Shown here: positions 1-64,000 of the stretch, one piece after another
Layout of the letters: every line of letters begins with the position of its first letter
Numbering within the stretch: the first letter of the stretch is position 1
Origin: an uncultured Lentimicrobiaceae bacterium
Lineage (GTDB): Bacteria > Bacteroidota > Bacteroidia > Bacteroidales > WCHB1-69
DNA length: 64,000 bases
NCBI GenBank assembly: GCA_964610025.1
Contig: CAZSTX010000001.1
Location: 8,219-72,218, forward strand
Reading direction: 5' to 3'
Translations under genes and position numbers: made by a program
Notes under the pieces: model-generated
The model's input: only the letters and a program-made list of their open reading frames with translations
Database searches by the model: none
What the model was told of the DNA's origin: nothing

Positions 1-319
1 TTCCTAAGAGTTTTATATGTGGTAAGCCTTGGGTGTAAGGGATTTTTTTTTGAGGAATCTTAAAATCAGGTTGAGTTAAGCGTTTGCCTACCATAGAGTT
101 GATTGTAGATACGTGAATACCAACATTATATCCTGTTGGTAATTTTAATACTATATGTAAACTGTCTGTGTTTTCGGCACGAGGAAGTATTTTGCCAGAA
201 AAATGACCGTTATGAGTGCTTATTTCAGCATCATCCCACACATGAACATTGTATTTTTTCAACACTTCTAATGCTGCTCCTTTATAACCTTGAAATATAT
301 CTTCGTTCATAGATTCCAT
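1..319 (-). CDS. gatD: Glu-tRNA(Gln) amidotransferase subunit D (GatD), 5' fragment; the gene runs off the left edge
   Basis: Absent from the ORF track because it has no stop in the window. My reverse-strand translation from the ATG at 317-319 gives MESMNEDIFQGYKGAALEVLKKYNVHVWDDAEISTHNGHFSGKILPRAENTDSLHIVLKLPTGYNVGIHVSTINSMVGKRLTQPDFKIPQKKIPYTQGLPHIKLLG. This is colinear with the GatD N-terminal barrel (KL.NGYN[IV]GI) and the entry into the asparaginase-like domain (LP.I.[IL].GTGGTI). It starts 7 nt after the gatE stop. Confidence 0.75.
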   Translation of the reverse strand, partial: MESMNEDIFQGYKGAALEVLKKYNVHVWDDAEISTHNGHFSGKILPRAENTDSLHIVLKLPTGYNVGIHVSTINSMVGKRLTQPDFKIPQKKIPYTQGLPHIKLLG

Positions 320-326
320 TATTTTT

Positions 327-2303
327 TTAAAGCATGTGTTTGGCTAATTCGCTTAAATTAATGTTGCCTAAACTTATTTTTTTTAATTGTCCCATCATGC
401 TGTTTGTTTTATCATCAGCATTTTTCTTCTTATTAATAGCTTGGTATTTTTTTGCAATTAGTGGTATTTGTTCTATTATTTCATCTTTTGTTTTTCGTTC
501 GAAATGGAGAGAGTTTAAAATAGAATTGAAATCCATAGCGGGATGGACAAACATTTTTTTTAACATTTTATAAGCGATAGCTTTGTCTATTTCTTCTTTT
601 TTCAAAAAAGCAAATAAGTCATATAGTCGCTTGATGTCAAATGGAATATGTTTGTGTTTCCCATGCAAATGCTTTAATGTTTGACCAAAAAACACCCCTA
701 TGTATTTGGGCGAATAGTGTAGCTTGTCAACTATTTTTTTTATGAGGGGTAAATAGTTGTTTGTAAAAATATACGCATAACTATCTTCAGGGATATCCCA
801 TACTTTTAATTGCTCATAAGATAGTGAAATTGATTGAGGAAGTGTGTTTTTTATTTTTTGAATTAAGTTGTCGTCAATAATAGTAGGTGGGCTATCGGTA
901 TCGGGATACATGCGGTCTTTTCCAGGTAGCACTCTTTTAAAGGCAGTAGTGCCATCAGCAAATGCTTTGCGTGTTTCTTTAGGTACTCCGTCAAATGCCA
1001 TTAGCGAACGTTCTTCTATTACTTGTAGTGCTGTTTGTAAATCGTTTTTGTTAGTCCAAAAGATAATTTGTGCATCTTGCTCTTTTGCTTGAAGTTGCTG
1101 TTGTATCTTTTTGATAAAACAGAGGTCTAATTCATTGTTTATGTCTTCGTTGCAAACCATATTGGGAATTGCAAGACAAGCTATTGTTTTTAAACGGTGA
1201 ATGTATTCGTCGTAAAATGCTTTATTGGGTTGCGTGAAATGGGATAATAAACCTGCGAAATGAGGTAAGTTTACTGCTACAAGGCTATCGTTTTGTTTAA
1301 ATGCTTTGCTGATAGGTGGATATGCTGTTGAAAAATCATTACTGTTTAATGTGATATATTGCATTTTCCAATTTTCTTTTTTAATACGTTTTTGTAGTTT
1401 TTCTTTGATAGCCAACAAAGCCCACTGTCGAAAACATTCGTTATGGCTCAATGCAGGTAGCCATTTAGTATGTGCTACTCCTTTGATTTCTATGCGTGTG
1501 CCTCCTTTACAGCTTACATTCACATCTTGGCGTCCTGTTCCTATTCCTGTGCGTACTTTTGCAGTGCTACGATTGAGAAAGCGAATGTAATTGCAAACGT
1601 CCATTACTTCTTTAGGGTGTTGCATATCAGGATAAGTAACTATTTCGACCATGGGCATTCCCATTCTATCTACACTGAAAATGCGTCTATGTCCTTCGTC
1701 TGAAATTTTACGGCACGAATCCTCTTCGATACTTAATTGTATTAGTCGTATTTTTTTATTATTTACAATTATTTCTCCTTCTATTCCTAATAGTGCAGTG
1801 CATTGAAATCCAGACGGCATAGAACCATCTAAATAAGGTTTTCTGCTAATATGTGTTTCGCTAACGGTATTCATTTTGCATGCTAAAGCAATTTCTAAAG
1901 CAATTGTTAAGGCTTCTTGGTTGATAGGGAAGGGCGGGCAGTCGTCAATGTCGTAGGTGCAGGCTGTTGTATTTGAAATGCGGTAAATAATTTCTTTTTT
2001 TGTTTTAAATTCCATCAGTGCCGATTCGTCATAAGTTCCTAATTCAGATAGCGTTGGACGCATGTGCCGTAATAGTTCGGCATCGTATTGATTGAGATTT
2101 TGATAAATGCCTGCTGGGCAATGACAAAATAGTTTTTCTTTTGTCAATAGTTGTTGATGTACTTCTAATCCTACTGAAAAGCCGATGCGTTGATAGTCTA
2201 TTGGGTGGGCATTTTTCAGCGCTATATAGCCAATTGATTGTTTGCTTGATTCGAAATTTTCTTTTGGATTGATAGGTTTCACTCTATTGCGTTTAGTATT
2301 CAA
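327..2303 (-). CDS. gatE: Glu-tRNA(Gln) amidotransferase subunit E (GatE, archaeal-type GatB paralog)
   Basis: 658 aa. It has the GatB/E cradle motifs GLEVHQQL..KLFCHC and RPTLSELG. It is about 150-180 aa longer than GatB, which is consistent with the GatE insertion domain. The tail motifs VPKETRKAFADGTTAFKRVLPGKDRMYPDTDSPP and MMGQLKK are present. gatD follows immediately downstream. Confidence 0.8.
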   Translation of the reverse strand: MNTKRNRVKPINPKENFESSKQSIGYIALKNAHPIDYQRIGFSVGLEVHQQLLTKEKLFCHCPAGIYQNLNQYDAELLRHMRPTLSELGTYDESALMEFKTKKEIIYRISNTTACTYDIDDCPPFPINQEALTIALEIALACKMNTVSETHISRKPYLDGSMPSGFQCTALLGIEGEIIVNNKKIRLIQLSIEEDSCRKISDEGHRRIFSVDRMGMPMVEIVTYPDMQHPKEVMDVCNYIRFLNRSTAKVRTGIGTGRQDVNVSCKGGTRIEIKGVAHTKWLPALSHNECFRQWALLAIKEKLQKRIKKENWKMQYITLNSNDFSTAYPPISKAFKQNDSLVAVNLPHFAGLLSHFTQPNKAFYDEYIHRLKTIACLAIPNMVCNEDINNELDLCFIKKIQQQLQAKEQDAQIIFWTNKNDLQTALQVIEERSLMAFDGVPKETRKAFADGTTAFKRVLPGKDRMYPDTDSPPTIIDDNLIQKIKNTLPQSISLSYEQLKVWDIPEDSYAYIFTNNYLPLIKKIVDKLHYSPKYIGVFFGQTLKHLHGKHKHIPFDIKRLYDLFAFLKKEEIDKAIAYKMLKKMFVHPAMDFNSILNSLHFERKTKDEIIEQIPLIAKKYQAINKKKNADDKTNSMMGQLKKISLGNINLSELAKHML

Positions 2304-2341
2304 TTGTTAAAATGGTGAAGTTGTTAGTTGTATAATATTAT

Positions 2342-4954
2342 TTATTGTTTAGATATGATTTCTATAATTTTTTCTACTGCTATTTTTAGTCCCTCGGGAT
2401 TTTTACCTCCTGCTGTGGCAAGTGTAGGTTGTCCACCGCCGCCACCTTGAATGAGTGGAGCAATTTCGCGTACTAATAGGGTAGCATTATAGCCTTTTTC
2501 TATCATATTATCAGATAAAGCTATAATAATATTTGCCTTTCCTTCTACATTACTTCCAAAGAGTATCAATGTGTCTTGCAAGCTGTTTTTTAATTGATAA
2601 GCTGCATTTTTAAGAAGTTCAGACGACATATTGTTGATGGATTGCAAAATATTGATGCCATTAATAGTAATCATTTCTTTTTTTACTTGATTTACAAAAT
2701 TAATGGTTTTTTCTTGTTCTAATACTTCGATAGTTTTACGGTAGTTTTCTAACTCTTGTGTTATTTTTTTTACAGCAGGAATGACTTGTGGAGCATTGAG
2801 CATTTCTTTTATTTCTTCTATTTGCTGTTGATAGTGGCGAATGTAGTCTTCTGCATTTTTGCCACTTACCGCTTCGATACGCCGTATGCCGGCTGCAATA
2901 GCACTTTCGCTGATGATTTTTACTAATCCTATATTGCCTGTAGCCGATGTGTGGGTGCCACCACAAAGCTCTATCGAGTCGCCAAATTGTATTACTCTGA
3001 CTGTATTACCGTATTTTTCGCCAAATAATGCAATTGCATCCAACGATTTAGCTGCATCTATTGATATGTTTCTAAGTTCTTTTAAAAGAATGTTTTCTCT
3101 TACTAAATCGTTGACAAGGTTTTCTACTCTTTCTAATTCTTCGTTGCTGACTTTTGAAAAATGGGAAAAATCGAAACGTAATCGTTCATGATTTACCAAT
3201 GAACCTTTTTGCTCGACATGTGTACCTAATACTTTACGCAAGGCATAATGTATTAAATGCGTAGCAGTATGGTTGTTTTGTGTAGCCATGCGTGTTTCTA
3301 TATTTACTTTTGCAACGAATGTATTTTCTGTATTTTCAGGAAGAGTAGGAGCTATGTGTAGTGTTAAATTGTTTTCTTTGATAGTGTTGATAATAGTAAT
3401 TTTTTCGTTGGCATTTTCCAATGTGCCACTGTCGCCTACTTGCCCTCCGGCTTCGGCATAGAAAGGTGTTTTGTTGAGTACTAATTGGTAGAATTGTTTT
3501 CCTTTTACTTTTACTAATCTGTATTTTATTATTTTACATTCATATTCTAAAGTGTCGTAACCAATAAATTCGGTTTGCGAAGCATTAGGAATTACTTCTT
3601 GCCAATCGTCTGTTTGCAAGGTAGCTACAGCACGTGAACGGTCTTTTTGTGCTTGCAATCCTTCATGGAAAGTTTGCATATCGACACTATAACCTTTTTC
3701 TTTTGCCATAAGCTGTGTTAAATCGATAGGAAAACCGTAGGTGTCGAAAAGTTCAAAAGCAAAATTGCCATTAATAACCGTATCGGTGGTATGTGATTGT
3801 ATGTAGTGTTCAAACTTTTGGATACCTTGCGATAAAGTTCGCAAAAATGATTGTTCTTCTTCTAATAATACTTTGATAATTAGCTCTTGTTGTAGTTGTA
3901 ATTCTGGAAAATGTGTCCCCATTGTTTTTACTAAGGTAGGGACTAATGTTGCAAGAAAAGCTTTATCAAAGTTTAAAAAAGTAAAGCCATAACGTACAGC
4001 ACGTCTTAAAATACGGCGTACGACATAACCGGCTCCTGTATTAGAGGGGAGTTGCCCATCGGCAATAGTGAAGCAAACAGCTCGTAAGTGGTCTGCAATT
4101 ACACGCATAGCGATATCGCAATCTTTGTTGTTACCATAGTTTTTTTGTGATAAAGAGGCAATTTTTTGAATGAGTGTTTGAAATATATCGGTGTCATAAT
4201 TCGATTGTTTGTTTTGCAGTATCATACACAAGCGTTCTAATCCCATGCCTGTATCTACGTAATTATGGGCAAGTGGCATTAAGCTGCCGTTAGCTTGACG
4301 ATTGTATTGGATGAAAACTAAATTCCATATTTCGATTACTAAGGGGTGGTCTTTATTGACTAATTCTTTGCCCGATATTTTCTTTTTTTCTTCTTCTGAG
4401 CGTATGTCTACGTGTATTTCTGAACAAGGACCACAAGGACCTGTATCGCCCATTTCCCAGAAATTATCTTTTTTAGTTCCAAACAATATTTTATCTTTTG
4501 GCAGTATTGTTTCCCAAATTTGATAAGATTCCTTGTCTTTTTCTGTTCCGTCTTTAACATCGCCACCAAAAACGGTAACGTATAGGTTTTGTGGCGATAT
4601 TTTAAATGTTTCTGTTAGTAATTCCCATGCCCACTCGATAGCTTCTTTTTTAAAATAATCGCCAAACGACCAATTGCCAAGCATTTCGAACATGGTGTGA
4701 TGGTAGGTGTCTCTTCCAACTTCTTCTAAATCGTTGTGTTTCCCAGAAACTCGCAAGCATTTTTGACTATTGGCTATGCGATCGTATTGTGGTAAAGTGT
4801 TTCCTAAAAAAACATCTTTAAAACGATTCATACCTGCATTTGTGAACATTAAACTTGGGTCGTTTTTAACGATAATAGAGTCAGAAGGGATAATCTGATG
4901 GCGTTTTTTTTCAAAAAAATCTAAAAATGTCTTACGTATTTCACTTGCAATCAT
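2342..4954 (-). CDS. alaS: Alanine--tRNA ligase
   Basis: 870 aa. The N-terminus is FLDFFEKKRHQIIPSDSIIVKNDPSLMFTNAGMNRFKDVFLG. The editing-domain HxxxH (HTATHLIHYAL) and CGGTH motifs and a C-terminal DHHA1-like GGGGG segment are present. Confidence 0.97.
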   Translation of the reverse strand: MIASEIRKTFLDFFEKKRHQIIPSDSIIVKNDPSLMFTNAGMNRFKDVFLGNTLPQYDRIANSQKCLRVSGKHNDLEEVGRDTYHHTMFEMLGNWSFGDYFKKEAIEWAWELLTETFKISPQNLYVTVFGGDVKDGTEKDKESYQIWETILPKDKILFGTKKDNFWEMGDTGPCGPCSEIHVDIRSEEEKKKISGKELVNKDHPLVIEIWNLVFIQYNRQANGSLMPLAHNYVDTGMGLERLCMILQNKQSNYDTDIFQTLIQKIASLSQKNYGNNKDCDIAMRVIADHLRAVCFTIADGQLPSNTGAGYVVRRILRRAVRYGFTFLNFDKAFLATLVPTLVKTMGTHFPELQLQQELIIKVLLEEEQSFLRTLSQGIQKFEHYIQSHTTDTVINGNFAFELFDTYGFPIDLTQLMAKEKGYSVDMQTFHEGLQAQKDRSRAVATLQTDDWQEVIPNASQTEFIGYDTLEYECKIIKYRLVKVKGKQFYQLVLNKTPFYAEAGGQVGDSGTLENANEKITIINTIKENNLTLHIAPTLPENTENTFVAKVNIETRMATQNNHTATHLIHYALRKVLGTHVEQKGSLVNHERLRFDFSHFSKVSNEELERVENLVNDLVRENILLKELRNISIDAAKSLDAIALFGEKYGNTVRVIQFGDSIELCGGTHTSATGNIGLVKIISESAIAAGIRRIEAVSGKNAEDYIRHYQQQIEEIKEMLNAPQVIPAVKKITQELENYRKTIEVLEQEKTINFVNQVKKEMITINGINILQSINNMSSELLKNAAYQLKNSLQDTLILFGSNVEGKANIIIALSDNMIEKGYNATLLVREIAPLIQGGGGGQPTLATAGGKNPEGLKIAVEKIIEIISKQ

Positions 4955-5223
4955 AGATGTCTATATTCTTTATTAGAATTTACAAAAATACATAAAATTG
5001 CTTCATTTTAGAATGATTTTATAAGCAAATACAGTATTTTCGTTTTTATTTGATTTTATAAATTTGAAAAAGATAGAATTTATTTTGGTGTAAGTTATTT
5101 TTTCTGTCTGATAGAAAACAAATATATTGGCTTGTATTATAAAGCAGTTATAATATTATAAAGGCTTCATCATGATTTGTAAAAAATAATATGAAACATT
5201 AGTGGGTAATGAAAGATTTTTAC

Positions 5224-5231
5224 TATCTTTG
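5224..5231 (+). promoter_or_regulatory. Candidate Bacteroidota -7 promoter box (TATCTTTG) for the 5261 gene
   Basis: An exact TAnnTTTG match lies 30 nt upstream of the GTG start. The same motif recurs ahead of many genes in this window. Confidence 0.45.
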
Positions 5232-5260
5232 CTTTATTATTTTTAATCTAATTTTTTATA

Positions 5261-8200
5261 GTGCATTGTAATCGTTATTTTATTTTATTACTTTTATATA
5301 CAGCTTTTTGTATGTCTGCGTTTTCTCAGATAAGCAAATGGGATGGAAGTGTGCAGCGTTGGACAAGAGGCAATGGAAGTGAAAATAATCCATACTTTAT
5401 TGATAGTGCTTCTCAATTGGCTTATTTGGCTCAGAGTGTTAATGCTGGAATAATTTATGCCGATACTTTTTTTGAGTTAACAACCAATATTGATTTAGAT
5501 AGTTTGAATTGGACACCAATTGGTTATACTGCTAATGAGTTTTATATTGGAAATTTTAATGGTAATAATTATAGCATTTATAATCTTCACTGTAAAGATA
5601 CATCTTATCGTTTTGGTATAGTTTATAGTGGATTGTTTGGTTATGTTTTAGATGCTAAAATTAGCAATGTAAATATAAAAGGAAACACAGTAATATTATC
5701 TTCATTTTCAACTTCTTATAATTTTTACGCAGGTGGAATCGCGGCTTATGCTTTCGCTTCTGAGATTGAGAATTGTAGTTTTGAAGGTTGTATTTCTACT
5801 TATGCTGTTACGTCTATTGCTTATGTAGGGGGCATATTGGGGTTTTCTGCATCTGCTACTAATATCATTCATTGCCATAACAAAGGAAAAATATTTTCTT
5901 CTTCTTTGAATACCGCTTATGGTGGAGGTATATTGGCTGATTGTGATAATGGTTCGCCTCTCATACAATATTGTTGTAATGATGGTTATGTGTATGTTAC
6001 AGCTTATAAATATGTTTATGCAGGTGGAATAATAGCAAGACTTAATTATAATGCATCAATTGAAGGTTGTTTTAACGCTGGAATTATTGAAACCTATTCT
6101 AATTCTTATGCTTACACTGGTGGTCTGGTAGGATTGGGTAATAATTGTCTTATTAATGAATCGTATAATGATGCAGCTGTCTATGCAGTAGCTTACGATT
6201 ATGCTTATGCAGGTGGAATAATAGGTTTTACAGAGCATACTTCTTCTATTTCAAATGTTTATAATAAAGGGAATGTCTTATCTAATTCGTACTATTACAA
6301 ATCTTATGTAGGAGGAATAATTGGTAATGTACATAATTATTCCTATATGCCAACCATTTTAAAATCGTGTTATAATGTAGGATATTTATATTCAATATCA
6401 TCTAAAACAGCTTTTTTAGGAGGAATATGTGGAGAGATAACTATTAATATTACCATTAATAATGCCTATTGTTTGCAAACACCATTTTTTTATCCTACTA
6501 ATCAAAGTGGAAAAATGGTAGATTGTTCTTTTTTATGTTCACAACAGGCTGTCGATTCTTTAAATCAAGAAGATAAAGTGTGGTTGTTTGATGATGCTCT
6601 GTTAAACGATGGCTATCCATTGCTGAAAAACGCAGGAAGAAGTTTTGTAGTAACAAATCCTCCCATTGTGCAATCAATGAGCGTTGTTTTAGAAGGCGTT
6701 GCTATTCGTCGCTCACATGCAATATTAAAAAAAGGTTTTGCTTATAAAAAACATCAGGACATTAATTTCACGTATATTTCAATAGATAGTTCCCATAGTT
6801 TTCAAACAGTACTGAAGGATATAGTAGCCGATACTCTTTATGAATACAAAGCGTATATTGTTTTGAAAACAGATACTATTTTTGGAGCAAGTCTTTTTTT
6901 TAAGATAGGAGAAATGCAAGTGTATACCTTAGCCGCAACAGCTTTAAAAGCAAATAGTGCTTTGTTGAATGCTCGTATTGAATATGGCGAAAATGTCGTT
7001 GTTAGTAAAGGATTTAAATGGAAAAAAGTGTTAGATGAAACAGATAATTATTTAATGGTAGACTATGCTTGTTTTTCAAGTAAATTATTTAATTTACTTT
7101 CTAATACCGATTATGTATGCCAAGCTTTTGTCGTTACCTCATTAGATACGATATACGCTAATAGCGTTTATTTTAAGACACAACTTCAACAATCAGTGGT
7201 AGAAACAAATCTTGCAACGGCTATTTCGCCTTATTCAGCTATTTTGAGTGCTTATATCCAGTATGGAGACGATACTATTGTTAAAAAAGGATTTGAATGG
7301 AAAGAAGAGTCAAGCTATAAAACAAATATTGTTTATGTAAATGACACATCTTTTTCTTTTGTTTTAAACGATTTATCTTCAAATGAAAATTATTTATACC
7401 GTTCTTTTATTATAACTACTACCGATACTATTTTTGGAAATGAATTGGCATTTAAGACTTTACGTTCTTGTAGTTTAATCACACATCCAGCTACTTCGGT
7501 AGCAATGTGTGCTGCTGTGCTAAATGGACATATCAGTGTGTGCGATGAAAATGTGTATATGCAAGGATTTTTATGGCGTGCTGTTGATGATACGAGTGAG
7601 CAAATAATACAAAACTATGGCATTGATATTTCAGACACTCTTTATGAATTATCGCCTCAAACGAATTATGTTTATTGTGTTTTTTTAATTACTAATAATG
7701 GTGTTTTTTATGGTAATTTAGAATATTTTACAACATTAAACTATTCTTTTAAAGTTACCACAATAGAAGCAAGTGATATAGGAGCTACAACTGCGGTTTT
7801 GCATGGGCAGGTAGTTTATGGTAAAGAAAATGTATTAATGCAAGGCTTTGAATACAAAGAAAAATCGTCTGAAAACTATATGATAGTAAAAGTAGACGGA
7901 AACAATATGGTAGATACACTGAACAATTTAAAACCATTGACAGATTACCAATTTCGAGCTTTTGTTATGATAGCCCAAGGAGTTGTTTATGGTGAAACCT
8001 TGTCGTTTTCTACTTTAGAAGATACTAAAATAAATGAAATAATTACTAATAATCCATTGTGTTTTTATCCTAATCCTGTCGAAGATAAATTGTATTTAGT
8101 ATTTGACAATGATAGTCTTATAAATGCTAAACTTGAAATAGTTGATATGTATGGCAAATCGTATTATCATCAACTCTTAACATCGAAAAATATGCTTATT

Positions 8201-8290
8201 AACTTGGATAAGTTTCCAAAAGGTTTTTATATATTGACAGTCAAAAAAGATAGTTTAATTCAACAATCATATAAATTTATTAAAAAATAA
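5261..8290 (+). CDS. Large secreted repeat protein with GLUG-like N-terminal repeats, five tandem ~90-aa domains and a T9SS C-terminal sorting domain
   Basis: 1009 aa with a GTG start giving the signal peptide MHCNRYFILLLLYTAFCMSAFSQ. Y[AV]GGI[IL]G-type motifs recur through residues ~150-400. Five repeats of the pattern ...KGFEWK...Y.Y.AF..T..DTIFG..L.F.T follow. The C-terminus (FYPNPVEDKLYLVF...GFYILTVKK) is typical of Por/T9SS CTDs. Confidence 0.8.
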   Translation: MHCNRYFILLLLYTAFCMSAFSQISKWDGSVQRWTRGNGSENNPYFIDSASQLAYLAQSVNAGIIYADTFFELTTNIDLDSLNWTPIGYTANEFYIGNFNGNNYSIYNLHCKDTSYRFGIVYSGLFGYVLDAKISNVNIKGNTVILSSFSTSYNFYAGGIAAYAFASEIENCSFEGCISTYAVTSIAYVGGILGFSASATNIIHCHNKGKIFSSSLNTAYGGGILADCDNGSPLIQYCCNDGYVYVTAYKYVYAGGIIARLNYNASIEGCFNAGIIETYSNSYAYTGGLVGLGNNCLINESYNDAAVYAVAYDYAYAGGIIGFTEHTSSISNVYNKGNVLSNSYYYKSYVGGIIGNVHNYSYMPTILKSCYNVGYLYSISSKTAFLGGICGEITINITINNAYCLQTPFFYPTNQSGKMVDCSFLCSQQAVDSLNQEDKVWLFDDALLNDGYPLLKNAGRSFVVTNPPIVQSMSVVLEGVAIRRSHAILKKGFAYKKHQDINFTYISIDSSHSFQTVLKDIVADTLYEYKAYIVLKTDTIFGASLFFKIGEMQVYTLAATALKANSALLNARIEYGENVVVSKGFKWKKVLDETDNYLMVDYACFSSKLFNLLSNTDYVCQAFVVTSLDTIYANSVYFKTQLQQSVVETNLATAISPYSAILSAYIQYGDDTIVKKGFEWKEESSYKTNIVYVNDTSFSFVLNDLSSNENYLYRSFIITTTDTIFGNELAFKTLRSCSLITHPATSVAMCAAVLNGHISVCDENVYMQGFLWRAVDDTSEQIIQNYGIDISDTLYELSPQTNYVYCVFLITNNGVFYGNLEYFTTLNYSFKVTTIEASDIGATTAVLHGQVVYGKENVLMQGFEYKEKSSENYMIVKVDGNNMVDTLNNLKPLTDYQFRAFVMIAQGVVYGETLSFSTLEDTKINEIITNNPLCFYPNPVEDKLYLVFDNDSLINAKLEIVDMYGKSYYHQLLTSKNMLINLDKFPKGFYILTVKKDSLIQQSYKFIKK
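6640..8030 (+). repeat. Five tandem ~270-nt (about 90-aa) coding repeats inside the 5261-8290 gene
   Basis: Protein-level periodicity is visible in units starting VVTNPP.., VYTLAAT.., VVETNLAT.., LITHPATS.. and VTTIEASD... Each unit ends in ..F[KFST][TI]. The boundaries are approximate. Confidence 0.6.
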
Positions 8291-8298
8291 ATTGTCAA

Positions 8299-9414
8299 AT
8301 GAATACAACATCATCGAATTTGTATTATACACTCTTACTGTCTCAACTGCCAAACATAGGCAATATTACAGCAAGAAAATTGATTACAGAATGTGGTAGT
8401 GCAGAGGCAGTATTGAAAGAAAAAAAAGAAAAACTTATTTTGATTGGAGGTGTTGGATTTAAGGTAGTTGAAAGTATTCGAAATATTTCAGCAGCGACTT
8501 ACAAAAAAGTAGAACAAGAAATTGATTTTATTAAGCAACATAACATAACAACTTATATTGTAACGGAACCAAATTATCCGAAGCGGCTACGTCATTGTAT
8601 TGATGCTCCTATTTTACTTTTTGGAAAAGGGGCAATTGATTTTGATGTTCCAAAAGTATTAGCTATTGTTGGAACTAGAAAAGCTGATAACTATGGACTT
8701 AGTACTACCAAACAAATAGTTGCTGATTTATTACAATTAGATGTTTTAATAGTGAGTGGTTTAGCGTATGGAATAGATACAGTTGCTCACGAAGCAGCTT
8801 TGCATCATAATTTGCAAACAATAGGAGTGTTAGGGCACGGCTTGCATATGTTGTATCCTAATAAAAATAAAAAAACAGCTTCTCGTATGCTTAACAAAGG
8901 AGGAATTATTACAGAGTATTGGAGCGATATAGGTCCTGATCCTCAAAATTTTCCTGTAAGAAATAGAATTATTGCTGGATTGTCTGATGCTATTGTTGTT
9001 GTTGAAGCATGTCAAGAAGGAGGAGCATTGATTACAGCCAATTTAGCATTTTCGTATGATAGAGATGTGTTTGCAGTGCCTGGCAAGATAGGAGATAAAC
9101 TTTCTATAGGGTGTAATAATTTGATTAAAAGCAATAAAGCAGCTCTTATAACATCAGCTAACGATATTATAGAAATGATGCGATGGGAGACGGGCAATAC
9201 AAGCAAAAAGAGCCGTCAAGAAAAATTGTTTTTTGATTTAGACGAAGATGAAAAGCAAATTATAGCTATTATTCAGCAAAATAATGAAATAGATATTGAT
9301 GTGTTGACAAGTAAAATAAATATGCCTATTTCACGTTTAACAGCATTATTGCTTTCTCTTGAATGTAAGTCATACATAGAGTGTTTGCCAGGGAAGCGAT
9401 ACATAATTATTTAA
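8299..9414 (+). CDS. dprA: DNA-processing protein DprA (Smf)
   Basis: 371 aa with an N-terminal LPNIGNITARKLI helix-hairpin-helix and a Rossmann core (VGTRKADNYG, SGLAYGIDTVAHEAAL, VVVEA..GGALITA). Confidence 0.9.
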   Translation: MNTTSSNLYYTLLLSQLPNIGNITARKLITECGSAEAVLKEKKEKLILIGGVGFKVVESIRNISAATYKKVEQEIDFIKQHNITTYIVTEPNYPKRLRHCIDAPILLFGKGAIDFDVPKVLAIVGTRKADNYGLSTTKQIVADLLQLDVLIVSGLAYGIDTVAHEAALHHNLQTIGVLGHGLHMLYPNKNKKTASRMLNKGGIITEYWSDIGPDPQNFPVRNRIIAGLSDAIVVVEACQEGGALITANLAFSYDRDVFAVPGKIGDKLSIGCNNLIKSNKAALITSANDIIEMMRWETGNTSKKSRQEKLFFDLDEDEKQIIAIIQQNNEIDIDVLTSKINMPISRLTALLLSLECKSYIECLPGKRYIII

Positions 9415-9440
9415 TGACTATTTCTTATAAAAGAATAATA

Positions 9441-9890
9441 ATGAAAACTAAAAAAATAAAATTTTATCTAATTAAGTTATTGATAACTTCTTTTTCGGTC
9501 TTATTTGCGGCTTGGATTTTGCAAAGCGGTATTCATATTCAGGAGCCACGTATTTTTACTGCTGTAGTCGTAGGGCTTGTTTTAATATTGTTAAATACTT
9601 TTCTCCGCCCTCTGTTGATAAGCATGACCATCCCTTTAACTATTTTTTCTTTTGGATTTTTTCTTCTCATTATTAATGCTATTGTTATTAAATTGATTGA
9701 TTTTATTTTGCCGGGTTTTACTGTTGATAGTTTTTTATGGGCAATGTTATATGGAATAATCGTTTCGTTTACAAGCTCTTTAATAGAAATTTTTGGAAAT
9801 ATAAAAATTATACGCTATCATCATAAAACTATGTATGATAATAAAAATGACGACGACGACGATGAGTTTACTCCTTACGAAGAAGTGTAA
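9441..9890 (+). CDS. Phage-holin-family-4 / YvlD (DUF360)-like small membrane protein
   Basis: Four hydrophobic helices with the family-typical LNTFLRPLL....PLTIFSFGFFLLIINAIV...PGF.VDSF pattern, plus an acidic tail (DDDDDE). I prefer the ATG at 9441 (MKTKKIKF). The track ORF from 9381 would overlap the dprA end. Confidence 0.75.
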   Translation: MKTKKIKFYLIKLLITSFSVLFAAWILQSGIHIQEPRIFTAVVVGLVLILLNTFLRPLLISMTIPLTIFSFGFFLLIINAIVIKLIDFILPGFTVDSFLWAMLYGIIVSFTSSLIEIFGNIKIIRYHHKTMYDNKNDDDDDEFTPYEEV

Positions 9891-9899
9891 TAAAAAAAA

Positions 9900-9927
9900 G
9901 TAAGCTGCTTTTGTTTAAGCAGCTTAC
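9900..9927. terminator. Intrinsic terminator hairpin between convergent genes
   Basis: An 11-bp perfect stem, GTAAGCTGCTT / AAGCAGCTTAC, with a 6-nt loop. An A-run lies on the + strand upstream, which is a U-run after the hairpin on the - strand, so it is best placed to terminate hydG. It may also serve the 9441 gene. Confidence 0.7.
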
Positions 9928-9948
9928 TCACATAATAACATAATAATT

Positions 9949-11355
9949 TTATAAATAAATATCTCGTTCTCCTCCGTCTATCTTTTCGATATTTTTTTCT
10001 ACAACTTTTTTCAGTTTTTCTTTTTCTATTTCTTTTACTAACTTCTGAATTAATTTTATTCCTTTTTCTTTTGTTTCAGGAGAAGCAAAGTCATTTAGAT
10101 ATTCTCTAAAAGTAAAGAGTGCATTGGGCATACAAAAATCTTTGATTAGACCTGGCTTAGCTAAATCCATAAAATCGTGGCCTACACGCCCTTTTCGATA
10201 ACAACCTGTGCAAAACGAAGGGATATATCCACTGTCAATCATACTCGAAATAACTTCGTCTAAATTGCGATGGTCGCCTAATTGGAATTGGCTACCTGTT
10301 TTATGTCCTTTAGTATCATTAGCGTAAGCACCTGGATTTGTACGCGAACCTGCTGATATTTGACTAATGCCATAGTTAAACAATTCAGTGCGTAGCTCAT
10401 CTGTTTCGCGTGTACTTAATATAATGCCTGTATAAGGCAATGCAATACGAATAATGGCAATGATTTTTTTAAAATCATCGTCGCTCACTTTGTGTGGAAT
10501 ATGCTCTGGGAGTGGTGCTCCTTCGGCTGGTTCTATGCGAGGAAAGCTAATAGTGTGAGGACCGCAACCAAAAGCATCTTCTAAGTGCTTAGCATGTTCC
10601 ATTAAAGCTAATATTTCAAAACGGTAGTCGGCTAATCCGAACAATACGCCTAAACCTATATCGTCTATTCCAGCTTCCATAGCTCTGTCCATTACTAACA
10701 AGCGATTGAGATAATCGGCTTTAGGAGTATCATCTGGATGGTATTCTCTATATAAATCAGGGTCGTATGTTTCTTGAAAACAAACATAAGTACCAATTTT
10801 TTCTTTTTTTAGTTTTTGAAAATCTTCTATTGACATGGGTGCAAGTTCTACATTGATACGGCGAACGTTATGTCCATTTTCTATTACCGAATAGGTTGTT
10901 CGTATGGCTTCGCAAATATAATCAATATCGTTGGCTGGTGTTTCTCCACAAATTAATAAAACGCGTTTGTGTCCTTCGTGTAATAATTCTCTTACTTCTG
11001 ATTTAATCTCTTCCATGTTTAACACTTTGCGTTTAAGTGCTTTGTTGTCTCTTCTAAAACTGCAATAAACACAATTGTTTACACAACGATTGCCGGTATA
11101 TAAAGGAGCAAAAAGCACCAATCGTTTGCCATAAATTTCATTTTTTACTATTTTAGCCACATTCATAATCTGATATATTTGTTCGTGATCTGTAACCCTT
11201 AATAGTGTGGCAACGTCTTCTAAATTAAGACCTTTTAATTCTAAAGCTCGTTTTAAAATGACATCGAGTTTTTCTTGTGATGGTGCTTCTCTTTCTATTA
11301 AAGAGTATAATTTTTCTTTGTCAATGAAGTTTTTAAATTTTTTACTTGTGTCCAT
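9949..11355 (-). CDS. hydG: [FeFe]-hydrogenase H-cluster maturase HydG (radical SAM tyrosine lyase)
   Basis: 468 aa with the radical SAM motif CVNNCVYCSF. The C-terminal auxiliary-cluster motif CTGC-x22-C (SFCTGCYRKGRVGHDFMDLAKPGLIKDFC) distinguishes HydG from ThiH. Confidence 0.9.
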   Translation of the reverse strand: MDTSKKFKNFIDKEKLYSLIEREAPSQEKLDVILKRALELKGLNLEDVATLLRVTDHEQIYQIMNVAKIVKNEIYGKRLVLFAPLYTGNRCVNNCVYCSFRRDNKALKRKVLNMEEIKSEVRELLHEGHKRVLLICGETPANDIDYICEAIRTTYSVIENGHNVRRINVELAPMSIEDFQKLKKEKIGTYVCFQETYDPDLYREYHPDDTPKADYLNRLLVMDRAMEAGIDDIGLGVLFGLADYRFEILALMEHAKHLEDAFGCGPHTISFPRIEPAEGAPLPEHIPHKVSDDDFKKIIAIIRIALPYTGIILSTRETDELRTELFNYGISQISAGSRTNPGAYANDTKGHKTGSQFQLGDHRNLDEVISSMIDSGYIPSFCTGCYRKGRVGHDFMDLAKPGLIKDFCMPNALFTFREYLNDFASPETKEKGIKLIQKLVKEIEKEKLKKVVEKNIEKIDGGERDIYL

Positions 11356-11374
11356 AATGTTGATATATGTATAG

Positions 11375-11626
11375 TTAAATTTTAATTTTTGATAGCATAG
11401 ATTTTACTTCAACAGCATTTAATTGACCTAATCTTCCCGTTAGTGCACTAATTTCATCAGTAGTACCTTCGATAATTAATGAAATAAAATTGATGTTGTA
11501 ATCTCGTATAGGAAGACCTTGACGTGTTAAAATAAGATTACCGTATTGGGAAAGTAAATGATTTACTTTTGAAATAACATTTGTGTCTGATATGAGTATG
11601 CTGATTACTCCTAGTCTCTTTTCCAT
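11375..11626 (-). CDS. TM1266-family small ACT-like protein (putative iron-only hydrogenase system regulator)
   Basis: 83 aa (LGVISILI....V..VN.LLS.YG..I..R.G.P......IS.II.G..DEI.ALTG.LG....V.V). Its size and its position directly upstream of hydG match the family described from comparative genomics. Confidence 0.65.
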   Translation of the reverse strand: MEKRLGVISILISDTNVISKVNHLLSQYGNLILTRQGLPIRDYNINFISLIIEGTTDEISALTGRLGQLNAVEVKSMLSKIKI

Positions 11627-11743
11627 TAGAACTTACCTTTGGATTAGATTGTTAATTAATATTTTATAGTAAACTTTGAATGAGATGCAATCCAATTCTC
11701 AGTTATTTTTTTATTATTGCAAAGATAGCATAAAAAATGATAC

Positions 11744-12334
11744 CTAAAGGCTTGTTTCTTTGTTTTTTTCTTTTTTTGTATTATATAGATTCATTGTTCG
11801 TTGAATACCTTGTAATACAAAACTTTCAATGATTTCTTTACTGCAATTAATGCTGGGTTGAATTATTTCTATTTCATCGGGTGTAAATTTTCCGAGCACA
11901 TGTTCCACTTGCCCACCTTGTGCAAAATCGCTCCCTATTCCTAAACGTAAACGCGAAAAATAAGAGGTGTCGATACTTTCAATAATATCGTTTAATCCAT
12001 TGTGTGTGCCACCACTTCCTTGTGATTTTAGTTTGTATTTTCCTAAAGCTATGTCTTTGTCATCGGAAATTATTAGTAAATTTTCAATAGCAATATTATG
12101 TTTCTGAAGATGATAAAGCACAGCTTTTCCACTGAGATTCATATAAGTGCTTGGTTTAATAAGGATAATTGTTCTTCCTTTTAATTTGAGAGAAGTCGAA
12201 GAGGCATACCGAGTTGATTCAAAAATGAGATTGTGAGATTTTGCAAAATAATCTAAAGCCATAAATCCAATGTTATGGCGTGTGTTTTCGTATTGTGTTC
12301 CAATATTTCCTAATCCAACTATTAAATATTTCAT
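11744..12334 (-). CDS. pth: Peptidyl-tRNA hydrolase
   Basis: 196 aa with MKYLIVGLGNIGTQYENTRHNIGF and GTHNGL motifs. Confidence 0.93.
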   Translation of the reverse strand: MKYLIVGLGNIGTQYENTRHNIGFMALDYFAKSHNLIFESTRYASSTSLKLKGRTIILIKPSTYMNLSGKAVLYHLQKHNIAIENLLIISDDKDIALGKYKLKSQGSGGTHNGLNDIIESIDTSYFSRLRLGIGSDFAQGGQVEHVLGKFTPDEIEIIQPSINCSKEIIESFVLQGIQRTMNLYNTKKEKNKETSL

Positions 12335-12354
12335 GTGAATATATTCTAAATGTG

Positions 12355-12362
12355 CAAAAATA
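12355..12362 (-). promoter_or_regulatory. Candidate -7 box (TATTTTTG on the - strand) for pth
   Basis: The reverse complement of caaaaata matches TAnnTTTG and lies 20 nt upstream of the pth ATG. Confidence 0.45.
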
Positions 12363-12497
12363 GTAAATATTAATACACAAAAAAAGTGTATTTTTGCAAT
12401 GTGTTATTATTGTTAATAAAATACATTTAAATAATTGAACATCATTCTTATATAGAGTGATGTTGTTGTAAATAATCAAATGAAAAATTAAAAAAAT

Positions 12498-13619
12498 ATG
12501 TTCTCAGAAATAGCAGAAAAATATTCGTGGCATCAGATAGAAAAAGAAATTAATGCTAAGAGTCAATTAGACGTAGAACATGCACTACATGCTGATAGTT
12601 TAACTATTGAAGATTTTAAAGCCTTAGTTTCGCCTGTGGCATCTGATTATTTAGAAGACTTAGCATACAAAAGTCGTATTGCTACGCAAAAACGTTTCGG
12701 AAAAACAATACAATTTTATATTCCACTTTATTTAAGCAACGAATGTATTAATCATTGTATTTATTGTGGATTTAATTTTAAAAATAAAATTAAACGCATT
12801 GTTTTGAATGATGAGGAAATAATGCATGAGGTAGCAGTAATAAAAGAAATGGGATACGAACATATTTTACTGCTCACAGGCGAATCGCCAAAACATGCTG
12901 GTGTTGATTATCTTGAACATGCTATTAAATTAATACATCCCCACTTTAAGCAAGTAACATTAGAAGTACAACCTATGTCGTTAGAAGATTACCGCAAATT
13001 GATAGCAGTAGGTTTGCATGGGGTGTATATTTATCAAGAAACTTATAACAAAGATACGTATACTATTTATCATCCGGCGGGTATGAAAAGCGATTATCAA
13101 TGGCGTATTAATACTCCCGATAGGTTAGGAGAGGCGGGTATTCATAAAATTGGATTAGGTGCTTTATTAGGATTAGAAAATTGGAGGGTAGAGGCTGTGT
13201 TTATGGCGATGCACCTTCGTTATTTAGAAAAAAAATATTGGAAAACAAAATACGCACTTTCTTTTCCTCGGATACGTCCACATGTTGGCGATTTTATGCC
13301 TAATCACATTGTAAGCGATAAAGAATTAGCACAAATGATATGGGCTTTTCGTATTTTTGATAACGATGTGGAAATATCGTTAACTACACGCGAAGATGCT
13401 GTATTTAGGAATAATATGATAAGTTTGGGAATAACTTCAATGAGCGCAGGCTCGAAAACAATACCAGGTGGCTATTCTCATTCACATTATGAACTAGAAC
13501 AATTTGCAACCAACGATAATCGTCAGCCTAATGAAATGTTAAAAATAATAAACAATATAGGCTACGAGGTAATATGGAAAGATTGGGATGCTTATTTTGA
13601 AATAGAAAAAAAAGAATAA
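12498..13619 (+). CDS. thiH: 2-iminoacetate synthase ThiH (radical SAM tyrosine lyase, thiazole biosynthesis)
   Basis: 373 aa, colinear with E. coli ThiH as I recall it: FYIPLYLSNECINHCIYCGF, MGYEHILLLTGE, LEVQP, YQETY, TPDRLGEAGI.KIGLGALLGL.NWR, SFPR.RP, ELEQF...D.R, VWKDWD. Confidence 0.9.
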   Translation: MFSEIAEKYSWHQIEKEINAKSQLDVEHALHADSLTIEDFKALVSPVASDYLEDLAYKSRIATQKRFGKTIQFYIPLYLSNECINHCIYCGFNFKNKIKRIVLNDEEIMHEVAVIKEMGYEHILLLTGESPKHAGVDYLEHAIKLIHPHFKQVTLEVQPMSLEDYRKLIAVGLHGVYIYQETYNKDTYTIYHPAGMKSDYQWRINTPDRLGEAGIHKIGLGALLGLENWRVEAVFMAMHLRYLEKKYWKTKYALSFPRIRPHVGDFMPNHIVSDKELAQMIWAFRIFDNDVEISLTTREDAVFRNNMISLGITSMSAGSKTIPGGYSHSHYELEQFATNDNRQPNEMLKIINNIGYEVIWKDWDAYFEIEKKE

Positions 13620-13620
13620 T

Positions 13621-15075
13621 ATGGAAGAAGATTATTTTGATGAAGACTCAAACGATGATTTGGACGATAAAGAAAAAGAACGTTTAATAGAACGTTTTGA
13701 AAAAATGATAAATAATGACAGTATCGCTTATTTTGATAGCGATGATTATGCCATTGTATTTGATCATTATTTTTATACAGGGAAAATAAATAAGGCACAA
13801 AAAGCATTATCGCTCGCATTAAAACAATTTCCTGATTCACAAGAACTAAAGCTGAAAAAAGTACATTATTTTCTTTATTTAGAAAAAAACGAAGAGGCTT
13901 TAAAATTACTCATAGAAACAGATAACGAAAGTTTTAGTGATGTCGAAACTTTATTAGAACAAGCCTATTTGTATGCCCAATTACGTTCTTTTGATAAATC
14001 ACTTGCAAAATACCAACAACTCATTGAAATAGAAAATCAAGATGAAGAATATATTGAAGATGTTTATCTTGGCATATCAGATGTTTATGACCAAATGGGA
14101 GATACAAAAAAGTCTTTGTATTATTTACAACAGGCTTTAGAAATAGACCCTGAAAATGAGTTCCTGCTTTCGAATGTTGTAGAGGTTTTTTATGAATTAG
14201 GTGATGAAGATGAAAAATATGAAGTAATTGATTATCTTATTAAATTTACAAATAAATATCCTTTATTTACCGCTGCTTGGTCTTATTTAGGACTGGTGTA
14301 TACAGAGGTTGGCTTGTTAGAAAAAGCAGTAGAAGCTTTTGATAATGCATTGGCATTAGACGATAACAACGAAGAAGCATTGTCGTATCAGATGAATACT
14401 TTTTTTAAACTTAATGAAAGAAAGAAAGCCAATGAAGCCTTTTATGCTTTATTACAAATATCTCAGTTTAAAGAATTAGCATGGTATCAATTAGCAGATA
14501 ATTTGTCTAAAATAGAAGATTATTCATCAGCTCTTTTTGCATTTCAAAAATCAATAGACGAAAATCCACGTTTTTCTTTGTCCTTTGTTGGTAAAGCAAT
14601 GGTTTATGCTCAAATGGAGCAGTTTAATAATGCTATAAAAAATTTGCAAAAAGCATTAGATATTGATGCCAATAATTTTGAATATTGGTTGTTATTAGGT
14701 GAGTATTTGTGCGATGCAGACCGAGATGATGATGCTAAAATGGTATATGAGCACTTAGCTAAACATTTTCCTAAAGAAAGTGATACATGGTTGAGTTATT
14801 CCGATTTTTATGCCTTCAAAAAAAATGATATAAATAATGCCATTGATATATTATTTAAAGGAATTGAAATACAGTTAGATAACATTGCATACTTGTATAG
14901 AATGGCAAATTATTTTTTTCTCAAAAAAGATGTATTACAAGGAACATCTTACTTGCAATTAGCCTATGTTTCTAAACCTGATATGTTAAATGATTTTTTT
15001 GAATACGACGAAACAATGTATGATATTCCCGAAGTAATTGATTTTGTCACAAATATAAATAATAATATTGAATGA
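13621..15075 (+). CDS. Tetratricopeptide-repeat protein
   Basis: 484 aa with repeated A..YL..AL..DP.N... TPR-like units and an acidic N-terminus. The start lies 1 nt after the thiH stop. Confidence 0.8.
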   Translation: MEEDYFDEDSNDDLDDKEKERLIERFEKMINNDSIAYFDSDDYAIVFDHYFYTGKINKAQKALSLALKQFPDSQELKLKKVHYFLYLEKNEEALKLLIETDNESFSDVETLLEQAYLYAQLRSFDKSLAKYQQLIEIENQDEEYIEDVYLGISDVYDQMGDTKKSLYYLQQALEIDPENEFLLSNVVEVFYELGDEDEKYEVIDYLIKFTNKYPLFTAAWSYLGLVYTEVGLLEKAVEAFDNALALDDNNEEALSYQMNTFFKLNERKKANEAFYALLQISQFKELAWYQLADNLSKIEDYSSALFAFQKSIDENPRFSLSFVGKAMVYAQMEQFNNAIKNLQKALDIDANNFEYWLLLGEYLCDADRDDDAKMVYEHLAKHFPKESDTWLSYSDFYAFKKNDINNAIDILFKGIEIQLDNIAYLYRMANYFFLKKDVLQGTSYLQLAYVSKPDMLNDFFEYDETMYDIPEVIDFVTNINNNIE

Positions 15076-15842
15076 AAAAAAAATATTTAATTGTTTTTTT
15101 ATTTTTACTATTTCAAGTAACTGTTTTCTCACAAAATACTGCTATTGCTACAAACGATACATTAATTAAACAAGAAAATAAACCTATTATAACAAGAGTA
15201 GTAGATTGGTATATGCATCATTTAAATTACTATTCTGTTGTTGTATTAATGACAGTCGAAAGTTCTTTTATTCCTTTTCCTTCCGAAGTTGTCATTCCCC
15301 CAGCAGCTTATGCAGCATGCAAAGCAGATAATGAAAATTTACACATAACAGATTATAAATTTATCAATATATTAATAGTTGTACTGTTTGGAACTTTGGG
15401 AGCTTTATTTGGAGCTTTTATTAATTATTTTTTATCTCTTTATTTAGGGCGACCTGTTGTTTATAAATTTGCAGACAGTAAGTTAGGTCGTTTTTTCTTA
15501 CTCGATAGCAGTAAAATTAAAAAAGCCGAAGATTATTTTATTAAACATGGTAATATTTCGACATTTATAGGAAGATTATTGCCCGGTATACGTCAATTGA
15601 TTTCTATTCCGGCTGGATTGTCAAAAATGAAATTATTGCCTTTTATTCTCTATACAGCCTTAGGAGCGTTCAGCTGGAATGTTATACTTGCTTTTATAGG
15701 TTATATAGCTCATGGCGAACAAGATGTTATTAATAAATACAGCCATGAACTTTCTTATATTTTATTAGGATTAGGATTGATAGTTGTTGCTTATTTATTT
15801 TATAAAGCTTTTAAAAAGAAAAACAACAATAATCGTGAATAA
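15072..15842 (+). CDS. DedA/SNARE-associated family membrane protein
   Basis: 256 aa with VESSFIPFPSEVVIPPAAY and GRLLPGIRQLISIPAG motifs and multiple TM helices. It overlaps the upstream stop by 4 nt. Confidence 0.8.
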   Translation: MKKKYLIVFLFLLFQVTVFSQNTAIATNDTLIKQENKPIITRVVDWYMHHLNYYSVVVLMTVESSFIPFPSEVVIPPAAYAACKADNENLHITDYKFINILIVVLFGTLGALFGAFINYFLSLYLGRPVVYKFADSKLGRFFLLDSSKIKKAEDYFIKHGNISTFIGRLLPGIRQLISIPAGLSKMKLLPFILYTALGAFSWNVILAFIGYIAHGEQDVINKYSHELSYILLGLGLIVVAYLFYKAFKKKNNNNRE

Positions 15843-16590
15843 GACGTATGGTATCATTGGAAAATCGTTAATTCATTCTTTTTCACCTTGCTATTTTGAA
15901 AAAAAGTTTATAAAAGAATCTATCGCTAATGTTTCTTATCAAACATTTCCATTAGAAGATGTAACACAATTGTTTCCTTTGTTAGATAATAATTTATCTA
16001 TAAGAGGTTTAAATGTTACTACCCCTTATAAAGAAAAAATTATTGCTTATGCAGACGTGATAGACAAAGTTGTCGAAAAAGTAGGTGCTGCCAATGTGCT
16101 GAAAATAGACTATCTAAAAGGAAAAAGAATAATTTATGCTTATAATACTGATGTTATTGGTTTTGATAAAATGTTTGCAAACTACAATATGACTAAACAT
16201 ACGTCTGCTTTGATAATTGGAACAGGTGGTGCTGCCAAAGCAGTAGCATATGTGTTAAAACAGCGACTATTACCTTTTGTTTTTGTGTCACGTAGAGAGC
16301 AAGAAAATGCTATAACTTATCAACAGATTACGGAAGAACACATTGTGAAAAATACTTTGATTATTAATTGTACGCCTTTAGGAATGTATCCTGATGTGAC
16401 TACTTATCCTATTATTCCCTATAGTGTTTTAGGAAAAAATCATTTACTTATCGATTTGGTATATAATCCTAAAGAAACTGTTTTTATGAAAAAAGCAAAA
16501 AAACAAAATGCTCAAGTAACAAACGCTTATGCAATGCTTTGTTATCAAGCCGATGCAGCTTGGGAAATATGGAATAAAAAAGGAAAATAA
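15835..16590 (+). CDS. aroE: Shikimate dehydrogenase
   Basis: YGIIGKSLIHSFSP.., NVTTPYKE, GTGGAAKAV and LIDLVYNP motifs. There is no in-frame ATG near the conserved N-terminus. I prefer the GTG at 15835 (VNKTYGIIG), which overlaps the dedA stop. The track ORF starts at the ATG at 15784. Confidence 0.8.
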   Translation: MNKTYGIIGKSLIHSFSPCYFEKKFIKESIANVSYQTFPLEDVTQLFPLLDNNLSIRGLNVTTPYKEKIIAYADVIDKVVEKVGAANVLKIDYLKGKRIIYAYNTDVIGFDKMFANYNMTKHTSALIIGTGGAAKAVAYVLKQRLLPFVFVSRREQENAITYQQITEEHIVKNTLIINCTPLGMYPDVTTYPIIPYSVLGKNHLLIDLVYNPKETVFMKKAKKQNAQVTNAYAMLCYQADAAWEIWNKKGK

Positions 16591-16602
16591 AGAAAATTTT
16601 TG

Positions 16603-16673
16603 TTGACCAACTAGGATTCGAACCCAGACAGACAGAACCAGAATCTGTAGTGCTACCGTTACACCATTGGTCA
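16603..16673 (-). tRNA. tRNA-Gln (anticodon CUG)
   Basis: I folded the cloverleaf by hand from 5'-TGACCAATGGTGTAACGGTAGCACTACAGATTCTGGTTCTGTCTGTCTGGGTTCGAATCCTAGTTGGTCAA-3'. It has a 7-bp acceptor stem (U1-A72), a D-loop with GG, a 5-bp anticodon stem, the loop TTCTGGT (anticodon CTG), a T-arm CTGGG/TTCGAAT/CCTAG and discriminator A. No CCA is encoded. Confidence 0.93.
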
Positions 16674-16745
16674 GTTTTTTGCAAAAATACTAAAAAATAC
16701 TAAAAAATTAAAAAATAAAAATATAAAAAATAGTTTTTCAATAAA

Positions 16746-16769
16746 AAAGGCTGCTATAAAACAGCCTTT
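16746..16769 (-). terminator. Intrinsic terminator after the 16779-17591 gene
   Basis: The stem is AAAGGCTG / CAGCCTTT. On the - strand the hairpin is followed by a T-run (revcomp ...GGCTGTTTTATAGCAGCCTTTTTTAT). Confidence 0.65.
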
Positions 16770-16778
16770 AAATGATAT

Positions 16779-17591
16779 TTATCTTATTATCTGTGTTTTT
16801 TTTATAAGCATTCCTTGTGCGGTATTGATTTTTATAATATACATTCCCGGCGGCATTTCTTGAATATTAATATTTGCTTGAGTTGCATTTATAGGCATTT
16901 GCTTCACTTTTTGCCCCACTAAATTATAAAAACAAACTTCTTTTATTGGAATACCCTCATTATCAATGGTTATAGATTCGTTGGCTGGATTGGGATAAAG
17001 AGTGAAAATACTTGTGTTTTGTTCTATTGCTTTAACACCAACGTCTCCTCTTACAATATAAAAAACGGAGGTGTCCGCACCTTCATAAAATACTTTTTCC
17101 GAATAAGTTCCATCTTTGCTTGTATAGCTGATGCCCGTTATTATTTTCCAATAGCTTATTTGCTCAAAATCAATACCCATTCCTTCAATCTCCTTTATTA
17201 CTCCTAATAAAGGAAATGCTTTGAAGCCTATAGAGCCTAAGTCAATGGTATCATTAGGGAAAAAATCATAAGGTATGGGATATCGTAATGAGACATTACG
17301 ATCCACCGAGAGTAAACCTGTATCAGCATAAAGGTAAAAATCTATTATATATTCAAATCTTACACCAGAGGAAAAAGTATCATTGCTAACATTTAAAATA
17401 AGCAATTCAGGAATTAAAAGAGAAAGTGTATCTGTATTTATTGCAGCACCATCCAATTCTCCTATTCTATAATAATAACTTTCTTTTATATCTCCATAAT
17501 ATGTTTTTATGGTTTTTAATTTTAGCGTATCCTGTGCGTTTGCACTTAAAATCAAGCCAGTAAAGGCGATAAATAAAATTATTTTCTTCAT
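16779..17591 (-). CDS. Secreted protein of unknown function with a T9SS C-terminal sorting domain
   Basis: 270 aa with the signal peptide MKKIILFIAFTGLILSANAQ. The C-terminus (FTLYPNPANESITIDN...FYNLVGQKV...GMYIIKINT) is CTD-like. Confidence 0.75.
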   Translation of the reverse strand: MKKIILFIAFTGLILSANAQDTLKLKTIKTYYGDIKESYYYRIGELDGAAINTDTLSLLIPELLILNVSNDTFSSGVRFEYIIDFYLYADTGLLSVDRNVSLRYPIPYDFFPNDTIDLGSIGFKAFPLLGVIKEIEGMGIDFEQISYWKIITGISYTSKDGTYSEKVFYEGADTSVFYIVRGDVGVKAIEQNTSIFTLYPNPANESITIDNEGIPIKEVCFYNLVGQKVKQMPINATQANINIQEMPPGMYIIKINTAQGMLIKKTQIIR

Positions 17592-17592
17592 A

Positions 17593-17898
17593 TCAATTAT
17601 ATTTTATTAGTTTTTTTATTACATTATTTTTAAATTGGTTATAATCTGTTTTTATATTTTTACTTTGCGGAAAAACCCGCTTTATTTTAGTGATTATTTT
17701 CCACACCCAGCGGTCATTGTTTTGTTTAACATTCAAGAAAGGAGTGGTAATTAATTGGTTATGTTTAAAAATATGCTTTACAAGCAAAATAATATAGCTA
17801 ATCAAAAATATAACAATTAAAAAACCGGTAAAATACAAATCAAAGGAAAGGTGTGGCAGTATTATAGAAACAAACAAACAATTAGCTAACAGACTCAT
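17593..17898 (-). CDS. Small hypothetical membrane protein (two predicted TM helices)
   Basis: 101 aa with a hydrophobic N-terminal half and a basic C-terminal half. Its stop lies 1 nt before the next gene's start. I recognise no family. Confidence 0.5.
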   Translation of the reverse strand: MSLLANCLFVSIILPHLSFDLYFTGFLIVIFLISYIILLVKHIFKHNQLITTPFLNVKQNNDRWVWKIITKIKRVFPQSKNIKTDYNQFKNNVIKKLIKYN

Positions 17899-17909
17899 TG
17901 TATTTTTAG

Positions 17910-17952
17910 GTTTATATTTTACAATGCAAAATTACACTTTTTTATAATAAAA
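17910..17952 (-). promoter_or_regulatory. 43-nt promoter/leader element, copy A (contains the -7 box TAATTTTG at 17927-17934)
   Basis: gtttatattttacaatgcaaaattacaCttttttataataaaa is identical to 19789-19831 except for one base. It sits 12 nt upstream of the 17898 start codon. Confidence 0.55.
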
Positions 17953-17972
17953 AATAGTTTTTGCTTAAAAAT

Positions 17973-18521
17973 TTAGTTTTTTCTACCAAGAAATAATGAT
18001 TTTGAATGACAAAATCTTTTGATTGTTTTTTTTGTTTTGTTATTAAACTCATTGTATTTGAATAATAGGTATGCTTCCTCATTTATAAGTATTATTAAAG
18101 GATATGCAGCGGAAGGGTATGACAAGTTGAAATAAGATGTTAGATTTAGACGTAATCGTTCTTCTTTTGACATTCTTTCTGGAAACTCAAAATATACGCC
18201 TTTACAATAAGGAAATAATTGTGTAAAGTGATTGATTTGAGCCCTATTAAATGAGGATTTATTATCATATCCTTCTGTAAGAATAAACAATGAGAAATTT
18301 TCTTTTTGTTTTATTTGTTTAACAAAAAAAGATGAAATTTTTTTTACACATCCGGAACAATAAACATTGGGAATAACAACGATTATTGTTTTTGAATGAT
18401 CATACAATGGTATAATTTTTTTATCTATGGTAAATGCAAAATTCGAATCGGATGAATTTTGCGATTTTAGGATAGAAACAAACAATAATAATATAATTAT
18501 ATGATAAAACCTTATAAACAT
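17973..18521 (-). CDS. Hypothetical secreted protein, possibly with a thioredoxin-like fold (CxxC)
   Basis: 182 aa with an N-terminal signal-like helix. The segment TIIVVIPNVYCSGCVKK resembles the beta1-CxxC-alpha1 arrangement of redoxins. This is a weak call. Confidence 0.5.
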   Translation of the reverse strand: MFIRFYHIIILLLFVSILKSQNSSDSNFAFTIDKKIIPLYDHSKTIIVVIPNVYCSGCVKKISSFFVKQIKQKENFSLFILTEGYDNKSSFNRAQINHFTQLFPYCKGVYFEFPERMSKEERLRLNLTSYFNLSYPSAAYPLIILINEEAYLLFKYNEFNNKTKKTIKRFCHSKSLFLGRKN

Positions 18522-18522
18522 T

Positions 18523-19779
18523 TTAAGGATATTTTATATTAAATATGCTAATAGAAAAATAAGCTGATTTATTTTCTAAAAAAGCTGTTTTGTCGGTTGT
18601 ATATGCTCCAATAGTTATTCCAATAGGATTGATATCGGGAATAGATGAAATACAAATCATTTTATTTTTATAAAAAAATACTTTATCCAAATGTTGCCTT
18701 ACAATCCAATATTGTTTTTTTGTTATTACTTCATTTGTATTCGGAACATTCACATTTAATTGAGATTTTGAAATATTCCATTCGTTATTTTGTTTCTTAA
18801 TGACATCATAATAACATATATTTTGATTGAAATATTTTGTTAGTATCGTATTTGAATCCAACCAATATACATGATCTAAAAAGGAATATTTTTTTAATAG
18901 CGGCGTAACACTTGAAATCAGAATATATGCTTGTTGAGAACTATCTATCAGCCGGATTTGATCTTCAGGTACCTGCTGCCAATAATCAGGGGACAAATGA
19001 ATGCTTTCGCATAATAATAAGTTAGTATCGAATAGGTTTATATGATAATTAGTGCTTTGATGGAATGATATGCATGTTCTGTGTGAGTTGATAGAGAAAA
19101 AATCCCCACCATATCTGCAATGTGTGGAAGCAATAAATGGAAAAAACGGTTGTATGGAACAGACCTCTTTTGCCGGACGAAGAGTATGTACTGTTATTTG
19201 CGTATTTGATTTTATTTTAGGGTATGCACTGAAATTCTCATTTCTTGCCAAGAATATACTGTTCTCTGATATAAATGAAACAAATTCAGGTAATAATTGT
19301 ATGTTAAGTTTTAATTTTTTATAAATCTTAAATGTGTTATTATTTCTTTTTAGAATAAGTAGATAACGGTCATATCCGAGTAATATAAAATCATTGTAAA
19401 CCGCGAAAAGATTATAATTATCATAATAGTCTTTTCGTAGAGAACTATTTAAACGAGGAATTTTAATAATAAAAGAATCGACTTTCATTTCATTTATATA
19501 AAAGCAATAAAGGGTAAATTCATTAGCATGCGTATAAGACGCATTGTACTTATAAAACCAAATACGTTCGTTGTCTAAAGCAACTTGATAATCGTCTAAA
19601 TAATCTGCTTGCAGGTAGTTAAAAACAATTGTTGTATCGTGTTCCAGTATGGAACAAAGGTGATTTTGAGAGTACGCCGAGATAATTATTTGAAATAGGA
19701 TAAATACATAAAATTTTCTCATTATTGATAATTTTAAAACAAGATAGATTGAATTAATTTTTACCGGTAGTGTTTTCAT
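18523..19779 (-). CDS. Hypothetical protein (beta-rich, possibly secreted)
   Basis: 418 aa. The second Met (at 19722, MRKFYVFILFQIIISAYSQ) gives a cleaner signal peptide. The beta-strand-like periodicity is reminiscent of propeller proteins, but I cannot assign a family. Confidence 0.55.
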   Translation of the reverse strand: MKTLPVKINSIYLVLKLSIMRKFYVFILFQIIISAYSQNHLCSILEHDTTIVFNYLQADYLDDYQVALDNERIWFYKYNASYTHANEFTLYCFYINEMKVDSFIIKIPRLNSSLRKDYYDNYNLFAVYNDFILLGYDRYLLILKRNNNTFKIYKKLKLNIQLLPEFVSFISENSIFLARNENFSAYPKIKSNTQITVHTLRPAKEVCSIQPFFPFIASTHCRYGGDFFSINSHRTCISFHQSTNYHINLFDTNLLLCESIHLSPDYWQQVPEDQIRLIDSSQQAYILISSVTPLLKKYSFLDHVYWLDSNTILTKYFNQNICYYDVIKKQNNEWNISKSQLNVNVPNTNEVITKKQYWIVRQHLDKVFFYKNKMICISSIPDINPIGITIGAYTTDKTAFLENKSAYFSISIFNIKYP

Positions 19780-19788
19780 CGTTTCTTC

Positions 19789-19831
19789 GTTTATATTTTA
19801 CAATGCAAAATTACATTTTTTTATAATAAAA
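19789..19831 (-). promoter_or_regulatory. 43-nt promoter/leader element, copy B (contains the -7 box TAATTTTG at 19806-19813)
   Basis: gtttatattttacaatgcaaaattacaTttttttataataaaa matches copy A at 42 of 43 positions. It sits 10 nt upstream of the 19779 ATG. Confidence 0.55.
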
Positions 19832-19941
19832 GTAGTAAAAAAAAATTTTTTTTTATATGCAAAAGAGTATTAATACTTAAAGTGTAATAATTAATGAGTT
19901 TATTTGATGATTATTAGGCAAGTTAAATGGACACAGTATGC

Positions 19942-21651
19942 TTATTTAAAAATAGATTTTAAATAGGCTGTACATTCTTCAAAAGTTTTAAATGTTTTAT
20001 TATGAGGTATTAAATCGGGAATAACGTCCATTTTTTCTAACATATACATAGGTTGTGGTTGAATAATGGTCATTAATACTGTGATTCCTTTTTCTTGCAT
20101 TTCTTTAATGGCTGTTTCCATGGCATAAAGTCCCGATTGATCCATAAAAGTAACTAATCTCATTCTAATAATAACAATTTTAACATTATCAGGTATATTA
20201 CTCATTACTTCTTGAAATCCAGTAATAGAGCCAAAGAATATAGGACCATTTAATCGTTGTATATAAATTTGATTGCGAATTTCGTCAGGCATATCTTTTT
20301 CGTCTTCCCAAGGAGATTCTTTATCAAAAGTTGTTAAGGCACTCGATTTATAACCGCTCTCTACTAAGTCGCTTGCTCGTTTCATAAAGAGTACACTTGC
20401 TATAATCATACCAATAGCTACTGCAATTAATAAATCAACAAAAACAGTTAGTAATAAAACAGTTACTAATACAATAGCATCGGCTCTTGGTATTTTAAAT
20501 AAATCTTTTAATCCTTTAAAATCAATAATTCCAAAACCGACTGTAATTAAAATTCCTGCTAAAACCGATAGAGGTACATATTCGACATATTTACCCAATC
20601 CAAGTAGTATAGCCAATAAAAGTAAGGAGTGCACCATGCCAGATAATTGTGTTCTTCCACCACTTTTAACATTGACAACTGTACGCATGGTGGCACCTGC
20701 ACCTGAAATGCCAGAAAACATTCCAGCTACCATATTACCAATACCTTGTCCAATTAATTCTTTATTACTGTTATGTTTGGTTTTAGTAATATTGTCGGCT
20801 ACTACTGAAGTTAAAAGTGTATCTATAGAACCTAATCCTGCCAAGGTTAAAGCCGGAATAATAGTGATTTTGAGAGTATGTAACCAATTAATGCCTGCTA
20901 ATGAAAAGTTAGCAAAAAAGGGTATGGGTAATCCTGAAGGAATTTTTCCGATGGTAAATTTCACGTCAAAGCCTATTATGACAGAGATGATTGTAACGAC
21001 AATTAAAGCAACTAAAGTAGAGGGGATTTTTTTTGTGATTAGTGGAAATAAATAAATAATAATAATACTTAATACTCCCATAATACATGCTAAAATGTTG
21101 AATCCTTGTTGGATTTTTATAGGAAACTGTGAAACCATATCTACGATTAAAACAGGTGATTTTAATCCAAAAAGAGGATAAATTTGCTGTAAAATAATAA
21201 TAATTCCAATTCCACTCATAAAGCCTGATAAAACAGGATAGGGAATATAGCGGATATATTTTCCTATTTTGATTACTCCAAATAAAATTTGAAATAATCC
21301 GCATAGCATTCCTGTAATAGACATGATAATCATTACATGTTCGATACTGTTAGGAGTAGTGCCACTTGCCCAAATGCCTGATATTAAAGAAGCCATAATA
21401 ATGGTCATAGGTCCAGTAGGTCCACTAATTTGAGAATGTGTTCCTCCAAACAAAGATGCAAAAAAACCTATCATTATAGCACCTGTCAATCCTGCCAAAG
21501 CTCCATAGGCGCCAATGTTTGCTACATCCTTACTGTCTATTACTCCAAATGCTTGAATGCCAAAAGCTAAAGCTAAAGGTAAAGCTACTATACCAGCAGT
21601 TATACCGCCAAAAATATCTCCTTTAATGTTTTTTGTGAAAAATGATTTCAT
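19942..21651 (-). CDS. SulP-family anion (sulfate/bicarbonate) permease with a C-terminal STAS domain
   Basis: Polytopic membrane protein with GDIFGGITAGIVALPLALAF and SGPTGPM motifs. The STAS-like tail is YIQRLNGPIFFGS...VIIRMRLVTFMDQSGL. I prefer the start at 21651 (MKSFFTK) because a -7 box at 21682-21689 lies downstream of the track ATG at 21693. Confidence 0.9.
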   Translation of the reverse strand: MKSFFTKNIKGDIFGGITAGIVALPLALAFGIQAFGVIDSKDVANIGAYGALAGLTGAIMIGFFASLFGGTHSQISGPTGPMTIIMASLISGIWASGTTPNSIEHVMIIMSITGMLCGLFQILFGVIKIGKYIRYIPYPVLSGFMSGIGIIIILQQIYPLFGLKSPVLIVDMVSQFPIKIQQGFNILACIMGVLSIIIIYLFPLITKKIPSTLVALIVVTIISVIIGFDVKFTIGKIPSGLPIPFFANFSLAGINWLHTLKITIIPALTLAGLGSIDTLLTSVVADNITKTKHNSNKELIGQGIGNMVAGMFSGISGAGATMRTVVNVKSGGRTQLSGMVHSLLLLAILLGLGKYVEYVPLSVLAGILITVGFGIIDFKGLKDLFKIPRADAIVLVTVLLLTVFVDLLIAVAIGMIIASVLFMKRASDLVESGYKSSALTTFDKESPWEDEKDMPDEIRNQIYIQRLNGPIFFGSITGFQEVMSNIPDNVKIVIIRMRLVTFMDQSGLYAMETAIKEMQEKGITVLMTIIQPQPMYMLEKMDVIPDLIPHNKTFKTFEECTAYLKSIFK

Positions 21652-21681
21652 ATTAAGACTTTTATTATTATTGATTTTGCA

Positions 21682-21689
21682 CAAAGATA
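21682..21689 (-). promoter_or_regulatory. Candidate -7 box (TATCTTTG on the - strand) for the SulP gene
   Basis: The reverse complement of caaagata matches TAnnTTTG and lies 30 nt upstream of the ATG at 21651. Confidence 0.45.
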
Positions 21690-21753
21690 ACACTTTATTT
21701 TGAATTTAATAATAGAAATTTAAAAATAAATTATCTTATATATAAAAAATAAA

Positions 21754-21761
21754 TATCTTTG
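21754..21761 (+). promoter_or_regulatory. Candidate -7 box (TATCTTTG) for the YihY-family gene
   Basis: An exact TAnnTTTG match lies 20 nt upstream of the ATG at 21782. Confidence 0.45.
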
Positions 21762-21781
21762 TATTTATAATTATTATATGT

Positions 21782-22717
21782 ATGAAATTAAAATTAAGAT
21801 ATAAAAAAACAGATATAATACACCATCCTTTTGTTGTGCAAATAAAAGGATTATTGCGAAAAATTGTTTTACCAGGTTTTGATGGAGTTCCTATTTTTGA
21901 TGTGTTACTTTTTTTTATAAAAGGATTGATTAAAGGTGAATTATCGAGAAGGGCTTCTGCACTTTCGTATAATTTTTTTATGGCACTTTTTCCTATGGTA
22001 CTTTTCTTGTTTACCATCATCGCTTATTTACCAATTGGTGATTTTGTTCCATTAACTTATGAAATGATAGAGAATTTTTTGCCCAAACAATCTGTTAGCT
22101 TTGTAAAAGAAACGATTGATGGTATTTTAAGAAAAAATGGAACATTATTGTCTTTTAGTGTATTGTTTTCTTTTTATTTTGCAACAAGAGGTACTAATGC
22201 CATGATTTCGGAACTGAATGCTACTTATCATGAAATAGAAACAAGAGGATTTGTGAAGCAAAAATTAGTTTCATTGTTTATGCTTTTTATATTGGTATTG
22301 TTGTTTTTAACAACATTAGCACTTAATTTAGGAGTGACTCAATTTATAGCTTACAATGCAACTCATGGACTTGTTCAGATTACGTGGTATTTATCAATTA
22401 TTAAAGTTTTTAAATGGTTATTGATTGTAACACTTGTTTTTTTCTGTATTTCAATAATTTATTATTTTGCACCAGCTAAAAAAAGAGAATATCATTTTTT
22501 ATCGGCAGGAGCTTCTTTAGCTACTATTCTTATTGTATTATCGTCTGCTGGATTTAATTTTTATATTACTAATTTTTCTCGCTATAATGCTATTTATGGT
22601 TCTATAGGTGCTTTGATTATTTTATTAATATGGATACAGTTGATAGCTATGATTTTACTAATAGGATTTGAACTAAATGTGAGTATAAATAATGCACGTA
22701 AAAAAATAGAAAAATAA
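21782..22717 (+). CDS. YihY/BrkB-family inner-membrane protein
   Basis: 311 aa with the motif RRASALSYNFFMALFPMVLFLFTII and six TM helices ending in YGSIGALIILLIWIQL, typical of the family. Confidence 0.85.
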   Translation: MKLKLRYKKTDIIHHPFVVQIKGLLRKIVLPGFDGVPIFDVLLFFIKGLIKGELSRRASALSYNFFMALFPMVLFLFTIIAYLPIGDFVPLTYEMIENFLPKQSVSFVKETIDGILRKNGTLLSFSVLFSFYFATRGTNAMISELNATYHEIETRGFVKQKLVSLFMLFILVLLFLTTLALNLGVTQFIAYNATHGLVQITWYLSIIKVFKWLLIVTLVFFCISIIYYFAPAKKREYHFLSAGASLATILIVLSSAGFNFYITNFSRYNAIYGSIGALIILLIWIQLIAMILLIGFELNVSINNARKKIEK

Positions 22718-22719
22718 TA

Positions 22720-23985
22720 TTATATAAATTCATCAGAATCGCAGGTGGGGATTAAAATATACACCTTATCATTTCGCCGTACAATAGATTTGGTTGAGAT
22801 GGAGCAGTTATCGCCTTTTACTGCAATAGCTGTCGTTGTTAAATTGACCCTTATTTCCTTGATAGTATCTTCGTAAACACCTGTAGTAGGACCAATAATA
22901 AGGATTTCATCATTTTGCTCTAATTTACCACTTTCGATTAAAATTTCTGCTACTTTTAATTTGCTAAAATAATTTGTAACTCTTCCTATGTATATTTTGG
23001 TTTTATTAGCTTGTGAACCATAACGATTTGTCCATTCTCCTAATTTTCTGCCTAAATAATATCCATCCCAAAAATCACGATTGTAGACGCTTCGAAGTTT
23101 TTGCATCCAAAAATTAATTTTATCTTCGCCATAACTTCCATTAAAATAAGCATCAACAGCTTCTTTGTAACAACGAGTTACAGTTTTTACATATTCTGGT
23201 GAACGTCCACGTCCTTCGATTTTTAAAATACTTACACCTGCATCTAATATTTTATCCAAAAAACCTATAGTACATAAATCTTTAGGAGATAAAATATATT
23301 TTTCGTTTACTAATAATTCTAATTCATTATCGGCATCTTTTACGTTGTATAATCGCCGGCAAGCTTGTAAACATGCGCCACGATTGGCAGAATATCCAAA
23401 GTTGTCTAAACTTAAATAGCATTTCCCTGAAATAGCCATACACAAAGCCCCGTGAACAAAAATCTCAATTTTTACTAATTCTCCTGAAGGACCACAAATG
23501 TTTTCTTTTGTAATTTGCTGAACAATTTCAGCTACTTGTTTTAGATTTAGCTCGCGTGCTGTAACCATCACATCGGCATATTGAGCATAAAAACGCACAG
23601 CTTCGATATTGCTAATATTGCATTGTGTGGAAATATGTACTTTGATTTTTTTAGATATAGCTGCTTGTATTACAGCCCAATCAGAGGCAATAATAGCTGT
23701 TATATCATGTTTTTTTACAGCATCTAATAAAATAGTTATTTCTTCTATTTCATTATTATAAATAACAGTATTAATGGTTAGATAGGTTTTAATATGGTGT
23801 TGTTTGCAGATAGTGCTAATTTTTTCTAAATCGTTTAGTGTAAAATTAACAGTAGAGCGAGAACGCATATTTAAATTGCCTACTCCAAAATATACAGCAT
23901 TGGTATTTGCTTGTATAGCAGCCATTAATGATTCGTAAGACCCTACAGGAGATGCAATTTCTATGTTGTTATTATTTATTTTCAT
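22720..23985 (-). CDS. Peptidase U32 family protein (collagenase-like; the family also includes RNA/quinone hydroxylation factors)
   Basis: IEIASPVGSYESLMAAI.., IFVHGALCMAISGKCYLS and LKIEGRGRSPEYV motifs. I prefer the start at 23985 (MKINNNNIEIASP). The 26-aa extension in the track ORF looks like translated AT-rich spacer. Confidence 0.85.
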   Translation of the reverse strand: MKINNNNIEIASPVGSYESLMAAIQANTNAVYFGVGNLNMRSRSTVNFTLNDLEKISTICKQHHIKTYLTINTVIYNNEIEEITILLDAVKKHDITAIIASDWAVIQAAISKKIKVHISTQCNISNIEAVRFYAQYADVMVTARELNLKQVAEIVQQITKENICGPSGELVKIEIFVHGALCMAISGKCYLSLDNFGYSANRGACLQACRRLYNVKDADNELELLVNEKYILSPKDLCTIGFLDKILDAGVSILKIEGRGRSPEYVKTVTRCYKEAVDAYFNGSYGEDKINFWMQKLRSVYNRDFWDGYYLGRKLGEWTNRYGSQANKTKIYIGRVTNYFSKLKVAEILIESGKLEQNDEILIIGPTTGVYEDTIKEIRVNLTTTAIAVKGDNCSISTKSIVRRNDKVYILIPTCDSDEFI

Positions 23986-24178
23986 AAGTGCAAAAGTATA
24001 AAATATTAAAATAGAAATCTTAAATAATAATAAAAAATAATATGAATTTATTTTAATATACAATAAGATACGTTTATTTATTTTATTTTCATCTAAAAAC
24101 TATCATTATGAATGTTTTTTTTTCTATTTTTGCACTTTTAATTTTGAAATTTTTTATTAACTTAATTTTATTTACATT

Positions 24179-25735
24179 ATGTTTAAAAATCATCCGAAAG
24201 GACTTTTAGGGGCTGCATTGTCGAATATGGGAGAACGCTTTGGTTTCTATATTATGATGGCAATACTTACGCTTTTTATTTCAGCTAAATTTGGACTATC
24301 AGAAACCACTACAGGCTATGTGTATTCGGCATTTTATGCTTCAATATATTTATTGGCTTTAGTTGGAGGTTTGATTGCAGACAAGACTAAAAAATACAAA
24401 AGCACGATACTTATAGGTTTAATTTTAATGGCTGTTGGCTATTTAATTATTGCAATTCCAACACCTACGCCAGTTCCAAATATGGCTTTGTATTTGACAT
24501 TGACTTGTTTTGGTTTGTTGGTTATTGCTTTTGGTAATGGGTTGTTTAAAGGAAATCTGCAAGCTATTGTTGGACAAATGTATGATAATAATGAGTTCTC
24601 TGATAGACGCGATGCAGGATTTCAAATTTTTTATATGTTTATTAATGTTGGAGGTTTTTTTGCTCCATGGATAGCTATAGGCGTAAGAAATTGGTGGCTT
24701 AAAGTCAATAATTTCCATTATAATGCTTCGCTTCCAGAACTTTGCCATTCTTATTTGAAATCAGGAAGTGCAATGCCAGAAGAATCAATTACTAAACTAA
24801 CTCAATATGCTAATGATGCATACATTATTGCTCCTGAAACTGTTGATTTAAGTGTTTTTACTAAAAGTTATCTTGATGTTTTTAGTCATGGTTTTCAATA
24901 TGCCTTTATGGCAGCTATTATTGCTATGGGTATATCTTTAGTAATTTATTTAAGTAATAAAAACAAATTTCCAGATCCTGCTAAAAAAGCAATTGAAAAA
25001 GAAAATAATCCTACAAGTAAAGAAGAAATTGCAATGAGTATACAAGAAATTAGACAGCGTGTTTATGCTTTGTTTGCTGTTTTTGGTATTGTGATATTCT
25101 TCTGGCTATCTTTTCATCAAAATGGATATTCCTTAACATTTTTTGCTAGAGATTATGTGAATTTGAATGCTATTGATATTAATTTAGGATTTACACGAAT
25201 TATTGGAGCCGAAATATTCCAAGCTGTTAATCCATTCTTTGTTGTTACACTTACTCCACTCATCATGTGGTTGTTTGGTAGTTTAAGAAGAAAAGGAAAA
25301 GAGCCTTCTACTCCGATGAAGATTGCAATAGGTATGGGGATAGCAGCATTGGCATATGTTGTATTAATGGTGTTCTCTTTTGCATTGCCTGCAAAAGGAG
25401 AATTAGAGGCAATGAGTGTAGAACAAATAGCTGCAATGCAAGTAACGCCATGGATAATGGTTATTTTATATTTCATACTTACTGTTGCAGAGTTATTCAT
25501 ATCTCCTTTAGGAATTTCTTTTGTCTCTAAAGTTGCACCACCACATCTTCAAGGATTAATGCAGGGGCTTTGGCTTGCAGCAACTGCAATAGGAAACTCA
25601 TTGTTGTTTATAGGAGGAATTCTTTATACAACTGTTCCTATTTGGGCATGTTGGTTGGTATTTGTTGGAGCAACAGCTGCTTCAATGGTAGTGATGCTAT
25701 CGATGGTTAAATGGCTCGAAAGAGTAGCTAAATAA
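24179..25735 (+). CDS. Proton-dependent oligopeptide transporter (POT/PTR2, DtpT-like)
   Basis: 518 aa with HPKGLLGAALSNMGERFGFYIMMAIL and GGLIADK motifs and about 14 TM helices. Confidence 0.9.
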   Translation: MFKNHPKGLLGAALSNMGERFGFYIMMAILTLFISAKFGLSETTTGYVYSAFYASIYLLALVGGLIADKTKKYKSTILIGLILMAVGYLIIAIPTPTPVPNMALYLTLTCFGLLVIAFGNGLFKGNLQAIVGQMYDNNEFSDRRDAGFQIFYMFINVGGFFAPWIAIGVRNWWLKVNNFHYNASLPELCHSYLKSGSAMPEESITKLTQYANDAYIIAPETVDLSVFTKSYLDVFSHGFQYAFMAAIIAMGISLVIYLSNKNKFPDPAKKAIEKENNPTSKEEIAMSIQEIRQRVYALFAVFGIVIFFWLSFHQNGYSLTFFARDYVNLNAIDINLGFTRIIGAEIFQAVNPFFVVTLTPLIMWLFGSLRRKGKEPSTPMKIAIGMGIAALAYVVLMVFSFALPAKGELEAMSVEQIAAMQVTPWIMVILYFILTVAELFISPLGISFVSKVAPPHLQGLMQGLWLAATAIGNSLLFIGGILYTTVPIWACWLVFVGATAASMVVMLSMVKWLERVAK

Positions 25736-25756
25736 TAAAAGAAACAAAATGACATA

Positions 25757-25789
25757 AAAGGCAATCCTACAGGATTGCCTTTGTGTTTT
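25757..25789 (+). terminator. Intrinsic terminator after the POT transporter gene
   Basis: The stem AAAGGCAATCC(T) / (A)GGATTGCCTTT is followed by GTGTTTT. Confidence 0.7.
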
Positions 25790-25827
25790 ATTATCACACT
25801 TTATCACTAATCTAAATAATTGAATTT

Positions 25828-26430
25828 ATGCTTTTAAAAGATTTAGAAAATTATCAGGTTGTTTTAGCTTCTTTATCCCCACGCCGACAAGAATTGTTGT
25901 CGCAGTTGGGGATAGCTTATACTGTTTGTAATAGCTATGTTAGCGAAATCGTTCCTCAGGGATTAACTATTTACGAAACTGTGCAATATTTGGCACAGCA
26001 AAAAGCAGAAATTGCTTTAGAATCTTATAAAAAGCAAAAAGATTTAATAATTATAGCGGGCGATACGATAGTGTCGATTAATAACGAAATCATGGGAAAA
26101 CCTACCGATAGAAAAGATGCTTTTTACATGTTAAAACAACTTTCAGGTAAAAAACATCTTGTGCTAACAGGTATTAGTGTTGTAACACACAATAAAACGC
26201 TTACTGCTTACGACGAAGCATGGGTAACTTTTGATGACTTGACGGATAATGAAATAATTTATTATCTTGATAAATATATGCCTTACGATAAAGCCGGTGC
26301 TTATGGCATACAAGAGTGGATAGGTTGTCGTGCTGTAACGAATATAGAAGGTTCTTTTTTTACAGTTATGGGTTTTCCTACACATTTAGTATGGAAAATG
26401 TTAGAAGAAGTAATAATAAAAAATAAATAA
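25828..26430 (+). CDS. maf: Maf-family nucleoside-triphosphate pyrophosphatase
   Basis: 200 aa with VVLASLSPRRQELL, IIAGDTIV, DKAGAYGIQ and GFP motifs. Confidence 0.9.
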   Translation: MLLKDLENYQVVLASLSPRRQELLSQLGIAYTVCNSYVSEIVPQGLTIYETVQYLAQQKAEIALESYKKQKDLIIIAGDTIVSINNEIMGKPTDRKDAFYMLKQLSGKKHLVLTGISVVTHNKTLTAYDEAWVTFDDLTDNEIIYYLDKYMPYDKAGAYGIQEWIGCRAVTNIEGSFFTVMGFPTHLVWKMLEEVIIKNK

Positions 26431-26466
26431 ACTAATATTTCGTTATTAGCTTATATATAAGTTAAA

Positions 26467-27105
26467 ATGACAAAAAAAATAGGTCTTTTTTTTATTTTGA
26501 GTTGTTTGTTTTATTTTACACAAGCTCAATCTTTAATTGACGATGCTAAAGCTAAATATTTTCTACAGCAAGCGAATGAAAAGTTAACCCAATCCTTGTT
26601 TAACGAAGCTATTGCTTTATATCAGCAAGCTGATTCTCTTTCTTTATCTGTTTTTACGGCTAAAGATTATAACAATATGGCTGGGGCTTATTATCAGCTA
26701 AAATATTATAATGAATCGTTGAATGCTTGTAAGAAAGCTATTTTACTTGATTCGTTAAATAAAGAGACTTATTTTAATTTAGGAATAGTGTATTTGGTTT
26801 TAGATAGCAATACAAAGGCAATATTTGCTTACAAAAAAGCGATTCAAATAGATAGTGTAAATATAAAAGCACTGTATAATTTAGCTGCTGCTTATAAAAA
26901 GTTAAAAGATTATGAAACAGCTATTTCATATTATGAAAAAATTATTGAAATAGATGTTAATCATATTAAAACTTATGTGAATATGGGTGTTGCTTACGGT
27001 GAATTGGGAAATATTGACATGCTCTATGAGTGTTTTAAAAAAGCAGCACGTTTGGGAGATAAAGAATCTCAAGAGTTTTTAACCAAAACAGGCAACACAT
27101 GGTAG
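26467..27105 (+). CDS. Secreted tetratricopeptide-repeat protein
   Basis: 212 aa with a signal peptide ending FTQAQ and repeated Y.N.G..Y......A...Y.KA...D TPR units. Confidence 0.8.
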   Translation: MTKKIGLFFILSCLFYFTQAQSLIDDAKAKYFLQQANEKLTQSLFNEAIALYQQADSLSLSVFTAKDYNNMAGAYYQLKYYNESLNACKKAILLDSLNKETYFNLGIVYLVLDSNTKAIFAYKKAIQIDSVNIKALYNLAAAYKKLKDYETAISYYEKIIEIDVNHIKTYVNMGVAYGELGNIDMLYECFKKAARLGDKESQEFLTKTGNTW

Positions 27106-28416
27106 CTATTGTCCTGTTGTTTGCAAATAAAATGTACGTTTTTTTATAAAAGTGATATAGGCATCAAGATAAGCATCTTGACTTTGTTGTAGTAAGGTTT
27201 GAATTTCTAATAAACTTGATAAATTGATAGTTCCCGATAAGTAATAGTCATTATAGATTCTTAAATTATCTTGGACTTGGTCGATTTCCAATTGTAAGAT
27301 TTGCAGTTGCATATAAGCTTCGTTTAATTCATTCCATGATTGCTCGATTTGCAGTTGTAATAGCTGCATGTTGCTTTGATAATTATTATCATCAATTTTT
27401 TCTTGTATCCGGTGTTTCTGAATAGCATGTGCACCTCCCCACCAATCAGAAATAGGAATAGAAATAACTCCAAATACAAAACCTAAGTTATTTTTTGAAC
27501 CCAACATTTCATTATATAGATAAGTAGAACCTATAGCTATAGAAGGCAAATATTTTCCTATTTCCATTTGTTTTTGTAGTTTGTTAGCTTTTTTTTGATA
27601 GAGTAATAGCTGATTTTCTATGCGTTTATCGACCGCTTCTTCGGGAGGTAAATAGTAATTTAAAGGAGATTCTGGTATGGAAATACTATCGTAAATAATA
27701 TTAAAATCTTTTTCTTTAATTCCAGTGTATTGATGTAGTGCTAATTTAGACATGCGAATGCCATTCTCTATTTTAATTTTAGCACTTGCTACCTCTTGTT
27801 GCTTAAGTTTTATTTTTAAAAAATCATTAGCATTGATAATGCCAGCTTTTACAGCCGTTTCTGCGTCTTTGTGTAAATTGTTTAGTTGTGATGATATAAT
27901 GTCAATTGTTTTTTTCTTTTCTTCAAGCGAAATGATTTGAAAAAATACTTCTTCTATTTTTCTTTTAATTTCATTTTCTGTAAGGCTAAGTTGTAGTTTT
28001 TCGACTTTAATGCCAATAGTAGCTAATTGATTTCCAGTATAAATTCTTCCTCCTGCAAAAATAGGCTGTGTTAGTTGAACGCCAGCTAAAAAACCTTTGT
28101 TTATCAGTAGTTTATAATTTAAATTGACGTCTGTTGCTGGCAATTCATAATCGTCAATAATGGAGTTGTATTTTGCATTAATAAAACCTTCTATGTGCGC
28201 ACTAAATCCGATAATAGTAGCCGATATGCTGGGAAAATATTTAGTAAAAGCTTCCTTTTTGGTTTCTTTAGCCATGTCGATAGATAAAAGTTTGTTCTTT
28301 ATTTCAACATTTTGTTTTAACGCTAATACAATACAAGTATCAAGACTATAAGAAGATTGTGCTTGAATGAGAAAGCAATGAAAGAAAAATAGGAATAATA
28401 AAATATTTTTTTTCAT
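27106..28416 (-). CDS. TolC-family outer-membrane efflux protein
   Basis: 436 aa with a signal peptide and two long coiled-coil/beta repeats. It is the last gene of the MFP-RND-OMF triplet. Confidence 0.85.
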   Translation of the reverse strand: MKKNILLFLFFFHCFLIQAQSSYSLDTCIVLALKQNVEIKNKLLSIDMAKETKKEAFTKYFPSISATIIGFSAHIEGFINAKYNSIIDDYELPATDVNLNYKLLINKGFLAGVQLTQPIFAGGRIYTGNQLATIGIKVEKLQLSLTENEIKRKIEEVFFQIISLEEKKKTIDIISSQLNNLHKDAETAVKAGIINANDFLKIKLKQQEVASAKIKIENGIRMSKLALHQYTGIKEKDFNIIYDSISIPESPLNYYLPPEEAVDKRIENQLLLYQKKANKLQKQMEIGKYLPSIAIGSTYLYNEMLGSKNNLGFVFGVISIPISDWWGGAHAIQKHRIQEKIDDNNYQSNMQLLQLQIEQSWNELNEAYMQLQILQLEIDQVQDNLRIYNDYYLSGTINLSSLLEIQTLLQQSQDAYLDAYITFIKKRTFYLQTTGQ

Positions 28417-28417
28417 A

Positions 28418-31400
28418 TTATAGCGTAACTTTTTTATCTGTTTTCTTAAAAACTAACCAGTAACTGACTGGTAATACAGTAACTACAAATAACATTGACA
28501 GCCAAGTGCCAAAGCAAATAACTACCCCCATAGGTGCCCATAAAGTGCTTTTGCTGATAATCATTGGAATAACTCCCATTGAAGCAGCAGCTGATGTTAG
28601 GAAAATAGGACGCATTCTGCGTTTTCCAGCTTCTAAAGCAGCATCGTAAGCGGTTTTCCCATGTATTAGTCGTAATTCTTCGGCATAATCATACATGATA
28701 ATACCATTACGGACAATAATCCCCATCAAGGCTACTAATCCTAATACAGAGGTAAGAGAGTATTCCATTCGCATTATTAATATTCCTACCGAACCTCCAA
28801 AAACAGATAACATAGCAGTAGAAAAGATAAGCAAAGCTAAATTGATTTTTCGGAAATGGAATACTAAAATCATAAAAATAATAGCTACAGCGATAATTAA
28901 ACCATAGACAATCGTTGGCATTAGCATCATATCTTGTTCGCGTACACCTCCCCAATTTATTGTTACAGATTTTGGAAGTTGAATGTGTTTTTTTATATTT
29001 GATGCTATTTGAGACGTAACATTTACAACATTATATCCTCTATTTACTTCTGCTAATAGTGTTAAGCAATAAACGCCATTTCTTCTAACTATTTGTCCTG
29101 GCGTGAAGTCGGCAGTTGTAGTTGCTAATTGACGTAGTGGTACTGTATTGCCAATTAGGGTGGAAATATATTCGTCTGGAATGTCGTTAAAATTGGGCTG
29201 TTTATCACTTTCTGCTTTTAGCACTACATCTACTGAATAGTCATCTTCCCAGATAGATGTAATAGGTATTCCACTACTAAATCGTAAAGCTAAATTATTA
29301 GCGACATCTATTTTTGATATTCCTAAATTATTAGCTTCTACATTGTCAATATTTACCAGAACGCCTGGTTGCAAATCTTTGTAATCGGAATGAACGAATA
29401 ATATTTCTTTCATGTTTTTTATTTCTTTTAAAAGTATGCTTTCGGCAAGAAGTAAATCGGGTAAATGATTGCCTGTTATTTGCAATTCTATAGGATAAGA
29501 AGCAAAAACAAAATCTAATTGTTTAAATCTTACAAGGGCATTAGGGAAATAATTCACATAAGTAGCAGCATAGTCATCAAGAACATCTATTGTTGATTGA
29601 ATATCAGTTGTGCTTACGATAAATTGCGCATAGTTTTCACCAGGGATATTGGGGGCGTAGCAAGTATGAAAACGAGGAGATGAAGCGCCTATAAAAGAAG
29701 TGATAGAAGTAATTCTTTTATCTTTATTGAGTAAATTTTCTAAAGAGTCTGCTATTTTTTCAGTAATATTAAGAGGTGTGCCAGTAGGTAAGTATATTTC
29801 AACGGCAAATTGATTACGTTCTGTAATAGGCATCATTTTTTGCGGTAAATTAAAGAAAACAATACTTCCGACCAATATGGCACCAATAGCCGTAAAAATG
29901 GTTAATCGTGCATATTTGAAAGCGAAATGTATTACTTTATCGTATTGTTTTTGTATAAAATTAGACAAAATACTGCTTATTTGTTTTTTGTTTTTTATTT
30001 TTTCGTGTAGACCTGTTTTAATAAAAGTATATTGAATAATAGGTATAAATAGCATTGCTATTAAAAGTGAAACAAAAAGAGTTATAGTAATTGTCCAAGG
30101 GAAAGCTTGTATAAAATCGTTGAATATGCCTACCGTAGTAAATAAAAAAGGATAAAAAGTAATACTAATAGCTAAAGTAGCCGATAAGACAGATTTAAAC
30201 AGTTCTTTAGCACTTTTTACAGACGCTTCCCAGCGAGGGATATTGTGGTCTAATTTTTCTAAATAATTATCGATAATAACGACAGAATCGTCTACTATAA
30301 TCCCCAAAATGACAATTAGAGCAGCTAATGTAACAGTGTTGAGTTCAAAACCGAGTGCATGTATAATGCCTATTGAGATAAAAATAGTAATAGGAATAAT
30401 CATAGCTGCAATAGCAGCTACTCTTAAAGGTTGTAATAGCATAAGCACTAATAAAACAGTGCATATAGCTATAATCATTTCTTTAAAAAAGTTTTTGACT
30501 GAATGGTTTACCACTTCTGGTTGGTCTGCAACTTTAAACAGATGAACATCGTTGGGTAATTCATTTTGAAATTTATCCAATACTTTATTTACTTCTTGTC
30601 CGTATTTTACAATGTTATGTCCTTCTTGCATTTCGAGCGATAGCAATAAGCATTTATTGCCTTGATTTTTTATATAGCTAGTAGGGGTGGGATATTCTCT
30701 TACAATAGTTGCAATGTCTTTTAGACGTATCATATTTCCTGTTGGGTCAATATATACAATTTGTTCGCCAACATCTTTTTCGTTTTTGAATGTTTCAGAA
30801 ATATGAATAGGGGCTAATACTTGATCATTTTTTACTATCCCGCTGATAGACGAAATGCCTTGTGTAAACAAAGTTGCTAATAAAGAAGAGCTATTAATGC
30901 CATAAGCAGCTAATTTTTCTTTATTAATATAGACAGAAATTTGCTCGTGTTGCAATCCGTAATGACGCAAATTAGACACAGATTTTATTTGCCTCAATCT
31001 ATTTTCTAAATCTTCTAAATATTGTTCTAATTCTCGGTATGTTTTTTCTTCCGATTCTATAGATATTAAAAGAGCAGAAGTTTCGCCAAAATCGTTATTG
31101 GCAATTAATGTTACTACTCCTGATGGCAAAGTCTGTTTAAATTCTTTTAATCCGTGCCTAAATTTAGACCAAAATTCGTCTTTGTTTTTGATTTTATCAG
31201 ATAATTCGACGACTATAAATGCTAATCCATCTTGTGAAATAGAATAGGTTTTCTCTTTTTGAACTTCTTTATAACTAAATAAGTATTCTTCTAAAGGTTT
31301 GGTAAGTCTTTTTTCTATTTCAGAAGAAGAAACACCGGGATAGACACCAATTACAAGCCCTTGTCGTATAGTGAAAACAGGAAATTCTTGTTTAGGCATA

Positions 31401-31507
31401 AGAAACAAAGAATAAATACCAAATGCCATTAGCATAACCACAAACAGATAAACTATCTGTTTGTTTTTCATAGAAAATTCGACTATTCTTTCAACGATTC
31501 CTTTCAT
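28418..31507 (-). CDS. RND (AcrB/HAE1-type) efflux pump inner-membrane subunit
   Basis: 1029 aa with 12-TM topology and two large periplasmic loops. Typical motifs are GIIVDDSVVIIDN and MRPIFLTSAAASMGVIPM. Confidence 0.92.
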   Translation of the reverse strand: MKGIVERIVEFSMKNKQIVYLFVVMLMAFGIYSLFLMPKQEFPVFTIRQGLVIGVYPGVSSSEIEKRLTKPLEEYLFSYKEVQKEKTYSISQDGLAFIVVELSDKIKNKDEFWSKFRHGLKEFKQTLPSGVVTLIANNDFGETSALLISIESEEKTYRELEQYLEDLENRLRQIKSVSNLRHYGLQHEQISVYINKEKLAAYGINSSSLLATLFTQGISSISGIVKNDQVLAPIHISETFKNEKDVGEQIVYIDPTGNMIRLKDIATIVREYPTPTSYIKNQGNKCLLLSLEMQEGHNIVKYGQEVNKVLDKFQNELPNDVHLFKVADQPEVVNHSVKNFFKEMIIAICTVLLVLMLLQPLRVAAIAAMIIPITIFISIGIIHALGFELNTVTLAALIVILGIIVDDSVVIIDNYLEKLDHNIPRWEASVKSAKELFKSVLSATLAISITFYPFLFTTVGIFNDFIQAFPWTITITLFVSLLIAMLFIPIIQYTFIKTGLHEKIKNKKQISSILSNFIQKQYDKVIHFAFKYARLTIFTAIGAILVGSIVFFNLPQKMMPITERNQFAVEIYLPTGTPLNITEKIADSLENLLNKDKRITSITSFIGASSPRFHTCYAPNIPGENYAQFIVSTTDIQSTIDVLDDYAATYVNYFPNALVRFKQLDFVFASYPIELQITGNHLPDLLLAESILLKEIKNMKEILFVHSDYKDLQPGVLVNIDNVEANNLGISKIDVANNLALRFSSGIPITSIWEDDYSVDVVLKAESDKQPNFNDIPDEYISTLIGNTVPLRQLATTTADFTPGQIVRRNGVYCLTLLAEVNRGYNVVNVTSQIASNIKKHIQLPKSVTINWGGVREQDMMLMPTIVYGLIIAVAIIFMILVFHFRKINLALLIFSTAMLSVFGGSVGILIMRMEYSLTSVLGLVALMGIIVRNGIIMYDYAEELRLIHGKTAYDAALEAGKRRMRPIFLTSAAASMGVIPMIISKSTLWAPMGVVICFGTWLSMLFVVTVLPVSYWLVFKKTDKKVTL

Positions 31508-32526
31508 TGAATTTTTATATTACAGCCTTCACTTACTTTTTGATAGCCTTGGATTATTACTAAATTATTATCACTTAATCCTTCTTTGATAATCACTCCA
31601 AAATCACTTAATGCACCTATTTTAACATATTGTTTATGTGCTTTTCCATCTATTGCTAACCACACAAAATGTTCGCCATTATGGGTGAGTTTAACTGCTT
31701 GCACAGGAACAACTATTACTTGTGAAGAGTCGTCGGCGACAAGCTGCACTTTGCATATCATTCCAGGCATGAGTTGTTTGTCTTTATTTTCGACAGGAAT
31801 AGCAATCTCGTAGCTATGGGATAGAGGATTGGCTACAATTCCTTTCATATTTACTTTGCCTTCATAATATCTGTTATTTAATGCAGAAACAGTTATTTTT
31901 ACCGTTTGTCCTACATATACAAAAGAAATGATATTTTCGGGAATAGGGACTTTTACAATGATGTTTTTAGTGCTTAATAAGTCTATAACTTTCATTGTTG
32001 GCATTACATACATCCCTTTTTCTATATGGCGTTTTCCTATAATTCCGCTAAAATGTGCGTAAAGATTAGCATCAGAAAGATTTTTTTTAGCTATTTTTTC
32101 TGCCGATTTTGCTTTTTCGAGATTAGTAACCATTTCAATCCATTGTATTTCAGGGATACTACCTTTTTTGTGTAATTTCTCTAAACGTTCATAAGCATCT
32201 TCTGCTTGTTTAAGCATAGCAACAGCAGCATCGTAAGTGCTTTGTAGATTTTCTTTGTTTAAGGTAGCAAGTAATTTTCCTTTTTCAACATATTCTCCTT
32301 CATTAACAAATACTTGTTCGATATTTCCAGGAACAGAAAAACTCAGAGAAGATGAAAATTCTTCTTCTATTTTTCCTATATAATTTTGATAAAGTGTGTC
32401 GGCATGTAATGTTACTTTCATTATTTCAACAGTTGTAACAATAGCAGATTGTTTGCTGTTATACTGTTGGCAAGAAGTTAACAAAATAAGTGATGTATAA
32501 AAAAATATGTTTTTTAACTTTAACAT
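31504..32526 (-). CDS. RND efflux periplasmic adaptor (membrane fusion protein, HlyD family)
   Basis: 340 aa with a lipoprotein-like signal (LLTSCQ), a lipoyl/hairpin/beta-barrel pattern, and a 4-nt overlap with the RND pump gene. Confidence 0.88.
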   Translation of the reverse strand: MLKLKNIFFYTSLILLTSCQQYNSKQSAIVTTVEIMKVTLHADTLYQNYIGKIEEEFSSSLSFSVPGNIEQVFVNEGEYVEKGKLLATLNKENLQSTYDAAVAMLKQAEDAYERLEKLHKKGSIPEIQWIEMVTNLEKAKSAEKIAKKNLSDANLYAHFSGIIGKRHIEKGMYVMPTMKVIDLLSTKNIIVKVPIPENIISFVYVGQTVKITVSALNNRYYEGKVNMKGIVANPLSHSYEIAIPVENKDKQLMPGMICKVQLVADDSSQVIVVPVQAVKLTHNGEHFVWLAIDGKAHKQYVKIGALSDFGVIIKEGLSDNNLVIIQGYQKVSEGCNIKIQ

Positions 32527-32657
32527 TATTGCAATATATAATATATTATATTTAAACGTATAATATAAATAAATGTTATAGTGTTATAATAAATAAAAAC
32601 AAATTAATGTTGTGTTAAACTTTATTGATGTTTTTTTGTTACAAAATAAAAAAATCT

Positions 32658-33152
32658 ATGTCAAAAAAAGAAAAGATAGCTATATTTGCTGGTGGTTGTT
32701 TTTGGGGAGTAGAGCATTTTATGAGAAGACAAAAAGGGGTGTTGTTGGTCGAAAATGGCTATACGGGTGGAACTACTACTAATCCAAACTATGAGGAAGT
32801 TTGTCGAAATATTGGTGGACATGCCGAAGCTGTTCGTGTCGTATTTGACGAAGATAAAACAGATTTTGAAACACTTGCAAAAGTGTTTTTTGAGATACAC
32901 GACCCTACACAGTCCAATCGTCAAGGTAGTGATGTTGGATTGCAATATCGTTCTGAAATTTTCTATATAGATGAAACGCAAAAGACTATAGCTGAACGAT
33001 TAATAGCTATCTTAAAACAGAAAGGATATGATGTAAAAACACGTTTAAGGGCTGCAAGTATTTTTTATAAAGCAGAAGATTATCATCAACAATATTATTT
33101 GAGAAAGGGAAGCATTCCTTATTGTCATTTTTATACTAAGCGGTTCGATTAA
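32658..33152 (+). CDS. msrA: Peptide-methionine (S)-S-oxide reductase
   Basis: AIFAGGCFWGVEHFF-type motif (IAIFAGGCFWGVEHFM), plus GHAEAVRVVFD and HDPTQ.NRQG.D.G.QYRS. I prefer the start at 32658 (MSKKEK). Confidence 0.93.
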   Translation: MSKKEKIAIFAGGCFWGVEHFMRRQKGVLLVENGYTGGTTTNPNYEEVCRNIGGHAEAVRVVFDEDKTDFETLAKVFFEIHDPTQSNRQGSDVGLQYRSEIFYIDETQKTIAERLIAILKQKGYDVKTRLRAASIFYKAEDYHQQYYLRKGSIPYCHFYTKRFD

Positions 33153-33171
33153 TAGTGCTGAGTGTTATGTA

Positions 33172-33204
33172 AAAAGAGACTGCCTTTTCTGACAGTCTCT
33201 TTTT
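33172..33204. terminator. Bidirectional intrinsic terminator between convergent genes
   Basis: AAAAGAGACTG-ccttttctga-CAGTCTCTTTT has an 11-bp stem flanked by an A-run and a T-run, so it reads as a hairpin plus U-tract on both strands. Confidence 0.75.
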
Positions 33205-33226
33205 GTATATCATATCATTGTTTGAT

Positions 33227-34705
33227 TTATTCTTCATTTGTGAGAAGTAACTCACTTTTGTTGACGTAAATAATTCTTTCTTTATTACTTTGAATTTCAC
33301 TAGAATTAGATGGTTCGCCTTCTGTAATAAATACTAAAACAGAGATATTTTCTAATACCATTTCTTCATTGCTTATTTTCAAAGGAATGTCGTAAGTAAA
33401 TGTTTTTTGATAGCTTGTACCTTTAGATATTCCACCCATGTTTTCACCATCAACGCCTAAGATTAACTCTCTTAACATATGATTGTGTTGGTATTTATTG
33501 ATGCTATCATTCCATTTGTCTGGATTGTATTTCTTACCATTGCTTTGAGGTCCCCAAATGCTATCTTGTAAAATAGCGATGTGTATATAATTTTTTCCGT
33601 TATTTGCAGTGCTATTGTTGGTGAAGTGAGCTTGGACTTCGCATGCTAATTTACGTGTTAGTGTATCGATAGTGGTTTTAGCAGCAACATTGACATAAGA
33701 AGGTTTGGTATAGAGCTGTTCGGCAACAAATCCCCAGCCACCCCTGTTGATAGCATAAGCATATTTATTATCTCCTGTTTTTACTAACTCTCTACTTATA
33801 AGTCCACTAGGATAGCCGCTAACAAAGAAATAGCTGTTAAGCAAAGTGCCTACATTTGTTTTGTAATATGCTGCAAATGAACCAGCATGCACATTCATAT
33901 TGTAAATAATACCTGGATAAGCTTCTACTAAAGAATCGGCGATACGATGTCCATCGGGGCAGTAGCCACAATTAGTGCCGGTAAATTCTTCTATAAGAAC
34001 AGTACGATTTTGAGGAGTTTGTGTTACAAATATATTGGGATTAAATATAAAAGTAAAATCTTCACTTTCTGTTTGAGCTTGTACGATATTTGTGAATATT
34101 CCATTGTAATACACAACATATTGCATTTTATCTCCAGCCGAAAACTCTTTTGTTTGAATAGCTTTATGAGTAGGTTTTTCTATTATATTATTGCTTTTAT
34201 ATTGTATACTTGCTTCTTTTCCTGCACTAAGTGTATTAATCATTTTTATCGAAGCAATTTTATTGTTAGATTTGGCAGTTAAAAAATACATTTGAGGAAT
34301 ACCTAAATTAACAGTAAAAGTGTGAACACCAGCATTTAAAATATTACTATAACTAACTATTGTTTTCCCTAAAATATCGTGTATTTCTATAACAATATTT
34401 TCTCTTTCTCCAATAGATAGTGTAAAGTTGGTAGTTCCATTAAAAGGATTGGGTGAGTTTTGAGATAATAAAAAATCAGTATGTTGATTATAATAATCAT
34501 TAATCCCAACTGTGTACAAATCAAAAGTAGTATCTGGATAAACAAGGGTATGAGACCATTTTTTATTTAAATCAATGATAATAACGCTGTCTATTTGTAT
34601 ATAATTATCGCTTGTATTTTTACCTGTAAAAGATACGGTAACAGATTGTGAAAAAGTTTGTAAAAAAATGAAAGTAGCTGTAAATAAAATAAATATTTTT
34701 TTCAT
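33227..34705 (-). CDS. Omp28-related outer-membrane protein with an N-terminal CTD-like beta-sandwich
   Basis: 492 aa with a signal peptide. Residues ~79-157 (SPNPFNGTTNFTLSI...IHDILGKTI...GVHTFTV...MYFLTAK) look like a T9SS CTD but are internal. The C-terminal half carries the Omp28-family IEEFTGTNCGYCPDGH motif. Confidence 0.7.
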   Translation of the reverse strand: MKKIFILFTATFIFLQTFSQSVTVSFTGKNTSDNYIQIDSVIIIDLNKKWSHTLVYPDTTFDLYTVGINDYYNQHTDFLLSQNSPNPFNGTTNFTLSIGERENIVIEIHDILGKTIVSYSNILNAGVHTFTVNLGIPQMYFLTAKSNNKIASIKMINTLSAGKEASIQYKSNNIIEKPTHKAIQTKEFSAGDKMQYVVYYNGIFTNIVQAQTESEDFTFIFNPNIFVTQTPQNRTVLIEEFTGTNCGYCPDGHRIADSLVEAYPGIIYNMNVHAGSFAAYYKTNVGTLLNSYFFVSGYPSGLISRELVKTGDNKYAYAINRGGWGFVAEQLYTKPSYVNVAAKTTIDTLTRKLACEVQAHFTNNSTANNGKNYIHIAILQDSIWGPQSNGKKYNPDKWNDSINKYQHNHMLRELILGVDGENMGGISKGTSYQKTFTYDIPLKISNEEMVLENISVLVFITEGEPSNSSEIQSNKERIIYVNKSELLLTNEE

Positions 34706-34847
34706 GTTGATGAAAATTTAATTAGTTAAAATTGAATTTATACATTATTTATAATAATAATAATTTTGCAAAAATACTATTTTTTTTCAAGCAGTATGAT
34801 TTTTTTTTTATTTTATAAAAAAAAATAAAAATTTGTTTTATATGTTA

Positions 34848-36293
34848 TTATTGGGAGTTAATAAAACTCTTAATATACGGCACTTCATTGTTGAGATACT
34901 GGGCAATAAGATTTTTATAAACTTTTATTCCTTTTTCAAGACCTTCAATAGAAATTCGTTCATTAACATTATGTATGCTTGCTATTTCTTCGTAGGTCAA
35001 AAATAAAGGTAAAATCCCATAAGTGGGAATTCCTTTAGCTCTAAAATAATTGTTGTCGTTTGAGGCGGGTACAATAATAGGAATTACGGCTATGGAATCA
35101 TAAACTGATTCTAAAGCTTTTTTCATTGCAAAATAATGCTGGTCAGGAAGAGTGGTGGGAGCAGAAACTCCTTCTTTAAGAATGTTAATGTGAATAGAAT
35201 CATTAAAAATAGAGCGTTTAATTTGTTTAATAAATTGTTCACTTTTTGTGCCGGGAAGTAAACGGCAATCTAATACTGCTTTGGTTTGAGTTGCTATGAT
35301 ATTGGCTGGTCCAGGGGTAGAATAGAGATTAGTGATTGTAATGGTATTGCTTACTACGGAATAAATGACATCGTTTTTTCGAATAAAAGGACGAACAAGT
35401 AGAGAATGTTGATGTATATTCTTATAAATAGGTTTACGTATTCCTTTTTCGAGATTACCTAATTCTTTAAACATTAAGCGTGAAGCATTGCAAAATTGTA
35501 AAGGTCTTATTTGATTGAATCTAATTATGCGTTCTAATGCATTAATTTGCTGTGCTATAGAATAATTGCTGATAGGTACCGAACCATGTCCTGATTTGTT
35601 GTTGTTTAAAGTAAGCTCTAACCATAGCATTCGTTTGGCAGCCACTCCGATCCCAAATATTTTTTTTCTAGGATCTTTTTTAAGAATCTTATCTGCTCCA
35701 ACTCCGCCTTCACCAAATACAACGATGGGATTAAGGTATTCTAAGTATTGTTCAGCAACAATAGCTGCCCCTTTATCGCCTCCTATTTCTTCGGAAGAAA
35801 CGGCAAGGATAGTTATATTATAAGGTAAATCTTTTTCTTGTGCCATAGAAATAAATGCTGAAAGAGCAATAAGTTGCATTACTCCCATTCCTTTATTATC
35901 TAAAGAGCCTCTTCCCCAAATATACCCTTCGGCAATAGTTCCTGAAAAAGGAGGATAGCGATTGAATTCGTTTTCTTGGGCTTCTACTACATCGATGTGG
36001 GTGAGTAATACAACATTGGGCTTTTTTGATGTGAGTGGGTATAAAGAAGCAGCAAAATTAAACGTATCTTCTTTGTCGTTAAATAGTGTAACATATAATC
36101 CATGTTCTTGAGCGATGTGAGAAAAAAACAATCCAGCTTCTTTTTCATTTCCAGTTACAGATTTTTTCTGAATATATTCACTTAGTAAATAAGCTGAATA
36201 GGGAATAGTGTCAATAGGCTGTAATGAAATACTATATATAGTGGGTGTAATATATAGAAAGAAAAAAATATAGAAAAATGTTTTTTTTAACAT
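34848..36293 (-). CDS. M20-family metallopeptidase (dipeptidase/carboxypeptidase-like)
   Basis: 481 aa with THIDVV, GRGSLDNKG, SSEEIGG and FGEGG metal-ligand motifs. Confidence 0.85.
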   Translation of the reverse strand: MLKKTFFYIFFFLYITPTIYSISLQPIDTIPYSAYLLSEYIQKKSVTGNEKEAGLFFSHIAQEHGLYVTLFNDKEDTFNFAASLYPLTSKKPNVVLLTHIDVVEAQENEFNRYPPFSGTIAEGYIWGRGSLDNKGMGVMQLIALSAFISMAQEKDLPYNITILAVSSEEIGGDKGAAIVAEQYLEYLNPIVVFGEGGVGADKILKKDPRKKIFGIGVAAKRMLWLELTLNNNKSGHGSVPISNYSIAQQINALERIIRFNQIRPLQFCNASRLMFKELGNLEKGIRKPIYKNIHQHSLLVRPFIRKNDVIYSVVSNTITITNLYSTPGPANIIATQTKAVLDCRLLPGTKSEQFIKQIKRSIFNDSIHINILKEGVSAPTTLPDQHYFAMKKALESVYDSIAVIPIIVPASNDNNYFRAKGIPTYGILPLFLTYEEIASIHNVNERISIEGLEKGIKVYKNLIAQYLNNEVPYIKSFINSQ

Positions 36294-36324
36294 AAAAAAT
36301 ATAGATTATTAAATTTTAAAAAAA

Positions 36325-36354
36325 AGTACAAATGCAGCTAACTGCATTTGTACT
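36325..36354 (-). terminator. Intrinsic terminator after the 36431-37633 gene
   Basis: A 13-bp stem, AGTACAAATGCAG / CTGCATTTGTACT. On the - strand it is followed by TTTTTTTT. Confidence 0.75.
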
Positions 36355-36430
36355 TAAAGTTTTGTAAGTATGTGCTTAAAAAAATAATTTTAGATTTTCG
36401 TTTTAAATTAACAAATGCTTAGAGAATAAA

Positions 36431-37633
36431 TTAAAAAGCGCGAATAGGACGGTAAGGAAGACCATCTGATTTTAAAAAATTGGTTCTCCCCACTATACCT
36501 GTTTCAAATTCCAAGTAATATGCATATTTTCCATCATATTCTGTACTGCTCCAATAGGGTTTAGTACTAAAAATGGGTGTACCTTTGCTGTCTGCTGTTT
36601 TATTGATATGAAATCTGGCGTGCCACAATAAAATTAATTCATCAATGGAAGGTAAATACCAATCTCTTCCTATACCGCTGATGTTATCGAAAATATAAGA
36701 TATTCCCCTCATTAATCGATGGTTAGTCAGTCCATCATAGGTGCTAGTTCCATTAGACTGCGTTGTTGAGGTACTCCATTGATCACCATATTCTTTTGGG
36801 TGTACAATCAAACCGTGTTGCTCTCCCTTATCATCTCTGTAAATATAGAATACATAACCTCCTAAGGTGTCTTGCCCTAAGTAGAATTTATCGTTAGTAC
36901 TGATTGTGTCGTTTTTAATAATAATACATTTCCCAGCTTTTAAAGGATTTTGTTTATTGTTCCAATATGCTGTATCGGTAGTGGTAATGCTTTTTGCCAC
37001 AGAATTATTAAACACAGGGTCGGTTTCGGTATAGCTATCTAATTTATTGTTCCAATAAGCTGTGTCGGTAGTGGTAATGCTTGATGCTACAGAAACGCTA
37101 AATTCAGGATCGGTTTCAGTTTCAATATAATCACCTAAGTCTGAAATTTGACTTTCTGTAATTGTAATGCCGCTCGTTTTATCCCAATCAGTAAACACAG
37201 GGTCTGTTTCGGTAATCTCGCTTGTGAGTATTTCTGCTGTTTTTGCATGCAAAGCATAAGGTACACTTAATAACTGGCTTGTGCTGGTAATGGTATAATT
37301 GGTTCCACCAGCAGGGTCGGTTTCGGTTTTAATATAGTAAGGACCATCTGTCCAATCAATATCAGCAAAATCGCCACTGATAACAGTTCCATTGCCAATT
37401 TCGATAGTTACCAATCCATTAGCATTGCTTTTGGGTGTTTGTGTTTCTACATAAACTACTATTTCAAATGTTTCTCCTTGTAAAATACTTATTTGCATGC
37501 CTATTGTTGTGTTGGTAACTAAGGCATCACTGCTGTTACGAATAACTGCTTGATAGCTCATTTTTTGCGGCGCTTGAGCAAAAGCTCCTAATGATAATAA
37601 AATTACTGAAAATGTAAAGATTAATTTTTTCAT
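36431..37633 (-). CDS. Secreted protein with ETDP repeats and a C-terminal DUF1566 (Lcl-like) domain
   Basis: 400 aa. The N-terminus after the signal (QAPQKMSYQAVIRNSSDALV) is typical of Bacteroidota surface proteins. [TE]TDP[VE]F units repeat. The C-terminal WYLPSIDELILLW motif is DUF1566-like. Confidence 0.65.
   Translation of the reverse strand: MKKLIFTFSVILLSLGAFAQAPQKMSYQAVIRNSSDALVTNTTIGMQISILQGETFEIVVYVETQTPKSNANGLVTIEIGNGTVISGDFADIDWTDGPYYIKTETDPAGGTNYTITSTSQLLSVPYALHAKTAEILTSEITETDPVFTDWDKTSGITITESQISDLGDYIETETDPEFSVSVASSITTTDTAYWNNKLDSYTETDPVFNNSVAKSITTTDTAYWNNKQNPLKAGKCIIIKNDTISTNDKFYLGQDTLGGYVFYIYRDDKGEQHGLIVHPKEYGDQWSTSTTQSNGTSTYDGLTNHRLMRGISYIFDNISGIGRDWYLPSIDELILLWHARFHINKTADSKGTPIFSTKPYWSSTEYDGKYAYYLEFETGIVGRTNFLKSDGLPYRPIRAF
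36954..37133 (-). repeat. Tandem 90-nt (30-aa) coding duplication
   Basis: ttattgttccaataTgctgtAtcggtagtggtaatgct (36954-36990) matches ttattgttccaataAgctgtGtcggtagtggtaatgct (37044-37080). These encode ...TETDP.F..SVA.SITTTDTAYWNNK twice. Confidence 0.7.
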
Positions 37634-37638
37634 GATTC

Positions 37639-38130
37639 TTAATTTTTAATGATTTTAAATGATTTTAGTTGTTCTGATTTTTGATTTATCACATTAATAA
37701 AATAAGTTGCTTTTGGAAAATGCTGCATATCAATGTGGGTTTCATTAGCATTGATTGGAGCATTGAGTAGCAATTTTCCTTGAATATCGTAGAGACGATA
37801 AGATAATTTATCGTTATCTACTCCGACTACTGCTAATGTTAATTGATCTACTGTTGGATTAGGATAAACACTTAATGCTATGTTGGTGTTTGCTTGCTCT
37901 TTAATATCTACAGTATAGATTTCATAAGCATGCTGTACACCTTTATCAACAGTTCCTGTAGTGCTGTTATCGGAAGTGTAAAACATCTCTCCGATAGAGT
38001 AGGCAACAGTACCTCCACTTCCTGTGGCATTGCCACCAGAGGCATTGACAGATTCTTGTGCTTGCACAAATCCTCCCCATAGCAATCCTGTCATTAACAA
38101 AACTATGGGTTTAATTTTACTTTTTATCAT
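37639..38130 (-). CDS. Small secreted protein with a T9SS C-terminal sorting domain
   Basis: 163 aa with a signal peptide ending VQAQ. The C-terminus is VYPNPTVDQLTLAV...YRLYDIQGKLL...ATYFINVIN. Confidence 0.7.
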   Translation of the reverse strand: MIKSKIKPIVLLMTGLLWGGFVQAQESVNASGGNATGSGGTVAYSIGEMFYTSDNSTTGTVDKGVQHAYEIYTVDIKEQANTNIALSVYPNPTVDQLTLAVVGVDNDKLSYRLYDIQGKLLLNAPINANETHIDMQHFPKATYFINVINQKSEQLKSFKIIKN

Positions 38131-38330
38131 AATTATAGTGTATTAATTTTTCCTACTCTGTTAAAGGTTTTTCGGATACTACCTGTAATATTTATGTTAT
38201 TTTATATGAAAAATTTTACAAAGATAATGTTTTTTTATATATAATTGTGTTTTTTTTACAAATTTATTAACAAAATAATATTTTCTTTTTATTATTATAG
38301 TTAAATTTTATTTGATAGAGTAGATGTTAT

Positions 38331-39581
38331 TTAATTTATTTGAGAATCAATAAATTGAGTTAATTCTCCTAAACAATACACATAACTTCCAAATTCGTTG
38401 TCGTACCATCCCATTATTTTTGCATGTGTTACGGGAATATTTACTTCATTAATGCCATGTATTCCGGCTTGTGCTAAAATTTCAGCTTGAAGTTGCAAAA
38501 AACCTGTACGTGTGTGCAATTCATTTCCTTCAATAACAATTGCTGCTTCTAATCCCATAAGGTCGGAAGATACGCTTTGAATATCTGAAAAATGTAAAAG
38601 ATTTTTCTGTGAACCTGTCGCTGCTGTTTTATAAAGATTTTTAATATAATCGGCATTAATGAAAGGCATTCCATTTTCAGTTAATCGAGAGTTAAAAGTG
38701 ATGTTAAGCGAAATAAGAGATACTGTGGATGTTGGAATGCGAATAGAGTCAGCCATAAAGCCAAATGCAGCAGCTTGTGGAATGACTTTTTCGAGTGTTT
38801 TTGCTGCGCCTGTCGAACTTAAAATAATATTATTAAGTACTGATCTATTTTTGCGTAAATCTGAAGTTCCTATTGAAGGCACTGAATCGAGTACACTTTG
38901 TGTATTGGTTGCAGCATGTACTGTCGACATACTTGCAGTTAATACTCTTTTTGTTTCTTCATCGTCAAGCAATGGTTTTATCATGTGGGCAAGTCCGGTG
39001 GTAGTACAACTTGCGGCTGATATAATATGGTGTTTTTGTGGGTCGAATTTATTGTGATTGATGCCATATATTAATGTTGGATAATTGTCAGGGTTATCGA
39101 AAGCAGCATTTTTAATTTTAAATGGTGCACTTGCAATTACTTTTAATGCTCCAGCTTCTATATGCCCATTTAGGCTACCTTTAGTATCGTTTGCAGGCAG
39201 TGTAGGATCTAAAAACTTACCTGTACAATCGACAACAACTTTTACACCTGCATCTCTCCATTTAATATTTAGAGGATTTCTATCTGTATATAAAACTTTT
39301 ACAGTAATGCCGTCTATCATAATTACTCCTGCATCTCTGTCAAGAATTTGAATTTCAGCTTTTTTACCTGTATGTCCATACAAAAAGGTATCCAACTGCC
39401 CATAGGTTGTGTCGCGAGTCATAGTATGAATTAAATCTTCAAATTTTTTACCTACTTCTCGTCCTACATTAATGACAATAGTATCAAAATATCGCCTTGA
39501 CAAATGATACCATAAAGTGAGTTTTCCAATTCTTCCTAAACTATTGATCCCGAGTGTTTTTTTATTATTTATTTGAAACAT
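38331..39581 (-). CDS. Long-form glyceraldehyde-3-phosphate dehydrogenase family paralog
   Basis: 416 aa. It has the NAD-binding GINSLGRIGK, catalytic SAASCTTTG (Cys), TVHAATNTQ (His), STGAAKT, IRIPT and the C-terminal WYDNEFGS. Insertions relative to ~335-aa GAPDH are present (e.g. DPTLPANDTKGSLNG, FKIKNAAFDNPDNYP). Confidence 0.85.
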   Translation of the reverse strand: MFQINNKKTLGINSLGRIGKLTLWYHLSRRYFDTIVINVGREVGKKFEDLIHTMTRDTTYGQLDTFLYGHTGKKAEIQILDRDAGVIMIDGITVKVLYTDRNPLNIKWRDAGVKVVVDCTGKFLDPTLPANDTKGSLNGHIEAGALKVIASAPFKIKNAAFDNPDNYPTLIYGINHNKFDPQKHHIISAASCTTTGLAHMIKPLLDDEETKRVLTASMSTVHAATNTQSVLDSVPSIGTSDLRKNRSVLNNIILSSTGAAKTLEKVIPQAAAFGFMADSIRIPTSTVSLISLNITFNSRLTENGMPFINADYIKNLYKTAATGSQKNLLHFSDIQSVSSDLMGLEAAIVIEGNELHTRTGFLQLQAEILAQAGIHGINEVNIPVTHAKIMGWYDNEFGSYVYCLGELTQFIDSQIN

Positions 39582-39600
39582 GACTATGATTTTTTATAAG

Positions 39601-42600
39601 TTAAATTATTTCTTGCTTTTTTATAGGATAGTTTCCTTTATACACATTTCCTTTTATTCCATCTATTGCTATTAAATTAAACGAATGAAATTCGGTGCCA
39701 TTTATTATTGCTTTTTTTTGATTTTCATATACTGTCATATCAGCACAGTTTACGACACACACTTTTCCTAAAGAACCAGCAGTAACAGCAGCATGCGAAG
39801 TGGCGCCACCTTTTCCTGTTAGCAAACCTTCGCATTCAAAAATTAGCTCAATGTCGTCGGGAACTGTATCGGGTCTAACGAGTATAGCATTGTTAGTAGG
39901 ATATTTTTCTTTCATTATTAGTAAGTCTTCAAAATCGAAAACTACCATACCGTTTAATACTCTATTGCCAATACCGATTCCGCAACCTATTAGTTCCATT
40001 TCTTTTTCGGGAGTGGCAAAAACTTCGATTACATCTTGTTTGTTTATTATCATATCTCTTGTTTGCAGTATGTAAAGGTCTTCTGGTTCGGTGTATTCGA
40101 AAGTGAATTCTATTTCTTGATGTGCAAATCCGTGGTTTTCTATTAAGTCGTAAGCTATTTCTTTTAGTCGATTATAAATTTTTGGGAACGCCGATTCTAA
40201 AGAAATTTTGCTGTTGTGGTAATAGCGTTTTCGTTGGTTTTCGCTTATAGGTAAGGTGTTGATAAGTCCAGCTACAATATCTTCTCCTTGGCTGAGAAAC
40301 GAAAAGTCGCCAGTTAGATTAATGCCGGGAATATTGTCTTGTGTGTCGTGTGTAAATAAGACACCAGAGCCTGATTCTTTGTGTAGATTTCCAAATGTCA
40401 TTTGTTGTATAATGACAGCGGTACCCCATTCATCGGCAACTTGTAAATGTTCGCGGTAAACTTTTGCTCTTCCTATATCCCAGCTATTAAACACTGAAAT
40501 AATTGCTTGTTTGATTTGCTTAAATGGGTCTTCTTCGAAGGTAATACCATTTTTTTCTAAATGTTTTTTATAAGCAAAAGCAATGTCTCTCATGATTGTT
40601 GGAGTGAAATCAATTTTACGTTGAATATTATATTCATTTTTATAATCTAATATGATTTTATCGAAATCATTTCTACTGAGTCCATAAGCCATGCCCCATG
40701 TTTGTAGTAAACGACGATAGCAATCCCATGATGTCCATGGATAATTGTCTTTTTTACTTAACGTTTCGGTTATTTCGTCGTTCATTCCTACGTTTAAAAA
40801 AGTGTTCATTGCCCCAGGCATGCTAATAGCAGCACCCGACCTTACGCTAAGTAATAAAGGATTGTTGGGATTGCCAAACGAAAGATGGGTGATTTTTTCT
40901 AATTCTGAAATATATTTCATTATTAGCTCATCAATTTCATTGTATAAAGACTTTGTTTTCATAATAGATTTTAAGCGTCTAAATACTTCTGTTGTGATGA
41001 CAAAACCGGGAGGTACAGGAAAATTGTTGAGGTATAACTTTTTTAAATAATATGCTTTTGAGCCTAAAAAGACTTGATTGTCTATGTCGAGCGTTTCGCG
41101 GTATAGAGGACTTATAACACTGTCGGGATTATAAGTCATAATGTTTTTTATTTCAACGTCAGATAATGTGGTGCTTAATCGCCTTAAATTATTAAGTATT
41201 TTTCCAATGAAATTGTCAAGCGATTGAATGAGAAATGCAGACGATAGTAAATCTCTGTAAAAGATTTCGGATTGCTGCATGATGACTTTTCGTTTATTAT
41301 TTTCATTTTTATCTTTGTTATTAAAAAAATACATGGGAATGATTAGCGAAAGTTGTTTTTCGTAGGGTCTAATAAAATAGTTGTTGATTATCTCTTTTAA
41401 GTTTTTTTCCATAAATTGAAAAATGTTAATATACTGTCGAATAGTAAAACTTTCGGAAGTTAAACTATACTGTAACATTTTTAAATTAGAGTCAAATCCT
41501 TGGTCATAAATTCCATCAAGACTTAATCCTTCTCTGATGAGTTGAATAACAGAGAAAACATTTTTGAGTGTTTTTGCCGTAAAATATTCTGTTTTTATTT
41601 CATTAATTATTTTTTCTACCAATGTAGAGGCAATTTGTTCTAATCGGAATGTAAGCCCCATAGCTTCAAATTTCTCTTCATGATATTGGCCATACATAGA
41701 AGGAATACCAAATGCAATATGTCGTTTGTAATAAATGTTTTCCCATCCTTCGCTCTGTTTTGAATCAAAAATCTTTTCATTTAATTGTTTCATTAGTGAA
41801 TAGATAATTTTTAAAGCTTCAAAATTATTTTCTTTATCAATATGTATGATTAAGGAGTCGATAGTGTTTTGTTCTATGTGATGAAATTTTGTCAATAAAA
41901 CTCCCAAATCGTTAGTGGAAAATAAATACTTTTCTTTTAGCAATTGGTATAATTCTATTATTAAGGCAACACGTTGACAATCTTTGTTTTTTGATTGAGG
42001 TATTTTGTTTAAATAATTTTTCAGTGTAACTTTATCAAGTTTTATTAAGTCTTCGAGTTGGCAATTGTTGGCTTGGCATGTTTTTACTAACACTTTGTTT
42101 ACGCCGTCAACCCATTGTCCTTCGACATCTATTGTTGTGTATACATTTTCAGGTACAATAGCTTGAAGTACTTTTTTGTTTTTATGGTACCAAAATTTAA
42201 TTATTTCTAAAGTAATCTTAATATGCGAATTGCTTCCTTCTGTATGTACTTGTTTTCTTAAAAAATGAATTAGTTTATCGGCACGATTTGAAATTTCATC
42301 AATTTTTGTAGTTACATCTCTCAATTGTCCTTCGGCTCCAATTTCGTTGAAATATACGGGATATATTCTTAATAATTGCTTTACTTGTTTATAAATAGGC
42401 GAGATGTTGGCATTTAAAAATTTTGTAATATCTTTTTGAAAGAGATCGGTATCGAAGATAAAAATACCTCCTATGCGTAAATTGATAATAAGAGATGATA
42501 ACAGTTTTTTCATTGTAAGAGGGTCGTATGCAATGAGTTCTTGCCATACACGTATGTTTTTAATATGGTTGGGGTCAACTTTTACTTCCCAATCGTTGGT

Positions 42601-43701
42601 TAAATAAGCAACACCCGGACTAATAAAACCGAATAAAATAGTTTTTTCTTCGAAATAATGTATTAAATCCTTGTTTTTTGTATTGATAATTTCTTTTCCT
42701 AAAGTCAAAATAGAATCAAGTATAAAACTTGTGTTGCTTAACTTAAAGTCGGCAAATAAAGAATATAAAATGTCTATTGAATTAATACATTGTGTTTTAT
42801 TACATTCTCCACTTATTCTTTTTATGGCTTTATTTAAATCGACCAGAATATAATCTCTATGGAATATTGTTCCAGGGAGATGGAGCAGATAGAATATAAA
42901 TACAAATTGATCAGTGGCTTCTTTAAAATCTATAATTTTATTTCTCAGAAATTCAATAATTTCAGAAAAAGTAAAGCTGTATTTTATAAGTTCGCTAAAT
43001 GTAGTAGCTTCGTTGATACGTTGTCTGTAGTTGTTATATAATTTTTTCCCTATTTGTTCGATATTTTCTGAATAATCTTTAGAAAATTTATCATTTACAC
43101 TTTTATACCATTCTTCAATTTTAGTTGTATTTTCCCAAAAATCAATACTTTCGTTTAAAAGTCTTTTTGTGAAATCGAAAACTAATTGTTTGTTATCTTC
43201 ATCGTGTGCTGCTTCTTTTAAAGAAGTCCTAAAAAACGAAATATTACTAAGATAGCTGAACAGGTTTTCTTCCATATTTTCGTTAAGCAACTCTATAAAG
43301 TGTTTTATCCCATTTTTTAATGATTTTATATCGTTAAAATTAGTGGAAAAAAATTGCAAATAATTTTGTATAACATATTTAGATTCTTTAATTTCTAATT
43401 TTCTATTGAGTAGTATTTTGAAAATTCCAAATAAAATGTCATAAATTTTTTCTTTTTCTTCAAGTTGTTTATATATCCAAAATTCGTCGCTTAGAATTTT
43501 GATGAGGGCATCGACAACTATTTTGTTGTTCGAATAAGGGTGATGTAGTTCTTTAAAAAAATGGGAAGTGCGTTGGTTAATTCCATAATAATTGACAGAA
43601 AGAGATAAAAACCAAATATGCTCTTCTGGAATATCAACTTTAATTTTTTGAGTTTCAGAAAGATTAACTTCAAGCGCTTTCGATTTTATTTTTTGTTTCA
43701 T
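39601..43701 (-). CDS. 1366-aa protein: an unknown ~876-aa N-terminal region fused to PPDK-type ATP-grasp and phospho-histidine (swivel) domains, with no PEP/pyruvate-binding domain
   Basis: Residues 877-1366 (nt 39604-41073) are colinear with the N-terminal half of pyruvate phosphate dikinase: GSKAYYL..L.....PVPPGFVITTE, NPLLLSVRSGAAISMPGAMNTFLNVGMND, WDCYRRLLQ, VFNSW...RAKVYR, EWGTAVIIQQMTFGN, GSGVLFT, QGEDIVAG, QEIEFTFE...LYILQTRD, VRPDT.PDDI......GLLTGKGGATSHAAVTA (His at nt 39793-39795). The protein ends about 60 aa after the His motif. Confidence 0.85.
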   Translation of the reverse strand: MKQKIKSKALEVNLSETQKIKVDIPEEHIWFLSLSVNYYGINQRTSHFFKELHHPYSNNKIVVDALIKILSDEFWIYKQLEEKEKIYDILFGIFKILLNRKLEIKESKYVIQNYLQFFSTNFNDIKSLKNGIKHFIELLNENMEENLFSYLSNISFFRTSLKEAAHDEDNKQLVFDFTKRLLNESIDFWENTTKIEEWYKSVNDKFSKDYSENIEQIGKKLYNNYRQRINEATTFSELIKYSFTFSEIIEFLRNKIIDFKEATDQFVFIFYLLHLPGTIFHRDYILVDLNKAIKRISGECNKTQCINSIDILYSLFADFKLSNTSFILDSILTLGKEIINTKNKDLIHYFEEKTILFGFISPGVAYLTNDWEVKVDPNHIKNIRVWQELIAYDPLTMKKLLSSLIINLRIGGIFIFDTDLFQKDITKFLNANISPIYKQVKQLLRIYPVYFNEIGAEGQLRDVTTKIDEISNRADKLIHFLRKQVHTEGSNSHIKITLEIIKFWYHKNKKVLQAIVPENVYTTIDVEGQWVDGVNKVLVKTCQANNCQLEDLIKLDKVTLKNYLNKIPQSKNKDCQRVALIIELYQLLKEKYLFSTNDLGVLLTKFHHIEQNTIDSLIIHIDKENNFEALKIIYSLMKQLNEKIFDSKQSEGWENIYYKRHIAFGIPSMYGQYHEEKFEAMGLTFRLEQIASTLVEKIINEIKTEYFTAKTLKNVFSVIQLIREGLSLDGIYDQGFDSNLKMLQYSLTSESFTIRQYINIFQFMEKNLKEIINNYFIRPYEKQLSLIIPMYFFNNKDKNENNKRKVIMQQSEIFYRDLLSSAFLIQSLDNFIGKILNNLRRLSTTLSDVEIKNIMTYNPDSVISPLYRETLDIDNQVFLGSKAYYLKKLYLNNFPVPPGFVITTEVFRRLKSIMKTKSLYNEIDELIMKYISELEKITHLSFGNPNNPLLLSVRSGAAISMPGAMNTFLNVGMNDEITETLSKKDNYPWTSWDCYRRLLQTWGMAYGLSRNDFDKIILDYKNEYNIQRKIDFTPTIMRDIAFAYKKHLEKNGITFEEDPFKQIKQAIISVFNSWDIGRAKVYREHLQVADEWGTAVIIQQMTFGNLHKESGSGVLFTHDTQDNIPGINLTGDFSFLSQGEDIVAGLINTLPISENQRKRYYHNSKISLESAFPKIYNRLKEIAYDLIENHGFAHQEIEFTFEYTEPEDLYILQTRDMIINKQDVIEVFATPEKEMELIGCGIGIGNRVLNGMVVFDFEDLLIMKEKYPTNNAILVRPDTVPDDIELIFECEGLLTGKGGATSHAAVTAGSLGKVCVVNCADMTVYENQKKAIINGTEFHSFNLIAIDGIKGNVYKGNYPIKKQEII

Positions 43702-44699
43702 AATTGAGAAATATGTTTAATTAAATCAATAATTCTGGCGGAGTAGCCGGCTTCATTATCATACCAAGCAACAATTTGAATTAAATCTCCGCCAACAACA
43801 CGTGTTAGTTGCGAATCGAAAATAGCCGAATGTTTATTGCTTTGAATATCACTGCTAACAATGGGTGCATCGGTATATTCTAAGTATTCTTTTAGTTTTT
43901 CTTCCGATTCTTTGAGAAATGCAGCATTAATATCATCAACACTGACATTTGTCGTTAATTGTGCAGTAAGTTCAACAAACGAACAATCGGCAATGGGAAC
44001 ACGCGATGCAAAACCATCAAAATTATTTTTTAATGATGGAAATATGGCTTTAGTAGCTGCGATAGCCGAAGTCGTTGTTGGGATAATGTTGTTGAATGCC
44101 GATCTTGCCCTACGCAAATCTTTATGAAATCCATCTTGTAAATTTTGATTGTTAGTAAAAGGATGTATGGTATTCATAAAAGCCCTTGTTACCCCAAAAT
44201 TATCAAATAGCACTTTTAACATAATTGCAACACAATTCGTTGTGCAAGAGACATTGGAAATAATTTTATCGTTAATAGTAATGTTGTTGTGATTAACACC
44301 CATTACTACTGTCCGACTTATTGAATCATCGTCTGCAGGAGCGCTTAATATAACAGTTTTTGCTCCCATATCTAAATGACCTTGAAGACTGGAGGATGTT
44401 TTAAATTTACCGCTCGCATCGACAACAATGTCTATCCCATTTTTTTTCCATGGTATTTGAGATGGGTGTATAAAATGTGTAACTACTACTTGTTTACCAT
44501 TGACATAAATAAAATTTTCTTTATGGCTTATATCTATCTTATATTGACCATGTAAACTGTCGTATTTTAAAAGATGTGCAATTGTTTCGGTTGGCATAGG
44601 ATCGTTTATTTGTATTAAATTAACGTTAGTGTCACTTAAAAGCATGCGGCAAACTAATTTGCCAATTCTTCCAAAACCATTTACTCCTAATTGTATCAT
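43698..44699 (-). CDS. gap: Glyceraldehyde-3-phosphate dehydrogenase, type I
   Basis: 333 aa with GVNGFGRIGKL, SNVSCTTNC, TIHPFTNNQ, SRVP and AWYDNEAGYS motifs. Its stop overlaps the start of the 1366-aa gene (ATGA). Confidence 0.9.
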   Translation of the reverse strand: MIQLGVNGFGRIGKLVCRMLLSDTNVNLIQINDPMPTETIAHLLKYDSLHGQYKIDISHKENFIYVNGKQVVVTHFIHPSQIPWKKNGIDIVVDASGKFKTSSSLQGHLDMGAKTVILSAPADDDSISRTVVMGVNHNNITINDKIISNVSCTTNCVAIMLKVLFDNFGVTRAFMNTIHPFTNNQNLQDGFHKDLRRARSAFNNIIPTTTSAIAATKAIFPSLKNNFDGFASRVPIADCSFVELTAQLTTNVSVDDINAAFLKESEEKLKEYLEYTDAPIVSSDIQSNKHSAIFDSQLTRVVGGDLIQIVAWYDNEAGYSARIIDLIKHISQL

Positions 44700-44777
44700 T
44701 TTTTTTTATTTAAAAAATTTTAAAGCCTTGTTTATTTTGGTGTTATTTAGATTAAAGAATTGTATTTTATTTTTCTA

Positions 44778-44785
44778 CAAAGTTA
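44778..44785 (-). promoter_or_regulatory. Candidate -7 box (TAACTTTG on the - strand) for the gap operon
   Basis: This is the only TAnnTTTG match in the 98-nt pfkB-gap spacer. It lies about 79 nt upstream of the gap ATG, which implies a long leader. Read-through from pfkB is the alternative. Confidence 0.35.
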
Positions 44786-44797
44786 AATATTTTTTCT

Positions 44798-45769
44798 CTA
44801 TGATTTTATGTTTTTTAATATTTTATTCCACTGATCATCTGAAAATTTAGGACCAATTACTTTTATAATTTCTGATGATAAATAAGATCCATATTTTCCA
44901 CAAATATCTAAGGGGTAATTGTTTATGTATCCATATAAAAATCCAGATGCGTAAATGTCGCCTGCACCGGTGGTATCTCTGCAATTAGCTGCATAAGGTT
45001 GTATAATATATTGTTGATTTTCTTTTTTAATTAAAGACCCTTTGTCGCCAATTTTTACAATAGCAATATCGCAAACTTCGGCAATTTTTTCGAGTGCTTT
45101 TTCGGGTTCATAACCTGTGAAGGCTTTTGCTTCTTCTTCATTAGCAAATACAATATCTACATATTTTTCTACTAACTCATGCAGAAAGTCATAATTTTCT
45201 TTTACGATATTATAACTTGCTAAATCTAAGGATACGATTAGTCCTTTTGATTTGGCAAGTGCTACTGCTTTTTTTATAAGGTCATGGCTTTGAACTAAAT
45301 AACCTTCTATGTGAAAAACATTATACCCATCAAATATTTCTTCTGAAATATCATTAGTAGTAAGTTCGGAGGCGGCGCCTAAGTAGGTGGCAAATGTGCG
45401 TTCACCGTCTTTAGAAACAAAAGTTAAAGCAAAACCTGACATGGCATCTGATTCGATAAGTAATGGCTGGGTGCCACTTTTTTTTATGTCATTATAAAAT
45501 AATTTTCCTTTGCTATCGCTTCCTATTTTACCTACAAATCCGGTAGTGGTTCCAAGTCGTGATAGCCCGTGTATGGTGTTAGCTGCCGAGCCACCTGTAG
45601 ATAATGTTTTATTTAAATGTGCTGTTTGGTTGTCTATGAGTTTAGCCTTTTTATGGTCAATGAGTTGCATGCTTCCTTTGGGTAAATTAAAGGTAGTTAA
45701 TAATTGGTCGTTATTGAGTTCCATTAAAACATCTACTAATGCGTTGCCTATGCCTAATACTTTTTTCAT
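44798..45769 (-). CDS. PfkB-family carbohydrate/nucleoside kinase (adenosine-kinase-like)
   Basis: 323 aa with GIGNALVD, GGSAANT and DTTGAGDIYASGFLYG (the ribokinase-family signature). Confidence 0.88.
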   Translation of the reverse strand: MKKVLGIGNALVDVLMELNNDQLLTTFNLPKGSMQLIDHKKAKLIDNQTAHLNKTLSTGGSAANTIHGLSRLGTTTGFVGKIGSDSKGKLFYNDIKKSGTQPLLIESDAMSGFALTFVSKDGERTFATYLGAASELTTNDISEEIFDGYNVFHIEGYLVQSHDLIKKAVALAKSKGLIVSLDLASYNIVKENYDFLHELVEKYVDIVFANEEEAKAFTGYEPEKALEKIAEVCDIAIVKIGDKGSLIKKENQQYIIQPYAANCRDTTGAGDIYASGFLYGYINNYPLDICGKYGSYLSSEIIKVIGPKFSDDQWNKILKNIKS

Positions 45770-45797
45770 GATATTATATATTTAATTTATTACATGG

Positions 45798-46595
45798 TTA
45801 ATAGGGTTTTGCTATTAAATAATAAGCTGTAGTGTAAAAGTTGCGTAAGTAGGGGATCCATTTAAATGGAAATACTACTTTTTTTGGACGTAGTTGAAAT
45901 TTAATTTCATAATTGGGATTAATAAAGTAGTAATCGTTTTTTAGAATGGTGTATTTTTCTTTTCGTAATATTCGATGAAAACGTTCAATAGAAAGTCCTG
46001 TTTCTTTAATTTCTAATAAATCAACGGGATTTTCTCCAAAATAAAGTAATAGTTTCCGATAAAATGGTGTAGGCAGTAAATGTATGTAGGGTATTTTCGA
46101 TAATTTACTTTGACATATTTGCTGGTGTCCACCAAATGGGTTTTGCCATGGAGGAAATCCGAAAAAAATAATACCTTCTGGTTTTAAAAATTTTTTAACA
46201 TATTGCATAAACAATTCTTGCTGATGGATATGCTCAATAACATCGCGCATAATAATTATATCAAAAACAAGATTTTCTCTATCAATATGGTAAATGTTTG
46301 AATGTATAAATTCTATTTTATCTTTGTGTGGATGGTCGTTATAAAAAACTTTTGCATTCTTAATTTGTTGTTCATTGATATCAATTCCAACACATCGGCA
46401 TTGCATATCTAAAAAAGCTTTAAGATTACCGCCTTCGCCACATCCTATTTCTAAAATTTCGGTATCTTTGTTGATAGAAAATACTTTATTAATATAAGGA
46501 ATGACATGTTTTTTAGTAGTAAAAACTTGTTCTTCAAAATAAAGTTTTCTATTTAAATATCGCTCGTGCATTTTGTTTTTTTTAAGAACGGTCAA
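45798..46595 (-). CDS. Class I SAM-dependent methyltransferase
   Basis: 265 aa with motif [12 protein letters not shown] and motif post-[14 protein letters not shown]. An alternative start at 46571 (MHERYL) would remove the 14-nt overlap with aspS. Confidence 0.8.
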
Positions 46596-48333
46596 TTTTT
46601 AGAAATAATTCTTTTAGTTGTTCGCTACTAATTTCGTAGGGTGCATTAATCATAACGTCTCGTCCGAGATTGTTTTTAGGAAAGGCTATACAATCGCGTA
46701 TAGAATCAATGCCATTGAATACTGCACACATACGGTCAAATCCGAAAGCGATACCACCGTGAGGAGGAGCACCGTATTCAAAAGCATTCATCAAAAAACC
46801 AAATTGTTTTTGCGCTTCATTATCTGTAAATCCTAAGGATTGAAATATTTTATTTTGCAAATCTCTCTTATGGATACGAATAGAACCTCCACCAATTTCT
46901 ACCCCATTGATTACTAAATCGTATGCATTAGCGTGTATGTTGGCTATATGTTCGCTATCTAATAAAGGAATATCTTCTGGTTTAGGTGAAGTAAATGGGT
47001 GATGTTTAGCATAAAATCGTTGCGTTTCTTCGTCCCATTCAAACATTGGAAAATCAACTACCCAAACAGCTTTGAAATGTTCTTTGTTGCGTAATTCTAA
47101 TCGATTACCCATTTCTAAACGTAATTCTCCGAGAGCTTTTCTTGTTTTTTCTGTTTTCCCTGAAAGAATGAGTATTAAATCATCTTTTGTAGCTTTAAAG
47201 GCATCAGCAACTTTTTTTAGGTCTTCTTGATTGTAAAATTTATCAATAGAAGATTTAAAAGTGTTGTTTTCTAAACATTGTATATATACCATGCCGTTTG
47301 CACCTATTTGAGGGCGTTTGACAAATTCGGTTAATTCGTCAATTTGTTTGCGTGTGTACTTACTACATCCTTTAGCACAAATACCTATTATTGATTCGGC
47401 TTCATTAAAAATTTTGAAATCTCTATGTTGTAGAAGATTATTTAGCTCTACAAACTGCATGTCAAAACGTATATCTGGTTTGTCGCTACCATAAAATTTC
47501 ATAGCATCATGATAAGTAATGCGTTGAAAGTCTGATAATTCTATATTCTTAAATTTTCTAAATAAATGAATAAATAATTTTTCAAATATTTTTATTACAT
47601 CTTCTTGTGTAACAAACGACATTTCGCAATCGATTTGTGTAAATTCAGGCTGACGATCAGCTCTGAGGTCTTCGTCTCTAAAACAACGTACAATTTGAAA
47701 ATACTTATCTACTCCTGCTATCATTAGCAATTGTTTAAATTGCTGAGGTGATTGTGGAAGAGCATAAAACTGTCCTGCATTTAATCGAGAAGGAACCACA
47801 AAGTCGCGTGCACCTTCAGGTGTTGAACGAATGAGAAAAGGGGTTTCTATTTCTAAAAAATCAATATTATTTAAATAATTACGTATTTCAATAGCTAATT
47901 GATGACGAAATATTATTTTTTTTTGAACATTATTACGTCTTAAATCTAAATAACGGTATTGCATGCGTAATTCTTCGCCTCCGTCTGTATGGTCTTCGAT
48001 AGTAAAAGGAGGTAATTTAGAAGTATTTAGAATATTAATTTTTTTTACATTTATTTCAATGTCGCCAGTAGGAATAGATTTGTTTTTATTAAAACGTTCT
48101 ACTACTATTCCTTCTACTTGTATTACATATTCACGTCCTAATTTACGTGCTTTTTCGCACAATTCACTATTAGTATCCATGTTAAATGCTAATTGTGTAA
48201 TGCCATAACGGTCACGCAAATCAATAAAAGTCATTCCGCCTAAATTGCGTATGCGTTGAACCCATCCACAAAGGTGAACATGTTGCTCTATATTGCTGCT
48301 GTTTAATTCTCCACAAGTATTTGTTCTATACAT
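46582..48333 (-). CDS. aspS: Aspartate--tRNA ligase
   Basis: 583 aa with an OB-fold N-terminus ([22 protein letters not shown]), class II motifs ([28 protein letters not shown]) and the bacterial GAD insertion. Confidence 0.96.
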
Positions 48334-48503
48334 TGTTATATTTAATTGAAAATAAATAGATAAATAAATGCAAAGGTAATATTTTTTTTTAGATACTGCT
48401 TTAGCTTCTTTCTTTTTAGCAAATCTTTTTTTTTGATGTACTATTGTTTTTTTTTATACATTTGCATTATTAATTTTTTTACAAATATATAAATTTTAAT
48501 AAA

Positions 48504-49823
48504 TTGAATTCAAAAGTCTTAGTAGTTGGTACTGGTTATGTAGGCTTGGTAACGGGAGCCTGCTTTTCTGAAATGGGAATTCCGGTTGTTTGCATAGATA
48601 TTAATAAAGAGAAAATAGAAAATCTAAAAAAAGGAATTATTCCAATTTATGAACCTGGATTAGAATCTATTGTAGAAAAGAATGTGAAAGCTGGACGATT
48701 AAATTTTTCCACCTCTTTAAAAGATTGTTTAAACGATGCACAAGTTGTTTTTTCAGCAGTAGGCACACCACCTGACGAAGATGGAAGTGCTGATTTGCAA
48801 TATGTTTTAGAAGTTGCTCGTACTGTTGGGCAACATATGAAATCTTATAAATTAATTGTAACTAAAAGTACTGTACCTATAGGTACGGCTGTTTTAGTAC
48901 GTCAAACAGTTCAAAAAGAGTTAGACAAAAGAGGTGTAAAAATTGATTTTGATATAGCTTCTAATCCCGAATTTTTGAAAGAAGGCGATGCAATTAATGA
49001 TTTTATGCGACCTGATAGGGTAGTAGTAGGAGTTGATTCTAAAAAAGCCGAAGATATAATGACGACACTTTATCGCCCATTTTTAATTAATAATTTTCGC
49101 GTTATATTTATGGATATAGCTTCTGCCGAAATGACAAAATACGCTGCTAATGCCATGTTAGCTACTCGTATTAGTTTTATGAACGACATAGCTAACCTGT
49201 GCGAAAAGGTAAATGCTAATATCAATATGGTTCGTAAAGGCATAGGTACTGATACACGTATAGGAAATAAATTTCTCTATGCAGGTGTTGGCTATGGTGG
49301 TTCTTGCTTCCCGAAAGATGTAAAAGCACTAATAAAAATAGGTGAAAAACAAGGACATGAATTAAGTATTTTAAAAGCAGTTGAAGAAGTAAATGAAAAA
49401 CAAAAAGCATTGCTTTTTAATAAATTAAATACTTATTACAAAGGAGATTTACGAGGAAAGACAATCGCATTGTGGGGCTTATCGTTTAAACCAGAAACAG
49501 ACGATATGCGTGAATCACCAGCTTTGGTATTGATAAAAAAAATACTTGAAGCAGGTTGCATAATTAAAGCATACGATCCCGTAGCAATGAAAGAAGCCAA
49601 ACGTATATTGAATGATAAAATATTGTATGCCAACGATATTTATGATGCTGTAAACAACGCAGATGCTTTGTTGCTTGTTACAGAATGGAAAGAGTTTCGT
49701 ATGCCCAATTGGTCTATTGTACATAAAATGATGAAAAAACCACTTCTATTTGATGGAAGAAATATTTATGACGGACCAGAGTTAAGAAAAAAGAAATTTG
49801 AATATTACGGAGTAGGATTGTAG
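48504..49823 (+). CDS. ugd: UDP-glucose 6-dehydrogenase
   Basis: 439 aa with a TTG start. Motifs are VLVVGTGYVGLV, GGSCFPKD (catalytic Cys) and GLSFKPETDD.R.SPA. Confidence 0.92.
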   Translation: MNSKVLVVGTGYVGLVTGACFSEMGIPVVCIDINKEKIENLKKGIIPIYEPGLESIVEKNVKAGRLNFSTSLKDCLNDAQVVFSAVGTPPDEDGSADLQYVLEVARTVGQHMKSYKLIVTKSTVPIGTAVLVRQTVQKELDKRGVKIDFDIASNPEFLKEGDAINDFMRPDRVVVGVDSKKAEDIMTTLYRPFLINNFRVIFMDIASAEMTKYAANAMLATRISFMNDIANLCEKVNANINMVRKGIGTDTRIGNKFLYAGVGYGGSCFPKDVKALIKIGEKQGHELSILKAVEEVNEKQKALLFNKLNTYYKGDLRGKTIALWGLSFKPETDDMRESPALVLIKKILEAGCIIKAYDPVAMKEAKRILNDKILYANDIYDAVNNADALLLVTEWKEFRMPNWSIVHKMMKKPLLFDGRNIYDGPELRKKKFEYYGVGL

Positions 49824-49845
49824 AATAAAATAATTAATAAATTTA

Positions 49846-50403
49846 ATGATTATGAAACAAGAAATTTTAGATTTGTGGCCAGAATTACAATGGATTAAAA
49901 ATGAAGATTTACGTTTAAAAACAGCTAAAACATGGGACTTAGCTTTGGCAAAAAGTGTTTTGACTATTGATGATTTACATACAATACCTTTTACTTTATT
50001 GTGTGGTCCTGATTTAAAAGTAAGCTTTATGGCACACAAACGCTGTGTAGTACATGTTGCATATGAGTCGGCAATAAAAATGCAAGAATTTTTTAAAGAT
50101 GAGTTACCTATTAATATGGATTATGTCGTAGCTGGAGCCATTTTAGCCGATGTTGGAAAGTTATTAGAATATGAAATGAGAGATGGAAAGTCCTGTGTTG
50201 GAAGTTATGGAAAATACTTACGCCATCCTTTTTCGGGAGTGTCTCTCGCCGAACAATGCGATGTTCCAGCTGCAGTGTGTCATATTATTGCAGCACATGC
50301 TGGAGAAGGCGATTTAATAAAACGTTCAACAGAAGCTTATATAGTACATCATGCTGATTTTATGACTTTTCTTCCTTTTAAAGATCGTTTGAAAATAGAA
50401 TAA
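49846..50403 (+). CDS. HD-superfamily-like protein (degenerate HD motif)
   Basis: 185 aa. The pattern H(K)RCVVHV ... AILADVGK ... RHPF ... AAHAGEGD ... HHADF resembles HD phosphohydrolases, but the canonical His-Asp doublet reads Ala-Asp. Confidence 0.6.
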   Translation: MIMKQEILDLWPELQWIKNEDLRLKTAKTWDLALAKSVLTIDDLHTIPFTLLCGPDLKVSFMAHKRCVVHVAYESAIKMQEFFKDELPINMDYVVAGAILADVGKLLEYEMRDGKSCVGSYGKYLRHPFSGVSLAEQCDVPAAVCHIIAAHAGEGDLIKRSTEAYIVHHADFMTFLPFKDRLKIE

Positions 50404-50420
50404 TAAAAATTAAAATAATA

Positions 50421-51113
50421 ATGAGAAATTCTTATTTATGGGCAGTAATAGGAGTAGGTTTGTTTTTTGCTCCTTTCTTTTTATTCGATAGTGTTTATGA
50501 TAGTTATAAACAATGGAATGCTATTAATCCTATTTCATTGGCTTTTCTGAAATTTGCTATTTTAGCTACTTTTGGCGAAGTTTTAGGATTACGTATTAAA
50601 ACAGGGAAATACAGTGCGCCAGGATTTGGGTTGATACCACGTGCTGTTATTTGGGGATTTCTTGGAATGTGGATAGCGGCTGCTATGGGAATTTTCAGAA
50701 GTGGTGTTCCTGCTTTTATGGATAAATTTGCCGTTTTTCATGGAATGGCAGAAGCAATGGCTGGCGATTTTTCGGCAATGAAATTAGTAGGAGCTTTTTT
50801 TATTAGTTTGATGATGAATACTAGTTTTGCTCCTGTTTTCATGACTTTGCATAAAATTACTGATACGCATATTATGAACCATGGCGGAAAAATAAATTGT
50901 TTGTGGAACCCCATACCTATTAGAAAAACCATTACGACATTGAATTGGGATGTACAATGGAACTTTGTTTTTAAGAAAACAATACCTTTGTTTTGGGTGC
51001 CTGCACATACGCTTACTTTTATTTTACCTACTGATTTTCAAGTTTTATTTGCAGCTATATTAGGAGTTGTTTTAGGAGTTATATTATCAATAGCTGTTAT
51101 AAAAAGTAAATAA
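50421..51113 (+). CDS. Hypothetical polytopic membrane protein
   Basis: 230 aa with about 6 hydrophobic helices. It is tightly linked (17 nt) to the HD-like gene. I recognise no family. Confidence 0.6.
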   Translation: MRNSYLWAVIGVGLFFAPFFLFDSVYDSYKQWNAINPISLAFLKFAILATFGEVLGLRIKTGKYSAPGFGLIPRAVIWGFLGMWIAAAMGIFRSGVPAFMDKFAVFHGMAEAMAGDFSAMKLVGAFFISLMMNTSFAPVFMTLHKITDTHIMNHGGKINCLWNPIPIRKTITTLNWDVQWNFVFKKTIPLFWVPAHTLTFILPTDFQVLFAAILGVVLGVILSIAVIKSK

Positions 51114-51120
51114 TAAAACC

Positions 51121-51306
51121 ATGGGATATAAAAAATTTACACGAAGTGTAAACAATCGGCGCATAGCCGGAGTGTGTGGCGGATTGGGGGAATATTTTAA
51201 TATTGACCCAATGTTGTTGCGTGTGATTTTTATAGTTTTACTATTATTTGGAGGAGGAGGTTTGATAATTTATTTGCTATTTTGGGTGTTAGCACCTGAA
51301 AGTTAA
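51121..51306 (+). CDS. PspC-domain protein (short)
   Basis: 61 aa with R.....RRIAGVCGGLGEYFNIDPMLLRVIFIVLLLFGGGGLIIYL..W. Confidence 0.8.
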   Translation: MGYKKFTRSVNNRRIAGVCGGLGEYFNIDPMLLRVIFIVLLLFGGGGLIIYLLFWVLAPES

Positions 51307-51319
51307 TATTAAAATAAAT

Positions 51320-51769
51320 ATGATGAATAAAAAATTTGTTCGAACAAAAGACAAACGCATTGCCGGAGTATGTGGAGGTATTGCAAAGTATTTTAATATC
51401 GATCCTTTGATTGTGAGAGTTTTGTTTTTAGCAATGATGTTTTTGGGTGGTAGTGGATTGTTTATTTATATCGTTTTGCTTATTATTATGCCTTACGAAG
51501 ACGATGAATTTGCTGATTATGTTGAAATTAATTCTGATGATGCAAGCAAAGAAAGTCCCTATTCAGAGAAGAAAAATACGACAGAAGTAAAAAAACGATT
51601 TTTAAATGTAAGTTCACTAATAATGGGATTATTGTTGATATTGTTAGGAATTTTCTTTTTGCTTCGCAATTTTTTTCCATTATTAAAATTTGAATACTGG
51701 TTTCCTTTGTTGTTGGTTGTCGGTGGTTTATTATTGATAATAACGGCTGTGAAGCGAGAAAAAAAATAA
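51320..51769 (+). CDS. PspC-domain membrane protein (long)
   Basis: 149 aa with KRIAGVCGGIAKYFNIDPLIVRVLFL, plus an acidic linker and two further TM helices. Confidence 0.78.
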   Translation: MMNKKFVRTKDKRIAGVCGGIAKYFNIDPLIVRVLFLAMMFLGGSGLFIYIVLLIIMPYEDDEFADYVEINSDDASKESPYSEKKNTTEVKKRFLNVSSLIMGLLLILLGIFFLLRNFFPLLKFEYWFPLLLVVGGLLLIITAVKREKK

Positions 51770-51772
51770 ATT

Positions 51773-52669
51773 ATGCGTTATAAAAATCTTTTTTGGGGTA
51801 TTTTTTTCATAGTAATAGGTGTTCTATGGTTTTTAAATATGAAAAATATTGTTGTTATTTATTATAGCAATATTTATTCTCTTTGGCCTCTTGTTTTAAT
51901 TTGGATGGGAATCAGCATTATTCCTATTAAAAATGGCTATAAAATTTCTATGGATTTGTTGGTGTTAGCTTTGGCAATTTATATATTGTTAGCACCTAAT
52001 AATTATCAACATTCCACTTTATCGCCTATCGAAAAAGAGCAATCTAAAATGCTGTTTGAGAAAAAAACAGACAGTGTTAAAATAAGCCAAACAGTCGATT
52101 TGTCGATGAGCCTATATGGAGGTAGCTTTACTATAGGTCCGGGAAGTGATATTGTGAATGTGTTTGGAAAAGAAAAAAAAGCACAAAAAATAAGCATCAA
52201 ACACGAAATAGACGATATTAATTCGCATTCAGATATTGAACTAAACTATCATATTTTTTCGTCTCTTGCTAATGAAAGTAATTATAAAATATTATTGCAT
52301 CTTTTGCCAATTTGGTCTATCAATTTAGATGCAGGAGCGGCTAAATGTGCATTTGATTTGTCTGATTTTAAAGTGAGAAAAATAAATATAAATGCAGGAG
52401 TAACAGATGTATATATAAAATTAGGAGCATTGTATTCCGATGTAGCATTAACTATTGCTACAGGTGTTGCCATTGCCAACATAGAAGTGCCTTCTAATAT
52501 GCAGTGCATTGTTTATGATGAGTCTGGATTTACCCGTCTTGATTTAAACGATTTTAATAAACAAGAAAAAAATAAGTATATTTCCAATAATACAAATGAT
52601 GAATCAAAAGGAGTTATACATATTAATATTCAATCTGGAATGTCGAATGTTAACATTAAAAGATATTAG
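51773..52669 (+). CDS. LiaF/toast-rack-like membrane protein
   Basis: 298 aa. The N-terminal TM helices (LFWGIFFIVIGVLWFL) are followed by a beta-rich C-terminal region with repeated ..D[LV]......I.[IL].. strands ending HINIQSGMSNVNIK. This is typical of DUF2154/DUF4097-type domains that accompany PspC. Confidence 0.55.
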   Translation: MRYKNLFWGIFFIVIGVLWFLNMKNIVVIYYSNIYSLWPLVLIWMGISIIPIKNGYKISMDLLVLALAIYILLAPNNYQHSTLSPIEKEQSKMLFEKKTDSVKISQTVDLSMSLYGGSFTIGPGSDIVNVFGKEKKAQKISIKHEIDDINSHSDIELNYHIFSSLANESNYKILLHLLPIWSINLDAGAAKCAFDLSDFKVRKININAGVTDVYIKLGALYSDVALTIATGVAIANIEVPSNMQCIVYDESGFTRLDLNDFNKQEKNKYISNNTNDESKGVIHINIQSGMSNVNIKRY

Positions 52670-53329
52670 ATGTTGTTGAAGCGTTTAATATCGGTTGTTA
52701 TAATTTGTTGTTTTTTGAAAGTGAATTTTTTGAAAAGTCAAAATCTTCATATGTTCTGTAATATTGATACAGTGCAACAAACATTAACAACCAAAATTTA
52801 TTTTTGCAATATTTCTTCTCAAGGAAAAACTCGTTGGCAAGAAACGCTATTGCCTAAAACTCGCATAATTGCCATTGATACTCATGGTGTAGCATGGGAT
52901 ACAATAGGTAATTTATTGACAGTAATATGGGATAAATTTCCTATAGCCGATACAATTATTTATTCTTTTACAGTGAAATTTACAGACGAAATACCTTTTT
53001 CTTTTTATTGGGGCAAAGGTGCTTTGTTGTTTGTAAATACCGATGGTAATATTCAAAAAATAAATTCTTATCCACAGTGTATTGTAAAGAATGGACTTGA
53101 TAAATATACTGGTTTAGATACCCTTTATTACATACAGGTAGGAGTTGGAAGTAATTATCGCAAGGGAGATTATAAATTATACGATAGCGATGATATTTTT
53201 ATCAAAAAATATAATAACCTTTATAAGTATCAAGTTGGACCTTATAGTAGTATTGAACAAGCTCGTGAACGTTTACTGTTTTATAGAAAGCAAGTTCCCG
53301 ATGCTTTTATAGTAAAAGAAAAAAAATAG
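52670..53329 (+). CDS. Secreted protein with a C-terminal SPOR-like domain
   Basis: 219 aa. The C-terminus YYIQVGVGSNYRKGD......IFIKKYNNLYKYQVGPYSSIEQARE.L...RKQVPDAFIV fits the SPOR fold pattern. Confidence 0.6.
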   Translation: MLLKRLISVVIICCFLKVNFLKSQNLHMFCNIDTVQQTLTTKIYFCNISSQGKTRWQETLLPKTRIIAIDTHGVAWDTIGNLLTVIWDKFPIADTIIYSFTVKFTDEIPFSFYWGKGALLFVNTDGNIQKINSYPQCIVKNGLDKYTGLDTLYYIQVGVGSNYRKGDYKLYDSDDIFIKKYNNLYKYQVGPYSSIEQARERLLFYRKQVPDAFIVKEKK

Positions 53330-53331
53330 TT

Positions 53332-54630
53332 TTATTTTTCAATCACTAAGGCATCGGCTATGATTTCTGCTATGCTTTTTATCTTGATATTTAATTTATA
53401 ATGATGATTGAGTTGCATTAATTGGTCGATGCAATTGTGGCAAGGAGTTACTACAATAGTAGCACCTGTTTTTCGTATTTGATTGGCTTTAATTTCTCCT
53501 ATTTTCAGTCGACGTTCGTTGTATTCGCTCATTGCTAACTGTCCACCGCCACCACCGCAACAGAAATTATCATTGCCGTAAGGATTCATTTCTACAACAT
53601 CTTTAGCAGCATTTTTTATTGCAAACCGAATTTCGTTAAGCAAGCCTCCATTACGTACCAAATTGCAAGGATCGTGAATGGTAATCTTTTCATTTATAAG
53701 ATTATTGTTGAGTTTTATTCTGCCTGTTCGTATATAATCATTAATAATTTCAACAACAGTAATAGTGTTGAAATCATATTCGATAGCTAAATAATTCGGA
53801 CCTTCCCATCGGGTAGAGCGTGAACCATGCCCACATTCTCCTAAAACTAAGGTGTTAGCATTGAGTTTTTTTACTTCATCGTATAGTTTTTTAGCTATGA
53901 TGGCAGCATGTTCGTCGTTTCCGCTATAGTAGCCGTAATTTGTAACATCATACATATTAGTTGATAAAGTCCAACTTTCTTTGGCAGCATAAAACACTTT
54001 TGCCATAGCTGAAATAGAAAGTGGAAAAAATTTAGGTTCACGTGGATTGAGTGTGTAGAGAATGTTTTTATCTTTTTCGTCTAATGGAATACGAGCATTT
54101 TCGTCTTGCATTTCGTCTATTAATTCTTCTTCCATCCATTTAATAGTGTCTACAAATTCTTCGCTTGGAATACTCATGTTATTGCCAGTGATTAAGCTAG
54201 CATCTACTGTCGATTGTAAAGAAGGTGGAACTAAATCCATGGCAGCTAACATTTGTCTTCCTACTTTAACAATGTATGCAATATCGACACCTATGGAGCA
54301 ATGTTTTACACAACGTCCGCACATAGTACATGCTCCATATAAAAGATCAATCATTTCTTCTATCATTTTTTCGTCTAATTCGCGAGCATTGACTAATTTA
54401 GGTGCTATTTTTCCAGTAAGCGTACAATAGCGACGGTAGAGCGAAGCTACTAATTCTACTTTGCGTGCGGGAATGTATTTTGCTTCTTTCATACTAATAA
54501 AATAAGTGCAACTTGTAGCACATAAACCGCAATGTACGCAAGCATTTATATGTGTTATCAATTTGCTGTCTTCAGGCATTTGTAGTATTTTTAATGCCTT
54601 TTCTATTTGTTCTTTTGTTATCTTACTCAT
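53332..54630 (-). CDS. HdrD/DsrK-like iron-sulfur oxidoreductase (2x[4Fe-4S] ferredoxin motifs plus 2 CCG domains)
   Basis: 432 aa with CVHCGLCATSC and CTMCGRCVKHC. The CCG-type Cys clusters are LGECGHG...HDPCN and NFCCGGGGG...TPCHNC. Confidence 0.8.
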   Translation of the reverse strand: MSKITKEQIEKALKILQMPEDSKLITHINACVHCGLCATSCTYFISMKEAKYIPARKVELVASLYRRYCTLTGKIAPKLVNARELDEKMIEEMIDLLYGACTMCGRCVKHCSIGVDIAYIVKVGRQMLAAMDLVPPSLQSTVDASLITGNNMSIPSEEFVDTIKWMEEELIDEMQDENARIPLDEKDKNILYTLNPREPKFFPLSISAMAKVFYAAKESWTLSTNMYDVTNYGYYSGNDEHAAIIAKKLYDEVKKLNANTLVLGECGHGSRSTRWEGPNYLAIEYDFNTITVVEIINDYIRTGRIKLNNNLINEKITIHDPCNLVRNGGLLNEIRFAIKNAAKDVVEMNPYGNDNFCCGGGGGQLAMSEYNERRLKIGEIKANQIRKTGATIVVTPCHNCIDQLMQLNHHYKLNIKIKSIAEIIADALVIEK

Positions 54631-55259
54631 TCTAATGTTTTTTTAGGTGGCCAAACATTTCGCCATCCATAGTAAAATCCTAAATGATAGCGGGCTGCAA
54701 AAAAATAAACTACATGTTTTAATTTTCCTATAGGCATATATAGTAATAAAAGAGAAGCTAATAGATAGTATATCAATGCTGTGTTGTAGTTCAAATATAC
54801 GATAGTAATAAGTTGAAATAAGCTCACCAATACATTGGAAATAAAATCATCGGCATTGCTAAGACTACGCATGGGTTTAGCAATAGCACGTTTGAAAAGT
54901 AAGCCAAATCCGCAAAGGCAAGAAAAGCTAATACTAACAGTTAACAACCATAAAAGCCATTGAGGTAGTGTTATTTGTAAGGTTATATTAACGAAAAAAA
55001 AGATTAATAATAAAAAAGAAGCAAAAGTTCCAAGATGATAAACCAAGCCTGCAAAATAGGTGGGTAGGTGCAAAAAAGCAGATTCTTTATGGTCAATCAT
55101 AGCAAGTGTCGATGAATAAGCAATGGCTTTTGTTAAATTGCCACTTTTTTTAGAATAATCTTTAGGTTTTCCTAAGTAAATTAATCGTATAAAATGAGCT
55201 ATCAATGCTGTTACACATACTATTAAACTTCCAATTGTCAACCAATGATACCAAAACAT
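54627..55259 (-). CDS. NarI/DsrM-like membrane (putative cytochrome b) subunit
   Basis: 210 aa with five hydrophobic helices, several His residues in or near helices (H5, H22, H57, H64, H75, H183, H193) and a C-terminal MPIGKLKHVVYF motif like P.[ST]KL.H of the NarI family. It has a 4-nt overlap with the Fe-S subunit gene. Confidence 0.6.
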   Translation of the reverse strand: MFWYHWLTIGSLIVCVTALIAHFIRLIYLGKPKDYSKKSGNLTKAIAYSSTLAMIDHKESAFLHLPTYFAGLVYHLGTFASFLLLIFFFVNITLQITLPQWLLWLLTVSISFSCLCGFGLLFKRAIAKPMRSLSNADDFISNVLVSLFQLITIVYLNYNTALIYYLLASLLLLYMPIGKLKHVVYFFAARYHLGFYYGWRNVWPPKKTLE

Positions 55260-55274
55260 ATTTTTTTCTTTTTA

Positions 55275-55571
55275 TTATACACAACCATCTGGTTTAGGTA
55301 AACCTGCAACACGGCATGCACCACGAGCTGGACCTAAAGGAAAAAGAGTGTAAATGTCTTTTAGTTTAAGGTTTGTTTCTTTACAGATAACTCTAATCAT
55401 AGGTGCCATGCCTTTTTCAAGATAATTTTTCCGAATAACATTAATAACCGACCAATGCTGTTCGCTCAGTGCTTCTATTCCATCTTCTTTTGCTATTTGC
55501 AAAGCAATATTTTCGTTCCAAATGTCGGGGTTTGTCAAAAAACCATCTCCATCAAATTCTAAATGTGTCAT
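55275..55571 (-). CDS. DsrC/TusE-family sulfur-relay protein with the two-cysteine C-terminal arm (DsrC type)
   Basis: 98 aa, colinear with TusE/DsrC (GFL.NP..W.E..A..IA..EGI.L...HW.VI...R..Y...G..P). It ends GPARGACRVAGLPKPDGCV: a penultimate Cys plus a Cys with 10 residues between them. Confidence 0.88.
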   Translation of the reverse strand: MTHLEFDGDGFLTNPDIWNENIALQIAKEDGIEALSEQHWSVINVIRKNYLEKGMAPMIRVICKETNLKLKDIYTLFPLGPARGACRVAGLPKPDGCV

Positions 55572-55583
55572 ATATTTTTATTT

Positions 55584-55832
55584 TTAATTAATTTCCTCAT
55601 CGTATTTTTCAATTATTTTGTCGATACTTAGTGCGGTGTCGGGCAGAACAAAGTCGGGGCAAAAATGCAATTCAACAGAAGTTTGATAACGTTTACAATG
55701 TAAAAAATGGTTGTGAAGCGAAAAGTAAAAATTTCGTATGTAATTTTCTTTTTCTATTTGACTAATAGATGTGTTGCTACTTTTAATCAAGAAACATTGT
55801 GCCATATTTGGGCATTTTTTTGCTTTTTCCAT
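55584..55832 (-). CDS. Small Cys-rich hypothetical protein (4 Cys)
   Basis: About 82 aa from the ATG at 55832 (MEKAKKCPNMAQC...HCKRY...FCPDF). The track ORF begins at a TTG two codons earlier (55838). It is the first gene of the DsrC-containing operon. I recognise no family. Confidence 0.5.
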   Translation of the reverse strand: MEKAKKCPNMAQCFLIKSSNTSISQIEKENYIRNFYFSLHNHFLHCKRYQTSVELHFCPDFVLPDTALSIDKIIEKYDEEIN

Positions 55833-55851
55833 ATTCAATTATTATCAAAAG

Positions 55852-55859
55852 CAAAATTA
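55852..55859 (-). promoter_or_regulatory. Candidate -7 box (TAATTTTG on the - strand) for the Cys4/DsrC/DsrMK-like operon
   Basis: A TAnnTTTG match lies 19 nt upstream of the ATG at 55832. A second identical box is at 55892-55899. Confidence 0.45.
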
Positions 55860-55952
55860 CTAAATTAATAATTATAAATGATAGGTGTTTGCAAAATTAT
55901 GCTTACTTGTGCGAATATAAGATTTGATTTATAGGTGTTAGCTTTTGTTTGT

Positions 55953-57032
55953 TTATTGTATTTTAGCTTTAGGGTCTAAATAACTGTAAATAATATCAAC
56001 AATGATATTTATTATAATCAAAATAACGGATATATAAAGCAAGCTACCCATGACTACTGGAAAGTCGTATTTTTCTAATCCATTTACTATCATAATACCA
56101 ACTCCTTTGTAATCGAAAATATATTCTACATATACCGCTCCTGCCATCATGCCTGCCAGCCAACCTGAAATAGCTGTAACTACAGGATTAAGTGCATTTT
56201 TAACTACATGTTTGCGTATGATATTGAAAAAACTCAAGCCTTTGGCAAAAGCTGTTTTTACATAGTTTTGCGTCATTACTTCTAATACTGAATTGCGCAT
56301 GAGTTGGATAACTGTAGCAGCAGGACGTATGCCTAATGTAATGGCTGGTAGAATTAAATTTTTTAAATCTAAGTATTCTTTTTCGCCAAAATTACTAACA
56401 GTGTAAAGATTGCCAAACATATTTAATCCTGTATAGTCAGCGAGCAAAAAAGCAAATACCCATGCAAATAAAATAGCTGCAAAAAAAGAAGGTAATGCCA
56501 TGCCCATCACAGAAAAAACAATTGCTAATTTATCAAATAAGGTGTCTTTCCATATTGCACATAATACCCCTATAACGATACCGATTACTATGGCTATAAA
56601 TATAGCTATCAATGCCAATAGAGCTGTTTTAGGAAAGGCTTCGTTCAACATTTCTAATACAGGACGTTTGCTTTGATAGGAGCGACCTAAATAAGGCGTT
56701 TTGGCAACGCAAACACTTTCTTTCCCAAAATAGAATAAAATATTGGCATGGTATTTCTTATTGTCTAAATAAAAATTACTTTCACTGTTGATGGCATTGT
56801 GAAAAGAAATAGGGGAGAAGTCGTTGCAAAAATTAAGATAACGAGTGCCTAAGGGCAAATGTAGTCCTAAATCTTTTTTTACAGCTTCTTCGGTGCTAAT
56901 ATCAGAGCGTTGTCCTAAAGTCATAGTAGCTGAATCGACAGGTAAGACCGCAAATAAAATAAAAACAACACTAAAAACACCCCACATTATCAATAATCCG
57001 TATCCTATGCGTTTTAATATGAATTGTATCAT
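55953..57032 (-). CDS. ABC transporter permease (DppB/OppB-type), orphan
   Basis: 359 aa with MIQFILKRIGYGLL... and the EAA-region YVKTAFAKGLSFFNIIRKHVVKNALNPVVT. No ATPase, partner permease or binding protein is adjacent. Confidence 0.85.
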   Translation of the reverse strand: MIQFILKRIGYGLLIMWGVFSVVFILFAVLPVDSATMTLGQRSDISTEEAVKKDLGLHLPLGTRYLNFCNDFSPISFHNAINSESNFYLDNKKYHANILFYFGKESVCVAKTPYLGRSYQSKRPVLEMLNEAFPKTALLALIAIFIAIVIGIVIGVLCAIWKDTLFDKLAIVFSVMGMALPSFFAAILFAWVFAFLLADYTGLNMFGNLYTVSNFGEKEYLDLKNLILPAITLGIRPAATVIQLMRNSVLEVMTQNYVKTAFAKGLSFFNIIRKHVVKNALNPVVTAISGWLAGMMAGAVYVEYIFDYKGVGIMIVNGLEKYDFPVVMGSLLYISVILIIINIIVDIIYSYLDPKAKIQ

Positions 57033-57047
57033 AGAAGTGTTATTTTA

Positions 57048-58001
57048 TTAAACGATTTGCTGTAATAATTCGAGTAAATTATCTCTGTAAATAGATGCGT
57101 CTTGTTGAGCGATAATTTGTTTAGCATTGTTTATTTTTGATTGTATCATAGAGTAAGCATAAGCGATGCCACCTTCTTTTTCTACCGTTTCGATAATATT
57201 GATAATGTTTTTTTTATCATTGTTGTGGTTTTTACACATACCAATAAGCCTGTTTCTTTCTTCTGTATTCATTTTTTGTAAAACATGAATAATAGGCAAT
57301 GTAATAATATGTTCTTTAATGTCTTTTGCAAAATCTTTGTCTTGATGTTTGAGGTCATAGTCTTTTAAATCGTCTTTTATCTGAAAGGCTAAACCAATTT
57401 CGATGCCTGCTTTTTTTAGTTGCAGTGCTTTTTCTTCTTCTGCTCCGACTGAATAGGCACCTAAATAAAGAGAAAAGCCAAAAAGAAGTGCTGTTTTTGC
57501 TTCTATAATATCATAATATTCGCTTTCGCTCATATTGTAATAGTTGATTTTCGACAATTGGATAATCTCTCCTTCTGTCATTTTTTGAACCAAATAGCTT
57601 ATATGGTTTGATAAGATAGTATCTTCAATTTGCTGTATGATTTGCATGCACTTAGATAGTAAATAATCGCCTAATAATACAGCTATTTTATTGTTCCACA
57701 TCGAGTTGATAGTACGGTTGTTTCTTCGTAAAGATGCATTGTCGATAACGTCGTCGTGAATGAGAGAAGATACGTGTAAAAGCTCTATTAGAGAAGCTAT
57801 TAAATGTGTTTTATGATTGATGGTCCCATGTATGCCCGCCGATAACAATGTTAAAATTGGACGTATTTGTTTGCCTTTCCCTTGATTAAGATAACTTAAT
57901 AAATCATGGAGATAAATATTAGAGTTTTCTAATGCTCCTTGATGTTTTTTCTTAAACTCAATGTATTCTTTTTTAATTGATAGCGGTACAAATTGTTGCA
58001 T
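57048..58001 (-). CDS. Polyprenyl diphosphate synthase (IspB-like, long chain)
   Basis: 317 aa with the first Asp-rich motif LIHDDVIDN and the second FQIKDDLKD, plus GKQIRP. Confidence 0.9.
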   Translation of the reverse strand: MQQFVPLSIKKEYIEFKKKHQGALENSNIYLHDLLSYLNQGKGKQIRPILTLLSAGIHGTINHKTHLIASLIELLHVSSLIHDDVIDNASLRRNNRTINSMWNNKIAVLLGDYLLSKCMQIIQQIEDTILSNHISYLVQKMTEGEIIQLSKINYYNMSESEYYDIIEAKTALLFGFSLYLGAYSVGAEEEKALQLKKAGIEIGLAFQIKDDLKDYDLKHQDKDFAKDIKEHIITLPIIHVLQKMNTEERNRLIGMCKNHNNDKKNIINIIETVEKEGGIAYAYSMIQSKINNAKQIIAQQDASIYRDNLLELLQQIV

Positions 58002-58024
58002 TCGACTAAAACTTTTGTAAAATG

Positions 58025-58032
58025 CAAAAGTA
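58025..58032 (-). promoter_or_regulatory. Candidate -7 box (TACTTTTG on the - strand) for the polyprenyl synthase gene
   Basis: The reverse complement of caaaagta lies 24 nt upstream of the ATG at 58001. Confidence 0.45.
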
Positions 58033-58314
58033 CATTTTTTTGATGAATAAAAAACCGACTTTATTACTTTTATAAATCTTTTAGGGATACTTCAAAAAAT
58101 TATGCTTCTCTAAATCCTCTCAAATACTACTGTTTTAAAAAGTGTGTAAATTTAAAAAAAACTTTTTGTAAAAATCAAAATTATTAGTTGTGAATTTTAC
58201 AGAATAATAAATTTCAAAAACAACTAAAATAAATTTTAAACTATTGAATATTAGTTATATTATTTTTATTATTAAACAATAGCGAAAAGAAATAAAACAA
58301 TCAATTAATTTTAC

Positions 58315-58322
58315 TACTTTTG
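58315..58322 (+). promoter_or_regulatory. Candidate -7 box (TACTTTTG) for ahcY
   Basis: An exact TAnnTTTG match lies 38 nt upstream of the ATG at 58361. Confidence 0.45.
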
Positions 58323-58360
58323 CAAATTGAAATTATTATTACATATCAAAATCAAAAAAA

Positions 58361-59770
58361 ATGACTGATAATACTTTAAAATACAAAATTGCCGATATTA
58401 GTCTTGCTGAATGGGGGCGTAAAGAAATAGAAATAGCAGAAAAAGAAATGCCTGGTTTAATGTCGATACGCGAAAAGTATGGACAAGCGAAACCTTTAAA
58501 AGATGTACGCATTACAGGTTCTTTACACATGACCATACAAACTGCTGTACTTATCGAGACATTGGTTGAGTTGGGAGCTGATGTGCGTTGGGCAAGTTGT
58601 AATATTTTTTCTACTCAAGACCATGCTGCCGCTGCTATTGCAGCCAAGGGTATCCCGGTTTTTGCATGGAAAGGCGAAACATTAGAAGAGTATTGGTGGT
58701 GCACCAGCCAAGCATTGGCTTTTCCTGATAATAAGGGACCACAACTTATTGTTGACGATGGTGGCGATGCTACTTTAATGATTCACAAAGGTTATGCTAT
58801 TGAAAATAATCCAAAATTAATACATGCTCAAACATCTTCACAAGAAGAAAAAGTTATTTTAGAGCGATTAGGAATTATTTATAAAGAAGATGCTAATCGT
58901 TGGCATAGAGTAGTAAAAGAAATCAAAGGTGTTTCAGAAGAAACAACAACAGGTGTGCATAGATTGTATCAAATGGTAGCAAAAGGAGAGTTGTTATTTC
59001 CAGCTATTAATGTAAATGATTCTGTTACGAAATCAAAATTCGACAATTTATATGGGTGTCGTGAGTCGTTGGCAGATGGAATAAAAAGAGCTACCGATGT
59101 AATGATTGCAGGAAAAGTTGTTGTTGTTTTAGGTTATGGAGATGTGGGCAAGGGCTGCGCTCATTCTATGCGTTCTTATGGTGCAAGAGTGATAGTTACA
59201 GAAATAGACCCTATTTGTGCTTTACAAGCTGCTATGGAAGGATTTGAAGTAGATGTTTTAGAAAACACTTTACACGAAGGGAATATTTTTGTTACTACAA
59301 CAGGAAATAAAGATGTTATTACTGCCTTGCATATGAGCAAAATGTTAGATCAAACCATTGTTTGTAATATTGGACATTTCGACAATGAAATACAAGTCGA
59401 AAAACTTGAAAATTATCCGGGGGTAAAAAAACGCAATATAAAACCACAAGTCGATGAATATTTTTTCCCTGATGGACATTCTATATTTTTATTAGCTGAA
59501 GGTAGGTTAGTTAATTTAGGTTGTGCAACAGGGCATCCTTCTTTTGTGATGAGTAATTCTTTTACTAATCAAGTTCTTGCTCAATTAGATTTATGGAAAA
59601 CCGATTTTAAAATAGATGTTTATCGTTTGCCCAAACATTTAGATGAAGAAGTAGCACGTTTACATTTAGAAAAAATAGGAGTAAAATTGACACGTTTGAC
59701 AGAAGAACAGGCTGATTATATAGGTGTTAACGTGGACGGACCTTATAAAGCTGAGCATTATCGCTATTAA
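58361..59770 (+). CDS. ahcY: Adenosylhomocysteinase
   Basis: 469 aa with [62 protein letters not shown] and HFDNEI motifs. Confidence 0.96.
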
Positions 59771-59852
59771 AAATAGTTTTTTTTATAAAGTAACATTTTT
59801 GGCTCATTATTCGTTATATATAATTATTATTTATATATAAATATTAATTATA

Positions 59853-62800
59853 TTGTTTAAAAAGAGTATTCGCATTTTAGCCAAAACTATCGCATGGATT
59901 GCTGCATCCATTGTTGCTATATTGCTGATAATCTTTATAGTATTTTCTATCCCTTCTGTTCAAACTTATACTGCAAAAAAAATTACTGTTTATTTATCAA
60001 AACAAATGGAAACAGAAGTTAGTATAGAAAAATTACGCATATCATGGAATTTAGATGTTGTTATAGAAAAACTTATGTTAAAAGATTTACATGGACATAC
60101 TTTAATAGCAGCTTCTTATGGAAAATGCGATTTTCCTCATTATGATAAAATAAATCACCAAATAAACATTACGAATATATGTGTCGAAAATGCGGAGGTT
60201 TTCTTAGCTAAATATAAAGGCGAAGAAGATATTAATTTACGTTTTTTTATTAATTTTGTTAAGCCCGAAAAACCTTCTAAAATAAAAATGTCTGTTTCTT
60301 TACAAAACTTGCAACTTAAGAACGGAAAATTTACTTTTTACAATGAACCAAAGGTAGAAAAAGACATAGATGGTCATTGGAATTATGCAAACATTGTCAT
60401 TGACAGTATTTATTCTAAAGTAGACGAATTGTTGATAATAGGTGACAGCTTAAATTTTAAAATTAGGGAATTACAAGGAAAAGAACGTTCAGGGTTTAGT
60501 ATCAATCAATTAAATGGTCATTTACGTATTAGCAGAAGTGGTTTATATTGTTATAATACGAAATTGTCTACTCAGGATTCGTCTCATATACATCTTGACT
60601 TTGGGTTTAAATACAACGATTATTCCGATTTTTCTGATTTTGAAAATAGCATTATTTTTGATTGCAAATTATATTCTTCTGTTCTGTTATTGAGCGATTT
60701 AACTTATTTTGTGCCTGCTTTTAAAGGCATGAAAGGGCTTGTAACAACACAAGTTAAAAGTCTTTATGGACCTTTGTCTGAAATAGAAGCAAAGGCAATT
60801 AAAATGCAATTTGATGAAAACAATGTTTTTAAAGGCAGTATTCACTTGACTGGCTTGCCTAATATAACAACTACTTATATCAAAGCTACTGTTGATAATT
60901 TAGAAATAGCACCCAATTTTATTCAAAATTTTATCTTACCTAATGGAAAACAAATTACGCTACCTTCGATAGTCAATCAATTTAAATGGGCAAAAATCAA
61001 TGGGAATTTTAATGGTTTATATAATGATTTCATTGCTAATGCAGCTATTAAAACAAATATTGGCAATGCTAATTTAAATGAATTAAACATTCAGTCGAAA
61101 AATGAAAAATTATATTATAAAGGAAAGTTTAACGTAGAAAATCTTTCTTTAAATCAATTGATTAATTATAAAGATTTAGGTAGTATTAGTGCTTCAGGAA
61201 AAGTAGATGGCAACAATACTACTATCGATACTGCTTTTATTTATATAACGCAAATAGAATATAAAAACAATTTAATCAGCAATATAAATTTAACGGGAGA
61301 TTTTCACCAAAAACAACTCTCTTTTAGTCTGTTAAGTAACGACAAAAATTTTAAAACTGCTATAAATGGCATGATTAATTTTAATAATATTGAAAATGAG
61401 TATACATTTGTTGCCAATATAGACACTATGAATTTAAGCAATTTAAATTTAATGCACAATGATTCTAATGCCATAATAACTGCTTCTGGGATAGTAGGAA
61501 ATGTTAAAGGAAATTCTCTTGATTTCTTAGTAGGAGATGTAAAAATAATTAATTTGAATTATTTGGAAAACGATAAAATTTATCCTTTAAATAATCTGAA
61601 TTTATCTGTTAATATCAATAAGGATTCATCGAAAGATATATCTTTTCACTCCAACTCTTTAAGCATTAATGCGAATGGAAATTTTGTGTATAAAGAGTTA
61701 ATACCATTGCTCCAAAATGAATTACACAAATACTTTCCTCGTGCTATACCTGAAAGTAAATACACGGTATCGGAAGCTACTCATAGTGTTAATTTACAAT
61801 TGACTATGTTGAAGGAGATTCCTTTATTTGAATTGTTATTTCCACAAATTGTTTTTACAGAAGGGTTTCAAACAAAAATCAATTTTAATAACTATAAAAA
61901 AGACTGGGACCTCAATGCTTTTATACCTTCCATTAAAATAAACCAACAAATATTTAAAAATGTTTCTGTTCAATCGTACAATATCAATGAGTTATTAATG
62001 CTATCGTCTTCTTGTGATTCTTATTGGTTTGAAAACGACACACTTCCTTTTTTCTATAATGTCAATTTACAGACTACAACCAAAGAAGACAGCATACATT
62101 TTATAGTTAAAGCAGATGGTTTGCCTGAAAATACGATGAAAGATGCTTTTATTCAAGGAGATGTTGTTTTTAATTCCCATCGAGATTTTTATTGTTCGGT
62201 TAATGATGGAAGTATTGTAATAGATACTTCTACTTTCTTTTTCGACCCTTCTAATTATATTTATGTTAGTAGCGATAGTATTTATTTTAAAAGCATAGGC
62301 TTACACTCTATTAATAAACGCATGCGTTTGTTTGGTTCAATTTCATCACTGCATAATACTGTTTTAAATTGTGAGTTTCATAAAATTGATTTAGAAGATT
62401 TTAATTTAATACTAAAAAAATACATGATAACATTAGCAGGCGAAGCCACTGGCAGTGCGTCATTGGTACGCAATCAGTATAGTTATAGTGTTATTAGTAA
62501 TATTAATGTCGATAAATTTGCATTTAATGACGTCTTATTAGGTGTGTTTCAGGGAAAAACAATATGGCAAAACGATAAGAAAAAACTATGGATTTCTACT
62601 TCTATTATTCCAGACGAAATGGAATCGCAAGATTTAACAGTAAATGTGTATGGATATTTTGATCCTATTGAAAAATTTATTGATTTGAAAGGAGATATAC
62701 AAGAGTTTAACATTAAAACATTAGCTCCTTATATTCGATTTTTTTCCAACAAAGTGGAAGGGGTGGGAACTGGATTTTTTACTTTTAAAGGACCTATTAA

Positions 62801-64000
62801 AACTGCTAAATTAAACGGAAATATTCACCTAACAGGCGGTGTGCTTGGGGTAGATTATCTCAATACAGAATATAAAATTAGTCAATGCAATGTTGCATTT
62901 ATTGATACTTGCTTTATTTTGAAAAATATTGTTTTTAAAGATATGTATAATAATCAAGGCTCTATTGATGGCGTTATTATTCATCATCGTTTAAAAAATT
63001 GGGCAACAGCTATCGATATTAAAGCCGAAAAGTTGTTAGCCCTTAATACAACTTACAAAAATAACAATCTCTTTTTTGGAAAATGTTTTGCTACAGGAGA
63101 TGTAAATATTAAAACCGAAGACAATATAACATGGATTACTGCTAATATCGCAAGCGATAAAAACACCAATATTACCATTAATATGGATTGGAATACTACG
63201 GTGAAAGAAAATAAATTCATTATTTTCGAAAAAATTTATAAAGAAGAAATAACAACAGATAGTTTAGTAGAAAATAAAACAGTTAACTCAAAATTAGGTG
63301 TTTCGTTAAATATCAAAGCAACAAAAGATGCGTTAGTGCGGGTTGAATTAGACCCTTCAATAGGTGGAACGCTGATTGGAACAGGAGACGGAAATTTGCG
63401 TTTAGACTTCACTCCCGAAGATAAATTTGAAATGTATGGCACTTATATATTAAACGAAGGAAGTTTCGAGTTGAATTTAGGCGATATACTTGCTCGTAAT
63501 TTTAACCTTGAAAAAGGAGGGAGTATTAGTTGGAATGGCAACCCTGTCGAAGGTATTGTTAATGTAAAAGCAAGCTATCCGACCAGAGTTTCTATTAGCG
63601 ATTTACTTTCCGAAACGAATACGAATACTAGAACAATACCTATCAATAGTTTATTGTATTTGAATGGGAGACTTTTAAATCCCGAATTTAATTTCGGGAT
63701 AGAATTATTAGATGTAGATGAAAATATTAAAACTTTGGTTTACAACGCTATCGACACTACGGATAGGAAGCAAATGGTCAGTCAAACATTTTCGGTGCTT
63801 TTGCTTGGTAGATTTGAATCGAGTAATGCTAATATTATGAATAGCGGGAATTTTATCGCTGGATTGGGTTATTCATTAAGCGATTTAGCTTCACATTATT
63901 TAAATAAATGGATGTCGAATATTACAGATAAAGTGAATTTGGGCTTTTCTTATCGTCCAGGAGACGGCGTTAATATGGGAGATGATTACAATGTGCAGAT
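59853..64000 (+). CDS. TamB/AsmA-like translocation-and-assembly-module protein (DUF490 C-terminus), 3'-truncated by the window edge
   Basis: Absent from the ORF track because it has no stop before 64000. The frame opens after a TAA at 59838-59840, and TTG at 59853 is the only plausible start. My translation gives MFKKSIRILAKTIAWIAASIVAILLIIFIVFSIPSVQTYTAKKITVYLSKQMETEVSIEKLRISWNL..., an N-terminal TM anchor plus beta-rich repeats. Near the end it reads ...GGTLIGTGDGNLRLDFTPEDKFEMYGTYILNEGSFELNL...GFSYRPGDGVNMGDDYNVQ. No competing + strand ORF of at least 60 aa is listed for this 4.1 kb. Confidence 0.8.
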   Translation, partial: MFKKSIRILAKTIAWIAASIVAILLIIFIVFSIPSVQTYTAKKITVYLSKQMETEVSIEKLRISWNLDVVIEKLMLKDLHGHTLIAASYGKCDFPHYDKINHQINITNICVENAEVFLAKYKGEEDINLRFFINFVKPEKPSKIKMSVSLQNLQLKNGKFTFYNEPKVEKDIDGHWNYANIVIDSIYSKVDELLIIGDSLNFKIRELQGKERSGFSINQLNGHLRISRSGLYCYNTKLSTQDSSHIHLDFGFKYNDYSDFSDFENSIIFDCKLYSSVLLLSDLTYFVPAFKGMKGLVTTQVKSLYGPLSEIEAKAIKMQFDENNVFKGSIHLTGLPNITTTYIKATVDNLEIAPNFIQNFILPNGKQITLPSIVNQFKWAKINGNFNGLYNDFIANAAIKTNIGNANLNELNIQSKNEKLYYKGKFNVENLSLNQLINYKDLGSISASGKVDGNNTTIDTAFIYITQIEYKNNLISNINLTGDFHQKQLSFSLLSNDKNFKTAINGMINFNNIENEYTFVANIDTMNLSNLNLMHNDSNAIITASGIVGNVKGNSLDFLVGDVKIINLNYLENDKIYPLNNLNLSVNINKDSSKDISFHSNSLSINANGNFVYKELIPLLQNELHKYFPRAIPESKYTVSEATHSVNLQLTMLKEIPLFELLFPQIVFTEGFQTKINFNNYKKDWDLNAFIPSIKINQQIFKNVSVQSYNINELLMLSSSCDSYWFENDTLPFFYNVNLQTTTKEDSIHFIVKADGLPENTMKDAFIQGDVVFNSHRDFYCSVNDGSIVIDTSTFFFDPSNYIYVSSDSIYFKSIGLHSINKRMRLFGSISSLHNTVLNCEFHKIDLEDFNLILKKYMITLAGEATGSASLVRNQYSYSVISNINVDKFAFNDVLLGVFQGKTIWQNDKKKLWISTSIIPDEMESQDLTVNVYGYFDPIEKFIDLKGDIQEFNIKTLAPYIRFFSNKVEGVGTGFFTFKGPIKTAKLNGNIHLTGGVLGVDYLNTEYKISQCNVAFIDTCFILKNIVFKDMYNNQGSIDGVIIHHRLKNWATAIDIKAEKLLALNTTYKNNNLFFGKCFATGDVNIKTEDNITWITANIASDKNTNITINMDWNTTVKENKFIIFEKIYKEEITTDSLVENKTVNSKLGVSLNIKATKDALVRVELDPSIGGTLIGTGDGNLRLDFTPEDKFEMYGTYILNEGSFELNLGDILARNFNLEKGGSISWNGNPVEGIVNVKASYPTRVSISDLLSETNTNTRTIPINSLLYLNGRLLNPEFNFGIELLDVDENIKTLVYNAIDTTDRKQMVSQTFSVLLLGRFESSNANIMNSGNFIAGLGYSLSDLASHYLNKWMSNITDKVNLGFSYRPGDGVNMGDDYNVQ

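Follow-up and report, generated by a model that had tools for sequence, protein, structure and literature searches.

GatDE is a tRNA-dependent amidotransferase of two subunits, and the amidation of Glu-tRNAGln is the sole reaction known for its family (2022 review). According to the same 2022 review, the enzyme is now found only in archaea and reads the A1:U72 pair of tRNAGln. Its specificity for archaeal tRNAGln has been invoked as the reason that GlnRS was never acquired by archaea (2022 review). In Thermus, Deinococcus, and Bdellovibrio, a different amidotransferase, GatCAB, stands beside GlnRS and AsnRS and serves asparagine synthesis (PMC4206432).

Here, we describe a GatDE locus from a bacterium. 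The window, meaning the whole stretch of DNA that was analyzed, consists of 64,000 nucleotides from an uncultured Lentimicrobiaceae bacterium of the order Bacteroidales (G000:C1:8219-72218). The original prediction, made from the letters of the window, was an archaeal-type GatE-GatD pair in an otherwise bacterial context. The features of the window that bear on this pair are listed in Table 1.

Table 1. Positions of the gatE-gatD locus and of related genes in the window
Feature	Position	Strand	Description	Basis
gatD 5' part	2..319	-	first 106 codons	Pfam GatD_N, 44 bits
gatE-gatD spacer	320..326	-	7 nt	ORF coordinates
gatE	327..2303	-	658-aa GatE subunit (kinase/amidotransferase), TTG start; cradle, AspRS-like insertion, YqeY-like tail	
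alaS-gatE spacer	2304..2341	-	38 nt	
alaS	2342..4954	-	AlaRS, 870 aa; co-oriented, upstream of gatE	Pfam tRNA-synt_2c, 661.5 bits
tRNA-Gln(CUG)	16602..16673	-	candidate substrate, bacterial type U1-A72	ARAGORN
aspS	46582..48333	-	sole AspRS, bacterial-type, 583 aa	TIGR00459, 730.9 bits

An archaeal-type GatE-GatD pair in a bacterial chromosome

Both subunits scored above the cut-offs of NCBIfam equivalog models, which confirms that the locus encodes a real archaeal-type GatE-GatD pair in a bacterial chromosome. GatE reached 474.3 bits against NF003107 (cut-off 456), with an alignment covering residues 35-641, and 402.3 bits against TIGR00134 (cut-off 319.55). It failed all cut-offs of the GatB equivalog models, the best score being 135.3 bits against a cut-off of 338. 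The Pfam GatB_N match extends over residues 43-481, although the profile is only 277 positions long, and an insertion domain is therefore present in GatE. The tail scored 26.1 bits against Pfam GatB_Yqey, slightly below the gathering score of 27. The motifs GLEVHQQL, EED, RQDVNVS, and RMYPDTD were also found. A 658-aa GatE with cradle motifs, insertion, and tail had been predicted, and the NCBIfam and Pfam scores agree, with the tail falling just short of its threshold. The full-length equivalog match, the domain order, the cradle motifs, and the GatD partner together identify the gene as gatE. Among the 86 GatE columns conserved in archaea, 55 are retained in at least 90% of the bacterial sequences, and 21, several of them within the insertion domain, are altered in most bacterial copies.

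The first 106 residues of gatD match the GatD N-terminal domain, as had been read from the window. The rest of the gene was checked for disruption past the window edge and is intact. Whole gatD encodes 464 aa and ends at G000:C1:7143, 1076 nt beyond the left edge of the window, and the whole protein scored 490 bits against NCBIfam TIGR02153 (cut-off 324). In an alignment with Pyrococcus abyssi GatD (PDB 1ZQ1 chain A), the asparaginase motifs GTGGTIAS, HGTDT, and RVRKMH are retained; with the catalytic Thr, Thr-Asp, and Lys and the GatD_N domain, they identify the protein as GatD. Full-length matches to the archaeal enzymes of P. abyssi (1ZQ1) and Methanothermobacter thermautotrophicus (2D6F) scored 388 and 370 bits, respectively, for GatD and 288 and 267 bits for GatE, the GatE match to 1ZQ1 being to chain C.

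The ORF coordinates also bear out the 7-nt gap that had been noted from the end of gatE to the start of gatD, which implies an operon. No terminator-like site was seen on the minus strand of the alaS-gatE spacer, and a promoter and terminator scan of the locus gave nothing exceeding chance. Among related loci, alaS as the neighbor of gatE is common only to the closest relative (L022).

Since GatDE is expected to be archaeal, the pair could be an artefact: a chimeric contig, a bin contaminated with archaeal DNA, or a recent transfer into this genome alone. Nothing beyond that prior expectation was found in its favor, and it is exceedingly improbable. The original prediction asked for contig integrity to be checked across the alaS-gatE spacer, and contigs of three independent studies (bioreactor, which is the likely source, soil, and wastewater) span both gene junctions with zero mismatch, which excludes a chimeric contig. 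None of the sequencing runs listed as containing the stretch was an RNA run. The alaS-gatE spacer is bridged by X3 record 13, X4 record 21, X6 record 28, and X1 record 1, and the gatE-gatD spacer by X4 record 18 and X6 record 25, contigs from two further studies, in each case with zero mismatch. The genome, of 1.95 Mb and 30.5% GC, is 98.3% complete, and its estimated contamination of 0.59% also speaks against an archaeal admixture. The GC3 of gatE (0.288) and gatD (0.295) equals that of alaS (0.280). Measured against L022, the closest orthologue at 77% identity, the dN/dS of gatE is 0.12 and that of gatD 0.08, and both genes are under purifying selection. Orthologues occur in all other species of the genus and lie within bacterial neighborhoods at 80 related loci. 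The host-like GC3, the dN/dS of about 0.1, and the spread through the genus and order described below sustain the earlier view that any transfer is not recent.

Distribution and phylogeny of bacterial GatDE

Within the genus, all 7 other species have a GatE over the cut-off, as do 21 of the 41 relatives searched. Sampling the order evenly gave 91 of 201 species with GatE over the cut-off, and 80 of 168 genera contain it. With one genome per GTDB species, relatives of this GatE, of the Bacteroidales type, were found in more than 561 species; nearly all of the best 80 are MAGs of Bacteroidales that come from digesters, sediments, and rumen. When the query was taken from the next clade, more than 586 additional bacterial species were found, again with one genome per GTDB species. 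These include Ignavibacteriota, Chlorobiota, Kapabacteria, Calditrichota, Phycisphaerae and other Planctomycetota, Gemmatimonadota, Elusimicrobiota, Latescibacterota, Marinimicrobia, and Myxococcota. The bacterial GatDE branch comprises well over a thousand species. The original prediction had raised the prospect of a broad, already-documented bacterial GatDE clade. The clade is indeed broad, and annotation models already name its genes, but no publication on bacterial GatDE turned up in literature searches, and overall the clade is under-described.

The pairing of gatE with gatD is kept in most of the 80 related loci and is their sole constant, since the flanks vary. The flanking genes are unrelated bacterial housekeeping genes (OstA/LptD-like, FtsX/MacB, NamZ, NUDIX, SLT, ABC transporter, U32 peptidase, FkbH, and MBOAT), and no conserved functional neighbor was found across these loci. 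Together with the AlaRS gene upstream of gatE in the window, these neighborhoods agree with the bacterial context that had been predicted. One related locus encodes a 1123-aa fusion. Where gatD is not adjacent to gatE, it was located elsewhere in four of the five such genomes checked.

A library-wide GatE search returned 569 representatives at E ≤ 1e-30, and 120 of them were put in a first tree. This tree has two clades with a fully supported branch between them. Named genome records identified one clade as bacterial and the other as archaeal, with Heimdallarchaeota at the base of the latter. A second tree of 78 rows, calculated with IQ-TREE under LG+G4, was rooted on six GatB sequences. In this tree, GatE is one group (SH-aLRT 100). 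All 36 bacterial rows fall in one clade (SH-aLRT 100, stem length 0.59), within which the Bacteroidales GatE group together as a single subclade (SH-aLRT 100, stem length 0.72). The GatE of Heimdallarchaeota is the sister group of the bacterial clade (SH-aLRT 93). However, constraining all archaea to one group costs only 1.5 log-likelihood units (AU p 0.48), and archaeal monophyly is not rejected. At five columns that are otherwise conserved in archaea, 7/7 Heimdallarchaeota and 36/36 bacteria deviate from the archaeal residue. The states common to both are Y157, I162, P163, S196, and D468, except that I162 is M in this genome and S196 is A in four bacterial sequences. The GatE of Heimdallarchaeota is 37% identical to that of the window.

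A single origin of the bacterial GatE clade is well supported by these trees, and its sister would be either the GatE of Heimdallarchaeota or all archaeal GatE. A one-off transfer of GatDE into this genome is excluded by the order-wide spread together with the single bacterial clade. We propose that one old inter-domain event may have been followed by vertical inheritance within Bacteroidales.

Synthetases, tRNAs, and amide amino acids in GatDE hosts

The original prediction suggested that GatDE may replace GlnRS, GatCAB, or both; its alternative, a recruited paralog for another aminoacyl-tRNA, is still possible. An inventory of glnS, gatCAB, asnS, and gltX found GlnRS (768.9 bits), AsnRS (625.5 bits), and one GluRS, in addition to one AspRS, in this genome. 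Neither GatA nor GatB was found, the GatB model being matched by GatE alone. Replacement of GlnRS was rejected, since this genome has GlnRS, as do 193 of the 201 genomes sampled from the order. Six of the eight order genomes without GlnRS have GatE, but this bias vanishes among genomes that are at least 90% complete, where GlnRS is missing from 2 of the 77 GatE carriers and from 2 of the 103 other genomes. Complementarity between GatE and GlnRS was therefore dropped. Five GatDE carriers from four other phyla all have GlnRS, and no GatB was found in three of these five that were checked. Simple substitution for GatCAB does not hold either. GatB was missing from the 41 relatives regardless of GatE, and likewise from Bacteroides thetaiotaomicron, whereas at least five genomes in a phylum-wide Bacteroidota sample have GatE and GatB together. 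Because GlnRS occurs alongside GatDE and some Bacteroidota have both GatE and GatB, GatDE is an addition and not a replacement.

The partners of the enzyme were compared between genomes with and without GatE. The single GluRS of this genome is bacterial-type. The residue aligning with R358 of Thermus thermophilus GluRS, which we take to be associated with discrimination against tRNAGln, is Arg in 31/31 relatives aligned, and no column in these 31 sequences separates the 14 genomes with GatE from the 17 without. No separating column was found among 38 AspRS sequences. The motif R[NDK]LGG is common to all 38, and its Leu, presumably the discriminating state, is retained; mutagenesis of Pseudomonas AspRS is reportedly the basis for this reading of the motif. 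A second or visibly non-discriminating AspRS was not found in the genome. Both tRNAGln genes here have U1-A72, and the archaeal A1-U72 is absent. The same U1-A72 pair is found in tRNAGln of 28 relatives, and the sequence is identical between some relatives with GatE and some without. The tRNAAsn of this genome also has U1-A72. At the level of sequence, no partner co-adaptation is visible in GluRS, AspRS, or tRNAGln.

No AsnA was found in this genome. Its sole AsnB-like protein scored 213.8 bits, below the cut-off of 267.1, and begins with MKGLL, without an N-terminal Cys nucleophile. Among the 41 relatives, a canonical AsnA or AsnB was found in 3 of 21 with GatE compared to 12 of 20 without. 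In the order sample, an AsnB over the cut-off occurs in 43 of the 92 GatE carriers and in 74 of the 109 other genomes, giving an odds ratio of 0.42 and a nominal p of 0.003, uncorrected for relatedness. These counts show a real negative association between AsnB and GatE, though one that falls far short of complementarity. AsnRS was present in 5/5 checked genomes that have GatE and lack AsnB, which matches the pattern of Thermus, Deinococcus, and Bdellovibrio. A search for glutamine synthetase gave zero Gln-synt_C matches in this genome at its 98.3% completeness. Most relatives with GatE do have glutamine synthetase, so its absence here is no rule for GatE carriers.

Proposed function and comparison with known systems

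The genes are securely those of a working GatDE, and the locus is best explained as an operon within the bacterial GatDE clade. We infer the enzyme's substrate, its acceptance of U1-A72 tRNA, and its physiological role, whereas gene identity and intactness, purifying selection, distribution, gene inventory, and contig integrity are observed here. By analogy with archaeal GatDE, GatE would bind a mis-acylated tRNA and phosphorylate the side-chain carboxyl using ATP. GatD, an asparaginase-type amidase, would free ammonia from Gln or Asn, and GatE would then amidate the activated intermediate.

The most likely role, which we favor tentatively, is an auxiliary or repair route from Glu-tRNAGln to Gln-tRNAGln beside GlnRS. 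This route may rescue tRNAGln that has been mischarged by GluRS, and it may supply Gln-tRNAGln when free glutamine is scarce. Supply under scarcity is proposed because no glutamine synthetase is detectable in the genome, and a route in which the acylated amino acid is not free Gln could thus be useful; however, GatD itself uses an amide donor, so scarcity would not obviously be relieved. The scores of both subunits over their equivalog cut-offs, the retention of the GatD catalytic motifs and of most archaeal-conserved GatE columns, the low dN/dS of both genes against a 77%-identical orthologue, and the persistence of the pair in most of the 80 loci while flanks vary are all consistent with the one reaction known for the family. 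On paper, GlnRS makes such a route unneeded, both here and in nearly all of the order, and GatB coexists with GatDE in some Bacteroidota. The partners do not point to it either, since GluRS retains the R358-equivalent Arg with no column that follows GatE, and tRNAGln is U1-A72 in relatives with and without GatE; archaeal GatDE reads A1:U72. Another possible, though not probable, explanation is that GatDE has been retuned to U1-A72 tRNAs and amidates Asp-tRNAAsn, alone or with Glu-tRNAGln. This would give tRNA-dependent asparagine synthesis without AsnA or AsnB, in the manner of GatCAB in Thermus, Deinococcus, and Bdellovibrio. The lack of AsnA and the sub-cut-off AsnB-like protein without its Cys suit this explanation, as does the lower frequency of AsnA and AsnB in relatives with GatE, and tRNAAsn and tRNAGln share U1-A72. 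Nearly half of the GatE genomes in the order sample nevertheless have an AsnB-family gene over the cut-off, several Bacteroidota also have GatCAB, and the sole AspRS has no column that separates GatE carriers and keeps the Leu that we take to be discriminating. Amidation of Asp-tRNAAsn would also depart from archaeal GatDE. That enzyme has been reported to be specific for Glu-tRNAGln (2022 review). There is nonetheless a precedent for an amidotransferase beside GlnRS and AsnRS (PMC4206432), and AsnRS was found, as in that precedent, in each of the five GatE genomes without AsnB.

It is unlikely that a GatDE retuned to U1-A72 tRNAs, making Asn-tRNAAsn or both products, and thus no redundant copy of the archaeal enzyme, is the sole source of Asn in the many Bacteroidales, this one among them, that are without AsnA and canonical AsnB. 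If true, tRNA-dependent asparagine synthesis would have a third solution, one that is undescribed. A non-translational or regulatory role, in which tRNA-dependent amidation feeds a non-ribosomal use or the enzyme acts on another substrate altogether, is quite improbable. Purifying selection despite complete direct pathways, and in some genomes despite GatCAB as well, could be explained this way, as could the unchanged GluRS, AspRS, and tRNAGln and the 21 archaeal-conserved GatE columns altered in most bacterial copies. The architecture and catalytic motifs of a tRNA amidotransferase are retained, however, and the unrelated housekeeping genes at the flanks include no conserved neighbor that suggests a pathway.

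By itself, this window is one further member of the bacterial GatDE clade. A monophyletic clade of well over a thousand bacterial species, with hosts that have GlnRS and a U1-A72 tRNAGln, contradicts the view that GatDE is found only in archaea. It is relevant, too, to the proposal of a LUCA with both GatDE and GatCAB, and it poses the question of what role an extra tRNA amidotransferase has where the direct synthetases are already in place.

The pair has the same two subunits, gene pairing, and domain order as the archaeal GatDE of P. abyssi and M. thermautotrophicus. The GatD motifs are common to both, as are most of the conserved GatE columns (55/86). The hosts differ: an archaeal host has no GlnRS and an archaeal non-discriminating GluRS, whereas this host has GlnRS and a bacterial GluRS, and the archaeal substrate is an A1-U72 tRNAGln where this host has U1-A72. 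Bacterial GatE is also a separate, fully supported clade on a long stem, with 21 columns changed. The nearest archaeal branch is the GatE of Heimdallarchaeota (Asgard), which is alike at five columns, but this grouping (SH-aLRT 93) is not robust in the AU test (p 0.48). GatE shares its catalytic cradle with GatB of GatCAB. The amidase of GatCAB is GatA, whereas here it is the asparaginase-like GatD, with no GatC. The GatCAB enzymes of Thermus, Deinococcus, and Bdellovibrio are likewise tRNA-dependent amidotransferases that stand beside both direct synthetases (PMC4206432).

The repeat region downstream of gatD

The interval of about 1.4 kb that follows gatD was searched for genes and repeats (see table). 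No ORF of at least 100 aa was found in this region. It carries a repeat of about 300 nt in three copies and a run of N. An 88-nt unit containing GC-rich palindromes (CGCCCATAGGGCG, CTGCCCTACGGGCAG) occurs in it five times. The region gave no matches to Rfam, and Tandem Repeats Finder called nothing in it.

Features outside the window (G000, source genome; C1, C7 and C41, its contigs; L numbers, loci)
Feature	Location	Remark
Repeat-bearing region	L001:1-1425 = G000:C1:5718-7143	just left of the window, downstream of gatD
AsnB-like protein, 620 aa	L349:329-2191 (G000:C7)	score under the asparagine synthase cut-off
tRNA-Glu(UUC)	G000:C41:15827-15899	G1-U72 wobble tops the acceptor stem

Amide synthesis genes and aminoacyl-tRNA synthetases

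Glutamine synthetase of any type (Gln-synt_C) was not found in the whole source genome, which is 98% complete. The genus is represented by seven further species, and three of these do carry it. The AsnB-like protein begins with MKGLL and has no Cys2 nucleophile. Its next-best match is a lasso-peptide cyclase model.

GluRS and AspRS are single-copy in all relatives except two members of the same family, G021, which has two GluRS genes, and G024, which has two AspRS genes. G105, a genome of the same order that is 99% complete, gave no matches to the GlnRS model, with even the usual weak match to GluRS missing, and its GatE match contains a TGA. These oddities could be due to an odd genetic code. 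Another possible explanation is an assembly quirk.

GatE in other genomes

In an uncultured Bacteroidales MAG (L067, CAWEYU010000008.1), gatE and gatD are apparently fused in one ORF of 1123 aa. The GatE at L291 (DATHCJ010000022.1), labelled as from a Limnocylindrales bacterium, was nested within Bathyarchaeia with full support in the tree. Either this contig is archaeal and was mis-binned, or a separate recent transfer occurred.

All 15 bacterial GatE proteins checked for the motif (L023, L028, L031, L171, L179 and others) have REDVNVS, whereas the window's GatE shares RQDVNVS with archaeal GatE.
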